A stretch of DNA of 46,394 nucleotides from positions 1 through 46,394 of the forward strand of contig CAZJID010000004.1 in NCBI GenBank assembly GCA_964545945.1, written 5' to 3'. The position numbers were made by a program, and so were the translations under genes. The DNA is from an uncultured Dehalococcoidales bacterium (GTDB lineage Bacteria; Chloroflexota; Dehalococcoidia; GIF9; UBA5629). Below the pieces are notes generated by a model, which worked only from the letters and a program-made list of their open reading frames with translations, ran no database searches and was not told the DNA's origin. Positions 1 to 46,394 of the stretch are shown one piece after another; position 1 is the first letter of the stretch, and each line of letters starts with the position of its first letter.

Positions 1-309
1 CTCTTGGACAGCGTGACGGAAAGTCGGCTCATGCAACAGCGGAGAACAGGAAGCAACCACAACCCGGTTAAGCTTTAAATTCTTAATATCATCCTTAATC
101 ATGCTTTGCCCAGGATCGGAGCACATGAACTTGTATTCACGGGCAACTGCGACCGCCGGCAGCCCCTTTACAAACTCGACTATCTGCGGCACGTCCACAG
201 TGCCGGCAATATTGGAGCCGCAGTGACAGACATAAACGCCTATTCTGGGTTCCGCATCTTCGTGGACTACTTTTTGTGTTACCTTTTTTGCAGCCTTTTT
301 TTGCGCCAT
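1..309 (-). CDS. hdrA: Heterodisulfide reductase subunit A-like flavoprotein, N-terminal fragment (second hdrA copy, runs off the window)
   Basis: Reverse translation from the ATG at 307-309 gives [103 protein letters not shown]. This parallels the N-terminus of the hdrA at 2075-4036. It is absent from the ORF track because it is truncated. The start overlaps the stop of the upstream gene (TAATG). Confidence 0.8.
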
Positions 310-1457
310 TATAGTGCCTCCGAAACGAGTTCTGAAATATCTTTGACCTCTATTGAGTCGCCCTTACCCATTGATATCACGCCGTCATTGAAGTTAGCCA
401 TGCAATAAGGGCAGCTGACAGCCAGCGTACTGGCTCCGACATCAAATACCTGCTCAAGTCTGAGTTCGGAAAGCCTTTCTCCCTTTTTGGTCTCCATCCA
501 TAGTCTGCCGGCGCAACCACCGCAGCAGAGGGCGTATTCACGGTTGTCCCGCATCTCAGCGAACTCCAGGCCGGGGATGCTATTCAAGATTTGTCTGTGC
601 TCATCATATATGCCCTGGTAACGTCCCAGACAGCAGGAATCGTGATAGGTTACTTTCTGCTTTATTTCTTTGGTTGGTTTTAGCCTGCCATCTTTAATGA
701 GTTCGGCGATATATTGGGATAAGTGTATTACCTCATAATTGGCTCCGAGTTCGGGGTATTCGTCCTTGAATGTGTGGTAACAGTGTGGAGACGTTACCAG
801 TATTTTCTTCACTCCAAGTTCGGCAAAAATATCGATGTTTGTTTTGGCCAGACGCTGAAACAAACTTTCGGACCCGGCCTTGCGTATACTCTCGCCGCAA
901 CAGACCACATTGTTATCCGGTATGCCGAAATCTACTTTAGCGGTTTTCAGGATGTTAACGGTGGCGAGGGCAGCCTTTCTGGTAGGAGGATCGTACGCTT
1001 GGTAACAGCAGGGGAAGTACAGTATCTCAGTCCCTTTAGTAAAAGTTTTTACTCCAAGGTCTTTAGCCCAATCCATCCGTCTTTCCGGTGGTTCTCCCAG
1101 CGGATTTCCAACGGCGGAAATGTTCTTCTCGGTTATTCGCAGTGAGTGGGGTACTACACCAGCGCCGACTTCCATGATAACACGCCGGATGGACCGCATA
1201 ATTTGAGGTATCTCTATACCACGGGGACATCGATCGACGCAGGCGTTACATCCAACGCATTGCCAGACTTCCTCGTTCTCAAAGTCGACTATTCCGAGTT
1301 GACTTTTGTGAATAAGCTTGCGTACGGGGAAGTTTACTAGCTGGTTCCAGGGGCAGACTCCGGTGCATATGCCACATTGATAACATGATTCAAGAGGATT
1401 GCCGCCGTTGTCCAGTAGGATTTCTGTGGTTTCTTTAAGGGGTGTGAATACTTCCAT
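309..1457 (-). CDS. HdrD-like Fe-S oxidoreductase (two 4Fe-4S motifs plus two CCG domains)
   Basis: 382 aa. It has N-terminal CxxCxxCxxxCP motifs ([24 protein letters not shown]) and several CCG-type Cys motifs (FPCCYQ, VCCGES, DSCCLG, LCCGGC), as in fused HdrC+HdrB (HdrD/GlpC) proteins. A GGAGAAAGGAAG Shine-Dalgarno lies upstream of the ATG. Confidence 0.8.
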
Positions 1458-1670
1458 ATGAATCTTCCTTTCTCCAGATTTTGGCCAAACCGCACAATGA
1501 TACTACAAAATGACGAGTCTATGCAAGAATATGTTCGAGTATTTTAAGCGGTAAAATGATAGGTTTTAGGTAATTCTACTCAAAGCTTTTTAGCGTAGGT
1601 GCCGGATACTTTAAAAATGTAGCTTCTGACTCGGAGTAGAGATTAAAAAGAAGTAATGTAAGAAAAAATA

Positions 1671-2078
1671 TCAGTTATTCTGATTAAAAGGTCCCAACTT
1701 TCGCATTTGTTCGGTCATCTCATCAACGATGGTAGCAAAGCGGTCACCTTCCGACGCAGAGACCCAATCCAACCTGAGGCGTTCCTCTTCTATACCGAAT
1801 TGTCCGAGCATTTTCTTGAGTAGGGGAATCCTCCGGGCTTCTTTTATATTACCTTCCAGGTAATGACATTCGCCGGGATGTCAGCCGCAGACGAGGACTC
1901 CATCCGCTCCCAATTGAAAAGCCTTGAGAATGAAGGTTGGCTCCACCCGGCCGCTGCACATGACACGAATTATACGTACGTTAGGCGCGTACTTTTTTCT
2001 GGAAGTACCTGCCAGGTCGGCTGCGGCATAAGAACACCAGTTACAGAGAAATCCTATTATTTTGGGTTCGTAACTCAT
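1671..2078 (-). CDS. mvhD: MvhD-type (methyl-viologen-reducing hydrogenase delta subunit-like) protein with an in-frame UGA, probably selenocysteine, at codon 66
   Basis: The track ORF 1881-2078 ([24 protein letters not shown]...GADGVLVCG) stops at the TGA at 1881-1883. The same frame continues as [69 protein letters not shown] to the TGA at 1671-1673. The joined motif VCG-U-HPGECHY matches the MvhD/VhuD GCHxGDCHY motif. The ATG overlaps the hdrA stop (ATGA). Confidence 0.85.
1828..1880 (-). promoter_or_regulatory. Candidate bacterial SECIS hairpin downstream of the mvhD UGA
   Basis: On the mRNA strand there is a perfect 6-bp stem, AUUACC/GGUAAU, with loop UGGAA (1848-1864). It starts 16 nt after the UGA. 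Possible outer pairing is AUCC..CGG with CCG..GGAU (1828-1838 with 1872-1880). Confidence 0.45.
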
Positions 2079-4036
2079 ACCATTACTCCTTCAAGTTGTG
2101 CCATAATCTGTTCAGTCGTGAACTGCCGGCTGGTAATCGCTCCACTTGGGCAGGCCGCGGCACATGTACCGCAACCTTTGCATAAAGCTTCGTTGATAAA
2201 AGACACCTTTTTTTCTTCATCGAACGATATTGCCGTATATGGGCAGAGAGAGATACATGTTTTACATCCGGAGCAGAGTTCCTCATCGATAACTGCCGTA
2301 GCTGCTTCAATCTCAACACTGCCCTTGCTTATCATAGCCATCACCCTGGCCGCTGCAGCTGAGGCCTGAGCAACGGTGTCGGGTATATCCTTGGGTCCCT
2401 GGCAACAGCCTGCGACAAAAACACCATCAGTTGTGGTGGCCACAGGGTCAAGTTTAGGATGTTTTTCCATAAAGAACCCATCCCGGCTTCGGCTGATAGA
2501 AAACAGCTTGGCAGTTTCACCGGCGTCAATTCTCGGCTCCAGTGCGTTGCTAAGGATAACCAAGTCAACGGGCAGGCGGCGTTGTCTGCCAATTAGTGTA
2601 TCTTCACAGACAACTACGAGCCTCCCCTTTTCGTCAGGTGTTTCAGCTACGTCTGTGACCTCGCCAGCACGGCCCCGGATGAAGTTTATGCCTTCCTCCT
2701 GAAGCCGGTTATAGAATTCTTCGTATCCTTTACCGAAGCAGCGCAGGTCGATGTAAAGGTCATAGATTTCAGCATCATGAATTTTTTCCCTCAGGAGGTG
2801 AGCAAACTTGAGTGAATACATGCAGCAAACACGGGAACAATATTCATGATAGTTTGTATCGCGGCTGCCAACACAATGCAATATTGCGATGCTGCGTGGC
2901 TCTGTGCCATCTTTCAAAGTTATTTTACCACCGGTAGGTCCGGAGGCACTGCTCATTCTCTCAAATTGGAATCCGGTGATTACATTATCAAATCTACCAT
3001 AGCCAAACTGAGACATTGGTGACGGGTCAAAGGAATCGAAGCCTGTGGCAACGATTATAGAGCCTACATCTAAATCGACCATTTTTTCCGATTGCTCGAA
3101 ATCTATCGCCTTAGCCTCACAGAACTTTTCGCAGGCTCGACATTTACCCTTAAGAAAATAGGTGCATCGCTCTTTGTCTATGACAGGAACGTTTGGTACT
3201 GCTTGTGGAAATGGTGTGTAGATTACCTTTCTTTTACCGATGCCAAAATCGAATTCGCTATCTGCTTTCGTTGGACATTTTTCCTGGCAAGTGCCGCAGC
3301 CCGTGCATTTGCTTTCGTCAATGTAGCGCGGTTTCTTTCTAACCCGGACATTGAAATTACCCACATATCCTGAAACATTGGTGACTTCGCTATAAGTCAT
3401 CATCTCTATGTTTTCGTGTGACCTCACCGAGGCCATCTTCGGTGTGAGTATTCAGGCGGAACAGTCTAAGGTAGGGAAGGTCTTGTCCAGTTGGGCCATG
3501 TGCCCCCCGATTGAAGGTTCCCTTTCAACCAGATAGACTTTATGGCCTGAGTCAGCAATCTCCAGCGCAGCCTGTATGCCGGCGATGCCCCCGCCAACGA
3601 CCAGCGTGTTGGGATTAAAAGGCACCTCTTTCGTTTCCAGTGGCACGTTATGCGCAACTCGCCTGACTGCTGCGCTCACCAGTGCCTTGGCTTTTTCAGT
3701 TGCTTTGGCGCTGTCCTCATGCACCCAGGCGCAGTGTTCCCTGATATTTGCCATTTCTAAAAGATAAGGATTTAGGCCGGCACCTATTAAAGCTCTTCGA
3801 AAAGTTTGTTCGTGTAGTCGGGGTGAACATGATGCTACCACCACTCGGTTGATTCCAAGTTCTTTTATATCATTCTTAATCAGTTCCTGGCCCGGGTCCG
3901 AACAAACAAACTTGTAATCACGTGATATGGTAACCGAAGGCAGTCCTTTAGCAAACTCGGTTACCTGTTCAACGTCAACCGTTGCCGCAATATTAGCACC
4001 ACAGTGGCAGATATAGACACCTATTTTCGGTTCCAT
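2075..4036 (-). CDS. hdrA: Heterodisulfide reductase subunit A (FAD/Fe-S flavoprotein) with an in-frame UGA, probably selenocysteine, at codon 195
   Basis: Track ORFs 3452-4102 and 2075-3436 share one frame and are separated only by the TGA at 3452-3454. Read-through gives [37 protein letters not shown], matching the HdrA DCSxCILxPKM motif. The likely start is [13 protein letters not shown] at 4036, preceded by AAGGAG. The C-terminus has 4Fe-4S motifs ([24 protein letters not shown]). The total of about 653 aa is typical for HdrA. Confidence 0.85.
3423..3448 (-). promoter_or_regulatory. Candidate bacterial SECIS hairpin downstream of the hdrA UGA
   Basis: The mRNA reads 5' CUCA-CACCGA-AGAUGGCC-UCGGUG-AG 3'. 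This forms a 6-bp stem plus a 2-bp extension across a 2-nt bulge, with an 8-nt loop containing GG. It begins 3 nt after the UGA. Confidence 0.45.
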
Positions 4037-4046
4037 TGGCTTCTCC

Positions 4047-4925
4047 TTATCGTTGTTTAACATATTTGGCCAGTATTTTATCGACTGGAACGATGTTCTC
4101 ACGTAGGCCTAGAGCTTTTGCATCAATACCAAAGGCTATTCCCATAAGCTGGGTGAAGAATAGAACAGGTATATTAAAGTTTGTCTTGAATTTCTTATTG
4201 ACTACACCCTGGTATGCATCGAGATTCAGATGACAAAACGGGCAAACGGTTGCAATGCAATCGGCGCCATTGCTTACAGCGTTGTCGAGCAGTTTATGTA
4301 TTAAACCTAAAGCCACATCTTGCTCAGACAGTATGAGTGAACCACCACAACAACGAGTTTTGAGTGGATATGGCACAACCTGCGCTCCCAAACTTTCAAT
4401 CAGGCGATCCATAGATTGCGGATATTCCGGGTCGTCGAAGTTTGGTTTAGGTCTGACCACCTGACAGCCATAATAGGGAGCTACTTTGAGGCTACTAAGG
4501 TCTACCTTGACTTGTGCCTTAATATTTTCGGTGCTGACATCGTTGGCAAAAATGTCTAGTATATGACGTACTCTGACTGTCCCATTGTATTCCAAACCAC
4601 CAGCTGCCAGAGATTCACTTAGCTTACTCCTTATCTCAGGGTATTCGATGAAGTGCTGATTGGTCCTGTTAAGTATGAGGTAGCAGTCACTACAGGCCGC
4701 CACCAAGTCGAGCCCTCGTTTCTCAGCCAGTGCCAAGTCTCGTGCGCAGCAACAAAAAGCAGACAGCTCATCAACAACTGTATAGGGTGTGGAACCGCAG
4801 CAATTCCAATCATCAAGCTCAATAAGATCTATATCGAGAAGCTTAGAAACTGCTCGGGCAGACATGTCGTAGGCCTGACTGTCTTCATACATACAACAGC
4901 CTGGAAAATAACTATAATATTTCAT
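4047..4925 (-). CDS. hdrB: Heterodisulfide reductase subunit B (two CCG domains)
   Basis: 292 aa with FPGCCMY, WNCCGS, RCCGGS and CPFCHLN motifs typical of HdrB. It lies 10 nt upstream of the hdrA start. Confidence 0.85.
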
Positions 4926-4993
4926 TATTTGCCTCCCAATTAATTATCCCTATCTCTTTTGCTGTTCTGTATGCATTTTTCAGGTCTTTTACT

Positions 4994-5569
4994 TTAAGTA
5001 TGTTCCTCCAGCACCTCAGCTTTGTCGAGAATAGCTTTCAACTGGATTAGTGCCTCGGGCTTTAATTTCCTACGCATATTAATAGGCATACGCCCATGCC
5101 TGAATAGTGATAATGCTACAGGGATGTTTTTCAAGGCGCCGAAGGGATTCACCTGAAGATAAAACCGGCCCATACAACCGAACCGTGGAATATGCCCCAC
5201 ATCGTATACAGTTTTGCTGAACACCTTATAAAGTGTGGGAGTGCGTGTTTTTGGACTAGTCATGTGATGACGCATGGCCAAGTGTTCCAAAGCATGCATG
5301 ATGTAAGTTGGCACTATGCCTCTGGGGCAACGAACCGTACACATGTAACAGGATAGACACAGCCACATTGAGTTGCTCGAGAGAACCTCCTCTTTCATAC
5401 CCGCCCTTGCCATGGCGATTAGTTCTCTAGGCGTATAGTCCATTTTATTGGCATTAGGGCAAGATGCTGAGCAGGTGCCACACTGGATACAAAGGTTGAT
5501 TTTTTCACCACCTGGCATGGACGAAATCTCTTGAATGAAGTCGTTGCTACCCTGTGTCTTTACTTCCAT
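4994..5569 (-). CDS. hdrC: Heterodisulfide reductase subunit C (4Fe-4S dicluster)
   Basis: 191 aa with CIQCGTCSASCP and CLSCYMCTVRCP motifs. It is the first gene of the hdrCBA-mvhD operon. Confidence 0.85.
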   Translation of the reverse strand: MEVKTQGSNDFIQEISSMPGGEKINLCIQCGTCSASCPNANKMDYTPRELIAMARAGMKEEVLSSNSMWLCLSCYMCTVRCPRGIVPTYIMHALEHLAMRHHMTSPKTRTPTLYKVFSKTVYDVGHIPRFGCMGRFYLQVNPFGALKNIPVALSLFRHGRMPINMRRKLKPEALIQLKAILDKAEVLEEHT

Positions 5570-5628
5570 GATGCACCTACTTTCGGGCTAATTATACTTC
5601 TTTCATAATCGTAAACAAAACTGGCAAA

Positions 5629-5663
5629 AGGTCTATTTTTAAATGTTTTTTAGACTTAGACCT
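5629..5663. repeat. Inverted repeat AGGTCTA-N21-TAGACCT in the hdr / two-component divergent intergenic region
   Basis: AGGTCTA is at 5629-5635 and TAGACCT at 5657-5663. Related TAGACTT copies lie at 5651-5657 and 5780-5786. This is a possible operator; function is unknown. Confidence 0.25.
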
Positions 5664-5897
5664 ATTTACAACAATTTGGGCGTAGTTATAAATATTAAGA
5701 CTAAGATTAAGCATATCCGCATTTGACGGCAGATTGCTGCCCTCTTTACCCCCATCGTGAGTATAGTATAAGTTTTAAATAGACTTCGACCGTTATAATG
5801 CGTACTTTTACCAGTAGATAAGGCTCGTTAAATAAATAAATATGCGCAATTATGCCTGCTACAAATCAAATATTTCTACCGATTTTTAGCGCAAGTC

Positions 5898-5906
5898 TGT
5901 TATAAT
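5898..5906 (+). promoter_or_regulatory. Candidate extended -10 promoter element (TGTTATAAT) for the response regulator gene
   Basis: TGnTATAAT lies 22 nt upstream of the GTG start at 5928. No good -35 hexamer was found. Confidence 0.25.
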
Positions 5907-5927
5907 GTCCACCAGAAAAGGGATCAA

Positions 5928-6593
5928 GTGAAAAACATAAGGATACTAATTGCCGATGACCATGCATTCGTGCGTGAAGGAACTCGCCGAATCCTGGAAC
6001 AGGAACCTGATTTGGAAGTAGTGGCGGAAGCTGGAGACGGGGAAGAAGCGATAAGTTTATCCTGTGACTTGAAGCCTGACGTAGCACTTCTTGACGTCGC
6101 TATGCCAAGGCTTGACGGCATTGAGGCAACCAGGCGGATAAAAGCCCTCTGCCCGGCTGTTGCCATACTGGTGCTAAGTGCTTACGACGATGACCAGTTT
6201 GTCTTTGGCTTGCTCGAAGCTGGTGCCGCAGGTTACCTGCTGAAAAATGTACGCGGTCAGGAAATAGTCGATGCTATAAGAGCGGTGCATGCTGGCGAAT
6301 CTGTGCTCCATCCTTCTGTTGCCCGCAAGGTTTTAAATCGGTTTGCAGGTGCTTCGGGCAAGCAGCGCGAAAAGAAGGCGATGGACCTGCTTACAGAGCG
6401 AGAGATGGAAGTATTGAGGATGGTAACCAAAGGTTCAAGCAATAAAGAGATAGCGGATGGGCTTTGCTTGAGTGTACGCACTATTCAGGGACACCTGGCA
6501 AATATCTTCAATAAACTTAGGGTTAGTTCTCGGACCGAAGCCGTAGTATATGCCTTAAAGGAAGGCTGGGTCACTCTCGAAGATGTGTCCTGA
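5928..6593 (+). CDS. NarL/FixJ-family response regulator (REC plus LuxR-type HTH)
   Basis: 221 aa. The receiver domain reads IRILIADDHAFVREG...DVALLDVAMPRLDG. The C-terminal LuxR HTH reads LTEREMEVLRMVTKGSSNKEIADGLCLSVRTIQGHLANIFNKL. GTG start. Confidence 0.9.
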   Translation: MKNIRILIADDHAFVREGTRRILEQEPDLEVVAEAGDGEEAISLSCDLKPDVALLDVAMPRLDGIEATRRIKALCPAVAILVLSAYDDDQFVFGLLEAGAAGYLLKNVRGQEIVDAIRAVHAGESVLHPSVARKVLNRFAGASGKQREKKAMDLLTEREMEVLRMVTKGSSNKEIADGLCLSVRTIQGHLANIFNKLRVSSRTEAVVYALKEGWVTLEDVS

Positions 6594-6628
6594 GGATAGA
6601 TCTCTTGGGATAACCGGGATATATTATT

Positions 6629-8560
6629 TTGCAGCGATTGTCCTCTAGAGGATGGTATACAGTTGCTCTTAGGCCAAGCTTTTGGCTTATTTTGGTGCTG
6701 CTTGTCCTCATCACAATCCCCCATTATAGGGAAGTTATTCAGTACCCGTCTTTTCTTACCAACCTGCTAGTTAATATCGGCCTGGATAGGCATGCTTTTG
6801 AGAGAATTCTCTATTTGATACCTGTTATCTGGGCCGGCTTTGTGTTTGGCTGGAAAGGAGCTTTGGCTAGCTCGATTATTGCGTTGGGATGCATGTTGCC
6901 AAGGGCTATCTTTATTTCTCCCGAGCCCAAGGATGCCATTTCTGAAACCGCCGCAGTTTTTATTTTAGGAGATATGATTGCATTTGGTTTCGGAGCACTG
7001 GGGAGGCAGCGCGAGCAGCGGGTTTATCTTTCTGCTCTCAATTACATATCAGGCGTGGTCTCTCAGTCCCTGGAGCTAAAGCAAATTTTAAATAGCAGTA
7101 TAGATAGCGTTATAGATGTGATGGACGTTGATATTGTATTGATATTCCTTTTGGACAGTCAGGCTAGTGAACTTATCCTGGGCGCTAGCAGGGGTGTTTC
7201 AACCTTATTTGCCTCTGGCCTAGATAGAATGAAACTTGGAGAAGGCTTGAACAGCGTGGTAGCTCAAACGGGAGAGCCAATGTTTATAAAGAACAGTTCG
7301 AAAGACCCCAGGCTGACAAAAACAGAAGTCAAAGAAGAAGGTATACAGTCTCAAATTATCGTGCCCTTGAAATCCAAAGGGAAGGTTATGGGTACTATTT
7401 GCGTAGCAGTGCGGCGACAACGCCGGTTTAATAAGGATGAAGTGAGCTTACTTGCGGCTATTGGCAATCAGATCGGCGTTGCTATTGAAAATGCACGCCT
7501 CTATGAAGAAGAGCATGAAGTGGCGGAACAATTGCGCGCATCTGAAGAGAGATATCGGACTTTATTTCAGAATGCTCATGATGCCATATGGGTCCATGAT
7601 ATGGATGGAAATATTGTCTCCGCTAATGCTGCGGTTGCCAGACTCACAGGATACGAAGTAAAAGAATTGTGCCAAATGAATGTTAAGTCTTTCCTTTCTG
7701 ATGAAAGTCTTAATCTAGCTAAAGATATTAGAACAAAGCTGCTTAGTGGTGAGCCTGTTATTGAACCGTATGAGCAAAAGCTAATTAACAAGGAAGGGAA
7801 TGAAGCCATTTTAAAGCTTACGACCAATTTAGTTGAGGTTGAAGGGAAACCTGTCGGCTTCCAAAATATCGCTAGAGATGTCAGCCGGGAGAAGGTTATG
7901 CAAGAAAGCTTACGCTTTCATCTTGGCCAGATTACAATGGCCCAGGAAGAAGAGAGAAAACGCATCGCCCGGGAGCTTCACGATGAGACCATTCAGTCTT
8001 TGGTTGTTCTGGCTCGTCAACTGGATGATGTAATCTCGATCAGCGGCGACTTATCTTTTGATAAAAGGCGTCTACTTGAGAATCTGCATAAGCAGTTGAA
8101 CGATATAATGGCAGATGTGAGGCGTATGATTCAGGACCTGCGACCTCCCACCCTAGACCGTTTAGGCTTAATGCCAGCTTTAGAATCGCTGGCCTCGAAT
8201 ATAGGCAAGCGTTCTGGAATGAACATCGAGGTCACAGTACGCGGTGTAAGCCGGCGTTTTTCCCCTGAGATTGAGCTGGTGCTTTTTCGTGTCGCCCAGG
8301 AAGCTTTAAGCAATGCCTTGAAGCATTCGCAAGCAACAGAGGCTCAGGTTACAGTAGAATTCGCTGATAGGATTATAAGAGTTACGGTCAGAGATAACGG
8401 CTGCGGTTTTTCTCTTCCTGAAACGACTGGTGATTTAGTTAAACAGGGAAGGCTGGGCCTAGCAGGAATGCAAGAGCGCATCCAACTGGTAGGTGGCAGC
8501 TTCAAAATGGAGTCTGAACCCGGCGCTGGTACCATAGTAATCATCGAGGCGCCGCTGTAA
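6629..8560 (+). CDS. Membrane sensor histidine kinase (TM region, GAF, PAS, HisKA_3, HATPase_c)
   Basis: 643 aa with hydrophobic N-terminal segments, a GAF-like region and a PAS region (SEERYRTLFQNAHDAIWVHDMDG). The HisKA_3 H-box is RIARELHDETIQSL, and the ATPase G-box is GLAGMQERIQLVGG. The TTG start is uncertain. Confidence 0.85.
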   Translation: MQRLSSRGWYTVALRPSFWLILVLLVLITIPHYREVIQYPSFLTNLLVNIGLDRHAFERILYLIPVIWAGFVFGWKGALASSIIALGCMLPRAIFISPEPKDAISETAAVFILGDMIAFGFGALGRQREQRVYLSALNYISGVVSQSLELKQILNSSIDSVIDVMDVDIVLIFLLDSQASELILGASRGVSTLFASGLDRMKLGEGLNSVVAQTGEPMFIKNSSKDPRLTKTEVKEEGIQSQIIVPLKSKGKVMGTICVAVRRQRRFNKDEVSLLAAIGNQIGVAIENARLYEEEHEVAEQLRASEERYRTLFQNAHDAIWVHDMDGNIVSANAAVARLTGYEVKELCQMNVKSFLSDESLNLAKDIRTKLLSGEPVIEPYEQKLINKEGNEAILKLTTNLVEVEGKPVGFQNIARDVSREKVMQESLRFHLGQITMAQEEERKRIARELHDETIQSLVVLARQLDDVISISGDLSFDKRRLLENLHKQLNDIMADVRRMIQDLRPPTLDRLGLMPALESLASNIGKRSGMNIEVTVRGVSRRFSPEIELVLFRVAQEALSNALKHSQATEAQVTVEFADRIIRVTVRDNGCGFSLPETTGDLVKQGRLGLAGMQERIQLVGGSFKMESEPGAGTIVIIEAPL

Positions 8561-8602
8561 TACTGGTCGCTATAGCAATTTAGACACAAGCATTAGCAAG
8601 AG

Positions 8603-9484
8603 CTATTTGGGTTTCGATGGGCGGATAAGCAGAACCGGTTGAATAGACTGCTCTACAATTCTATTGGCTATACCTCCGTACACCCAGCGACTAACTGAAG
8701 AGCGCCCGTGTGTGGCCATCGTTATTAAGTCAATCTTGTCTTTATCTGCGGCTTTCAGGATGGTTTCAGCTACTCTGCCAAGTTCGCCGGGAAGAACTTG
8801 TGACCTCACCTTCATACCCTGTTTTTTAAGCACCGCTTCTATCTTTTGCAAGTATTCAGCCGCTTGCTTTTTAGCTTCGAGCCACACTTCATCCCGGTGT
8901 TTCTCCCAGGTTGGATTGATAGGATGGTCTCCGTAAGAAGGCACCAAAGGTGGCTCGCACACCACAGTTAAAAAAATCTCAGCGCGACTATCTTCTGTCA
9001 GTTGCCGGATGAATGGTATGGGGCTTTCCGAGAACGGTGAGCCGTCAAGGGGCAGCATGAGTTTTTTCAGTTCTACCTTAGAGACTTTAAGTGCCTTTGA
9101 TTTTATCAACAGCACTTGAACGCTGGTGCCGTAGAGGACCTTTCGAGCCACGCTTCCCAGTACCCACCGCTTTATTCCTGAATATCCGTGAGTGGAAATG
9201 ATGATGAGGTCAATATTGTTCTTGTCAGCAAAACCAACTATTTCATCTGGTACGGTTCCGTACGCTACTGCTGAGGAAACTTTTATGCCCCGGGCCTGTA
9301 ATTCTTTTGCTTTCAACTCCAGATATGCTTTCATCGGCCGGTCCAATTGCTCGACTGAAGCAATACTGACGGTGAAAAGCGTTATCTCACTACCCATGGT
9401 TTTTGCTATGGTCTGAGCATAAGGCACGGCTCGCTCAGCAAGTTCGGAACCGTCCAGCGGGACGAGCAACTTTTTGTATGGCAT
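8603..9484 (-). CDS. Tandem universal stress protein (two UspA domains)
   Basis: 293 aa. Both halves begin with the KKLLVPLDGSE / KKLMLPLDGSP pattern and end with the THGxSGxxRWxxGSVA / THGRSSVSRWVYGGIA motifs. Confidence 0.85.
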   Translation of the reverse strand: MPYKKLLVPLDGSELAERAVPYAQTIAKTMGSEITLFTVSIASVEQLDRPMKAYLELKAKELQARGIKVSSAVAYGTVPDEIVGFADKNNIDLIIISTHGYSGIKRWVLGSVARKVLYGTSVQVLLIKSKALKVSKVELKKLMLPLDGSPFSESPIPFIRQLTEDSRAEIFLTVVCEPPLVPSYGDHPINPTWEKHRDEVWLEAKKQAAEYLQKIEAVLKKQGMKVRSQVLPGELGRVAETILKAADKDKIDLITMATHGRSSVSRWVYGGIANRIVEQSIQPVLLIRPSKPK

Positions 9485-9631
9485 TGTTCCTCCTTAGTCT
9501 TTCTTGTTTTCAGATTATAGCCTGAGACATATATTAAGGCAACGTTTCACTATTTTGTTTGGCTGAATTGGACTGTGTTAAAATTCAATCAGGGCTAGTC
9601 ATGACTATCCATATGGGGGTCACTAGCCCTA

Positions 9632-12600
9632 GTGGTGTTTAGAATGTATTTATCCCGCCTTACTCATTTAATCGATAATATCCCGGCATATCGACAGCTC
9701 AAGGACGTGTTATCAGAACCTCGGAGTAGAGCCATTAAACTGGTGGCTGCAGATGCGGTTAGGCCTTTCCTTATCGCTGCCTTGCACCAGGAATTGCACC
9801 TGCCCATTTTAGTGATTACCATTCAACCTGAAGATGCAAAGCGGCTTTACGAGGAGCTACAGGTATGGTGTCCCGATTTTCCTGCTCTGCACTTCTTCCC
9901 AGAGACAGATTTTTTATTGGACGAATCAGCCTCTGATGTTACAACCAGCGCCGAGAGGCTAAAGACTCTATCGGCTCTGACTTTCTGTGGTCACAACACA
10001 GCAAGCGAACCGAGTCCGATAGTTATTAGTTCTGCTCTGGCGGCTGTTGGAAAAACTATGCCGCGGAATGAATTTCAAGCATCCTGCCATACAGTGCAAC
10101 TCGGCATAACCATCGAACCGCGACACCTATTGGCGAGATGGCAAGATATGGGATACGAATTTGAAAATGTTGTTGAGATCCCGGGAACCGTGAGCCACCG
10201 GGGAGGCATTGTCGATGTTTTTTCTCCTGATAGTGAACTTCCAGTAAGGTTGGAGTTCGTAGGCAACAGGATAGAAAGCATCAGGTTCTTTGATCCGAAG
10301 ACACAGCGGTCGTTAAAACAGGCGACATCAATAAACGTCGTCCCGGCTAAGGAAAGTCATCAAGATAAAACCGATGACACAATTATCGATTACCTCAACG
10401 GGGAAGCACTTTTTATTACGGAGGATGTCGAAGAACTCAAAATCGTGGTAGATAAGTTGTATTACGAAACTGAAGGGTTAAGCCGGACGAAACCTAAGCC
10501 GGCCAAACAGGCGGACTTGTTGGTGCTTTCTTGGTCGGAATTTGAAAAAAAATTTGAAAAGGCTCACAAACACTTAATGCTCTGTTCTTGGAATGCCGGC
10601 TACACCGATAAAACTGCTATTCAGTTACCTTTATCACCTGTGCCAAGCTTCGGAGGAAGACTCGAAGCCTTATGCAAAGGTTTGAAGCAGTTGTTACAGC
10701 AAAAACAGCGCGTCGTTGTTGTAAGTCAGCAAACAAATCGTCTGGCAGAGTTGCTGCTGGAGCAGAATATTGCAGCCAGTTCCGTTTCGCGGATAGAACA
10801 GGTGCCACCTATGCAATCGGTTACTCTGATCCACGGTTCGCTCGCTGAGGGCTGGGCCATGAAAGATGTCCTGACGTTATTCACCGATAATGAAATTTTT
10901 GGTTTTATTAAGAAGCGCCGTTTATCCGGCAGGCATCCGGTGCGCTACCATCTTTTTGTTCCTGAATTGGCGCCGGGTGAATTCGTAGTTCACATCGACC
11001 ACGGCGTCGCCAAGTTCGCCGGTATGACGAAAATAGTTACCGAGGGTATCGAACGAGAATATCTAGTTCTGGAATATGCTGCTGGCGACAGGCTCTATGT
11101 GCCTATTGACCAGGTGGATTGTGTTAGCCGCTACATTGGCGCCAGTGACCGGACGCCGACATTAAGCCGATTAGGAACTCAAGAATGGGCACGCACCAAA
11201 CAGAGAATTAAAGAGTCTGTGGCTAAGATCGCTAGTGAGCTTCTGGGCTTGTATGCTGCTAGAGAGGTAATACCCGGCTTTGCTTTTTCATCTGATACTT
11301 TGTGGCAGCAGGAACTTGAATCCTCTTTTCCTTATATGGAAACACCGGATCAACTTGAGGCAGTTGCAGCAGTGAAGGAAGATATGGAAAAGCCGAAGCC
11401 CATGGACAGGCTTGTCTGCGGAGATGTAGGTTACGGAAAGACGGAAGTGGCTCTCCGCGCAGCCTTCAAAGCGGTAATGGACGGCAAACAGGTATCCTTA
11501 CTCGTTCCAACGACTGTCCTGGCGCAGCAACATTTCATCACTTTTCGGGAAAGGTTGCAAGCCTTTCCGGTAAGGGTAGAGATGCTGAGCAGATTCCGTA
11601 CGGAAAAAGAACAGGCAGAAACAATCGACGACCTATTTTCTGGCTCCGTAGATATCTGCATCGGCACTCATCGTTTGCTGCAGAAAGATATCATGTTTAA
11701 AGACCTGGGACTTGTAATCATAGATGAAGAACAACGTTTTGGTGTTGCGCATAAGGAACACTTTAAGAAATTGAGACGCGAGGTGGATGTCCTCACTCTG
11801 AGTGCAACGCCTATTCCACGTACTCTGCATATGTCTCTTGCCGGAATTAGGGACATGAGCACAATTGAAACTCCTCCGGAAGAGCGCTTACCGATTAAGA
11901 CTTATGTCGGCGCATATGATGACGGGATGATTCGTGAGGCTGTACTGCGAGAGGTCGAACGAAACGGGCAAGTGTTTTTCGTTCACAACCGTGTTCACAG
12001 CATATCTATGGTGGCCGGTAGGTTGAACAGGTTGGTGCCTGAAGCTCGAGTGTCAGTAGCTCATGGCCAAATGCCGGAAGATGAACTAGAAAAGGTGATG
12101 GGCGAGTTTATCAGTCATAAAAGTGACATTTTAGTTACCACTACCATTGTTGAATCGGGCCTCGACATACCGAATGCCAATTCATTGATTGTGAACCAGG
12201 CGGACAAACTGGGTTTAACTCAACTTTATCAACTGCGAGGCAGGGTCGGACGCGGCAGCAGTAATGCCTATGCCTATTTCCTCTATGATAGGGGGAAGCA
12301 ATTGACGTCGGAGGCAAGGAAGCGTCTCAAGACCATTTCCGAGGCAACTGAACTGGGCGCTGGATTTGCTGTGGCCATGAAGGATCTTGAGATCCGTGGT
12401 GCCGGTAACCTGCTCGGGGTGGAACAGAGTGGTTATGTTGCTGCTGTGGGTTTCGACCTATATAGCCGGCTGTTGAGCGAGGCGGTGGAAGGGTTAAAGC
12501 AGGGTCGCCTTTTGGAGAGGAAGGGAGAAGTTGCGCCTCCTCCGGTTCCAGTGATAGATTTACCTCTTGCTGCATTTATACCGGAAGAATACGTATCCGA

Positions 12601-12997
12601 TTTGAATGCCAGGCTGGCTTTTTATCAGCGTCTGGCTGCAGTGAAAAGATTCGCAGAAATTGATGATATGGAACAGGAACTAAGTGATAGATTCGGGCCG
12701 CCTCCGGAAGAGGTTGAGAATCTTATGTATGCCGTCAGGGTAAAGCAACTGGCAACAGAGGCTACGCTGGAATCTATCACAACGGAAAAAGGACAAATAG
12801 TTCTAAATCTCAACGACGGAAGAGATTTGAGCGAGCTATCTTTGCTATCGACTGTGAAAATCGGAATAAAAGTGGGCAGCGACCGGATAAAACTTGACAT
12901 AAATATACTCGGTGACAAATGGCAAGAAGTGCTCGTGGAAGTGCTTGGCGAACTGGATAAACGGGGTACCGGATGCAAAGCGCAAACGGCGTGTTAG
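9632..12997 (+). CDS. mfd: Transcription-repair coupling factor Mfd
   Basis: 1121 aa. It has the RNAP-interacting domain ([13 protein letters not shown]), superfamily-2 helicase motifs ([36 protein letters not shown]) and the TRG motif region. An alternative ATG start is at 9644. Confidence 0.95.
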
Positions 12998-13587
12998 TTT
13001 TAACAATAGGTCACTCTACCCGGACGATGGAGGATTTTCTGGGACTATTGCAAGCAAACGAGATAGCCACAGTGGCAGACGTAAGGACCATACCTCGCTC
13101 GCGTCACAATCCTCAATTTGATGCAAGGACTCTGCCCGGTGCTTTGAATACAGCAGGTATAAAATACATTCATATGGCTGGGCTGGGTGGATTGCGCCAA
13201 TCCCGTGCTAATTCATTGAATACGGGTTGGAGGAACGCCAGTTTTCGAGGATTCGCTGATTACATGCAGACCGCTGAATTCGGTCAGAGCCTGCAATGTT
13301 TAATGAATATAATCCTAAAAGAACAAGTTGTGCTTATGTGTGCCGAAAAGCTTCCATGGCGCTGTCACCGATCTCTTATTGCCGACGCATTGCTGGTCAG
13401 GGGATTTAAAGTTGAGCATATAATCGATGCAAACGTACATTACTCGCATAACATTACTTCTTTTGCCAGTGTCTCGGGAACGATTGTAACTTATCCATCT
13501 GTCGTCAACGACAATATTTCAGGTGTACATATAGATACAAATGATAAAAAGGGATACGACTCTGGCCGTAATATCAAGGCAGCGTAA
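12973..13587 (+). CDS. DUF488 family protein
   Basis: 204 aa. The N-terminus [41 protein letters not shown] and the later CAEKLPWRCHRSLIAD are characteristic of DUF488. The start overlaps the mfd 3' end by 25 nt. Confidence 0.7.
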   Translation: MQSANGVLVLTIGHSTRTMEDFLGLLQANEIATVADVRTIPRSRHNPQFDARTLPGALNTAGIKYIHMAGLGGLRQSRANSLNTGWRNASFRGFADYMQTAEFGQSLQCLMNIILKEQVVLMCAEKLPWRCHRSLIADALLVRGFKVEHIIDANVHYSHNITSFASVSGTIVTYPSVVNDNISGVHIDTNDKKGYDSGRNIKAA

Positions 13588-13597
13588 TCTGATTACA

Positions 13598-13855
13598 CTA
13601 AACTTCTATGCCGTAATCGTGCAAACAGTCGATGAGGTCCTGAACGGTAACGATTTTCTCGATGTCTTCATCTGATATTTCCAGTTTACGTTTTGGCGTG
13701 CTGAATTCCTGCTCTAATGTCGTGATAAGCTCGGCCAGGTCGGAGGCATCAATGTTTAAGTCGTCCACAAAAGATGCAGAAGGGACTATTAGCTCCTCGT
13801 CAACACCTAGTTCATCTGCAATCATTTTCTTAAGTTTTTCAGAGATATTTGTCAT
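13598..13855 (-). CDS. Acyl carrier protein-like protein with a non-canonical Ser motif
   Basis: 85 aa and acidic, with ACP-like helix II context (FVDDLNIDASDLAELITTLEQEF). The canonical DSL is replaced by D-A-S-D-L. Confidence 0.7.
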   Translation of the reverse strand: MTNISEKLKKMIADELGVDEELIVPSASFVDDLNIDASDLAELITTLEQEFSTPKRKLEISDEDIEKIVTVQDLIDCLHDYGIEV

Positions 13856-13872
13856 TAGTGTCCTTTGAACAT

Positions 13873-14325
13873 CTAAACTGGCTCAGATTTTTTAATTACT
13901 GTGTGTTGTTTTGTCTGGTCTACACAAGTGGTAGCTACTGAACCCAGAACACCGTTTACAAATTTTTGCGAAGTATGGCTTCCAAAACTCTTGGCCAGTT
14001 CGACGGCTTCGTTAATAACTGCTTTCATTGGAACTCTATTATCGAATAAAATCTCAAAAATGGCAAGACGTAAAATATTTCTATCTATTGGCGCAATTTG
14101 CTCTATAGGAAAGGTCGGAGCGAACCTCCGAATAACATTATCGATATTGTTTTTGTTTTGCAGAAAGCCAACCACCAGGCTTTTAGCGAAATCGGCCGCC
14201 TCGTCAGGCAGGGGTTTCTCTCTCAGCAAACGGGCTATTATCTTATCCGGTTGATGGGCCGAACAATCAAGCTCGTAAAGTACCTTTAAAGCAACAATTC
14301 TGGCTTTTCGCCTTACTCCAACCAT
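13873..14325 (-). CDS. nusB: Transcription antitermination factor NusB
   Basis: MVGVRRKARIVALKVLYELD and the following helical protein match the NusB N-terminus. The track ORF extends to a TTG at 14361, but the ATG at 14325 fits the family better. Confidence 0.85.
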   Translation of the reverse strand: MVGVRRKARIVALKVLYELDCSAHQPDKIIARLLREKPLPDEAADFAKSLVVGFLQNKNNIDNVIRRFAPTFPIEQIAPIDRNILRLAIFEILFDNRVPMKAVINEAVELAKSFGSHTSQKFVNGVLGSVATTCVDQTKQHTVIKKSEPV

Positions 14326-14525
14326 GTCGAAATACTTATTACTAAAATACGGATCCAGCAACTCCGGCGACTGAATGAGAACAGCCGCCTGTTAATCAAA
14401 TAATAACCGACTTGTCTTAGCGCTGCAAACAGTAATAAATGTTGAACACGCTACTATTCAGTATCCTGGTCAAAGGTAATTATCGGCCGGTTAAACGCGG
14501 TCATCCGTGGATGGGTGTATTGAGC

Positions 14526-15470
14526 TTATCCCCTGCGCCATTTTGTTATTTCACTCACCGTTTGAGCGTTGCTGATATTAAACGCCTGTGCTCCGGGGCT
14601 GATGCGTTTGATTAGTTTGGTCAGCATCTCACCCGGCCCCATTTCGAAGAAAGTAGTTACGCCTCGAGCAATCATATTTTCCACAGCTTGTTGCCATTGA
14701 ACAGGACGTACAATCTGGCTAACCAGTTCTTCTTTTATCGCTTCCAGGTCGGTAAGAGGCTGGGCGGTAACATTAGCCACAACCGGCACTGCCGGTTTAT
14801 TAAACGTAAATTCCGAAATAGCGTTTCTGAGCCTTTCTATGGCCGGCTCCATTAATATGGAATTGAAAGGACCGTTGACTCTTAGCGGTACAATACGGCG
14901 GGCGCCTTTTATCTGAGCTAACCTTTTAGCTTTAGTCAGGTTTTCTTGAGTACCGCTCAGTGTAACCTGGTCTGGAGCATCGATGTAAGCTATCTCTACT
15001 TGCGTTGAAAAACAGATATTTTTGAAGACTTCTATATCCAGACCGATCATAGATACCATGCCGCCACCCGTACGCTGCCCGGCCTCATTCATTAAGCGAC
15101 CTCTCTCGCGTATCAACCTTGAGGCGTCAGCCAGACTAAGTACACCGGCAGCCACCAAAGCTGCGTAGGTGCCTACGTCGTGTCCGGCAACGAACATGGG
15201 CTCAGGGATACCGTTGTTACTGACCTCCTGGGCTGCTCTAAGACAAGCGACGCTCGTAGCCAGAAGTGCCGGCTGCACATTGGTTGTCTGCTTCAGATCA
15301 TCCTGGGGACCTTCGAAGCATAATCGAGATAGGGAGAAGCCTAGATTTTTGTCAACTTCATCAAAAACTTCACGGGCGGAAGTGTAGTGCACATAAAGGT
15401 CTAAGCCCATGCCTACGGAATGTGATTCCTGCCCCGGAAAAACATACGCGACTTTTATTGCTTCTGCCAT
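14526..15470 (-). CDS. Malonyl-CoA:ACP transacylase (FabD) homologue with a substituted catalytic dyad
   Basis: 314 aa, colinear with FabD (VFPGQ, QPALLATSV, RERGRLM, MIGLD, PVQW, GPG). GHSLGE is replaced by GHDVGT, and the SH of the VPSH motif is replaced by FN. Confidence 0.8.
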   Translation of the reverse strand: MAEAIKVAYVFPGQESHSVGMGLDLYVHYTSAREVFDEVDKNLGFSLSRLCFEGPQDDLKQTTNVQPALLATSVACLRAAQEVSNNGIPEPMFVAGHDVGTYAALVAAGVLSLADASRLIRERGRLMNEAGQRTGGGMVSMIGLDIEVFKNICFSTQVEIAYIDAPDQVTLSGTQENLTKAKRLAQIKGARRIVPLRVNGPFNSILMEPAIERLRNAISEFTFNKPAVPVVANVTAQPLTDLEAIKEELVSQIVRPVQWQQAVENMIARGVTTFFEMGPGEMLTKLIKRISPGAQAFNISNAQTVSEITKWRRG

Positions 15471-15570
15471 GAATCCTCCTTACTCATTCGAGCTTGACAA
15501 AGTTCTCTTGTGAGCTTCACCGTTATTACATACTTATTCTTATTAGCATAGTTAAGTGTATCAATCAAAT

Positions 15571-15774
15571 TTACGGCTTGCCGGGTGTTTTCTTCGAGGT
15601 TTTAATCTCAATTACTTCCCTGCCTGCGTAGGTGCCGCAGGTTGGGCAGGCATGATGAGGTAACTTGGGACTATGGCACTGAGGGCAGTCCACCAGCTTT
15701 GGTACGCTCAGAGCCAGGTGGCTCCTTCTTTTTCCTTGCCTCGCCTTGGCATATTTTCTTTTTGGTAAAGCCAT
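15571..15774 (-). CDS. rpmF: 50S ribosomal protein L32
   Basis: 67 aa, MALPKRKYAKARQGKRRSH, with a CPQC...CPTC zinc ribbon. Confidence 0.9.
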   Translation of the reverse strand: MALPKRKYAKARQGKRRSHLALSVPKLVDCPQCHSPKLPHHACPTCGTYAGREVIEIKTSKKTPGKP

Positions 15775-15782
15775 TTAGCTTT

Positions 15783-16283
15783 TTATCTCCTTCCTCGGAC
15801 TAACTTGGACCATCTTGGATCCACGGCATTTGACGGGCATTGGCAGCGGCTCTTATTAAGGTCTTTGCCGCAAGTTGGGCAAATGCCAGCGCAATCCAGG
15901 CGGCATAACGGCTTAGCAGGAACTGTAAGCCATACATACTGGCGAATCGCTTCGCTCAGGTCGATTGTATGGGTCTCATCAATGATAAGACTATTGTATC
16001 GGTCGGCCGGACATAAACCTTCCGATGAAACCGGGAGAGCTTCTTCTTCAAAGTTGAAGTTTACCTCACAGTCAATAGGTTTCAAGCATCGGCTGCATAT
16101 AACCTTTACGCAGGCATTCATCTTACCTTTGACCAAAATACCACGATTGGTGTGTATTAAAACCGCATTACCCTTGATAAGGTTTATATCATCTTCACCC
16201 ACCTGCTCTTTTATTTGGTAGCTGCGGCTTGAACCGGCGGGTTCCTTAAGTAACTGGGCAACGTTAAAGCGCATGTTTTCCAT
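15783..16283 (-). CDS. yceD: YceD/DUF177 family protein (ribosome-maturation associated)
   Basis: It sits immediately upstream of rpmF, as in the conserved yceD-rpmF pair, and has the C-terminal CxxxCxGxCxxCG motif (CRLDCAGICPTCG). The start is uncertain, with candidate ATGs at 16274, 16283 and 16289; the track ORF extends to 16328. Confidence 0.75.
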   Translation of the reverse strand: MENMRFNVAQLLKEPAGSSRSYQIKEQVGEDDINLIKGNAVLIHTNRGILVKGKMNACVKVICSRCLKPIDCEVNFNFEEEALPVSSEGLCPADRYNSLIIDETHTIDLSEAIRQYVWLTVPAKPLCRLDCAGICPTCGKDLNKSRCQCPSNAVDPRWSKLVRGRR

Positions 16284-16428
16284 AGACATTGTGATGTTAA
16301 TTATAAGTTGAGATATATTCCAAGTCAAGATAACTCATGGTGCCTGAATATCTCGTTCTAGCTATATGAGGATGGGTGAAATGCTTTGTTTGATAGGGTA
16401 TAATGGCTAATCGTGGGGTATCTACAAG

Positions 16429-17622
16429 TTGGCTAATAAAGCTCTAACCAAGGCAGAACTTAAGTCTGAAGTAAGCCGGCAAATAGAAGAGCAGCGCCAC
16501 AATCTTATTGAGCTAAGTCTTAACATACATGACAACCCCGAGTTGGGTTACAAGGAAGAGAAAGCATCGGGCCTGCTTACCGAGTATCTGGCTAAAAACG
16601 GTTTTAATATGGAAAAAGGCGTCGGTGGCTTTCCCACGGCTTTCAAGGCGACCTACGGTGAAAGTAAGCCGGTAATTGCATTGCTCGCAGAATACGACGC
16701 GTTACCTGAAATAGGACATGGTTGCGGTCACAATATTATCGCTGCTTCGTCTGTAGGAGCGGCAGTAGCAAGCAAGTCTACCGTAGATAATTTCGGCGGC
16801 TCGGTTTTTGTCTTTGGGACACCGGCTGAGGAGCTATTTGGCGGCAAAGTACCCATGTTGCGCGCGGGAGTTTTTAATGGGGTGGATGTAGCTATGATAG
16901 TACACCCCGGATTACGTGATGCAGCCACCAACCAGGCACTGGCTTGTATTGGTATAGATGTGCAATTTTTTGGTAAGGCGTCCCATGCTGCCGCTTATCC
17001 CGAAGGGGGCATAAACGCACTCGAAGCTATGATTTTGTCGTTTAACGCAATCAATTCATTGAGGCAACATATTAAAGACACGGCTCGGATTCACGGCGTT
17101 ATTACTCATGGCGGTGATGCGGCTAACGTAGTGCCGTCACATTCTGCTGCCAGCTTCTATGTCCGCGCGCGAAGCATTGCGTATCTGAATGAATTAAAGC
17201 AAAAGGTATTGAAGTGTTTTGAGGGGGCAGCTCTGGCTACCGGTGCGCGATTGGACTATAAATGGTCTGATGTAGTCTACGAGCCGATGAAGAACAATTT
17301 AGTCCTGGCTGGGTTATTTGCCCGGAATATGGAATCTTTAGGGAGGAAGGTATCACTGAACGAAGCTTACTTCGGTTTTGGCAGTACAGATATGGGCAAT
17401 GTCAGCCAGGTTATACCTGCTATTCATCCTTCTGTTGCCGTTAGCTCTCCTGATATACTGCTGCATTCCTCAGAATTTGCCGTTGCTGCCGCCTCGGAGT
17501 CGGGACACAAAGGTTTATTAGATGCAGCCAAGGCACTGGCCATGACTATTGTTGATTTGCTCAGTGACTCCAACACTGTTAAAAGGGTAAAAGACGAATT
17601 CTCGGGGCGGGCGCAGCAATAA
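16429..17622 (+). CDS. M20-family amidohydrolase (AbgB-like)
   Basis: 397 aa with the EYDALPEIGHGCGHN motif and the typical M20D layout. TTG start. Confidence 0.85.
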   Translation: MANKALTKAELKSEVSRQIEEQRHNLIELSLNIHDNPELGYKEEKASGLLTEYLAKNGFNMEKGVGGFPTAFKATYGESKPVIALLAEYDALPEIGHGCGHNIIAASSVGAAVASKSTVDNFGGSVFVFGTPAEELFGGKVPMLRAGVFNGVDVAMIVHPGLRDAATNQALACIGIDVQFFGKASHAAAYPEGGINALEAMILSFNAINSLRQHIKDTARIHGVITHGGDAANVVPSHSAASFYVRARSIAYLNELKQKVLKCFEGAALATGARLDYKWSDVVYEPMKNNLVLAGLFARNMESLGRKVSLNEAYFGFGSTDMGNVSQVIPAIHPSVAVSSPDILLHSSEFAVAAASESGHKGLLDAAKALAMTIVDLLSDSNTVKRVKDEFSGRAQQ

Positions 17623-17806
17623 ACATTTTTTGAGTCCTGCCGTTAAGTCTATATGGCGCAATTTTCAGAAATTTTTCGCGTCGGCAGCTTGAGATGAATC
17701 TGGTGACGGCGGCATTTTTTGGGTAAAAATTATAAAATAGAGCACGTAAATCTTTGTTAGACGGGGGAAATGCCAGTGAGACCTGATTATAAATGGAGGG
17801 CATGAC

Positions 17807-18265
17807 ATGAAGGTTATTTTTCTAAAAGATGTCTCAAAGGGAAAGAGGGGAGAGATAAAAGATGTAGCTGATGGTTATGCCAGGAATTTTCTTTTGCCAA
17901 AGGGGTTAGCTTTACCGGCAACGCCCTCTGCAACTAAAGAGGCTAAGTTATTGTTAGACAAGAAGGCGGAGCATCAGGCAAGGCAGCAAGAGGAGCAGAA
18001 GAAAATCGCTCAGGAACTGGATGGCAAAGAGGTGCATTTCAAGGCTAAAGCAGGCGCCAAAGGTCGTCTTCACGGTGCTATTACCAGCGCCGGCATAGCT
18101 GAAGAGCTTTCTCGACTTAGCGGCCTGGAGATCGATAAAAAAAGAATAGAAATTGAAGAGCCATTCCATCAACTTGGTGACTATGAGGTAGCAATAAACT
18201 TTGGTACGGATGCCCAGGCAAAAATAAAGGTAATTATCGAAGAAGAAGCTACTGTAAATGATTAG
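17807..18265 (+). CDS. rplI: 50S ribosomal protein L9
   Basis: 152 aa, [35 protein letters not shown]. Confidence 0.95.
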
Positions 18266-19628
18266 CGATAATTTGCCCCCGCACGATATTGAAGCTGAAA
18301 AAGCGGTCTTAGGCTCCATGCTTATCGATAGCGAAGGCATTTTCAAGATTGCTACGTTCTTGGCGCCCGAGGACTTCTTCAATCCGGAAAACCAGCTCGT
18401 TTACGAGGCTTGTTTCAGCTTATATCAGCGTAATGAGGGCATAAACCAGATAACGGTAGCCCGGGAGCTGGTCCAGAAAGAAAGGTTGGACGAAGTAGGT
18501 GGAACTGCTTATTTAAGTCACCTGGTTTCTACGGTCCCTACTTCTCTTCACATCGAGTACTATGCTCAAATAGTTTCGAGACTGGCTATAATGAGGCGAC
18601 TCATAAGCGCCGGCAGTCAAATTACTGCTCTCGGCTACGAGGGCGATGCCGAGGTTGATGTTGCTCTCAGCAGGGCAGAGGACGTTTTATTTAAAGTACG
18701 GCAGAGGCGAAGTCGCCAGGATTTCGTACCTATTAAACAGATCCTGGGTCAATATTTTGAAGAGGCCGGACCTGTTGAGACTAGAGGAGAAGCGATTCCG
18801 CATGTGCTTACTTATTTTACGGCTGTTGATGATATACTGGGTGGTTTACAGCGTTCCGACTTGATCATACTGGGTGCCAGGCCCAGTGCCGGTAAGACCA
18901 GCCTGGCTCTCAATATAGCTCGCAACACGGCTGTTAACCAGAAAGCCTGCGTTGCCTTATTTAGCCTGGAAATGTCCAGGCAGGCTGTTGTCCAGCGGCT
19001 TCTGGCAAACGAAGCCAATGTAGATTCTAAGAGCGTCCGGTTAGGGCTCTATACGGAGAGAGAAGAGAGAAGGATTATGGAAGCCAGCGGCACTCTATCC
19101 GAATTGCCGATATACATTGACGATTCACCTCAAATGCGGGTAGTAGAAATGCGAAGTAAGGCTAAACGTCTCGATTTTGAGCGGACGGTCGACCTGGTTA
19201 TTGTTGATTATCTGCAGTTGATACAGGGAGCGGCCAGAAGCGAAAGTCGTGTCCAGGAACTTAGTGAAATTACGCGGTCACTAAAGGCACTGGCTCGTGA
19301 GATTAATGCACCGGTGCTGGCTGTTTCTCAGCTTAGCCGTGCCGTAGAATGGCGAGCGTCTCACAAACCACAGCTGTCAGACCTCAGAGACAGCGGCAGT
19401 ATCGAGCAGGACGCCGATGTAGTCGTCTTCATATCTCGAGACGAGATGTATTTTAATGAAGATGAGTGGAAAAAAGCTCATGATATCGAAGCTGAGCCTT
19501 ATCCCAAAGGTATAGCCGATGTTATCGTAGCCAAGCACCGAAACGGTCCCACAGGCGAGGTTAAGCTACGTTTTGTTTCTAAAACAGCCAAATTCGATGA
19601 CCTGGAATCCGAGTTGAGTGCTGCCTGA
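18258..19628 (+). CDS. dnaB: Replicative DNA helicase DnaB
   Basis: 456 aa with [16 protein letters not shown], Walker [11 protein letters not shown], and the DYLQLI and SQLSRAVE motifs. It overlaps the rplI end by 8 nt. Confidence 0.95.
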
Positions 19629-19647
19629 AACCGATTTAACGAATAAT

Positions 19648-20367
19648 ATGAGTGAATCAGTGTTTTCCGGCTTTCCTGCAAGAGCAGAGGTTACTCCTGT
19701 TCCAAATCTGTTCTTTACTGAAGTTGTGCCTCAAGTCGACAGTATCAATGAGCTTAAGGTGGTACTGCATATTTTCTGGCTGCTCAGCCGTCGGCGCGGA
19801 TATCCGCAATTTGTAACAGCTAGCGAACTGTCAGCTGACCCAATACTTGGGAGAGGTATGGAGCCAGTGGGTGCAGCCAGAAAAGAGGTGCTTTGTCAGG
19901 CGCTTAAGGAAGCCGTGGAGCATGGCATAATACTGCATGTTAGAGTGGACAGAGCCGGACAGGTTGAAGATGCTTATCTCATTAACAACGATGCCGGTAG
20001 AGATGCGATCATTAAAATAAAGCAGGGCGATTTACCGGAGCTGCCTCCGGCACCTGTCCCGAACGATATGCAAGCTGCGGTACCCAATAATATTTACAGC
20101 TTATATGAGAGCAATATCGGTATGGTTACGCAATTAATTTCGGAACAGCTCAAGGAGGCGGAGACACTGTATCCGGCGGAGTGGATAGAATCGGCTTTTA
20201 AGGAGGCTGTTGCTTTAAATAAGCGTAGCTGGAGATACATTCTTCGTATTTTGGAAAGATGGGCTACGGAAGGTAAAGATGATGGAAAGTTTGGGAGAGA
20301 TACTCAAAAAGGGAGAGACCGCGAAAAGTACGTCAAAGGCAAGTACGGACACATGGTCAAAGGATAA
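19648..20367 (+). CDS. DnaD-domain replication-initiation / helicase-loading accessory protein
   Basis: The C-terminal region YPAEWIESAFKEAVALNKRSWRYILRILERWATEG resembles the DnaD/DnaB_2 C-terminal domain, and the gene lies between dnaB and a DnaC-like ATPase. The track start is a GTG at 19618; the ATG at 19648 is preferred. Confidence 0.65.
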   Translation: MSESVFSGFPARAEVTPVPNLFFTEVVPQVDSINELKVVLHIFWLLSRRRGYPQFVTASELSADPILGRGMEPVGAARKEVLCQALKEAVEHGIILHVRVDRAGQVEDAYLINNDAGRDAIIKIKQGDLPELPPAPVPNDMQAAVPNNIYSLYESNIGMVTQLISEQLKEAETLYPAEWIESAFKEAVALNKRSWRYILRILERWATEGKDDGKFGRDTQKGRDREKYVKGKYGHMVKG

Positions 20368-21703
20368 ATCAAAAGAGGATAGTCCATCTGATTCGACTTG
20401 CCCGGTATGTAAAGGTGCTGGTTTTATCCATCCGTTATCGGCGTCAGGACAACCTGATTTCGGTCGAGTTGTTCCCTGCCGGTGCAGCCGTCAGGGATTA
20501 AAAAAGGAGAAGCTAAATCAGCTTCAGCAGTATAGCAACCTTGGCGCCTTGTCACGGCTCACGTTCGATAGCCTCTCGCCAACCGGTAGACATACCGATG
20601 CTGTGCTGCAGCAGAATTTCACGCGAGCTTACGAAGCCGCTAAAACGTTTGCCGGTGAGCCAAAGGGTTGGTTGATTTTAGTTGGCCCCAGTGGTAGTGG
20701 AAAAACACATCTTGCCTGTGCCATCGCCAGTTTCCGTTTGAACCAGGGACAGTCCGCGTTTTATATAGGTGCCGCCGATCTGCTGGACCATCTCCGCAGC
20801 GCCTTTAGCCCCAGCAGTGAAGTTGCCTACGACGAATTGTTCGAGCGAGTGAGAAATACGCCGCTTCTGATTCTGGATGACCTGACTATGACGGCTACCA
20901 CTCCTTGGGCTAAGGGCAAGCTGGAACAATTGCTGGATTATCGTTTCAATATGCGCCTACCCACGGTAATTACTACCGATACACCGATTGATGACTTTGA
21001 TGAAGGTTTGCGAGGCCATCTGGCAGATTCCGAAATATGCAGAGTATACGTAATCCGTGGAAAATCGACATTGACTCTGGAACACCTGGGCAGTATCGAC
21101 CTGGAAGCGCTGCGCCGGAAAGCCTTCGCCAATTATGATTATAAATTAGCTAACCTGTCACCTGAGGAACGCCAGAGCTTAGAACAGGCATATCGTAATG
21201 CCGTTAATTTTGCCAAATCTCCGGAGGGCTGGCTAGTTTTCATGGGTGTCAACGGCTGCGGCAAAACTCACCTGGCGGCAGCCATTGCTAACAGCCTGCG
21301 CCAAGAGGGCAAGTCAGTGCTGTTCATAGTGGTCACCGACCTTTTAGATTATTTGCGTTCCACCTTTAATCCGGAAAGCAGGGTGTCCTATGATGAGCTC
21401 TTCGAGAGAATTAAAAAAACCCCGGTCCTTATACTCGACGATTTCGGCGAGCAGTCAGCTACATCATGGGCACAGGAAAAGCTTTATCAACTGATAAACT
21501 ATCGTTATAATGCCAGGCTGGCTACGGTAATCACTACCTGTCTGTCTCTGGATGAGATTGAAAGCCGCATCAGCTCGCGCATGGTTGACCCCAGCCTCAG
21601 TCTCGTACTGAGAATTAATGCCCCTGATTATCGTGGTGATATAAAAGCCCCGAAGGCCCGCGAAACCAAATCGCAACAGCGCTATGCACGACGAAACCGT
21701 TAG
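20279..21703 (+). CDS. Tandem (duplicated) DnaC/IstB-type AAA+ ATPase with an N-terminal CxxCxGxG zinc motif
   Basis: 474 aa. Module 1 has Walker A GPSGSGKT (nt 20684-20707) and Walker B LLILDD. Module 2 has Walker A GVNGCGKT (nt 21245-21268) and Walker B VLILDD. The modules are colinear and roughly half-identical by eye. The N-terminus carries CPVCKGAG...CRC. Confidence 0.8.
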   Translation: MMESLGEILKKGETAKSTSKASTDTWSKDKSKEDSPSDSTCPVCKGAGFIHPLSASGQPDFGRVVPCRCSRQGLKKEKLNQLQQYSNLGALSRLTFDSLSPTGRHTDAVLQQNFTRAYEAAKTFAGEPKGWLILVGPSGSGKTHLACAIASFRLNQGQSAFYIGAADLLDHLRSAFSPSSEVAYDELFERVRNTPLLILDDLTMTATTPWAKGKLEQLLDYRFNMRLPTVITTDTPIDDFDEGLRGHLADSEICRVYVIRGKSTLTLEHLGSIDLEALRRKAFANYDYKLANLSPEERQSLEQAYRNAVNFAKSPEGWLVFMGVNGCGKTHLAAAIANSLRQEGKSVLFIVVTDLLDYLRSTFNPESRVSYDELFERIKKTPVLILDDFGEQSATSWAQEKLYQLINYRYNARLATVITTCLSLDEIESRISSRMVDPSLSLVLRINAPDYRGDIKAPKARETKSQQRYARRNR

Positions 21704-21722
21704 CTTCTTGCGTTTGTAGGTC

Positions 21723-22271
21723 GTGGCTTTTCTTGCTAAAATAACCAAAATCGTTCGGGTAAGCATCGTGGTAAATTCACCGGTCTTAGTGCTTAATCAA
21801 AATTATGAGCCGCTTAACATATGCAGGGTGCGCCGGGCCATAGTTTTGCTTTTCCGCGGCAAGGCTGAGGTTCTGGAGAACGGGCGGGGAAGCCTCCACT
21901 CAATGGAAGGCGTTTTCGAAATTCCGTCTGTTATCAGGCTAGGTTATTTTATCAAGCGTCCAAGGCAGCAGCGGAAATTGACTAAGCTCGAGGTTTTTAA
22001 TCGCGACCAGTATATTTGCCAGTACTGCGGCCGTGCGGATAATGACCTGACTCTGGACCACGTCATGCCGCGGCGGCGAGGCGGCCAACACAGCTGGGAG
22101 AATGTAGTAAGCGCCTGCATACCTTGTAATCGACGTAAGGCTGGCCGAACACCATCCGAGGCCGGGATGCCGCTCTTACATCAGCCGAAGCCGCCACGCA
22201 ACGACGGTTTTTACGTGCCCTTCCAGTACCTGCGTGTCCACACCGAGTGGCAGAAGTACGTTCCTCAGTGA
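21723..22271 (+). CDS. HNH endonuclease
   Basis: 182 aa. It has the N-terminal VLVLNQNYEPLNICRVRRAIVLLFRGKAEVLE domain, then CQYCG...LTLDHVMPRRRGGQHSWENVVSACIPCNRRK (HNH with a CxxC...CxxC zinc site). The start (GTG at 21723) is uncertain. Confidence 0.8.
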   Translation: MAFLAKITKIVRVSIVVNSPVLVLNQNYEPLNICRVRRAIVLLFRGKAEVLENGRGSLHSMEGVFEIPSVIRLGYFIKRPRQQRKLTKLEVFNRDQYICQYCGRADNDLTLDHVMPRRRGGQHSWENVVSACIPCNRRKAGRTPSEAGMPLLHQPKPPRNDGFYVPFQYLRVHTEWQKYVPQ

Positions 22272-23107
22272 ACGTGAGTCTTTGCCTGCTGGCTGTCACC
22301 TTCAGATTTTGCTTGCCATTTTACCTGGCTGACGGGTAATTCAACTGTAACCCCAGTTTCCAATTCTACGGTCACCGTCTCTTTGATCGGATTACAGCTG
22401 ACAACTTTAGCGTTTCCCAGATTTGTTGAAACCTCTTGTTTTAAAGCCGGCATTTTTTCTTTCGTTGACCTGTATTGCTCGTACTCGTAGCCCAAACAGC
22501 AGAGGAGCCGACCACAAATACCGGATGTTTTCATTGGATTAAGTGTTATATCCTGCTCCTTTGCCATCTTTATGGAAACCGGCGCAAACTCGCTCAGAAA
22601 TGTAGTGCAGCAAAGCTGGCAGCCGCATTTTCCTAGGCCACCGACAAGCTTTGCCTCGTCTCTGGCTCCGACCTGTCTCAGTTCGACCCGTGCCTTGAGG
22701 TTCCGACTTAACTCGCGAACCAATTCGCGGAAATCGACTCTCTTTTCAGCACTGAAGAAAACGGTAAGGTGACTTCCGTCCAGATTATAATGGGCGGAAA
22801 TCGGTTTCATTGGCAGGTTGAGTTTTTGAATTAACTCCCGGCATTTGGCCATAGCGTTCTTTGCCCGCTCCTGTTGGCGGCCGGCTCTTTCTATATCTTC
22901 GGCCGATGCTTTGCGGATAACTGGTTTTAGAGGCTCTGGTATTTCACTATGAATATCCTGATTCGGGGAAATGGCCACCTTACCGAGGTCGTGGCCGCGG
23001 CTGGTCTCGACTACCACATCATCGTCTACTTCCAGTGGTATATCGGCAGCGTCAAAGTAGTAGACTTTGCCTGCAGACTGTAAACGAACTCCTACTGTTT
23101 CTGACAT
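22265..23107 (-). CDS. PSP1-domain protein (RicT/YaaT-like)
   Basis: 280 aa with a PSP1 C-terminal domain pattern and Cys cluster (GKCGCQLCCTTFL, GICGRLLCCLGYE). It lies directly downstream of holB, as in the Firmicute holB-yaaT arrangement. Confidence 0.85.
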   Translation of the reverse strand: MSETVGVRLQSAGKVYYFDAADIPLEVDDDVVVETSRGHDLGKVAISPNQDIHSEIPEPLKPVIRKASAEDIERAGRQQERAKNAMAKCRELIQKLNLPMKPISAHYNLDGSHLTVFFSAEKRVDFRELVRELSRNLKARVELRQVGARDEAKLVGGLGKCGCQLCCTTFLSEFAPVSIKMAKEQDITLNPMKTSGICGRLLCCLGYEYEQYRSTKEKMPALKQEVSTNLGNAKVVSCNPIKETVTVELETGVTVELPVSQVKWQAKSEGDSQQAKTHVH

Positions 23108-23109
23108 TA

Positions 23110-24144
23110 TTATTTCATGGGCTCGGATAATGTTTCCGGCGCCCTCTCCTTTCTTGGTATATTCAGCATAAGTATTTCATATACTAAGCGCAAATTGGCA
23201 TTCAGTGCAATTTGATTTAGCGAATTGTCCATACAATCAATGAAATCCTTGGCCTCGGATAAACTCATCACTTCAGCCCACCTTTCAAATAGAGGTATGT
23301 AATCGATATTGATGACCGCCTGCTCGCAGCCGCATTTGGTCAGCATCAGGTCCCGCCACCAGCCCAGCCAGAGTTTTATAATTTCTTCGGCCGCTTTACG
23401 TTCGTTGGCAAGCTTGGCAGCATAATTGAATCGCTCATCCCAGCTAGCGGTTAGCAAAGAAATCATCTCGGTCAGCCTCTGATTCCGTTGCTCCAGATAG
23501 CTATCGTCGAGTGAAACGCTTAATGCCCAACCTAGGCAGCCATGCGACAATCGTGCCAAAAGTCCGGCCTTATCAGCTTCGATTCCGTGCGATTCTATGA
23601 TCATTTTTTCGATTTCCTTAATCGGCAGAGGCTTCAGTTCCAGACGCTGGCATCGTGATACAACGGTAGGCAGCAGTCGCGACTCTTCTGTAGTCAGCAG
23701 AAGAATAATTACTTGTGGCGGCGGCTCCTCTATTGTCTTGAGCAAACAATTTGCCGCTTCGGTAGATAAATATTCAGCGCCATCGATTATAAAGACCTTG
23801 TATTTACCTTCAAATGGGGGCAAGCTGGCATCGTGCTGTAGCTCTCTGACGTCATCGATGCCGATTTCGACGCGCGTTTTCGTATCACCAGCCTCTTTGT
23901 TTGAGTTCAAGCTGATTATTCGAATGTCAGTATGCTTGCCTTCAATAATTCTCTGGCAGGATGGGCATTGTCCGCACGGCGGCTCTTTTCCCTGGCAGTT
24001 GACTGCCCGGGCCAAGTCGAGAGCCAGCGTCGTCTTACCTATGTGAGGCGCACCGACCATCAGGTAAGCATGAGCCAGATTGCCGGTCTCAAGGCTGTGT
24101 TTAAATAAAGCTGAAGCTTCCGATTGTCCGATTGTCTGCCACAT
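23110..24144 (-). CDS. holB: DNA polymerase III subunit delta prime
   Basis: 344 aa with LAHAYLMVGAPHIGKTT, the zinc module CGQCPSCQRI, and SRCQRLELKPL (sensor/SRC motif). Confidence 0.85.
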   Translation of the reverse strand: MWQTIGQSEASALFKHSLETGNLAHAYLMVGAPHIGKTTLALDLARAVNCQGKEPPCGQCPSCQRIIEGKHTDIRIISLNSNKEAGDTKTRVEIGIDDVRELQHDASLPPFEGKYKVFIIDGAEYLSTEAANCLLKTIEEPPPQVIILLLTTEESRLLPTVVSRCQRLELKPLPIKEIEKMIIESHGIEADKAGLLARLSHGCLGWALSVSLDDSYLEQRNQRLTEMISLLTASWDERFNYAAKLANERKAAEEIIKLWLGWWRDLMLTKCGCEQAVINIDYIPLFERWAEVMSLSEAKDFIDCMDNSLNQIALNANLRLVYEILMLNIPRKERAPETLSEPMK

Positions 24145-24146
24145 AA

Positions 24147-25475
24147 TTACTGAACTACATCCAATCTCATCAGGTCATTATAAGTTTCGCGCTTGCGGAT
24201 GACACGGGCGTTTCCGTCATTTACCATGACGATAGCCGGCCTTGGGACCATGTTATAGTTGCTCGACATGGGTATGGAATAGGCGCCGCTGACCGGTATA
24301 GCTATAATATCTCCGGCCGACACGGGAGCCAGATTTACATCTCTGGCTAAAATATCACCTGACTCGCAATATTTGCCGGCGATAGTAACCATTGTCGACT
24401 CCTTATCTCCAGCCTTGTTTGCGGCCAGAGCTTCGTATCCGGCTTCATACAGCGCCGGGCGGATGTTATCTCCCATACCGCCGTCCACGCAGACGTATTT
24501 CCGTACTCCGGGTATCTCTTTTACGGAACCGACAGTGTACAAGGCAACCCCGGCTTGCGCTACCACGGCTCTACCGGGCTCAATGATTAGCTTCGGGCTA
24601 GACAAGCCGAGCTTTTCTACCAAGTCTGAAACCGCAGTAGTTATAGCTTCGGCGTAATCAACTATGCCCGGTATCTGCTGGTCTAGAGTATACCTGACGG
24701 CGAAGCCGCCGCCCGTGCTGAGCTCAACTAAGGAAAGACCATGTCTGCCTTTCATTTCCCTGGCGAAATTAAGTACTAGGTTTATAGCTGTCTCGTAAGG
24801 AGAAGGACCCTCTATCGGCGAGCCCAGGTGGAAGTGAAGCCCCAATAGTTTAAGATTTGAAGCTGATTTGGCCCTGGATACTGCTGCTTCAGCCTGTCCT
24901 TCAGCCAGAGAAAAGCCGAACTTGCTATCCAGAATGCCGGTCGTGGTGTGGCGATGGGTATGCGGGTCGACGTCCGGCGTCAGGCGAAGCAAAATATCCT
25001 GTCTGATTCCATTATCGCGGGCTAACGAGTCGAGCAATTCCATCTCGTGTAAATTGTCGACTACAATCCGTCCAATTCCCCAGTCCAGAGCCAGCTTTAG
25101 CTCGTCAGCTGTCTTATTATTGCCGTGGAAGTATACGTTTTCGCTGGGAAAGTTAACCGATTGAGCCACACTGAGCTCTCCGCCGGAAACGACATCGAGT
25201 CCCAAGCCTTCTTCCTTGATAATTCCGGCCAGTGTCCGGTTAAGGAAGGCTTTTGAAGCGTAGGCAATGATTGTTCCGGGATAACGCGTGGTGAACTCGG
25301 TCTTAAACTCCCGGCATTTGGAGCGGAGGGTATTCTCGTCGAAAACGTACAGTGGGGTGCCGAATTTCTTACACAGGTCAACACAGTCGCAGCCACTTAT
25401 AAGAAGGTGACCCTGACTGTCAATCTTCGTTGTTAAAGGAAACAGTGATAGCTTATGTAAATCGCCCTGGCGCAT
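24147..25475 (-). CDS. lysA: Diaminopimelate decarboxylase
   Basis: 442 aa, fold-type III PLP decarboxylase (YASKAF, HFHLGS, GGGF, EPGRAVV, CESGD). Confidence 0.9.
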   Translation of the reverse strand: MRQGDLHKLSLFPLTTKIDSQGHLLISGCDCVDLCKKFGTPLYVFDENTLRSKCREFKTEFTTRYPGTIIAYASKAFLNRTLAGIIKEEGLGLDVVSGGELSVAQSVNFPSENVYFHGNNKTADELKLALDWGIGRIVVDNLHEMELLDSLARDNGIRQDILLRLTPDVDPHTHRHTTTGILDSKFGFSLAEGQAEAAVSRAKSASNLKLLGLHFHLGSPIEGPSPYETAINLVLNFAREMKGRHGLSLVELSTGGGFAVRYTLDQQIPGIVDYAEAITTAVSDLVEKLGLSSPKLIIEPGRAVVAQAGVALYTVGSVKEIPGVRKYVCVDGGMGDNIRPALYEAGYEALAANKAGDKESTMVTIAGKYCESGDILARDVNLAPVSAGDIIAIPVSGAYSIPMSSNYNMVPRPAIVMVNDGNARVIRKRETYNDLMRLDVVQ

Positions 25476-25642
25476 TTATTAATCATCCGGTTATATTTAG
25501 ACATAATACACCGTAATTATACTATTCTGATAGCTGATGTGCCATCCCGATTAATTCGTAAGAGGTATTAGCTATGCGAGGCGATATTAGGCTACCTGGG
25601 TGTTGCTGCACAGGTAACATGTAAATTCGAAATTTAGGATGT

Positions 25643-26581
25643 TTACTCAGTGTTGTTGCTAGGAGACGGTAAATTGCGTGCTCGTTCCAGGTAGCATTGC
25701 CAGCGGGTATTTATCCAGTCCTGCAATTCAGATATTTGCTTCTCGGTAATATCTTTGAACCTGCCTTGCAGAGCCAGATATTCTTTTACCGGCTTTAGCT
25801 TACCTTTGCGGGCAAGAGATGCGCTGGTGGAGGTGAGATGGAAGACACCGTCCTGAATCTCGTAGAGCACGACCAGCCCTGTTTCTACTGCCAGCTGTCC
25901 GATTTTTATGGTGTCGTTGTAGGCGAATTGCCATCCAGGGGCACAGGGTGCAAACACGTGTATGAACTTGGTGCCCTTTATATTTTTTGCTTTTCTCACT
26001 TTTTCGTACAGGTCCAGGGGATAAGAGGCGTTTGCAGTGGCTACATACGGTAGGCGGTGAGCTTCCATTATGGCGGCTATGTCTTTCGGGTTCTGCCTTT
26101 TACCCAGTATGGGCGTGGTGCCCGTGATGGCACCCAGCGGCGTGGAACCGGAACGCTGGTTACCCGTATTCATATAGGCCTCGTTGTCATAGCAGATGTA
26201 GATAAAATTCTCCTGCCTCTCGGCAGCTCCGCTTAGCGATTGAATGCCGATATCGTGTGTACCGCCGTCGCCGGCCACGGCCAGTACGGTTACTCCTTTT
26301 CTACCGGTGGCCCTAAGTCCGGCAACCAGGCCGGTTGCGGAGGCCGCGGTAGAGGCAAAAGGCGTGTTGACACAGGGAACCGTAACCGACGTTATGGGAT
26401 ACATGCCGTGCAAAACGGTGAGGCAGCTTGCCGGCACTGTGACAATAACCTGCCCCTCCAGGGCTTTCAAGATGTGACGGTAGGCCAAAGCCATGGCACA
26501 GCCGGGGCAGGTTCTGTTGCCCGGCAGCGAGTATTCCTTTTCAGTCAGGTTGACTGCATTAACTTTCAAGTAAAACCTCAC
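25643..26581 (-). CDS. 2-oxoacid:ferredoxin oxidoreductase, beta (TPP-binding) subunit
   Basis: 312 aa with CPGC near the N-terminus and the GDGG TPP motif (AVAGDGGTHDIG). Confidence 0.9.
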   Translation of the reverse strand: MRFYLKVNAVNLTEKEYSLPGNRTCPGCAMALAYRHILKALEGQVIVTVPASCLTVLHGMYPITSVTVPCVNTPFASTAASATGLVAGLRATGRKGVTVLAVAGDGGTHDIGIQSLSGAAERQENFIYICYDNEAYMNTGNQRSGSTPLGAITGTTPILGKRQNPKDIAAIMEAHRLPYVATANASYPLDLYEKVRKAKNIKGTKFIHVFAPCAPGWQFAYNDTIKIGQLAVETGLVVLYEIQDGVFHLTSTSASLARKGKLKPVKEYLALQGRFKDITEKQISELQDWINTRWQCYLERARNLPSPSNNTE

Positions 26582-27805
26582 TCAGATATAGCATATCCAT
26601 TCCGGATATTCGGCGTTCAAAGCGCCTGATTTCATCAATGGCAGCGCGCTCCTTACGGCATCCGCCAGCTCCCTGGCTTTAACATCCCGTCCGCCCAGTC
26701 CCACAATAAAGTTTCGTATGACCGCCTCCGTCTTGCTCCCGTACAATGCCGACTTGATTTCCGAACAGGTAGCTCCCTCGGAACCGTAGCTGATGTTCTT
26801 GTCGAAAACCGCAACTAATCGGGCTTTTCCGAGCGCCTTTACAATAGCGGCTTTAGGAAACGGCCTGAAAGCCCTTAGACCCAGCACCCCAATCTTGTTA
26901 CCTTCTTCCCTGAGCATTTTTGCGGCCACTGTGGCTTCCATAGCCAGGCTGCCCATGGCAACGATTATGATATCGGCATCGTCTGTGTCGTTTTGCCAGA
27001 ACATACCGGAATAGTCCCGACCGAACAATTTGCCGAATTCCTCCCCGACCTTACCAATTGTCTCGGCTGAGTTTTGCAATGCCTCCTGAAGCAGGTATCT
27101 CAGCTCCATATACCCGTGGCAGAGAACCCCGTCGGCGTTAGCTCTGGGGTCGGCGAGGGTTACCAGATTGTAGTTTTTAGGATTGGCCGGGTCCAGTGTT
27201 GTATGAGATTTATAGGGCGGCAGGAATTTATCCACCGCTATCTGCGATGGCACTTCGACAGGCATTTCGGTGTGAGATAGAATATAGCCGTCGTAACACA
27301 CCATAACCGGTATGTACACTGTTTCCGCAATCTTGTATGCCTGGATAATAGTATCCAGAATTTCCTGGTTATTGCGAGCATATAGCTGTATCCAGCCGGT
27401 ATCGCGCTGCGATATGGAGTCCTGCTGGTCGTTTAATATATTCCAGGGCGCGCCCATGGCACGGTTAACGCAGGCAAGTACTATCGGCAGGCGAGCTCCA
27501 GCGGCCCAGTGCAGCATTTCGTGCATGTAGGCCAATCCGTGAGCGCTGGTGGCGGTGAATGTCCTGGCTCCCACCAGCGAGGCAGAGGTGCAGACCGCCA
27601 GCGCACTGTGCTCGCTCTCTACGGCGATGTATTCAGATTTGAGGTCGCCTCGTTCTACAAACTCGGATAGCACTTCCGTGACCGGTGTCTGCGGGGTAAT
27701 CGGGTAGGCAGCGATGACCTGTACGCGGCTCAACCTGGCACCTTCGGCGGCGGCCTGATTGCCGTCCAGTAAACGGATATTTGCTTTTCTAATGCTTTTA
27801 GCCAA
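26582..27805 (-). CDS. 2-oxoacid:ferredoxin oxidoreductase, alpha subunit
   Basis: 407 aa with LLDGNQAAAEGARLSRVQVIAAYPITPQT, typical of PorA/VorA. TTG start. Confidence 0.9.
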   Translation of the reverse strand: MAKSIRKANIRLLDGNQAAAEGARLSRVQVIAAYPITPQTPVTEVLSEFVERGDLKSEYIAVESEHSALAVCTSASLVGARTFTATSAHGLAYMHEMLHWAAGARLPIVLACVNRAMGAPWNILNDQQDSISQRDTGWIQLYARNNQEILDTIIQAYKIAETVYIPVMVCYDGYILSHTEMPVEVPSQIAVDKFLPPYKSHTTLDPANPKNYNLVTLADPRANADGVLCHGYMELRYLLQEALQNSAETIGKVGEEFGKLFGRDYSGMFWQNDTDDADIIIVAMGSLAMEATVAAKMLREEGNKIGVLGLRAFRPFPKAAIVKALGKARLVAVFDKNISYGSEGATCSEIKSALYGSKTEAVIRNFIVGLGGRDVKARELADAVRSALPLMKSGALNAEYPEWICYI

Positions 27806-27821
27806 AATAGCCTTTCTATAA

Positions 27822-28097
27822 TTAGACCATGGTTATTGCCTGGCCCGGGCACACCTGACTGCAAATCCCACAGCCCTTACAATAGTCCATATTTATCTTG
27901 ACTGGTATCGTTTTCTGAATTACAGCTTCCGGACAGTACAGCCAGCATATAAAACATGAAGGTTTGTTTTGTCTGGCCGGAGTGCACTTACTGTGATCTA
28001 TGACGGGCATAAAGATCCGCCACTCGCCGGTCTTGCCAGCTTCGCCAATGGCCGGGGACGATTCATCGCAAATATGTTTGCAATCTCTGGTTCCCAT
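27822..28097 (-). CDS. 2-oxoacid:ferredoxin oxidoreductase, delta subunit (4Fe-4S dicluster ferredoxin)
   Basis: 91 aa with CxxCxxCxxxCP-type motifs (CFICWLYCP, CKGCGICSQVCP). Confidence 0.85.
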   Translation of the reverse strand: MGTRDCKHICDESSPAIGEAGKTGEWRIFMPVIDHSKCTPARQNKPSCFICWLYCPEAVIQKTIPVKINMDYCKGCGICSQVCPGQAITMV

Positions 28098-28101
28098 GTT
28101 T

Positions 28102-28680
28102 TTACCTCTTCCTGTCCAGCCTGGTTATTTCGTATGTCTTTTCGATAGCGGCCAGGTTAATGCCTACGGCGTTATTGGTAAATCGTTCCTTTATTACTTT
28201 TTCAATGCTGGATATATCGACTATCTGGGTGGCACAGGCCAGAGCGCCCAGCATGGCCGTATTGACCATCGGCAGGCCACCTACCATAAGTCCGAGTTCC
28301 CGGCACACCTTGGTTGCGTCAGCGGATGCAATGTTGAAGTTACCTTTGATTTTTAGCTCCTGTGGCCGCAGGGAGGAATTGACTATCAGCCATCCCTGGC
28401 TGCTCAGGCCGCTTATTACATCTTCGTATTCAAGCAGTGACTGGTCTAGAACAACGACGGCACTTGGTTTTTCTACCTGTGAGACTACCGGTACGGGTTC
28501 GGTGGAAATCCGGGTCAGGGCGCTTACAGGTACGCCTCTTCTCTCAGCGCCGAAGGATGGTGCTGCGGTTACACCTTTATATCCCTTGAAGTGTGCTGCC
28601 TGAGCAATTATTTTGGCAGCAGTCACAGCTCCCTGTCCACCCCGTCCGTGCCATCTGATCTCGTAAAGCTTTGCGGTCAC
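28102..28680 (-). CDS. 2-oxoacid:ferredoxin oxidoreductase, gamma subunit
   Basis: 192 aa with EIRWHGRGGQGAVTAAKIIAQAA, typical of PorG. GTG start. The gene order gamma-delta-alpha-beta matches four-subunit POR/VOR enzymes. Confidence 0.9.
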   Translation of the reverse strand: MTAKLYEIRWHGRGGQGAVTAAKIIAQAAHFKGYKGVTAAPSFGAERRGVPVSALTRISTEPVPVVSQVEKPSAVVVLDQSLLEYEDVISGLSSQGWLIVNSSLRPQELKIKGNFNIASADATKVCRELGLMVGGLPMVNTAMLGALACATQIVDISSIEKVIKERFTNNAVGINLAAIEKTYEITRLDRKR

Positions 28681-28731
28681 TGGGATTTCTTGGCCTTTCT
28701 AGTCGATATTTTTCGAGGCGAACAAGGATAT

Positions 28732-28761
28732 ATGTTAGCTCTCGGCTATCGTTCGTGTCAA
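28732..28761 (-). promoter_or_regulatory. Candidate sigma-70 promoter for the oxidoreductase operon
   Basis: On the minus strand, TTGACA (28761-28756), an 18-nt spacer, then TAACAT (28737-28732), about 50 nt upstream of the porG-like start. Confidence 0.3.
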
Positions 28762-28789
28762 ACGAATAAATACTTGGACGGTATTACGT

Positions 28790-29569
28790 TTATTTGCCTA
28801 TTACAATGCCGGCAGGGTCTATTTCCCGGCGCAATATTTTCAGGTCTGCATCAGCAGGCTCGGAGCTGGTCGTAATCTTTGATGATAGTAGGATGTCGAA
28901 TGAGCTGTTCGCTTTTACCTCGTCGATAGTGACACCCGGGTGCAGTGAGATAAGCTTTAACCTCTTGGTTCTGTCATCGAAGCCATACATGCCTAATTGC
29001 GTAATGACACGGTAGGGTCCCGTGTCTTTTGGTAAGCCGGCTTTCTCTCTGGCATTCGGGCCGTCTAGAAATCCGGGTGTCGTCAGGAAATCGAGCTTAT
29101 CTACGAATGTTCGTTTTGATTGTTTGGCAACGATAATGATGAGTTTGTGGGCGAAAGAGGCCACGTCATTGGCGCCACCGCTGCCCGGCAGGCGGCTTTT
29201 GGGCAATTCATGGTCACCGATAACGGTGGTATTGATATTTCCGTACATATCCATCTGAGCAGCGCCCAGAAATCCGAAATCGATGTACCCAGCCTGTGAC
29301 AGTGACATGGTATCGTGCATGCTCGAGGCCGAAACGGCTCGATAAAAGGTCCTTGATTCACCAACTGAAACCGGTAGTTCGGGCAGTAGCGGGCCCAGCC
29401 CTCCGGCTTCAAATACAATAACCAGTTTGGGTGCGTGGGTTTTTTGAGCCAGCATGGCGGCTATGATAGGAAAGCCGGTGCCGACAAAGACCGTTTTTCT
29501 ATCTTCGAGCAAGCTGGCGCCGGTAAAGGCTAAGAACTCTCTAGTGTTATATCTATCTTCTGTTAGCAT
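28790..29569 (-). CDS. Family I CoA-transferase, subunit B (glutaconate / 3-oxoacid CoA-transferase-like)
   Basis: 259 aa with the VIVFEAGGLGP active-site Glu context and the GSGGANDV motif. Confidence 0.85.
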   Translation of the reverse strand: MLTEDRYNTREFLAFTGASLLEDRKTVFVGTGFPIIAAMLAQKTHAPKLVIVFEAGGLGPLLPELPVSVGESRTFYRAVSASSMHDTMSLSQAGYIDFGFLGAAQMDMYGNINTTVIGDHELPKSRLPGSGGANDVASFAHKLIIIVAKQSKRTFVDKLDFLTTPGFLDGPNAREKAGLPKDTGPYRVITQLGMYGFDDRTKRLKLISLHPGVTIDEVKANSSFDILLSSKITTSSEPADADLKILRREIDPAGIVIGK

Positions 29570-29606
29570 AATATGTGTTTTGCCTCCCAGCTATTTGGCA
29601 GCTCAG

Positions 29607-30617
29607 CTATTTCCGCCATGGCGCCACCATCGGCTCTTTGAGAAACTCTCTCCTTTTCAGATAGTCCAGCTTCTTTTTGCCGCCACAAAGCTCGATATAA
29701 TCAGTAAAAGAATCGACACCGAATACATATTTATCAAAATATCTATCGACGCCCTGCTGAGTTTTCGAGAGGTTTAGCCACTCGGCTATATGTTCTTCGT
29801 CGTAGTAGTACATCCCCGGCATTTCGCAGGGGTGTGAGCCGTACGGGATTTCAATAACGGCATCTACTACCAGGAAGGGTATAGCTGTTTTCCAGGGCTC
29901 TTTTCTGATGGCTTCGTTGTCGATGATTTCTTCAGTGGTCAATATTAATTTTCTGGCGCACCGGGAAAGTTCAAAGTCTTCAACGAGGATAGCATCTATT
30001 TGCGCATTTCCATATACATCGCAGCGGTGAACGTGGATAAATGCCACGTCCGGATAAGCTGCAGGAATCAGGTTTATCGGCTTACCGCTGAATGGGTCTT
30101 TGACAACCTTGCATGAACTGTAACCGCCGGTGTCCGTGCCAAGCAGATTGCGGCTTGGTATGAACGGGATACCCATCATGCCTGCCAGAAATCGCCATTG
30201 ATACCCGGCATTGCTGGTTTCGGCCGCCACTTTACAATGACCGTTCTCAACCATTCTCCGGGAGGCTGGAGACAGCCCTCTGAGCTCGTGTCCGAAGCAG
30301 TAGGCTACCTCAGCTTTATTTACGCAGCCCGAGGCAACCATGATATCGAAATCATGAACAGCTGTTTTACCGGCCATGGCCAGATTACGCCTCTTTTGTC
30401 TGATGATTTCATATACAATCGCCATGGAAACTCTAATGTGTCCGAAGCCGCCACTGGCGATGAAATCTCCGTCGTGGACAAATCTGGATACGGCGTCCTC
30501 GACTGACATTGTTTTATCTTTCAGCTCGCGGGACTTGTTTTTGAGCACCCAGTCTCTGGCATCATCTGGGTCGTGCCAGCCTAGCAGTTCGCCTTTGCCC
30601 TCTTTTAGTATTTCCAT
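29607..30617 (-). CDS. Family I CoA-transferase, subunit A (GctA-like)
   Basis: 336 aa with DGDFIASGGFG and a long GctA-like architecture. A GGAGG Shine-Dalgarno precedes the ATG. Confidence 0.85.
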   Translation of the reverse strand: MEILKEGKGELLGWHDPDDARDWVLKNKSRELKDKTMSVEDAVSRFVHDGDFIASGGFGHIRVSMAIVYEIIRQKRRNLAMAGKTAVHDFDIMVASGCVNKAEVAYCFGHELRGLSPASRRMVENGHCKVAAETSNAGYQWRFLAGMMGIPFIPSRNLLGTDTGGYSSCKVVKDPFSGKPINLIPAAYPDVAFIHVHRCDVYGNAQIDAILVEDFELSRCARKLILTTEEIIDNEAIRKEPWKTAIPFLVVDAVIEIPYGSHPCEMPGMYYYDEEHIAEWLNLSKTQQGVDRYFDKYVFGVDSFTDYIELCGGKKKLDYLKRREFLKEPMVAPWRK

Positions 30618-30696
30618 TTTGGCTACCTCCTCTGAAATTGACCAGGAGAATTAACTGAAAGGCTCAAGCTTGAATAATTAATAAAATATTTCTGTT

Positions 30697-33264
30697 TTAG
30701 CTTATGGATATGGTTGAACCGCTGGCTGTTTTGGTCACGTTGATAAGCGTCTGGAATTTGTCCTTCATTTCTTCGAGGTGAGTAATAACGATTATCTTTT
30801 CGAAGTCGTCCTGAATGGAATTTATGGCTTCGACAAGTTTTTCCCTGGCTGAGCTATCCTGGGTACCGAAGCCTTCATCGATTATAAGAATGGGAAGTGA
30901 GGCACCGGCCCGCCGGACCAGCAGCATGGAAAGAGCAATGCGCAGGGCGAGGTCTATGCGAAAGGCTTCTCCGCCACTGTACATTTCGTAGTTTCTAGTG
31001 CCCAGTTCATCTGCTATCTTAATATCAAGTGTTTCTATGGTATCGCCTTTCCTGGTTTCCCGCTGGCTTTCGAGGCTGAGTGACATTCTGTTATCGGTCA
31101 TCTTAGCCAGCAGGCGGTTAGCCTCTATCTCAATTTCGGGAAGCGCCTGCTCGATAAGCAGGGCCTGAATACCCTTTTTGCTAAACGCTTCAGCCAGTTC
31201 TTTGTAAATGCTCTCTTCGCTTAAAGCTTCCTGTAAAAGTCCCGCTTTCTCCTTCTTTTTTGTTTCTAGGACGGCAAGCTGCCTTAGCCTTTCTTGTAAG
31301 GTTGCCAGGCTATCCCGTACCTGGCGCTCTTTATTAAGCGAAGCTTGCAGTTCTTCTTCCTGTTTGCCTAAGGCATCGATGATATCGGGAAGCGAAAGGA
31401 GTTCGGTCTTCAATTCCTCTTGCCTCTTCAGGCCAGTTGTTAGTGTTTTTTTCAAGCCGGAAAAGTTCTCTTGAGCCTCCACCAGGGCTGATTTTTCCTT
31501 GTCGACATTTTTTATGGCATCATCTAGTTCACGTTTCAGGATTTCGTATCTTTCCAGCTCTCCCAGTTGCTTTTGAATCTGCGCGTGCTTTTCTTTATTG
31601 TAGTCAAGCTTTTGCTCCTCGTTTTCTAACTCGGTTAGCATCTGCTGCTCTTGGACAGCGTAATCTTTCTTTGCCAGGCGCTGCTCAAGTTCCTCGAGTT
31701 CAGCTTTTTCCAGAGATAGCTCCTCGCCGGCCTGTCTGGCTTGGGCAAGCTCTTTTTCGATGATACTCAACTGACTGTGACTGGCAGTTCGCTCACGGTT
31801 CAGGTCCGATTCTTCTATGGTTAGTTCATTTTCCAGCACCCTCAATTTTACCTGGTCCTGGTTTAGTTCCTTGCTGTTTTTCTGTCCGGTCTTCGTTTTT
31901 TGCCGGGCTTCGGAGCTAAGCTTGACCTCTATCTGATACCGGCCGGCTGCTCCAAGCTCGGTCTCGCAGAGCGGGCAGCGCACGTCATCGCCGGCAAGCA
32001 GCTTAAGTTTCTCATTTACATCTTCAATTTCCTTGGCTAGCTGCATATTTTCAGACTCGAGATGGCTTATTCTCGATCTAATCTGCTGAATTTGTTCTCG
32101 CTTTTTAGTTACAGTTTCCTCAAACAGGGATAGTTCGAGCACATGTTTACGAGCTTCGGCCAGTGATTTTTCAAGCTCGACTGCTTTAGCAAATTTAGAT
32201 TCGTTTTCAGCAAACCTGGTTTGTATTATCTTATGTTCGATGATAAGCTCCTGGGCGGCTTTCTTAACTGCCTGGTCCAGATTGCTTATACGTTCTCTTA
32301 AAGAGAATAACCGGCTTAGTTTACTATTGAATTCTTCATTTAACTTTTTTACAGCCGTTAACTCAGAATATCTCTTCTCTATAGCTGCCCTTTCGTTTAA
32401 AATCCTCTCGTATTCTGAAATTATGGCCTGCTGCTCTCTTATTTTCGCTTGCAGGCGTTCCAGTTCCTTTTTTGTTTCATTAAGGCGAGTCTCGGTATTC
32501 GATAATTGCTCGTTTTTTATTTCTAAAGCTGTTTTCTGGCTACTGAGACTTTCGATAGTTGCCTCTTCGGATTTTCTTCTCTCTTCCAACTTGCTGATCT
32601 CGCCCTGGGTTTTCCCGATTTCATCCTCGCATTTAATCCTATCAACCAGCTGGAGTTCTATCTCGTTAATGGCATTCTCGAGCCTGTCCGCTTCTGTTCT
32701 TCGTTTTGTGGACTGCTCCTTGGCCTTGCTTTCCAATTCGTCATAGTGAGATAGACCTAGAATGTTGGCGAGAACTTCTTTGCGTTCTCCAGGACGTTTG
32801 ACGCTGAACTCGTCGGCATGTCCTTGCCGGAGGAAGGCGCTATTTTTGAATGTCTCATAATCCAGATTCAAAATGTCGGTTATCTTTTGCTGAGTTTCCT
32901 GCAGCGAATTCCCGGAAACCGATTTGAAGGCTCCGTTACCGGCTATTTGAAGTTCCAAGACGGTCTGTCCGGCGCGTGCCTTGCTTGGTTTCCTGGTGTG
33001 TTTACGCAGTATTCGGTAGTGCTGGTCGCCGGAACTGAACTCCAGTTCCACCTCCATTTCAGATTGCCCAAGGTGAATCAGGTCGTCATCAGTTCTGGCC
33101 CGTGATTTTCCCCATAGCGCCCAGGTCATAGCATCGAACACTGCGGATTTACCATTGCCGTTGTCGCCACAGAGGCAGGCAATGTGTATGCCTTCGAAAG
33201 ACAATGCTGGTACATTGTCCCGATAACACATGAAGTTTTTGAGTGCCAGTCTGACCGGAATCAT
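30697..33264 (-). CDS. Rad50/SbcC-family ATPase with coiled coil and CxxC zinc hook
   Basis: 855 aa. It has N-terminal Walker A CGDNGNGKSAVFDA, Q-loop FLRQG, a long Glu/Lys/Leu-rich coiled coil with a central CPLCETEL hook, C-terminal signature YSGGEAFR, Walker B LIIDEGFG and H-loop VITH. Confidence 0.85.
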   Translation of the reverse strand: MIPVRLALKNFMCYRDNVPALSFEGIHIACLCGDNGNGKSAVFDAMTWALWGKSRARTDDDLIHLGQSEMEVELEFSSGDQHYRILRKHTRKPSKARAGQTVLELQIAGNGAFKSVSGNSLQETQQKITDILNLDYETFKNSAFLRQGHADEFSVKRPGERKEVLANILGLSHYDELESKAKEQSTKRRTEADRLENAINEIELQLVDRIKCEDEIGKTQGEISKLEERRKSEEATIESLSSQKTALEIKNEQLSNTETRLNETKKELERLQAKIREQQAIISEYERILNERAAIEKRYSELTAVKKLNEEFNSKLSRLFSLRERISNLDQAVKKAAQELIIEHKIIQTRFAENESKFAKAVELEKSLAEARKHVLELSLFEETVTKKREQIQQIRSRISHLESENMQLAKEIEDVNEKLKLLAGDDVRCPLCETELGAAGRYQIEVKLSSEARQKTKTGQKNSKELNQDQVKLRVLENELTIEESDLNRERTASHSQLSIIEKELAQARQAGEELSLEKAELEELEQRLAKKDYAVQEQQMLTELENEEQKLDYNKEKHAQIQKQLGELERYEILKRELDDAIKNVDKEKSALVEAQENFSGLKKTLTTGLKRQEELKTELLSLPDIIDALGKQEEELQASLNKERQVRDSLATLQERLRQLAVLETKKKEKAGLLQEALSEESIYKELAEAFSKKGIQALLIEQALPEIEIEANRLLAKMTDNRMSLSLESQRETRKGDTIETLDIKIADELGTRNYEMYSGGEAFRIDLALRIALSMLLVRRAGASLPILIIDEGFGTQDSSAREKLVEAINSIQDDFEKIIVITHLEEMKDKFQTLINVTKTASGSTISIS

Positions 33265-33280
33265 TTTTCTTTACTGTTGA

Positions 33281-34045
33281 TTAGAAATCCAAGTCATCTT
33301 CTTTTGGGCCGAATTTGGCTGCCTCTTCTTTACTTGGACAAATTTCAAGGAAATCGCAGTTCCAGCAGAAGATGTTGGGTGTGGCGGGATATTCCTTCTC
33401 GCGGCATATCCTGTCTACCATGTCGATGACATAGGAAGTCGCCTGTGCCAGATCTTGCTCGCTCAGCTCGATTGTCTGCCATTTGCCGACTCCTAAGTAA
33501 AGGTAAGAAGCCTTTTTGAGCGGAGAATGCTGTTGTTTGGAAAGAATCAGAGCGTAAATATGGAGTTGGAGCTCATTTATTTCCGACGGCATCTTACCTG
33601 TCTTATAATCGATAATGTGCAGGCCGCCATCAAGTTCGCGGTCAACCCGGTCAATTCTGCCTTTTAGAATTATGGTATCTGTAAGTTCGACGCGGTGATT
33701 TTTTTCTATCATAAACGGATTGATCGACATGTCTTGATTTTGGGCAAACCAGCGCAGTTGATTGAGCGCTTTTTCTCCCCACTTTTTCTCATCATCTTTA
33801 TCATTAAAGCCCTTGCGGTTACGTCGCCATTTTTCCCGGAGCAAATTCTCCAGTTTCGGCAGGTTTCTTTCGGTAACTGGAACTACGGATAAGAAATCTT
33901 TGAGAGCCGCATGAATATGGTCGCCCATAGTGAAATATGGGCGTGCTTTTCTGTAGATGTCGCCCAGGCGGTCAATGTATTGAAATTTATACTGCCGCGG
34001 GCACTGCTTAAACATATTTAAGCTGAAGGGTGAAGCCTCAAACAT
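33281..34045 (-). CDS. Cas4/RecB-like PD-(D/E)XK nuclease with four-Cys (Fe-S type) signature
   Basis: 254 aa. It has an N-terminal Cys (FKQCPRQYKFQYI), then GDHIH, GRIDRVD, IIDYKTG (D..DxK), QLHIY, and C-terminal CWNCDFLEIC. It lies 16 nt upstream of the Rad50-like gene. Confidence 0.8.
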   Translation of the reverse strand: MFEASPFSLNMFKQCPRQYKFQYIDRLGDIYRKARPYFTMGDHIHAALKDFLSVVPVTERNLPKLENLLREKWRRNRKGFNDKDDEKKWGEKALNQLRWFAQNQDMSINPFMIEKNHRVELTDTIILKGRIDRVDRELDGGLHIIDYKTGKMPSEINELQLHIYALILSKQQHSPLKKASYLYLGVGKWQTIELSEQDLAQATSYVIDMVDRICREKEYPATPNIFCWNCDFLEICPSKEEAAKFGPKEDDLDF

Positions 34046-34145
34046 CTCTGTGTCTTTTATCGTGATTCTTCAGTTTTTTCAGGCTGGCTTTATTTTATCA
34101 CAATTGACGGCGATGACGGCCATAGGTAGAATTCTAGAGAAAGTT

Positions 34146-35477
34146 ATGTTTGAAGTCCTGACACAGAAACTGAGTAAGGTATTCAGTGTCCTTGGCAACA
34201 AGGGCAGGCTGAGCGAAAAAGACATTGAAGAAGCTTTACGAGAAATTCGGCTGGCTTTGCTCGAGGCAGACGTTAACTTCAAGGTGGTAAAAAGCTTTTT
34301 GGCTGACGTAAAAGAGAAGGCATTAACAGCCCAAGTGTTGGAAAGCCTGACTCCCGGTCAACAGATCGTAAAAATTGTCAATGAAGAACTTATAAACATA
34401 TTAGGAAAGGAACGCAATCCGCTCATCGCAGCCGGTCATCCGCCTTCAATTCTCATGCTTGTCGGCTTACAGGGTTCGGGAAAAACGACGACGGCAGCCA
34501 AGCTGGCGCTGCATTTCAAAAATGCGGGGCAGCGTCCTCTGCTGGTGGCGGCGGATACTCGACGGCCGGCGGCAATCGACCAGCTGGTAACGCTTGGCAA
34601 ACAGCTCGATGTACAGGTTTCGGCTGGTGATGAAAAGACAGCACCGCTGGCAGTTTGCCGCCGTGCTTTAAAACAGGCAAACGAGATTGCTGCTACGTGG
34701 GTTATTATCGATACTCAGGGGCGCTTGCATGTCGATGAAGAGATGATGAAGGAACTGACCAAGCTGAAGACTGAAATTAAGCCGTCGGAAGTTTTGCTGG
34801 TGGTTGATGCTATGACAGGTCAGGATGCGGTGAAAACGGCCGAAGAGTTTAATAAAAGCGTCGTTTTGACCGGACTTGTATTGACCAAGATGGACGGTGA
34901 TGCCAGGGGTGGTGCAGCGCTTTCTATTAAGTCAGTCACTGGCGTGCCGATTAAGTTCATCGGCACCGGGGAAAAAGTCAGTGCCATCGAGCCCTTTTAT
35001 CCGGACCGGATGGCCTCGCGAATTTTGGGCATGGGAGATGTACTTACCCTTATTGAAAAGGCGGAAGATGCGTTTGATAAACAGCAGGCGAAGCAGCTTG
35101 AAAAAAAACTGAGAAAAGCAGAACTAGACCTGGAGGATTTTCTCGTTCAGCTACGCCAGATTAAGAAGATGGGGTCTTTAAATCAACTGGTGGAACTGCT
35201 ACCCGGTTTTTCCAAGATATCGTCCGGTCTTCCTCAAAGCGGGAGCGAGGAGCGGTTAAAAAAAATTGAATCTATCATCTTGTCCATGACAGTGGAAGAA
35301 CGTCGTAATCCGACAATTATCGGTGGTAGCAGGCGGAGGCGTATTGCAAAGGGTAGCGGCACCTCGTCAGGTGACGTCAATCAGTTGCTCAACCAGTTTT
35401 ACCAGATGAAAAAACTGGCTAAAATGGCGGCGACAGGAAAACTTCCTAGAAATTTAATGGGTACATTCGGACGGTAA
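34146..35477 (+). CDS. ffh: Signal recognition particle protein Ffh
   Basis: MFEVLTQKLSKVF..., the GTPase motif GLQGSGKTTTAAKLA, DTRRPAA, DTQGR and TKMDGDARGG, plus a Met-rich M domain. The track ORF extends upstream to 34050, but the ATG at 34146 matches the family N-terminus. Confidence 0.95.
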   Translation: MFEVLTQKLSKVFSVLGNKGRLSEKDIEEALREIRLALLEADVNFKVVKSFLADVKEKALTAQVLESLTPGQQIVKIVNEELINILGKERNPLIAAGHPPSILMLVGLQGSGKTTTAAKLALHFKNAGQRPLLVAADTRRPAAIDQLVTLGKQLDVQVSAGDEKTAPLAVCRRALKQANEIAATWVIIDTQGRLHVDEEMMKELTKLKTEIKPSEVLLVVDAMTGQDAVKTAEEFNKSVVLTGLVLTKMDGDARGGAALSIKSVTGVPIKFIGTGEKVSAIEPFYPDRMASRILGMGDVLTLIEKAEDAFDKQQAKQLEKKLRKAELDLEDFLVQLRQIKKMGSLNQLVELLPGFSKISSGLPQSGSEERLKKIESIILSMTVEERRNPTIIGGSRRRRIAKGSGTSSGDVNQLLNQFYQMKKLAKMAATGKLPRNLMGTFGR

Positions 35478-35485
35478 CCAGTATA

Positions 35486-36088
35486 TTACTCGCCAGTTCT
35501 TGTAGTTCCGATAATAGTAAGCTGGTGGTCCGCTATCTGGACGCTGGTAACATCCAGTGGTACGCCCGCTATCTGCGAGCTCAGCAGTATATTCGCTATC
35601 TGCTCCGCTCTTGCCTTCGCTGATTGGGGCAACGGTAACTTACCTAGGTTAAACTCGTCTATTACCACTTTTGGCTTGCCGTCGGTAATCGTTATTCGTC
35701 CTATTGTTCCTGTCTTAGCGTCCATTACAGGTGCGTCGACGACGGCATAAGCTAGAAAGTTGCCATCGCCGAAATTAACGAGTACCCGTTTTAGAGGCAA
35801 CTGTCCTTCGGCGAGCATCTGCACCAACTTGGAATTGGCCTCCGACTCGGTTATTGTCAGAGTCACTTCTTTTTTCTGCCCGGCCTCCACGGCTGCTTTT
35901 ATTTGACTGTCGGCAGTGTCCAGTTTGTTATCGAAACTTTGAGCTGCGTCTGCGGTTACCGCGACCGGAACAGCTCTCGCCAAAATCGATGGAGAAAGTG
36001 AGTAAAGATAAAAGCCGGTGACGAGGAAGATAATAACCAGGATGCCTATCACACCGATGCCCATGATTATTCCTTTTATCAGTCTCAT
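35486..36088 (-). CDS. Hypothetical single-pass membrane-anchored protein (possibly DUF2140/YpmS-like)
   Basis: 200 aa with an N-terminal TM helix (IIMGIGVIGILVIIFLVTGFYLY) and a beta-rich soluble domain. It lies 34 nt downstream of rpoD. The family assignment is a weak impression only. Confidence 0.55.
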   Translation of the reverse strand: MRLIKGIIMGIGVIGILVIIFLVTGFYLYSLSPSILARAVPVAVTADAAQSFDNKLDTADSQIKAAVEAGQKKEVTLTITESEANSKLVQMLAEGQLPLKRVLVNFGDGNFLAYAVVDAPVMDAKTGTIGRITITDGKPKVVIDEFNLGKLPLPQSAKARAEQIANILLSSQIAGVPLDVTSVQIADHQLTIIGTTRTGE

Positions 36089-36122
36089 GTAATTCCTCCT
36101 GGTAACTCGGATTTCGGTTGAT

Positions 36123-37697
36123 CTATTCCAGATAGTCTTTAAGCTTGCGGCTGCGGCTGGGATGGCGTAGTTTTCGTAGCGCCTTGGCCTCTATTTGACG
36201 GATTCGCTCTCGGGTTACATTGAACTCCTTGCCTACTTCTTCCAGGGTACGAGCTCGCCCATCTTCTAAGCCGAATCTAAGCAATATGACTCTTCTTTCT
36301 CTGTCGGTAAGTTCAGATAGTATCTTATTTAGCTGTGCCTTAAGCAATTCCTGAGAGGCGGCATCAGCCGGTGGGGGGGTGGCCCTATCCTCGATAAAGT
36401 CTCCGAGATGACTGTCTTCTTCTTCGCCTATAGGCATTTCCAGAGATATAGGCATTTGTGACAGCTTCAAGATTTCTCTTACTCTATCGGAGGATATTTC
36501 CATGCCCTTGCCTATCTCTTCGTAGCTGGGTTCGCGCCCATATTCCTGGGCCAAGCGGCGGTTGACTTTAAGTAATCTATTGATAGTCTCCACCATGTGC
36601 ACGGGGATACGGATGGTACGAGCCTGGTCAGCGATTGCCCGTGTAATGGCCTGTCTGATCCACCACGTGGCGTAAGTGCTGAATTTGTAGCCTTTTCGGT
36701 ATTCGAATTTCTCTACAGCACGAACCAATCCTATGTTGCCTTCTTGAATAAGGTCGAGAAGCGGCACACCGTGCCCTACATATTTCTTGGCGACGCTGAC
36801 AACGAGGCGTAGATTTGCCTCGGTAAGATGTCTTTCTGCTTTTCTGGCTGTTCTCTTTACTCTAAAAAAATGAGCCCTAAATTGCTGAGCATGCTCTTCC
36901 AATTGGCTGACGAATTTGCGGTTGACACGCTGGCCAATCATAGTTTCCAGCTGTTTCCATGTGGTTTTTTCTTCGATAACCTTTTGCAACTCTGCCGGTA
37001 GAAGCCGACTTACCGTAGAGAGGTCTACAAGTCCCTGTTCGACCTCTGCGGTATTTTTACGAGTGCTCTTTGCAATAGCTTCTACCATTTCCAGGTTGAG
37101 ATTTCCGTCAATGGCTTCCCGCAGCTTCGAGTCGCTCAGACTTATAATGAAGCTGTCTGAATTAGTCAGATTAAGTACTTTAACCAGTGCCTTTACCAGT
37201 ATCCGGGAAGCAAGTAAATGTCGAAGCAAATAAATTACTGTATCAACTGCGGATGGGTATTCTCTGTGGCGTTGAAAATATAGCTCTTCAATCCTCTCTT
37301 GATATTTGGCCTCTTCTATTTTGCTGGCCAGTGTTTTCTCGTCGTCTGCTGTGAGCAGGGGAACCTTGCCTATTTCATGCAGATACATACGGACCGGGTC
37401 ATCGATTGTCTCATGCTCAACCGGCTCTATTTCCAGGTCGAGCTGACCGGAATCTTCCTTATCTTTATCCTCTTTCCCCGCTAACTCGTATTCCAGTTCT
37501 TCGGTCTCTTCGACTTCCCAGGGAAAGATGAGGTCGGCATTATCCTTGGTTGGCTCGATTTTAGTGAGGCTATCCGTGCCGTCAGCGTTCTGTGCGAGGT
37601 CTTTACCGTCGACATAACCGATATCTACCTCTTCTAAATTAGTCCTTTCCTTCTTAGGGAAGTAGGACAGTAGCTCATCTTCTCTATCTACATTCAT
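36123..37697 (-). CDS. rpoD: Primary RNA polymerase sigma factor (sigma-70 / RpoD)
   Basis: 524 aa with an acidic N-terminus, region 1.2 ([11 protein letters not shown]), region 2 ([11 protein letters not shown]...[35 protein letters not shown]), and regions 3 and 4 ([29 protein letters not shown]). Confidence 0.95.
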
Positions 37698-39568
37698 TGT
37701 ACATCGCTCTTTACCTGTCGACGCCGATGATTCTGCCGGATGAAGACATCTTGAAGCTGCTTTGTAATTTCTAAACCCTGCTCCTCAAGTTTAGCTAATC
37801 CCGCCGCTGCTCCGCCAATTTCAGCCTCAATAGCTAGTAGTTCCTGCATTTGGGACTCCAGGTTTCTGAGTCTTCTCTCCTGCAAGCGAATCACGCAGTC
37901 TTCCATGGTTGCCCGTCGGACCGATTCATTATCTGTAATGATTGATGGGAATGCCCTACATAAGAGGTTATTTAAGTGCTCTTTAAGAATATTGTCAAGA
38001 CTATCCTCAAGTTTGGAAACGTCATCGCAGTCGTACCATTTTGTAAATAGCTCGCGGTTTTCAGTGTTTTCGAAATGCTCCGGCGATAGCTCTGTGCTTT
38101 CCGACTTTAGTTCCGGATATTGAAGCAGTAAAGCCAGGCAATATTGTTCTAGAGGACTCGATGAAACGACCGTGACTGCAACTGGAGCCAAAGAATTTGC
38201 GCTTGTTGTTCCTCTCCGTCTTCTTTCGGTAGTTCTGAATTTTCTTAGAGTATCGATGAGAAAATGTTCATCAATTTTCAACAAATGGGCGAGCCTTTCT
38301 AAGTAGTGGGCCTGGCGAAGTGGATCTTTCATCTCGGCAAGCAGCGGCAGTAGCCTTTCAACGGCTATAGACTTATCTCTGGAACTCGTCGTGTCTAATT
38401 TCGCTATGGAACTCTGGAAAATAAAGTCAACCATCGGTTTTGCATCAGCTATCAACTTTTGCCATTTTAAAGAGTCTTCCTTGATTAAGTCTTTGATTAC
38501 ATCATCCAAATCCTTGCCTTGAGGTAAGATGAGAATCTTTACCTCGGCTTTGTGGGCGTCTTCGTATTTTACCCACCCATAGAATGGTGGTACCGGCAGC
38601 ATTTTATCAAGCATTTCCGCGCTTCGTGATACAGCCCCTTCTCCCGCTGCGTCGGCATCGAGAGCCAGTATTAAGTTCCTACTCAATATTTTGGAAATGA
38701 CTATCTGCTTGTCAACTATAGATGTACCTGAAAAAGCAACTACGTTCTTATATCCGTATTGGTGAGCCGTAAGGACATCCATATAACCTTCGGTGATTAT
38801 AGCTAAATCGTTTTCACGAATGGCTGTCTTGGCACGGTCAATGCCGTAGAGACTGCTACTTTTATCATAAATCAACGTTTGTGGCGAATTAAGATATTTG
38901 GGTAAGGAATCATCCAGGGCTCTACCACCGAAGCCTATTGCCTGACCTTGGCCGTTTCTTATTGGGAAAATAAGACGGTTGCGAAATCGGTCATAGCTGC
39001 TTCCATCATCTCGCTTCACCAGTAAGCCAGCGTCCAACAATTGTTTTTCTTCGTAACCTTTGCCCTTGAGATATTTCTTAATCGTCTCCCAGCCCTCTGG
39101 TGCGAAACCAAGTTGGAAGTTTTTTATGGTTTCAAGCGACAACCCGCGCTCGGCTACATAATTTCTGGCTGGCGCTGCTTCCGAAGCATTCAATAATATG
39201 TGATGATAATATGCGGCAGCCGCTTCGTTTATTTCATATAATTTTTCGCGTTCCTTATTTTGAGCTTGTTTCTCTGGAGCCACCTTAGTATCGAGAGGGA
39301 CACCTGCTTTACCGGCTAAAAGTCGAAGGGCCTGCGCAAAATCGACACCTTCTTTTTTCATGATGAAGGAGAAAATATCACCGCCGGTACCACAGGCGCC
39401 GAAGCAGTGCCAGCTCTGTTTATCCGGAAAAACAAAAAACGAAGGGTTCTTTTCAGAATGGAATGGGCACGCCGCTTTGTAGTTATGGCCCGCTTTTTGT
39501 AGTTTAACGTACTCAGAGACTACCTGGACAACGTCCAATCTCTGTTTTACATCGTCGATTACGCTCAT
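37694..39568 (-). CDS. dnaG: DNA primase DnaG
   Basis: 624 aa with the zinc ribbon [27 protein letters not shown], a TOPRIM domain ([17 protein letters not shown]) and a C-terminal helicase-binding region. It overlaps the rpoD start (ATGA). Confidence 0.95.
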
Positions 39569-39569
39569 T

Positions 39570-40655
39570 TTAATAGTCCATATGGGTAAACTGAAGTTCT
39601 GCGGCTTTGTGGTTCGGCTTCTTGTATCTGATTTCCTTGGCTATTCTTAGTGCATACTGGTCGGTCATTCCGGCAATATAGTCGGTCACCTTTCGCTCAA
39701 CCGTATCATCACGGTAGACATATTCTTCCGGCAGCTGTTTTTCGTGTTTTAAAAAATATAAATATAGAAGGCGTATAACCCTTTTGGCTTTTAGTGTATC
39801 TTTACCGGCCAGGCTTGGATTATACACCTTGTCAAAGAGAAACTCACGCAGGTCGTTGGTAGCTTCTAGGACGTTAGCGCTCATTTCAATGGTTGGCCCT
39901 TTTGAATTAGATTCCATAGATGCCAGCGAATTGAGCACTATATCACACACCAGAGTATTTATCCTACGGCTGGTGGTATCGCCGAGTAGCTTTAATGCGG
40001 TGGCCGGTAAATCTTTTTCTAAAATTACACCGGCCCGTACGGCATCGTCAATATCGTGATTTACATAAGCCACTATGTCGGCTATCTTAACAACTTGGCC
40101 TTCGATAGTGCCTACCTCTGTCCATCCTTCACCGAGAATATCGATTCCGCTCTTGGAGTGGTTTAGAATACCGTCTCTGACTTCCCATGTCAGGTTCAGT
40201 CCTTTTCCGTCTTTTTCCAGCAAGTCGACAACTCTCAAACTTTGTTCATTATGTTTGAACCCGCCGGGAAAGAGTTCGTTTAAAATCTGTTCTCCAACGT
40301 GACCGAAAGGTGTATGACCCAGATCATGTCCCAATGCGATTGCTTCGGTTAAATCTTCATTTAGGTTCAGCGCTCTCGATATGGTTCGCGCAATCTGTGA
40401 GACTTCTAAAGTGTGGGTCAATCTGGTTACAAAATGGTCGCTTAATGGTGCGATAAAGACCTGGGTCTTGTGTTTGAGACGGCGGAAGGCATTTGAGTAT
40501 ATTATTCGATCACGGTCCCGTTGGAAATCCGTTCGCAGTGAAGAGGGCTCTTCCCATCTGAGTCTACCGCGACTAAGCTTGCTTTTAGAGGCGAAGGGAG
40601 ACAGCCTGTTTTCAGATTCCTCTATACGCTGCCGAATGTTTGAATTGACCATCAA
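39570..40655 (-). CDS. dgt: dGTP triphosphohydrolase-like HD-domain protein
   Basis: 361 aa with FQRDRDRIIYSNAFRRLKHKTQVF, THTLEVSQIAR and LGHDLGHTPFGH. Confidence 0.85.
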   Translation of the reverse strand: MMVNSNIRQRIEESENRLSPFASKSKLSRGRLRWEEPSSLRTDFQRDRDRIIYSNAFRRLKHKTQVFIAPLSDHFVTRLTHTLEVSQIARTISRALNLNEDLTEAIALGHDLGHTPFGHVGEQILNELFPGGFKHNEQSLRVVDLLEKDGKGLNLTWEVRDGILNHSKSGIDILGEGWTEVGTIEGQVVKIADIVAYVNHDIDDAVRAGVILEKDLPATALKLLGDTTSRRINTLVCDIVLNSLASMESNSKGPTIEMSANVLEATNDLREFLFDKVYNPSLAGKDTLKAKRVIRLLYLYFLKHEKQLPEEYVYRDDTVERKVTDYIAGMTDQYALRIAKEIRYKKPNHKAAELQFTHMDY

Positions 40656-40687
40656 AACTTAATTTTTACTCCTGCCATACAGCAAGG

Positions 40688-42958
40688 CTATGATTGGCCA
40701 AGTTTCGCTTCAACAGCAGCAATTATACGTCTTGTTTCATCTATCATATCGGGGCTTACCGAGACCGAGGTGATCCCCCATTTTACCAGTTTCTCGGTAA
40801 GTTCCGGGTATACGGATGGTGCCTGACCACAAATGGAAGCGGTGGCTCCTTTCTTAGCGCACACAGTTATCAGTTTTTCTAAAGCTAAGAGTACTGCTTC
40901 GTTTCTCTCGTCGAACTCCGGAGCTAGCTTGGGATTGTCGCGGTCTATACCAAGGATCAGTTGTGTCAGGTCGTTCGAACCTATAGATATGCCGTCTATG
41001 CCCACATCCAGGAATTTGTCGATAAGGAAAACATTCGATGGCACTTCAGCCATCATCCATAATTTGAAATTAGGAAACTGGTATAATCCCTCAGAAACGA
41101 TAAATCTTTTTATCCTGGCCAGTTCATCTACGAAACGGACAAAGGGTATCATTACGTACAAGTTATCGTAGGACTGGCAAACCTTTTTAATTGCTTCCAC
41201 TTCCAGCCGGAAAACTTCGGTTTCTCTCATGTAACGCGAGCAGCCCCTATATCCAATCATGGGATTTTCCTCGAATTCTTCATACTTATCGCCACCGCGC
41301 AGGTTTCTGTATTCGTTAGTTTTGAAATCAGTAGTGCGATAAACGACAGGCCTTGGATGAAAAGCTTTGGTAAAAGTGGTAATGCCCTTGGCCAGCATTT
41401 CCATGAATTGTTCGCCTTTCCCCTCATGCAGCATATATCGGGGATGCCCGCCGATTTGCGCTATCATAAACTCTGCTCTGAGCAGACCGACACCGTCCAC
41501 ATGCCGAGAGGCAACGCCCTCGGCCAGTTCAGGTTCCGCCAGATTTACATAGACTCTAGTTTTGGTCTCAATCCGTTCGGTTGAAATAATGGCCGGGGTG
41601 GACTTTGTTGAGGGTTCGGCTACCTTCCCGGAATATACCTTGCCGTCGGAACCATCTACGGTTATTTCCTCGCCGTCTTTTAAAGTTCTTGTTGCTACTT
41701 CTGTGCCAACTACGCAAGGAATGCCTAATTCCCGGCTTACGATAGCCGCATGAGCTGTTCTTCCACCGCGGTCGGTAACGATAGCCGCTGCCCGCTTCAT
41801 GGCTGGAACGAAATCCGGGGTTGTCATTTCTGCAACCAGAACATCCCCCTCTTTGACCTTATCGATTTGTGAAGCTACAGGTACTATTTTAACCGGGCCT
41901 ACCGCTATTCCCGGACTGGCAGCGACGCCGGTTAAAATCGCACGAGCCTTTATCTTGCGATGGACCCGTGTATCCAGCTTCTGTTTCAAAGTGGTGACCG
42001 GACGCGTTTGTAGTATGTAGATCTGTGTTCCTTGCTTCGCCCATTCGATATCCTGCGGAAACTCGTAATGCTCTTCAATCATTTTCCCCAATTTGGCCAA
42101 CGCAATAATATCCTTGTCTGCCAGCTTTTGCTTGCTTTGTGCCGCTGCTGGAACAGAGACTTTGAGGTTTGGTTCCAGTTCGCCGGATGCAGCTTCGGCG
42201 TTTTTCACCAGCTGCCATTCCTGCTTTTGGACCTTCTTGTCGATAATGGTGGTGTCATTTTTATTAAGCAGATACTGGTCAGGTGTAACATCGCCCGATA
42301 CGATTGCTTCACCCAATCCGAAGATGGCTTCAATTAATATATTATTTGTATCATTGCTCAAAGGTTCTATCGTGAACATTACTCCAGAGGCCTCTGATTG
42401 AATCATCTTCTGTACAGGTACAGCGATACCGACTTTAAAATGGTCGAAACCGTTCTCTTGTCTATAGAATATGGCTCGTGGTTCGAACAGGGAACCCCAG
42501 CAGCCCTGTATAGCTGCCACAACGTCGTCTTCACCCTGGATGTTGAGAAAGGTACGCTGTTGTCCGGCGAAAGAAGCTTCCGGCAAATCCTCGGCTGTAG
42601 CCGATGAGCGTACTGCTACCAATCCTCCACCTAGTTTACGATATGCTTCTTTTATCTCCTTCACCATATCCGGCAGCATAGGTGCATTGGAAATTTTATC
42701 CTTGATTAAATCGGCAATCTCTTGGAGCTTCTTACTATCGTTGACATTCAGATTTTCAAGATGGCCTCGAATTTCGTCCGTTATATCAGCGCCCTGAAGA
42801 AACTTGAAATAAGCATCCGCTGTGACAATAAAACCAGGTGGAACGGGGATTTGAGAATGAACCATCTCACCAAGGTTGGCCCCCTTGCCACCTACCATGG
42901 GGATATCAACCTTGGTTACTTCATCAAACCAAACGATGTTTTTTGTCCTTCGCTGCAT
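40688..42958 (-). CDS. ppsA: Phosphoenolpyruvate synthase (pyruvate, water dikinase)
   Basis: 756 aa with an ATP-grasp N-terminus (VGGKGANLGEM), a phospho-His swivel domain (GGRTAHAAIVSRELGIPCVVG) and a PEP-utilising TIM barrel (GIDGISIGSNDLTQ). Confidence 0.9.
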   Translation of the reverse strand: MQRRTKNIVWFDEVTKVDIPMVGGKGANLGEMVHSQIPVPPGFIVTADAYFKFLQGADITDEIRGHLENLNVNDSKKLQEIADLIKDKISNAPMLPDMVKEIKEAYRKLGGGLVAVRSSATAEDLPEASFAGQQRTFLNIQGEDDVVAAIQGCWGSLFEPRAIFYRQENGFDHFKVGIAVPVQKMIQSEASGVMFTIEPLSNDTNNILIEAIFGLGEAIVSGDVTPDQYLLNKNDTTIIDKKVQKQEWQLVKNAEAASGELEPNLKVSVPAAAQSKQKLADKDIIALAKLGKMIEEHYEFPQDIEWAKQGTQIYILQTRPVTTLKQKLDTRVHRKIKARAILTGVAASPGIAVGPVKIVPVASQIDKVKEGDVLVAEMTTPDFVPAMKRAAAIVTDRGGRTAHAAIVSRELGIPCVVGTEVATRTLKDGEEITVDGSDGKVYSGKVAEPSTKSTPAIISTERIETKTRVYVNLAEPELAEGVASRHVDGVGLLRAEFMIAQIGGHPRYMLHEGKGEQFMEMLAKGITTFTKAFHPRPVVYRTTDFKTNEYRNLRGGDKYEEFEENPMIGYRGCSRYMRETEVFRLEVEAIKKVCQSYDNLYVMIPFVRFVDELARIKRFIVSEGLYQFPNFKLWMMAEVPSNVFLIDKFLDVGIDGISIGSNDLTQLILGIDRDNPKLAPEFDERNEAVLLALEKLITVCAKKGATASICGQAPSVYPELTEKLVKWGITSVSVSPDMIDETRRIIAAVEAKLGQS

Positions 42959-43069
42959 ACCTCTCCTTGTTTTAGGGTGTGTGGTCGTATTATACCAGAA
43001 AATAGCGATGTTTAAGATTATAATTGCTACACTATTGAGCGAACAACTTTCTTAAGTTATTGGCTTGAA

Positions 43070-44191
43070 TTATATATTGAAAAGAAAGGTTATTATGTCT
43101 CCGTCTTGCACGATGTAGCTCTTGCCTTCGAGTCTGAGGAGCCCGTGCTTTCTTGCTTCGGTCACGCTGCCACATTTATCTAAATCACTGAAATTAACTA
43201 CTTCCGCCCGAATAAAGCCCTTTTCCATATCAGAATGGATTTTTCCTGCAGCTTTTACAGCAGATGTCCCTCTGGTAATTGTCCAGGCTTTTAATTCGTC
43301 AGAAGCGGTAGTAAAAAAGGAGATTAATCCCAGCAGTTGATACGAAAGTCTAATTATGCGGTCTACGGCAGGCTCTGCAAGGTTCAGGGCTTTTCTAAAT
43401 TCTGTACTATCGTCTTCGTCTAGCTGTGCCAACTCCATCTCTAATTTCCCGCATAAAGCAACCACTTCAAATAGAGAATGCGAATAGCTTGAGCGTATAT
43501 CAGATTCAAAAGACTTGTTATTCGCTAACTGATTCTCCCCGATATTTATAACCAGCAACATTGGTTTCGCGGTTAGAAATTGGTAACCTACCAGGCTTTT
43601 AATTTCTTCGTCGGTTAGACTTTGCTGCCATATCGGAATTTCTTTTTCCAATTGTGACTTTATTCTTTGAAGTAAAGATTGTTCTTTCAAGAAGGGGTCT
43701 CGTTCTGCCTGCCTGGCACCTTTTAAAGAATCTTCCAGTCGCTTTAATCTTCTTTCAATTATGGCTATATCTGAGAAGACAAGCTCAAGATTCATTGTAG
43801 CTATATCCCGCTTTGGATTGATATCGCCCTCTATATGAGGCACATCTTCATCCTCGAAAGCCCGGATAACATGTAGCAAAGCATCGGCGTTGCTTAGATA
43901 GCTCAGGAGGTTACCGCTTATTCCTTCTCCTTTACCGAAGTCTTTGGCGATGCCTACAATATCAACGTACTTGACTTCAGCGGGTATTACTCTCTTAGGC
44001 TGAAATAGCTTTTCCAGAAATTGCAGTCTGGGTTCGGGTACCTTGGCCACTCCGATGTTAGGAGCCAGCGCTGTAGTGGCATAAGTTGTAGTATCTGCTT
44101 TTCCCTTGGTCAGGGCATTGAAAATAGTCGTTTTACCGCTCTTTGGCAGGCCGATTATGCAGATTTCCAAAGTAGCCCTCCCGTACCACAA
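43070..44191 (-). CDS. ychF: Ribosome-binding ATPase YchF
   Basis: 373 aa with G1 GLPKSGKTTIFNAL, a coiled-coil insert and a C-terminal TGS-like domain (KGFIRAEV...LRLEGKSYIVQDGDI). Confidence 0.9.
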   Translation of the reverse strand: MWYGRATLEICIIGLPKSGKTTIFNALTKGKADTTTYATTALAPNIGVAKVPEPRLQFLEKLFQPKRVIPAEVKYVDIVGIAKDFGKGEGISGNLLSYLSNADALLHVIRAFEDEDVPHIEGDINPKRDIATMNLELVFSDIAIIERRLKRLEDSLKGARQAERDPFLKEQSLLQRIKSQLEKEIPIWQQSLTDEEIKSLVGYQFLTAKPMLLVINIGENQLANNKSFESDIRSSYSHSLFEVVALCGKLEMELAQLDEDDSTEFRKALNLAEPAVDRIIRLSYQLLGLISFFTTASDELKAWTITRGTSAVKAAGKIHSDMEKGFIRAEVVNFSDLDKCGSVTEARKHGLLRLEGKSYIVQDGDIITFLFNI

Positions 44192-44243
44192 AATATAAGT
44201 CAGATGAGACCAAATTGCAAGAGACCGCAGCTTTGATTTTAAC

Positions 44244-44273
44244 TTGTTGCTATTTAGATTGATATGCTATAAT
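44244..44273 (+). promoter_or_regulatory. Candidate sigma-70 promoter for the rpsF operon
   Basis: TTGTTG (44244-44249), an 18-nt spacer, then the extended -10 TGCTATAAT (TATAAT at 44268-44273), about 30 nt upstream of the rpsF GTG. Confidence 0.4.
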
Positions 44274-44304
44274 GTCAAAACTTTGAGTTTCGAGGGTAAT
44301 ATAC

Positions 44305-44592
44305 GTGTCTAATTATGAACTGGTATTGATCGTCAGCCCCGAAGTTGCCGATGACGAAATGCCCGATTTTATCGCAAAACTGAGTGATTTAATTGGCAAA
44401 GTAGGAGGAACCGTAGACGAGGTGAATCAGTGGGGCAGGCGACAGCTTGCGTATCCCATAAAGCGGTTTTCAGAGGGGAACTATGTGTTAAGCAAGGTCA
44501 ATTTAAAACCGAGCGTAACTAAAGACCTTGAAGCTAATTTTAGACTTTCCGGGAAGATTCTACGTCATCTCCTGATAAGGTTGGCGGATTAA
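44305..44592 (+). CDS. rpsF: 30S ribosomal protein S6
   Basis: 95 aa, YELVLIVSPEV...WGRRQLAYPIKRFSEGNY. Confidence 0.9.
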   Translation: MSNYELVLIVSPEVADDEMPDFIAKLSDLIGKVGGTVDEVNQWGRRQLAYPIKRFSEGNYVLSKVNLKPSVTKDLEANFRLSGKILRHLLIRLAD

Positions 44593-44609
44593 GGTATAAG
44601 GAGGGGATC

Positions 44610-45044
44610 ATGGTGAGCTTAAACAGGATAATGCTTATTGGGAATGTGGGAACCGACCCGGAGATGCGTTTTACGGCGAACGGTAATCCGGTGACTTCTT
44701 TCCGTGTTGCTACCAGCCGGACCTATACAACTTCTGAAGGAGAACGTAGACAGGACACGGAATGGTTTACGGTAGTTGCCTGGAAGAAACAGGCTGAGAG
44801 TTGCAATCAGTTCTTGAATAAGGGGCAGCGGGTATATGTTGAAGGCAGCTTGCGGACCCGTGCCTGGGAGGGTAGGGATGGCCAGAAACGCATCACAGTT
44901 GAGGTCATAGCCAATAGGGTACTATTCCTCGACAGGCAGGCGATGGCACAACTTCCAGGCGAAGAAGTCCCCGCCGAAGTACCTGCTGAAGTAACTGCTG
45001 AAGCTGGCGAGGAAGAGATCGAGCCTGAAGATTTACCGTTTTAA
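44610..45044 (+). CDS. ssb: Single-stranded DNA-binding protein
   Basis: 144 aa with an OB fold (LNRIMLIGNVGTDPEMRFTANGNPVTSFRVAT), an acidic linker and the C-terminal tip EDLPF. Confidence 0.95.
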   Translation: MVSLNRIMLIGNVGTDPEMRFTANGNPVTSFRVATSRTYTTSEGERRQDTEWFTVVAWKKQAESCNQFLNKGQRVYVEGSLRTRAWEGRDGQKRITVEVIANRVLFLDRQAMAQLPGEEVPAEVPAEVTAEAGEEEIEPEDLPF

Positions 45045-45080
45045 TGATTTTTATTCGGAAAAGGAGGCATAGATTAGATA

Positions 45081-45401
45081 ATGGAGGAAGGCGAGGGGGC
45101 TAAAGAAGTAAGAGAGAAAGGACGACGTTTCGTCTTTAAGCCCAAAGTTTGCCCGTTTTGTGCAGACAAGAGCGAAATAGATTATAAAGATGCCTTCAAG
45201 CTGCGCCGATATGTTTCTGACCGGGCCAGAATTGAACCGAGGCGAAGGACGGGCGTTTGTGCCAAGCACCAGCGCCGTTTGGCATTAGCCATAAAGAGAG
45301 CTCGCTATCTGGCTTTATTACCTTATACTCCAGACCATATAAGTCCTAAAAGGGTAGCGGAGACTAAAGTCGCAGTTTCGGGAAAAGAGCCAAGTGCCTA
45401 A
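45081..45401 (+). CDS. rpsR: 30S ribosomal protein S18
   Basis: 106 aa with [61 protein letters not shown]. Confidence 0.9.
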
Positions 45402-45534
45402 AAGAACGTACCAACCCAAAAAAAGAGCAAGAAAACGTAAGCACGGTTTCCGGGCGAGAGCGGCCACTTCCGGTGGACGGAAGGTGTTGAAATCGCGGCG
45501 GCTTAAAGGCCGGTGGCGGTTGACGCCAGTTTAG
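45394..45534 (+). CDS. rpmH: 50S ribosomal protein L34 (small ORF absent from the supplied track)
   Basis: The GTG at 45394 translates to [46 protein letters not shown] (46 aa, stop TAG at 45532-45534). This matches the L34 pattern KRTxQPxxxxRxRxHGFRxRxxTxxGRxVLxxRRxKGR. It overlaps the rpsR end by 8 nt. Confidence 0.85.
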
Positions 45535-45538
45535 CAGT

Positions 45539-45898
45539 ATGACAAAGAAATGGGCTTTGACTAAGAGAGCCCAATATCTTTCGGTTTATAAATCTGGTAA
45601 AGCTTGGGTAAATAACCTTCTGGTTATGAAAGTGTTGCCTAATGAGCGCGATTGCAGCCGTTACGGTTTCTCAGTAACTAAGAATGTAGGTAAGGCCGTA
45701 GTACGGAACCGGGTTAAGCGATTACTCAAGGAGATTTGTCGGGTAACACCTGTTAAACCAGGATGGGATATTGTATTAATTGCTCGGCCGCAGTCCGTAA
45801 CTGCTGATTATCACCGGCTTGAGGAGGCGGTGGAGACGCTTTTGAGTCGAGCCAACTTAACAAATAAAGATGAAGCGGTTCATACTGGAGTTAATTAA
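45539..45898 (+). CDS. rnpA: Ribonuclease P protein component
   Basis: 119 aa and basic, with the RNR-type motif (KAVVRNRVKRLLKE). It lies directly after rpmH, as in the conserved rpmH-rnpA pair. Confidence 0.85.
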   Translation: MTKKWALTKRAQYLSVYKSGKAWVNNLLVMKVLPNERDCSRYGFSVTKNVGKAVVRNRVKRLLKEICRVTPVKPGWDIVLIARPQSVTADYHRLEEAVETLLSRANLTNKDEAVHTGVN

Positions 45899-46079
45899 GC
45901 TGTATCAGTCTACAGTATCACAGGTTACCCCTCCGGCTTGTCGCTTTCAACCTAGCTGTTCTCATTATGCCTATGATGCCATCCGGAAGTACGGTATTAT
46001 AAAAGGGGGCTGGCTGGCAGCGAAACGTATAGGGCGTTGTAACCCGTGGACTGAGGGTGGCTATGACCCGGTACCATAA
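45870..46079 (+). CDS. yidD: Membrane protein insertion efficiency factor YidD
   Basis: 69 aa with LIKLYQSTVSQVTPPACRFQPSCSHYAYDAIRKYGIIKGGWLAAKRIGRCNPW. It overlaps the rnpA end. Confidence 0.85.
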   Translation: MKRFILELIKLYQSTVSQVTPPACRFQPSCSHYAYDAIRKYGIIKGGWLAAKRIGRCNPWTEGGYDPVP

Positions 46080-46098
46080 TTTATCGATTTTATAGCAG

Positions 46099-46394
46099 AT
46101 GGTGAATCAGGTGGTCAGTTTTTTTAAAACAAAAAGGAATATATTAAATCTGACAGTTTCTCTGGTTGTTCTCAGTCTGATTGCTGTTGGCTGCTCCGGT
46201 CCGACCTTTCAAGGGTGGTCGGGTTTTGCTGAGAATGAAGGCATTCTTTATTTTGGCGGTATAGACGGCAGGGTATTTTCCATTAGTTTGGAAGCTCGCA
46301 GCCAAAATTTGACTTTTCCCAGCGAAAACGAATGGGTTTTCAGTGTCCCCAAGGTAGGCACTCCAGGTAACATATGCGGTCCGGCTTGTGCACC
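46099..46394 (+). CDS. Putative lipoprotein, possibly PQQ-like/BamB-like beta-propeller repeat protein (5' fragment, runs off the window)
   Basis: It translates to MVNQVVSFFKTKRNILNLTVSLVVLSLIAVGCSGPTFQGWSGFAENEGILYFGGIDGRVFSISLEA. It has a signal peptide with a lipobox (AVGC) and a G.LYFGG.DG.VF repeat-like motif. It is truncated, so the family is tentative. Confidence 0.5.
   Translation, partial: MVNQVVSFFKTKRNILNLTVSLVVLSLIAVGCSGPTFQGWSGFAENEGILYFGGIDGRVFSISLEARSQNLTFPSENEWVFSVPKVGTPGNICGPACA

Follow-up and report, generated by a model that had tools for sequence, protein, structure and literature searches.

A putative FabD pseudoenzyme and a serine-less acyl carrier protein retained together in Dehalococcoidales

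In an uncultured Dehalococcoidales bacterium (GCA_964545945.1), the gene at the position of the housekeeping fabD encodes a full-length FabD in which both residues of the catalytic dyad have been replaced. Two genes further downstream lies an acyl carrier protein in which the phosphopantetheine serine has been replaced as well. We call these proteins FabDx and ACPx. Judged from their sequences, they are a FabD-derived pseudoenzyme and an AcpP-derived pseudo-carrier, and related species retain both of them intact, including species whose genomes appear to have no type II fatty acid synthesis (FAS II) at all. We consider it fairly likely (a probability of roughly 0.6) that this non-catalytic FabD/apo-ACP pair is kept for a role independent of fatty acid synthesis. 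As textbooks describe them, FabD and ACP serve bacterial fatty acid synthesis and nothing else; both are drug targets. Positions below are counted from the first letter of the window, by which we mean the whole 46,394-nucleotide stretch of DNA that was analyzed (CAZJID010000004.1:1-46394).

The fabD locus and its missing catalytic residues

FabDx and ACPx are encoded on the minus strand of the window, in a gene cluster with the following features.

16300-16328, minus strand: sigma-70-like promoter TTGACT-17-TATAAT with 11/12 matches, just upstream of the likely yceD start; consensus match only
15783-16328, minus strand: yceD (DUF177, large ribosomal RNA subunit accumulation protein family; PF02620, E 1.1e-25), the first gene of the cluster
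15571-15774, minus strand: rpmF (ribosomal protein L32; PF01783, E 1.6e-23)
14526-15470, minus strand: FabDx, 314 aa, dead orthologue of the housekeeping FabD, predicted to be catalytically inactive
13873-14361, minus strand: nusB (transcription antitermination factor; PF01029, E 6.4e-34), between FabDx and ACPx
13598-13855, minus strand: ACPx, 85 aa (PF00550, 39.4 bits), two genes downstream of FabDx, after nusB
13555-13570, minus strand: terminator-like hairpin with a T-rich tail, 28 nt past the ACPx stop; consensus match only

A strong Shine-Dalgarno sequence (AAGGAGG) is found directly 5′ of the FabDx ATG. Together with the promoter-like site and the hairpin it fits a five-gene operon, as consensus matches only. 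Promoter-like sites are not above chance in the region (7 found, 6.0 expected), and terminator-like sites number 6, with 3.4 expected. The listed yceD ORF begins at a TTG (16328) and so overlaps the promoter-like site (16328-16300); initiation at one of the ATG codons at 16289, 16283 and 16274 is likelier and would leave either a very short leader or none. Many members of the family (e.g. L023:5066-6202), as well as other families, carry a 378-aa radical-SAM gene between fabD and nusB. The only named match of this gene is a weak one, to AmmeMemoRadiSam and glycyl-radical-activase models. The gene is missing from the window, with no detectable remnant in the 164-bp gap between FabDx and nusB (14362-14525).

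FabDx matches the PF00698 acyltransferase domain in a profile search (E 6.8e-35) and scores 292.1 bits over its full length against the TIGR00128 fabD equivalog, above the curated cut-off of 260.9. An earlier note, made from the window alone, had described the protein as colinear with E. coli FabD and the ORF as intact within a yceD-rpmF neighborhood. Both statements are borne out: the 314-aa ORF has profile-matched yceD and rpmF genes beside it, and a phmmer alignment of E. coli FabD (1mla) to FabDx (E 6.4e-61) is collinear across the whole protein and contains no gaps close to the motifs. Misalignment of the motifs is excluded by these gap-free alignments, and no Ser or His moves into the catalytic columns.

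The nucleophile motif GHSLGE reads GHDVGT in FabDx, with Asp98 (GAC, 15177-15179) at the position of E. coli Ser92. The VPSH/AFHS motif reads GPFN (GPFNS), with Asn203 (AAT, 14862-14864) at E. coli His201. The loop motif GQGSQ reads GQESH, with Glu15 (GAA, 15426-15428) at E. coli Gly12 and, in the phmmer alignment, His17 at E. coli Gln14. Lys285 (14616-14618) is another altered position. The codons at the altered positions were confirmed in the window sequence, and the replacements given in the earlier note for the three motifs agree with ours in every detail. That note also had the Arg of RERGRLM and the Gln of the N-terminal loop as retained, and they align as Arg123 with the malonyl-carboxylate Arg117 of E. 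coli and as Gln14 with the oxyanion Gln11. His97, Gln252, Lys288 and a tail reading W311-R312-x-G314 are retained as well. An AF2 model of FabDx has the FabD fold with moderate confidence (pLDDT 74, pTM 0.70) and is weakest in the mutated loop, where residues 15-29 are disordered (pLDDT < 50). FabDx is predicted to be incapable of the Ser-His ping-pong reaction and to have no malonyl transfer activity.

ACPx matches solved ACPs (E 3e-15) and has the four-helix ACP sequence pattern. When it is aligned to E. coli and other ACPs, its DSL motif reads D36-A37-S38-D39, placing Ala37 (GCC, 13745-13747) at the position of E. coli Ser36. A protein with this motif would be unable to carry phosphopantetheine. 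The window’s genome has two AcpS genes, both in other modules. A 5-residue insert after the EEF motif of ACPx is a class-specific feature.

Residues of the FabD-AcpP interface, taken from bioRxiv 10.1101/2020.05.15.098798, were compared in both partners. The docking residues K189, R190 and K286 (E. coli numbering) are retained on FabDx, and the acidic residues D35, D38 and E41 are retained on ACPx. At the interface position of E. coli G283, Gly is present in 25/29 live FabDs and Lys or Arg in 44/44 dead ones.

Retention across the class, with and without fatty acid synthesis

ACPx-type proteins occur in 191/201 genomes across the class Dehalococcoidia. The ACP at 27 sampled class-wide loci has a canonical DLNADSLD-type motif and the same 5-residue insert; it lies directly 3′ of nusB at 24/27 of them, and a canonical FabD is found upstream wherever the flank is long enough. 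The entire yceD-rpmF-fabD-nusB-acpP order recurs in four further families, whose Ser and His are intact. This class-wide synteny, the insert and the FabD tree described below establish FabDx and ACPx as orthologues of the housekeeping FabD and AcpP rather than extra paralogues. Two other assignments were rejected on this basis: FabDx as an extra, specialized paralogue, since it is orthologous to the class-wide housekeeping fabD and another FabD copy in the same genome belongs to a different clade (type C, below), and ACPx as a specialized second ACP, since it is the class’s housekeeping AcpP with the same insert. The insert in AcpP, and the presence of the antitermination gene nusB inside the fab operon, form a class-level signature in most sampled genomes (loci L114-L144). 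A check of the five lowest-scoring single FabDs in the class for independent deaths in other families found every one of them canonical.

Within the window’s family we surveyed 61 species genomes, comparing 55 rpmF-linked loci and 18 second clusters. An rpmF-linked FabD is present in 59/61 genomes, and none of the full-length family matches has internal stops. Synteny with yceD holds in all loci examined, and the order yceD-rpmF-fabD-nusB-ACP holds in all 25 + 55 family loci. The layouts are as follows.

Layout A: yceD-rpmF-acpP2-fabF-acpS-fabK-FabD-(rSAM)-nusB-ACPx, with mfd convergent
Layout B: layout A minus acpP2-fabF-acpS-fabK
Layout C: acpP2-fabF-acpS-fabK-FabD-ech-plsX-fabF, elsewhere in the genome

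All FabDs in layout A (10/10) and layout C (19/19) are canonical, and the ACPx of layout A keeps its Ser in 9/10 cases. FabD is dead in 44/45 cases of layout B, and wherever ACPx could be read at these dead-pair loci (42/42) the phosphopantetheine Ser is lost, the column holding Pro, Ala or Gly. Genome G220 is transitional, having layout B and the Gly-to-Glu change of the loop alone.

The dead pair is not confined to genomes that make fatty acids by another route. Across the 61 genomes fabF is undetectable in 31 and AcpS in 30. A second, canonical-type FabD is present in 17/44 dead-pair genomes, and fabF is also present in 17, exactly those that carry the layout C cluster. The other 27 have neither fabF nor a type C or canonical FabD; 11 of these are at least 95% complete, and AcpS is absent from 25 of the 27. 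ACPx is the sole PP-binding domain in four genomes (G078, G233, G013 and G097), which also have no AcpS, and the first of these belongs to the same genus as the window and is 99% complete. About half of the family’s genomes, several of them 96-99% complete, have no detectable fabF, AcpS or canonical FabD, and are apparently those of bacteria without FAS II. We had also considered that such genomes might have no carboxylase at all, and hence no malonyl-CoA. This was not upheld, as acyl-CoA carboxyltransferases are present in them, and malonyl-CoA or a similar thioester may exist there.

The window’s own genome has a separate, canonical FAS II. The earlier note had suggested looking for a second canonical fabD, and one is present on contig 23 of the same assembly (GQGSQ, GHSLGE and GAFHS; 319 bits), 56% identical to FabDx in a gap-free alignment and lying within an acpS-fabK-fabD-ech-plsX-fabF cluster. 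In the window’s genus the type C FabD (L110, which is the contig 23 copy G000:C23, and L093, L094, L101 and L104) bears a conserved, basic-rich C-terminal extension of ~25 residues ending in ...KSSQ, which was not seen in other FabDs. The type C FabD of G219 (C9:13058-13963) has an in-frame TAG.

Outside the family survey, a search of a large protein collection returned 120 homologues of FabDx, at 67-100% identity and almost all 314 aa long, from Dehalococcoidia or Chloroflexota MAGs. Of these, 114 carry Asp or Gly at the nucleophile column and six do not. At the His column Asn or Tyr is usual and His rare, and the Arg of RERGRLM is kept in 120/120, with the exact motif in 112. Asp or Gly also occupies the nucleophile column of the dead FabDs in the 44 species genomes of the window’s family. 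The earlier note had left room for an assembly error or a recent pseudogene; both are excluded, the changes being common to the 114 homologues and the 44 genomes. One 78%-identical homologue, P0079, carries the NCBI label 'Candidatus Bathyarchaeia archaeon' MAG, and its source is probably a mis-binned contig, because all other members are from Dehalococcoidia. Databases annotate these proteins as 'ACP S-malonyltransferase'.

The 44 dead copies have Gly at the nucleophile column in 25 cases, and their His column holds Tyr (19), Asn (12), His (12) or Ser (1). The window’s subclade uniformly pairs Asp98 with Asn203. As Gly cannot act as a nucleophile and the His column varies too, the clade has no conserved replacement dyad. 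Glu or Asp is found at E. coli G12, beside the oxyanion Gln, in every dead copy. The columns with at least 90% conservation in live FabDs that are relaxed in dead ones (E. coli G12, Q14, S92, L93, N160, N162, Q166 and H201) are concentrated at known catalytic and substrate-contact positions, and 73 columns are invariant in both groups. The pocket residues E. coli Q11, Q63, H91, R117, F200 and Q250 are retained in 43-44 of the 44 dead copies (R117 in 44/44, Q11 in 43/44). All rpmF-linked FabDs, live or dead, share an unvarying C-terminal W-R-[KR]-G tail that type C lacks; being common to live and dead copies, it is a lineage-specific feature older than the catalytic loss.

In a maximum-likelihood FabD tree rooted on the type C copies, the rpmF-linked FabDs form one clade (support 99). 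The 44 dead copies lie on one side of a branch with an SH-aLRT of 84, a value at which a single origin is neither supported decisively nor rejected. They split into two subclades, one in which all have Gly and one in which most have Asp and the basal members have Gly. The codons can be connected by single-base steps: Ser AGC/AGT to Gly GGN to Asp GAC/GAT at the nucleophile column, His CAY to Tyr TAY to Asn AAT at the His column, and Gly GGA to Glu GAA in the loop. Catalytic loss probably occurred once, and at most twice, so very few independent events underlie the correlations that link FabD state, ACP state and gene loss.

Selection on the two proteins remains strong after these losses. Pairwise dN/dS (NG86) is 0.04-0.07 for dead FabD (0.06 in the Asp subclade, 0.04 in the Gly subclade), compared to 0.04-0.15 for live FabD, and is 0.09-0.13 for ACPx at dead-pair loci. 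These values rule out drift, and also the mere upkeep of an open frame within an operon. Lost residues, an intact ORF and purifying selection across species together mark FabDx as a pseudoenzyme on comparative grounds. The family survey also shows FabDx and ACPx to be selected independently of FAS II.

Genes for other acyltransferases vary among these genomes. G078, which has no holo-ACP, retains one PlsX, one PlsC-type acyltransferase and five PlsY-like ORFs. The genomes of the Gly subclade have no PlsX or PlsC match and 6-7 PlsY paralogues each. The window’s genome (1.96 Mb) has four plsX paralogues (C6:25866-26843, C23:21128-22108, C44:14713-15699 and C3:33927-34910). Two of these have ACP neighbors, one at C44:15761-15964, with an AcpS at C44:16022-16336, and one at C3:33659-33853, accompanied by a fabF-like gene at C3:31613-32821; the arrangement suggests several small plsX-ACP modules.

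Possible roles of the pair

A plausible history would run as follows. The family ancestor may have gained a second ACP-fabF-acpS-fabK module, which would have made the old ACP dispensable for fatty acid synthesis, and one clade would then have deleted that module from the locus. FabD would have lost its nucleophile stepwise (Ser AGC to Gly GGC to Asp GAC) along with its general base (His to Tyr to Asn), Glu or Asp would have arisen in its oxyanion loop, and the ACP would have lost its phosphopantetheine Ser. Both proteins would have stayed intact under strong purifying selection, even in genomes without FAS II and AcpS. We infer that the two proteins pair physically, and that the retained basic-patch/helix II interface holds the dead FabD on apo-ACP. 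The second, FAS-independent function may already have been held by the live proteins.

Our leading guess for this function is ribosome biogenesis or rRNA transcription, because the pair shares an operon with yceD, rpmF and nusB, and because there are mitochondrial precedents for MCAT and ACP on assembling ribosomes. The linkage of yceD-rpmF with fab genes is ancient and older than the catalytic loss, so it says little about a new role. A basic charge shift, which would suggest RNA binding, was not found in the dead FabDs (pI ~5.8, versus 5.9-6.1 for live copies), and this argues against an RNA-binding or ribosomal role. A more specific proposal is that FabD and AcpP of Dehalococcoidia have an ancestral FAS-independent role, possibly in ribosome biogenesis or rRNA transcription, that was exposed by the loss of FAS II. 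The dead FabD and apo-ACP would then be locked together into a structural module, the bacterial equivalent of what MCAT and ACP do on assembling mitoribosomes. We offer this proposal tentatively and regard it, taken as a whole, as doubtful.

The main rival is ligand sensing, because the pocket is preserved and carboxyltransferases are present in FAS-less genomes. FabDx would bind malonyl-CoA, malonate or another carboxylate in its Arg/Gln/His/Phe pocket without forming an acyl-enzyme, and would signal metabolic state, possibly via ACPx. The near-complete retention of the pocket, in which only the nucleophile and the general base have been given up, could mean that a ligand is still bound, and the carboxyltransferases could supply malonyl-CoA or a like thioester. 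However, folding alone may be the reason why buried pocket residues are conserved, and FabDx has no output domain. Columns that contact the CoA/pantetheine arm are relaxed (E. coli N160, N162 and Q166, and R287 in the Gly subclade). In addition, the acidic residue at G12 in all dead copies, or the Asp at S92 in half of them, could itself fill the Arg site. We think a sensor unlikely.

The earlier note had held that the protein should either be inactive or use different chemistry. The expectation of inactivity is strengthened by the lack of a conserved dyad in the clade, by the Ser-less ACP and by carriers that have no AcpS, FabF or canonical FabD, and the same evidence disfavors different chemistry. 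An enzyme with an Asp nucleophile, acting for example as a hydrolase or decarboxylase, would account for the conserved ORF, for the retained Arg and oxyanion Gln, and for the uniform Asp98/Asn203 of the window’s subclade. But Asp at the nucleophile column is derived from the Gly that more than half of the dead copies still have, nowhere across the clade is a replacement catalytic residue conserved (the His column itself varies among Asn, Tyr, His and Ser), the protein that would naturally accept the acyl group lacks its Ser, and a PPTase is missing from many of these genomes. We consider new chemistry very improbable. Less probable still is that both genes are relics drifting toward pseudogenes and kept only because they lie between the essential rpmF and nusB. 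The neighboring FAS genes have indeed been deleted from the locus and the catalytic residues are gone, but dN/dS values of 0.04-0.13 indicate selection on the amino acid sequence that goes beyond an open frame. Full-length copies (~314 aa and ~85 aa) remain intact across a clade that has diverged to ~60% identity, 73 FabD columns are invariant, and the Shine-Dalgarno sequence is strong.

A non-catalytic role for the pair, our preferred reading, would make this clade a natural separation-of-function experiment. What has disappeared is catalysis, the attachment site for the prosthetic group, the PPTase and the remainder of FAS II, yet the proteins are constrained like live enzymes. The pair thus points to a moonlighting role of bacterial FabD and ACP that is normally hidden behind their essential role in fatty acid synthesis, and the clade is natural material for finding it. 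More immediately, the 'ACP S-malonyltransferase' labels inflate the predicted capacity of these uncultured organisms for fatty acid synthesis.

Comparison with known systems

Our literature search found no paper on bacteria with a dead FabD or a Ser-less housekeeping ACP, nor on Dehalococcoidia without FAS. The closest relative of FabDx is bacterial FabD itself (TIGR00128; E. coli PDB 1MLA, 2G2Z and 6U0J), with which it is collinear, and it occupies the same slot in yceD-rpmF-fabD-nusB-acpP as live Dehalococcoidia FabD. It differs in the changes of Ser92 to Asp (Gly in sister lineages), His201 to Asn (or Tyr, His or Ser), Gly12 to Glu, Gln14 to His and Gly283 to Lys/Arg, and the dead form persists in genomes that have no FAS II.

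For ACPx, the nearest precedent is the mitochondrial ACP (mACP) of P. falciparum, which has Phe at the Ser position and was retained after the loss of FASII and the PPTase (PMC8547962). There it plays an essential structural part alongside Isd11-Nfs1, and its LYR-protein partner is known (PMC8547962). Outside Apicomplexa and Vitrella, the authors of that study detected no ACP without the Ser (PMC8547962), and ACPx is the first bacterial parallel to mACP that our literature search turned up. In both proteins the Ser was lost alongside FASII and the PPTase, and the acidic helix II residues were kept. Plasmodium mACP is eukaryotic and organellar, whereas ACPx comes from bacteria, shows Pro, Ala or Gly in place of the Ser across its clade, and is co-retained with a dead FabD. 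A further case is apicoplast ACP, which stabilizes pyruvate kinase II independently of FASII (PMC13574338). Here too an ACP is essential beyond fatty acid synthesis, through binding and stabilizing another protein. However, apicoplast ACP still needs 4′-phosphopantetheine and a holo-ACP synthase, and ACPx is predicted to be without that group.

For FabDx, the corresponding precedent is human MCAT, a mitoribosomal small-subunit assembly factor that binds rRNA h31 and blocks h42 docking (PMC9892005; PDB 8CSP-8CSS). MCAT keeps its catalytic residues and its role in fatty acid synthesis, whereas FabDx, as known from its sequence, has neither dyad residue nor a basic charge shift. The two proteins share the FabD fold, and the second, non-catalytic structural role of MCAT shows that this fold can moonlight in ribosome biogenesis.

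What the first reader, a model, noticed from the sequence alone, without database searches (positions are those of the whole stretch)
30697..34045. Cas4-like Fe-S PD-(D/E)XK nuclease operon-coupled to a Rad50/SbcC zinc-hook ATPase, with no Mre11/SbcD
Rad50/SbcC ATPases canonically partner with an Mre11/SbcD phosphoesterase encoded next to them. Here the upstream gene, 16 nt away and in the position sbcD would normally occupy, encodes a 254-aa Cas4/AddB-type nuclease. Its motifs are an N-terminal Cys, GRIDRVD, IIDYK, QLHIY and C-terminal CWNCDFLEIC. No calcineurin-type phosphoesterase is present in the window. The ATPase looks complete: Walker A, Q-loop FLRQG, CPLCETEL hook, SGGE signature, Walker B and H-loop. 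The pair could be a non-canonical DNA-end-processing machine replacing SbcCD. It could instead be an SMC-plus-nuclease defence module in the manner of Lamassu-type systems. It is flanked by core genes (ffh and a CoA-transferase).
Basis: partly seen in the sequence, partly recalled or inferred. Interest (0 to 1): 0.7.

Follow-up and report, generated by a model that had tools for sequence, protein, structure and literature searches.

The report
Leftover half of extended SbcCD operon
A Cas4/AddB-type iron-sulfur nuclease gene sits 16 bases upstream of a Rad50/SbcC gene in a Dehalococcoidia chromosome, and relatives show that this pair is what remains of a four-gene operon, sbcD–nuclease–metallo-β-lactamase–sbcC, so the nuclease looks like an accessory to SbcCD DNA-break processing and not a proven replacement for Mre11/SbcD.

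Summary
Window 33281-34045(-) encodes a 254-aa PD-(D/E)XK/Cas4-like nuclease with all catalytic residues and four Fe-S cysteines invariant. Window 30697-33264(-), 16 nt downstream, encodes a complete 855-aa Rad50/SbcC ATPase. No calcineurin-type phosphoesterase was found in the window.

- The SbcC is a vertically inherited core gene of Dehalococcoidales. In 46 of 63 informative species it has no adjacent nuclease.
- It is orthologous (47% identity, same length) to SbcCs that are co-operonic with a genuine sbcD.
- In a sister clade the same nuclease subfamily lies between sbcD and sbcC, as sbcD–nuc–MBL–sbcC or sbcD–nuc–sbcC.
- Decayed MBL remnants survive in the nuc–sbcC spacer of the window's own clade.
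- One relative keeps sbcD alone at the ancestral proS locus, so an unlinked sbcD is plausible here, though I could not test it.
- The nuclease–SbcC link is specific to this subfamily: 47 of 55 loci at 60% identity or more, 0 of 12 at 52% or less. It is also facultative, since each gene occurs without the other.

The Lamassu-type defence reading is not supported. My best reading is an accessory end-resection nuclease of a Dehalococcoidia-specific extended SbcCD module, which is a new variant of a known kind.

The parts
33281..34045 (-). 254-aa Fe-S RecB-family (PDDEXK_1 / Cas4-AddB-AdnAB-like) nuclease. Features: C15; GRIDRVD 129-135; IIDYK 144-148; QLHIY 160-164; C227-x2-C230-x5-C236; conserved acidic C-terminal tail EDDLDF.
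   Evidence: motifs invariant. AlphaFold2 model has mean pLDDT 79. Foldseek top hits are ACE1 (9iab), AdnAB nuclease domains, AddAB, Dna2, Cas4, MGME1 and EXO5.
33265..33280 (-). 16-nt spacer between the nuclease stop and the sbcC start, with no terminator-like site. Close relatives keep a 15-16 nt spacer; deeper relatives have 332-342 nt spacers that contain decayed MBL-gene remnants.
30697..33264 (-). 855-aa Rad50/SbcC-family ABC ATPase with a CPLC zinc hook (430-433) and complete ATPase motifs. It is orthologous to SbcCs that sit in operons with sbcD in other Dehalococcoidia.
34046..34145 (.). Divergent intergenic region between the nuclease gene and ffh. The likely ffh start is M33 of the listed ORF, at 34146. 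A sigma-70-like site for ffh lies at 34104-34132 (+); no consensus promoter was found for the nuclease-sbcC strand.
   Evidence: (Ffh homologues align from residue 32-33)

Best explanation
The pair is the nuc–sbcC remnant of a Dehalococcoidia-specific extended SbcCD operon (sbcD – Cas4/AddB-like Fe-S nuclease – RNase J/β-CASP-like metallo-β-lactamase – sbcC). In the window's lineage it sits next to ffh and is no longer linked to sbcD.

Proposed mechanism (inferred, not shown). The SbcC dimer, zinc-hook-linked and ATP-driven, recognises DNA ends, hairpins or blocked ends, most probably still together with an SbcD encoded elsewhere in the genome. The co-transcribed Fe-S RecB-family nuclease then degrades the 5' strand or trims single-stranded tails, as its structural relatives AdnAB, AddB, Dna2, Cas4 and EXO5 do, to give a 3' tail for RecA. 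This would make it a helicase-less counterpart of NurA in the archaeal mre11-rad50-herA-nurA operon, or of AddAB, which to my recollection is encoded just upstream of sbcDC in Bacillus subtilis.

Shown: gene identities, motif integrity, the operon architectures in relatives, subfamily-specific linkage, and vertical inheritance. Inferred: physical or functional cooperation, nuclease polarity, and the presence of sbcD elsewhere in this genome.
For: (1) Identity and integrity of both genes.
(2) Linkage specific to the subfamily. Of nuclease loci at 66% identity or more, 37 have SbcC downstream and 8 do not. At 60-65% identity, 10 of 10 informative loci have it. At 52% or less, 0 of 12 do.
(3) The same nuclease is embedded in sbcD–nuc–MBL–sbcC (L137, 139, 140, 141, 143) or sbcD–nuc–sbcC (L142, L144), in a different chromosomal context (before rpsO-pnp-dapB-asd). 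The sbcD stop overlaps the nuclease start by 8 nt.
(4) Intermediates link the two clades. L124 is ffh|nuc|MBL(frameshifted)|sbcC855. MBL remnants lie in the nuc–sbcC spacers of L146 (E 5e-22) and of L016, L132 and L018 (E 4e-5 to 3e-3).
(5) The window SbcC is 47% identical over its full 855 aa to the sbcD-linked SbcC of L170. sbcD-linked SbcCs nest among the ffh-linked ones in the tree.
(6) The coiled-coil base, where Mre11/SbcD binds Rad50 in solved complexes, is as conserved in nuc-linked and solo SbcCs as in sbcD-linked ones.
(7) An intact sbcD without an adjacent sbcC sits at the proS locus in L171.
(8) HerA and NurA genes lie about 1-4.7 kb downstream of the orthologous sbcC in L005/L019.
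(9) The context is core genes and inheritance is vertical: rho between Ffh and SbcC identity is 0.82, n=44.
Against: The link is facultative. 46 of 63 informative SbcC loci have neither the nuclease nor the MBL gene upstream. L014 and L017, inside the nuclease-bearing clade, have lost it. Eight loci, plus L001, keep the nuclease beside ffh with no SbcC. Several loci show a fragmented sbcC behind an intact nuclease (L109, L122, L128), so the nuclease must have an SbcC-independent role.

Unrelated genes (GT87, TM2) can also occupy the slot between sbcD and sbcC, so position in that slot is not proof of function. The conserved acidic C-terminal tail of the nuclease is also present in copies without SbcC. 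No interaction prediction or biochemistry was possible, and sbcD in this genome is unverified.
Confidence: 0.55

Rival explanations
1. True replacement. The window's lineage has lost sbcD, and the Cas4-like Fe-S nuclease (elsewhere the MBL enzyme) is now the only nuclease partner of Rad50/SbcC. That would be a Rad50 machine without Mre11.
For: No Metallophos/SbcD in the 46-kb window, nor within about 10 kb of sbcC in 80 related species, 1.11 Mb in total. No SbcD hit in the top 120 lies on a contig whose length matches a known contig of this clade. The 15-16 nt spacing is kept across close relatives.
Against: Most orthologous SbcCs in the same clade have no adjacent nuclease at all and are still fully conserved, which implies a partner encoded elsewhere. 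The SbcD-binding coiled-coil base shows no relaxation. Ancestrally the nuclease coexisted with sbcD in one operon. An unlinked but intact sbcD is seen in L171. The SbcD hit list was cut off at about 59% identity, so absence from it says little.
Confidence: 0.15
2. Neighbours without cooperation. The nuclease is an independent 'solo-Cas4'-type housekeeping repair nuclease, and the slot upstream of sbcC simply tolerates insertions. The 16-nt spacing reflects co-transcription only.
For: Each gene is frequently retained without the other. Unrelated genes (GT87, TM2/DZR, cupin, FMN reductase) occupy the same slot in other species. Solo-Cas4 is reported as vertically inherited in many Chloroflexi with unknown function (PMC5704561). 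The C-terminal tail is conserved regardless of SbcC.
Against: Linkage survives a change of chromosomal context and about 40% SbcC divergence. It is confined to one nuclease subfamily (47 of 55 loci against 0 of 12). Both recurrent occupants of the slot are nucleases with folds that act on nucleic-acid ends. Nuclease and SbcC divergence are correlated (rho 0.85, n=31), although shared phylogeny contributes to that.
Confidence: 0.22
3. An anti-phage SMC-plus-nuclease defence module of the Lamassu, Gabija or PARIS type.
For: Weak PADLOC hits: LmuB 84.5 bits, mad3, PbeC, and Cas4/Aga_Cas4-like_Nuc for the nuclease. The closest structural match of the nuclease is the Argonaute-associated Cas4 ACE1.
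Against: The sbcc/Rad50 models score far higher (285 and 150 bits). There is no LmuA or LmuC, no Argonaute, and no CRISPR array or cas genes. The core-gene neighbourhood is conserved across species. Inheritance is vertical. GC content is uniform. Orthologues are co-operonic with sbcD.
Confidence: 0.04

Closest known systems
Bacterial SbcCD / archaeal-eukaryotic Mre11-Rad50
   Same: The 855-aa protein has every Rad50/SbcC hallmark: ABC ATPase motifs, a CxxC zinc hook and long coiled coils. Its best PDB sequence matches are M. jannaschii, T. maritima and P. furiosus Rad50 and E. coli SbcC. Orthologues sit in sbcD-containing operons.
   Different: In the window and in 80 related species no sbcD is adjacent. 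The operon in relatives carries one or two extra nuclease genes between sbcD and sbcC. The protein scores below the TIGR00618 and Rad50 equivalog cutoffs and is shorter than E. coli SbcC (855 against 1048 aa).
Archaeal mre11-rad50-herA-nurA operon
   Same: Here too the Mre11/Rad50 genes are co-encoded with a dedicated 5'-3' resection nuclease. HerA and NurA homologues lie about 1-4.7 kb from the orthologous sbcC in L005/L019.
   Different: The extra nucleases here have PD-(D/E)XK Fe-S and MBL/β-CASP folds, not the NurA fold. No helicase is encoded in the module. No HerA or NurA was found in the window.
AddAB / AdnAB helicase-nucleases
   Same: The nuclease shares the Fe-S RecB-family nuclease fold of AddB and AdnA/AdnB (TM-score normalised to the query 0.65-0.68). 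In B. subtilis, addBA lies directly upstream of sbcDC; this is from my own knowledge and was not tested here.
   Different: It is a stand-alone 254-aa domain with no UvrD-like helicase module, and no helicase gene is adjacent.
Solo-Cas4 of Chloroflexi (Hudaiberdiev et al. 2017, PMC5704561) and ACE1 (Argonaute-associated Cas4, PDB 9iab)
   Same: Same Cas4-family fold and four-cysteine cluster. It is not associated with CRISPR, is vertically inherited, and occurs in a small-genome environmental lineage.
   Different: It scores better on PDDEXK_1 than on the Cas4 models and falls below the TIGR00372 cutoff (50 bits against 65). Its linkage is to sbcD/sbcC, not to Argonaute or cas1/cas2. I found no report of this linkage in the four literature searches aimed at it.
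Lamassu (LmuA-LmuB-LmuC)
   Same: It pairs an SMC/Rad50-like ATPase with a nuclease gene. Lamassu is proposed to derive from SbcCD (PMC12663957).
   Different: There is no LmuA C-terminal domain and no LmuC. The gene is core and vertically inherited, and the coiled coil and ATPase motifs are full-length and canonical.

Membership tests
Rad50/SbcC ATPase | Walker A, Q-loop, ABC signature, Walker B/D-loop and H-loop split between the N- and C-terminal head halves | tested here: met
   The motifs are read directly from the translation, and their core residues are invariant in 9 orthologues. AAA_23 scores E 1.2e-23.
Rad50/SbcC ATPase | Central CxxC zinc hook within a long coiled coil | tested here: met
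   CPLC 430-433 is invariant. The Rad50_zn_hook model scores 18.5 bits on the window protein, below the 24.3-bit cutoff, but 30.5 bits on the L137 orthologue.
Rad50/SbcC ATPase | Curated family score threshold (TIGR00618 sbcc; NCBIfam Rad50 equivalogs) | tested here: not met
   284.8 bits against a cutoff of 478.5. Rad50 models score 116-150 bits against cutoffs of 700 or more. It is a divergent member of the superfamily.
Rad50/SbcC ATPase | Adjacent Mre11/SbcD phosphoesterase gene | tested here: not met
   Absent from the window and from 80 orthologous loci. Present in more distant orthologues L137-L144, L168-L170, L172 and L173. Whether it lies elsewhere in this genome cannot be tested with these tools.
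Cas4 (CRISPR adaptation nuclease) | RecB motifs plus a C…CxxCx5C Fe-S cluster | tested here: met
   D132, D146, K148, Q160 and Y164, and C15, C227, C230 and C236, are all invariant.
Cas4 (CRISPR adaptation nuclease) | Association with cas1/cas2 and a CRISPR array; TIGR00372 cutoff | tested here: not met
   There are no cas genes or arrays in the window. TIGR00372 scores 50 bits against a cutoff of 65.
PDDEXK_1 (AddB/RecB-type nuclease domain, PF12705) | Full-length match above the gathering score | tested here: met
   121.9 bits against a cutoff of 22, covering profile positions 2-247 of 247. The fold is confirmed by Foldseek matches to AdnAB, AddAB and Dna2.
Lamassu | LmuB together with LmuA (an effector with the LmuA C-terminal domain) and LmuC | tested here: not met
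   Only weak LmuB hits (84.5 bits), and no LmuA or LmuC model matched the nuclease. The neighbours are ffh and a CoA-transferase.
Lamassu | Patchy, horizontally mobile distribution, typically in defence islands | tested here: not met
   The core neighbourhood is conserved in relatives. Identity tracks Ffh (rho 0.82). GC content is uniform.
Extended SbcCD operon (sbcD–nuc–MBL–sbcC) proposed here | All four genes co-linear | tested here: not met
   The window has only nuc–sbcC. The full set is seen in L137, L139, L140, L141 and L143. The intermediates are L124 and the MBL remnants.

The most novel reading that the evidence does not exclude
In this Dehalococcoidales lineage sbcD has really been lost, and Rad50/SbcC works with a non-Mre11 nuclease (the Cas4/AddB-type Fe-S enzyme here, an RNase J/β-CASP-type MBL enzyme in sister lineages). 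This would be the first natural Rad50 end-processing machine in which the Mre11 phosphoesterase has been exchanged for a different nuclease fold.
Probability: 0.15. Interest if true: 0.8.

Novelty: new variant of a known kind. Interest (0 to 1): 0.5.

Why it matters
Solo Cas4-family nucleases are common in small-genome environmental bacteria, Chloroflexi included, and have no assigned function (PMC5704561). Finding one subfamily embedded in the sbcD–sbcC operon gives a concrete, testable role: an accessory nuclease for SbcCD in processing DNA ends. It points to a helicase-less route to end resection in a class of bacteria with streamlined genomes, comparable to Mre11-Rad50-HerA-NurA in archaea. 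The series of operon states also forms a natural experiment on which partners Rad50/SbcC needs: the full four-gene operon, then loss of MBL, loss of the nuclease, loss of sbcC, and an unlinked sbcD. If sbcD proved to be truly absent from the ffh-linked lineages, that would challenge the view that Rad50 always works with Mre11.

Tried and rejected
(1) Lamassu or other defence system. Rejected because the HMM scores are low compared with sbcc, there is no LmuA or LmuC, the genes are in core synteny, and inheritance is vertical.

(2) CRISPR-associated Cas4. Rejected because there is no array and no cas gene, and the protein scores below the TIGR00372 cutoff.

(3) Finding sbcD of the window's clade.
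- tblastn with Dehalococcoidia and E. coli SbcD against the window and 170 loci gave hits only in the sister clade.
- A protein search with the L137 SbcD lists only the best 120 hits (59% identity or more), and none lies on a contig length known for the ffh-linked clade.
- Seven look-ups of SbcD-bearing contigs gave new architectures, but none came from an assembly that also holds an ffh-linked SbcC in my sample.
- The question stays open.

I checked and they are unrelated sequences.

(5) Five literature searches, four of them aimed at a Cas4-like, RecB-like or β-CASP gene linked to sbcCD or Rad50, returned nothing describing it. PMC1189080 mentions Dehalococcoides and SbcC only in unrelated passages.

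(7) An Rfam scan and a tandem-repeat scan of the window found nothing relevant.
Full report
**Observation**

The window carries two co-directional minus-strand ORFs exactly as described. One encodes a 254-aa protein (33281-34045) and the other an 855-aa protein (30697-33264). They are separated by 16 nt (TCAACAGTAAAGAAAA), and no terminator-like site lies between them on the coding strand.

The 254-aa protein matches PF12705 PDDEXK_1 end to end (E 5.4e-35) and PF01930 Cas_Cas4 (E 1.1e-9). It scores below the cutoffs of the Cas4 and AddB equivalog models. In 45 homologues the RecB catalytic residues (D132, D135, D146, K148, Q160, Y164) and four cysteines (C15, C227, C230, C236) are invariant.

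An AlphaFold2 model (mean pLDDT 79; confidence is low only around the cofactor-less Cys loop) was compared with the PDB. The best matches are:
- the Argonaute-associated Cas4 ACE1 (9iab);
- the nuclease domains of mycobacterial AdnAB (TM-score normalised to the query about 0.65-0.68);
- then AddAB, Dna2, Cas4, MGME1 and EXO5.

All of these belong to the Fe-S/RecB-like clan of nucleases that process DNA ends.

The 855-aa protein has all Rad50/SbcC motifs and an invariant CPLC hook. Its best family hit is TIGR00618 sbcc (E 1.4e-84, below cutoff), and its closest solved relatives are archaeal and Thermotoga Rad50 and E. coli SbcC.

Pfam scans of the 36 further ORFs of 150 aa or more (all but a shadow ORF inside sbcC) show a core chromosomal region of a Dehalococcoidia bacterium: mfd, nusB, rplI, dnaB, holB, PFOR, CoA-transferase, ffh, rpoD, dnaG, ppdK. 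No calcineurin-type phosphoesterase, cas gene or CRISPR array was found.

**How the SbcC gene behaves in relatives**

A scan of one genome per GTDB species found 432 species with a relative. The 80 best are all full-length orthologues of about 855 aa from Dehalococcoidia/Dehalococcoidales.

| Gene directly upstream of sbcC, same strand | Species |
|---|---|
| Cas4-like nuclease (spacer 15-16 nt in seven, 37-339 nt in three) | 10 |
| 520-540-aa metallo-β-lactamase with an RMMBL motif (closest solved: EF2904 and RNase J) | 7 |
| Neither (sbcC beside ffh, rpoD or unrelated genes) | 46 |
| Contig too short to tell | 17 |

No SbcD homologue occurs anywhere in these 1.11 Mb.

SbcC identity to the window tracks Ffh identity (Spearman 0.82, n=44), and the dnaG-rpoD-x-ffh neighbourhood is conserved. 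This is a vertically inherited housekeeping gene, not a mobile defence gene. On a neighbour-joining tree the nuclease-linked SbcCs form one clade, within which L014 and L017 have lost the nuclease.

**How the nuclease gene behaves in relatives**

A metagenome scan anchored on the nuclease gave 80 loci.

| Nuclease identity to the window | SbcC directly downstream | No SbcC despite 1.5 kb or more of sequence | Other features |
|---|---|---|---|
| 66% or more | 37 | 8 (the nuclease stays next to ffh, as in L001) | Some loci carry a fragmented sbcC |
| 60-65% | 10 of 10 informative | 0 | A 411-429-aa ORF upstream in 10; MBL gene in 6 |
| 52% or less | 0 of 12 | 12 | Unrelated neighbours |

The loci at 60-65% identity lie in a different chromosomal context and form tight operons. 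The 411-429-aa upstream ORF ends 8 nt inside the nuclease gene. Next comes the nuclease, then in most loci the MBL gene, then a 708-713-aa SbcC, followed by rpsO-pnp-dapB-asd. That upstream ORF is a calcineurin-like phosphoesterase (PF00149, E 5.5e-15). It is 28% identical to E. coli SbcD (E 4e-21), and its database relatives are annotated as SbcD.

So in these relatives the Cas4-like nuclease lies between a genuine sbcD and sbcC. The linkage between nuclease and sbcC is therefore subfamily-specific and has survived both a change of genomic context and about 60% SbcC sequence divergence. It is still not obligatory for either gene.

**Connecting the two clades**

L124 has ffh|nuc|MBL(frameshifted)|sbcC855. 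The longer nuc–sbcC spacers in the window's clade contain decayed MBL coding sequence: L146 at E 5e-22, and L016, L132 and L018 at 4e-5 to 3e-3 against a tiny database.

Look-ups anchored on SbcD show further states:

| State | Loci |
|---|---|
| Canonical sbcD–sbcC | L172 |
| sbcD–MBL–sbcC855 at a proS locus | L170, L173 |
| sbcD–(TM2 or GT87 gene)–sbcC708 | L168, L169, L174 |
| Intact sbcD alone at the proS locus, no sbcC within 4 kb | L171 |

The window SbcC is 47% identical over its whole length to the sbcD-linked SbcC of L170, the same level as to most ffh-linked orthologues. sbcD-linked SbcCs nest among the ffh-linked ones in the tree. The coiled-coil base, which in solved Mre11-Rad50 complexes binds the Mre11 C-terminal domain (established knowledge), is as conserved in nuc-linked and solo SbcCs as in sbcD-linked ones.

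The most economical history is an ancestral sbcD–nuc–MBL–sbcC operon whose nuc–MBL–sbcC part came to lie beside ffh. MBL, the nuclease or sbcC were then lost repeatedly, and sbcD was left unlinked.

**Mechanism**

The following is shown:
- both proteins are intact;
- they belong to the Rad50/SbcC family and to the Fe-S RecB-nuclease family;
- they are very probably co-transcribed;
- their genes are linked non-randomly, ancestrally inside an sbcDC operon.

The following is inferred. SbcC, probably still working with SbcD, recognises and opens DNA ends or hairpins. The Fe-S nuclease then trims or resects a single strand, most probably 5'-3' as in AdnAB, AddB, Dna2 and Cas4. This would give streamlined Dehalococcoidia a helicase-less end-resection module, with the RNase J/β-CASP-like enzyme as a second, exchangeable nuclease.

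The analogy is with the archaeal mre11-rad50-herA-nurA operon and with the addBA-sbcDC gene order of B. subtilis (the latter from my own knowledge). HerA and NurA homologues do lie about 1-4.7 kb from the orthologous sbcC in L005/L019. I give this explanation a confidence of 0.55.

**Rival explanations**

- True replacement of SbcD by the nuclease (0.15). It is compatible with the absence of any adjacent sbcD. It is weakened by the many fully conserved solo SbcCs, the unrelaxed SbcD-binding region, the ancestral coexistence with sbcD, and the unlinked sbcD in L171.
- Mere neighbours (0.22). It is supported by frequent independent loss and by unrelated genes occupying the same slot. It is weakened by the subfamily-specific, context-independent linkage and by the fact that both recurrent occupants are nucleases.
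- Lamassu-like defence (0.04). It rests only on weak LmuB and Cas4 HMM hits and is contradicted by everything else.

**Novelty and verdict**

None of the four literature searches aimed at it found a description of a Cas4-family or β-CASP gene inside sbcDC operons. Hudaiberdiev et al. (PMC5704561) noted monophyletic solo-Cas4 in many Chloroflexi with unknown function.

The components are known families and the logic is familiar: a resection nuclease co-encoded with Mre11/Rad50-type genes. I therefore rate this a new variant of a known kind, with interest 0.5. The underlying association is real and gives a testable function to an orphan nuclease family.

Noticed in passing
window 33281-33298 (the C-terminus of the nuclease); also L001-L167 homologues: The nuclease ends in a conserved acidic-aromatic tail, E-[DE]-[DE]-L-D-F. 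Distant homologues end in DDLPF or EPVDF. It resembles the SSB C-terminal tip (DDDIPF). It is conserved whether or not sbcC is adjacent, so it may be a docking motif for SSB or another partner.
   Followed up: partly
L005/L019 (L005:11714-15238) and L075:1175-3378: HerA (DUF87) and NurA genes, with a 201-aa gene between them, lie about 1-4.7 kb downstream of the orthologous sbcC in one Dehalococcoidia lineage. This echoes the archaeal mre11-rad50-herA-nurA clustering. No such genes occur in the window.
   Followed up: partly
L137:10781-12373, L005:6390-7979, L170:8571-10151, L173:9190-10821: A 520-545-aa metallo-β-lactamase with an RMMBL motif sits immediately upstream of sbcC in many Dehalococcoidia, with or without sbcD and the Cas4-like nuclease. 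Its closest solved relatives are EF2904 (2az4) and RNase J. It is an uncharacterised candidate SbcC-associated nuclease.
   Followed up: partly
L168:6892-7998, L174:6991-7998: An RmuC gene, a predicted PD-(D/E)XK nuclease implicated in limiting inversions at inverted repeats, ends 2 nt before sbcD in some Dehalococcoidia. This is another nuclease coupled to the sbcDC locus.
   Followed up: no
window 20279-21703 (+) and 21723-22271 (+): A 474-aa protein with two tandem AAA+ modules (nSTAND3/AAA_16-like, then IstB/DnaC/DnaA-like) follows dnaB and a DnaD/DnaB_2-domain gene. A 182-aa HNH endonuclease gene comes immediately after it. This is an unusual arrangement for a helicase-loader region.
   Followed up: no
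window 12973-13587 (+): A DUF488 gene overlaps the 3' end of mfd (9632-12997) by 25 nt, which suggests translational coupling of a DUF488 protein to the transcription-repair coupling factor.
   Followed up: no
window 35486-36088 (-): A 200-aa ORF with no Pfam hit and a hydrophobic N-terminus lies between rpoD and ffh. It is conserved in position and length (200-207 aa) across Dehalococcoidia relatives (L001, L002, L004, L005).
   Followed up: no
L109, L122, L128, L143: sbcC appears split into two or three ORFs behind an intact nuclease gene in several metagenome contigs. These are either genuine pseudogenisation of sbcC or assembly frameshifts; I did not distinguish between them.
   Followed up: no
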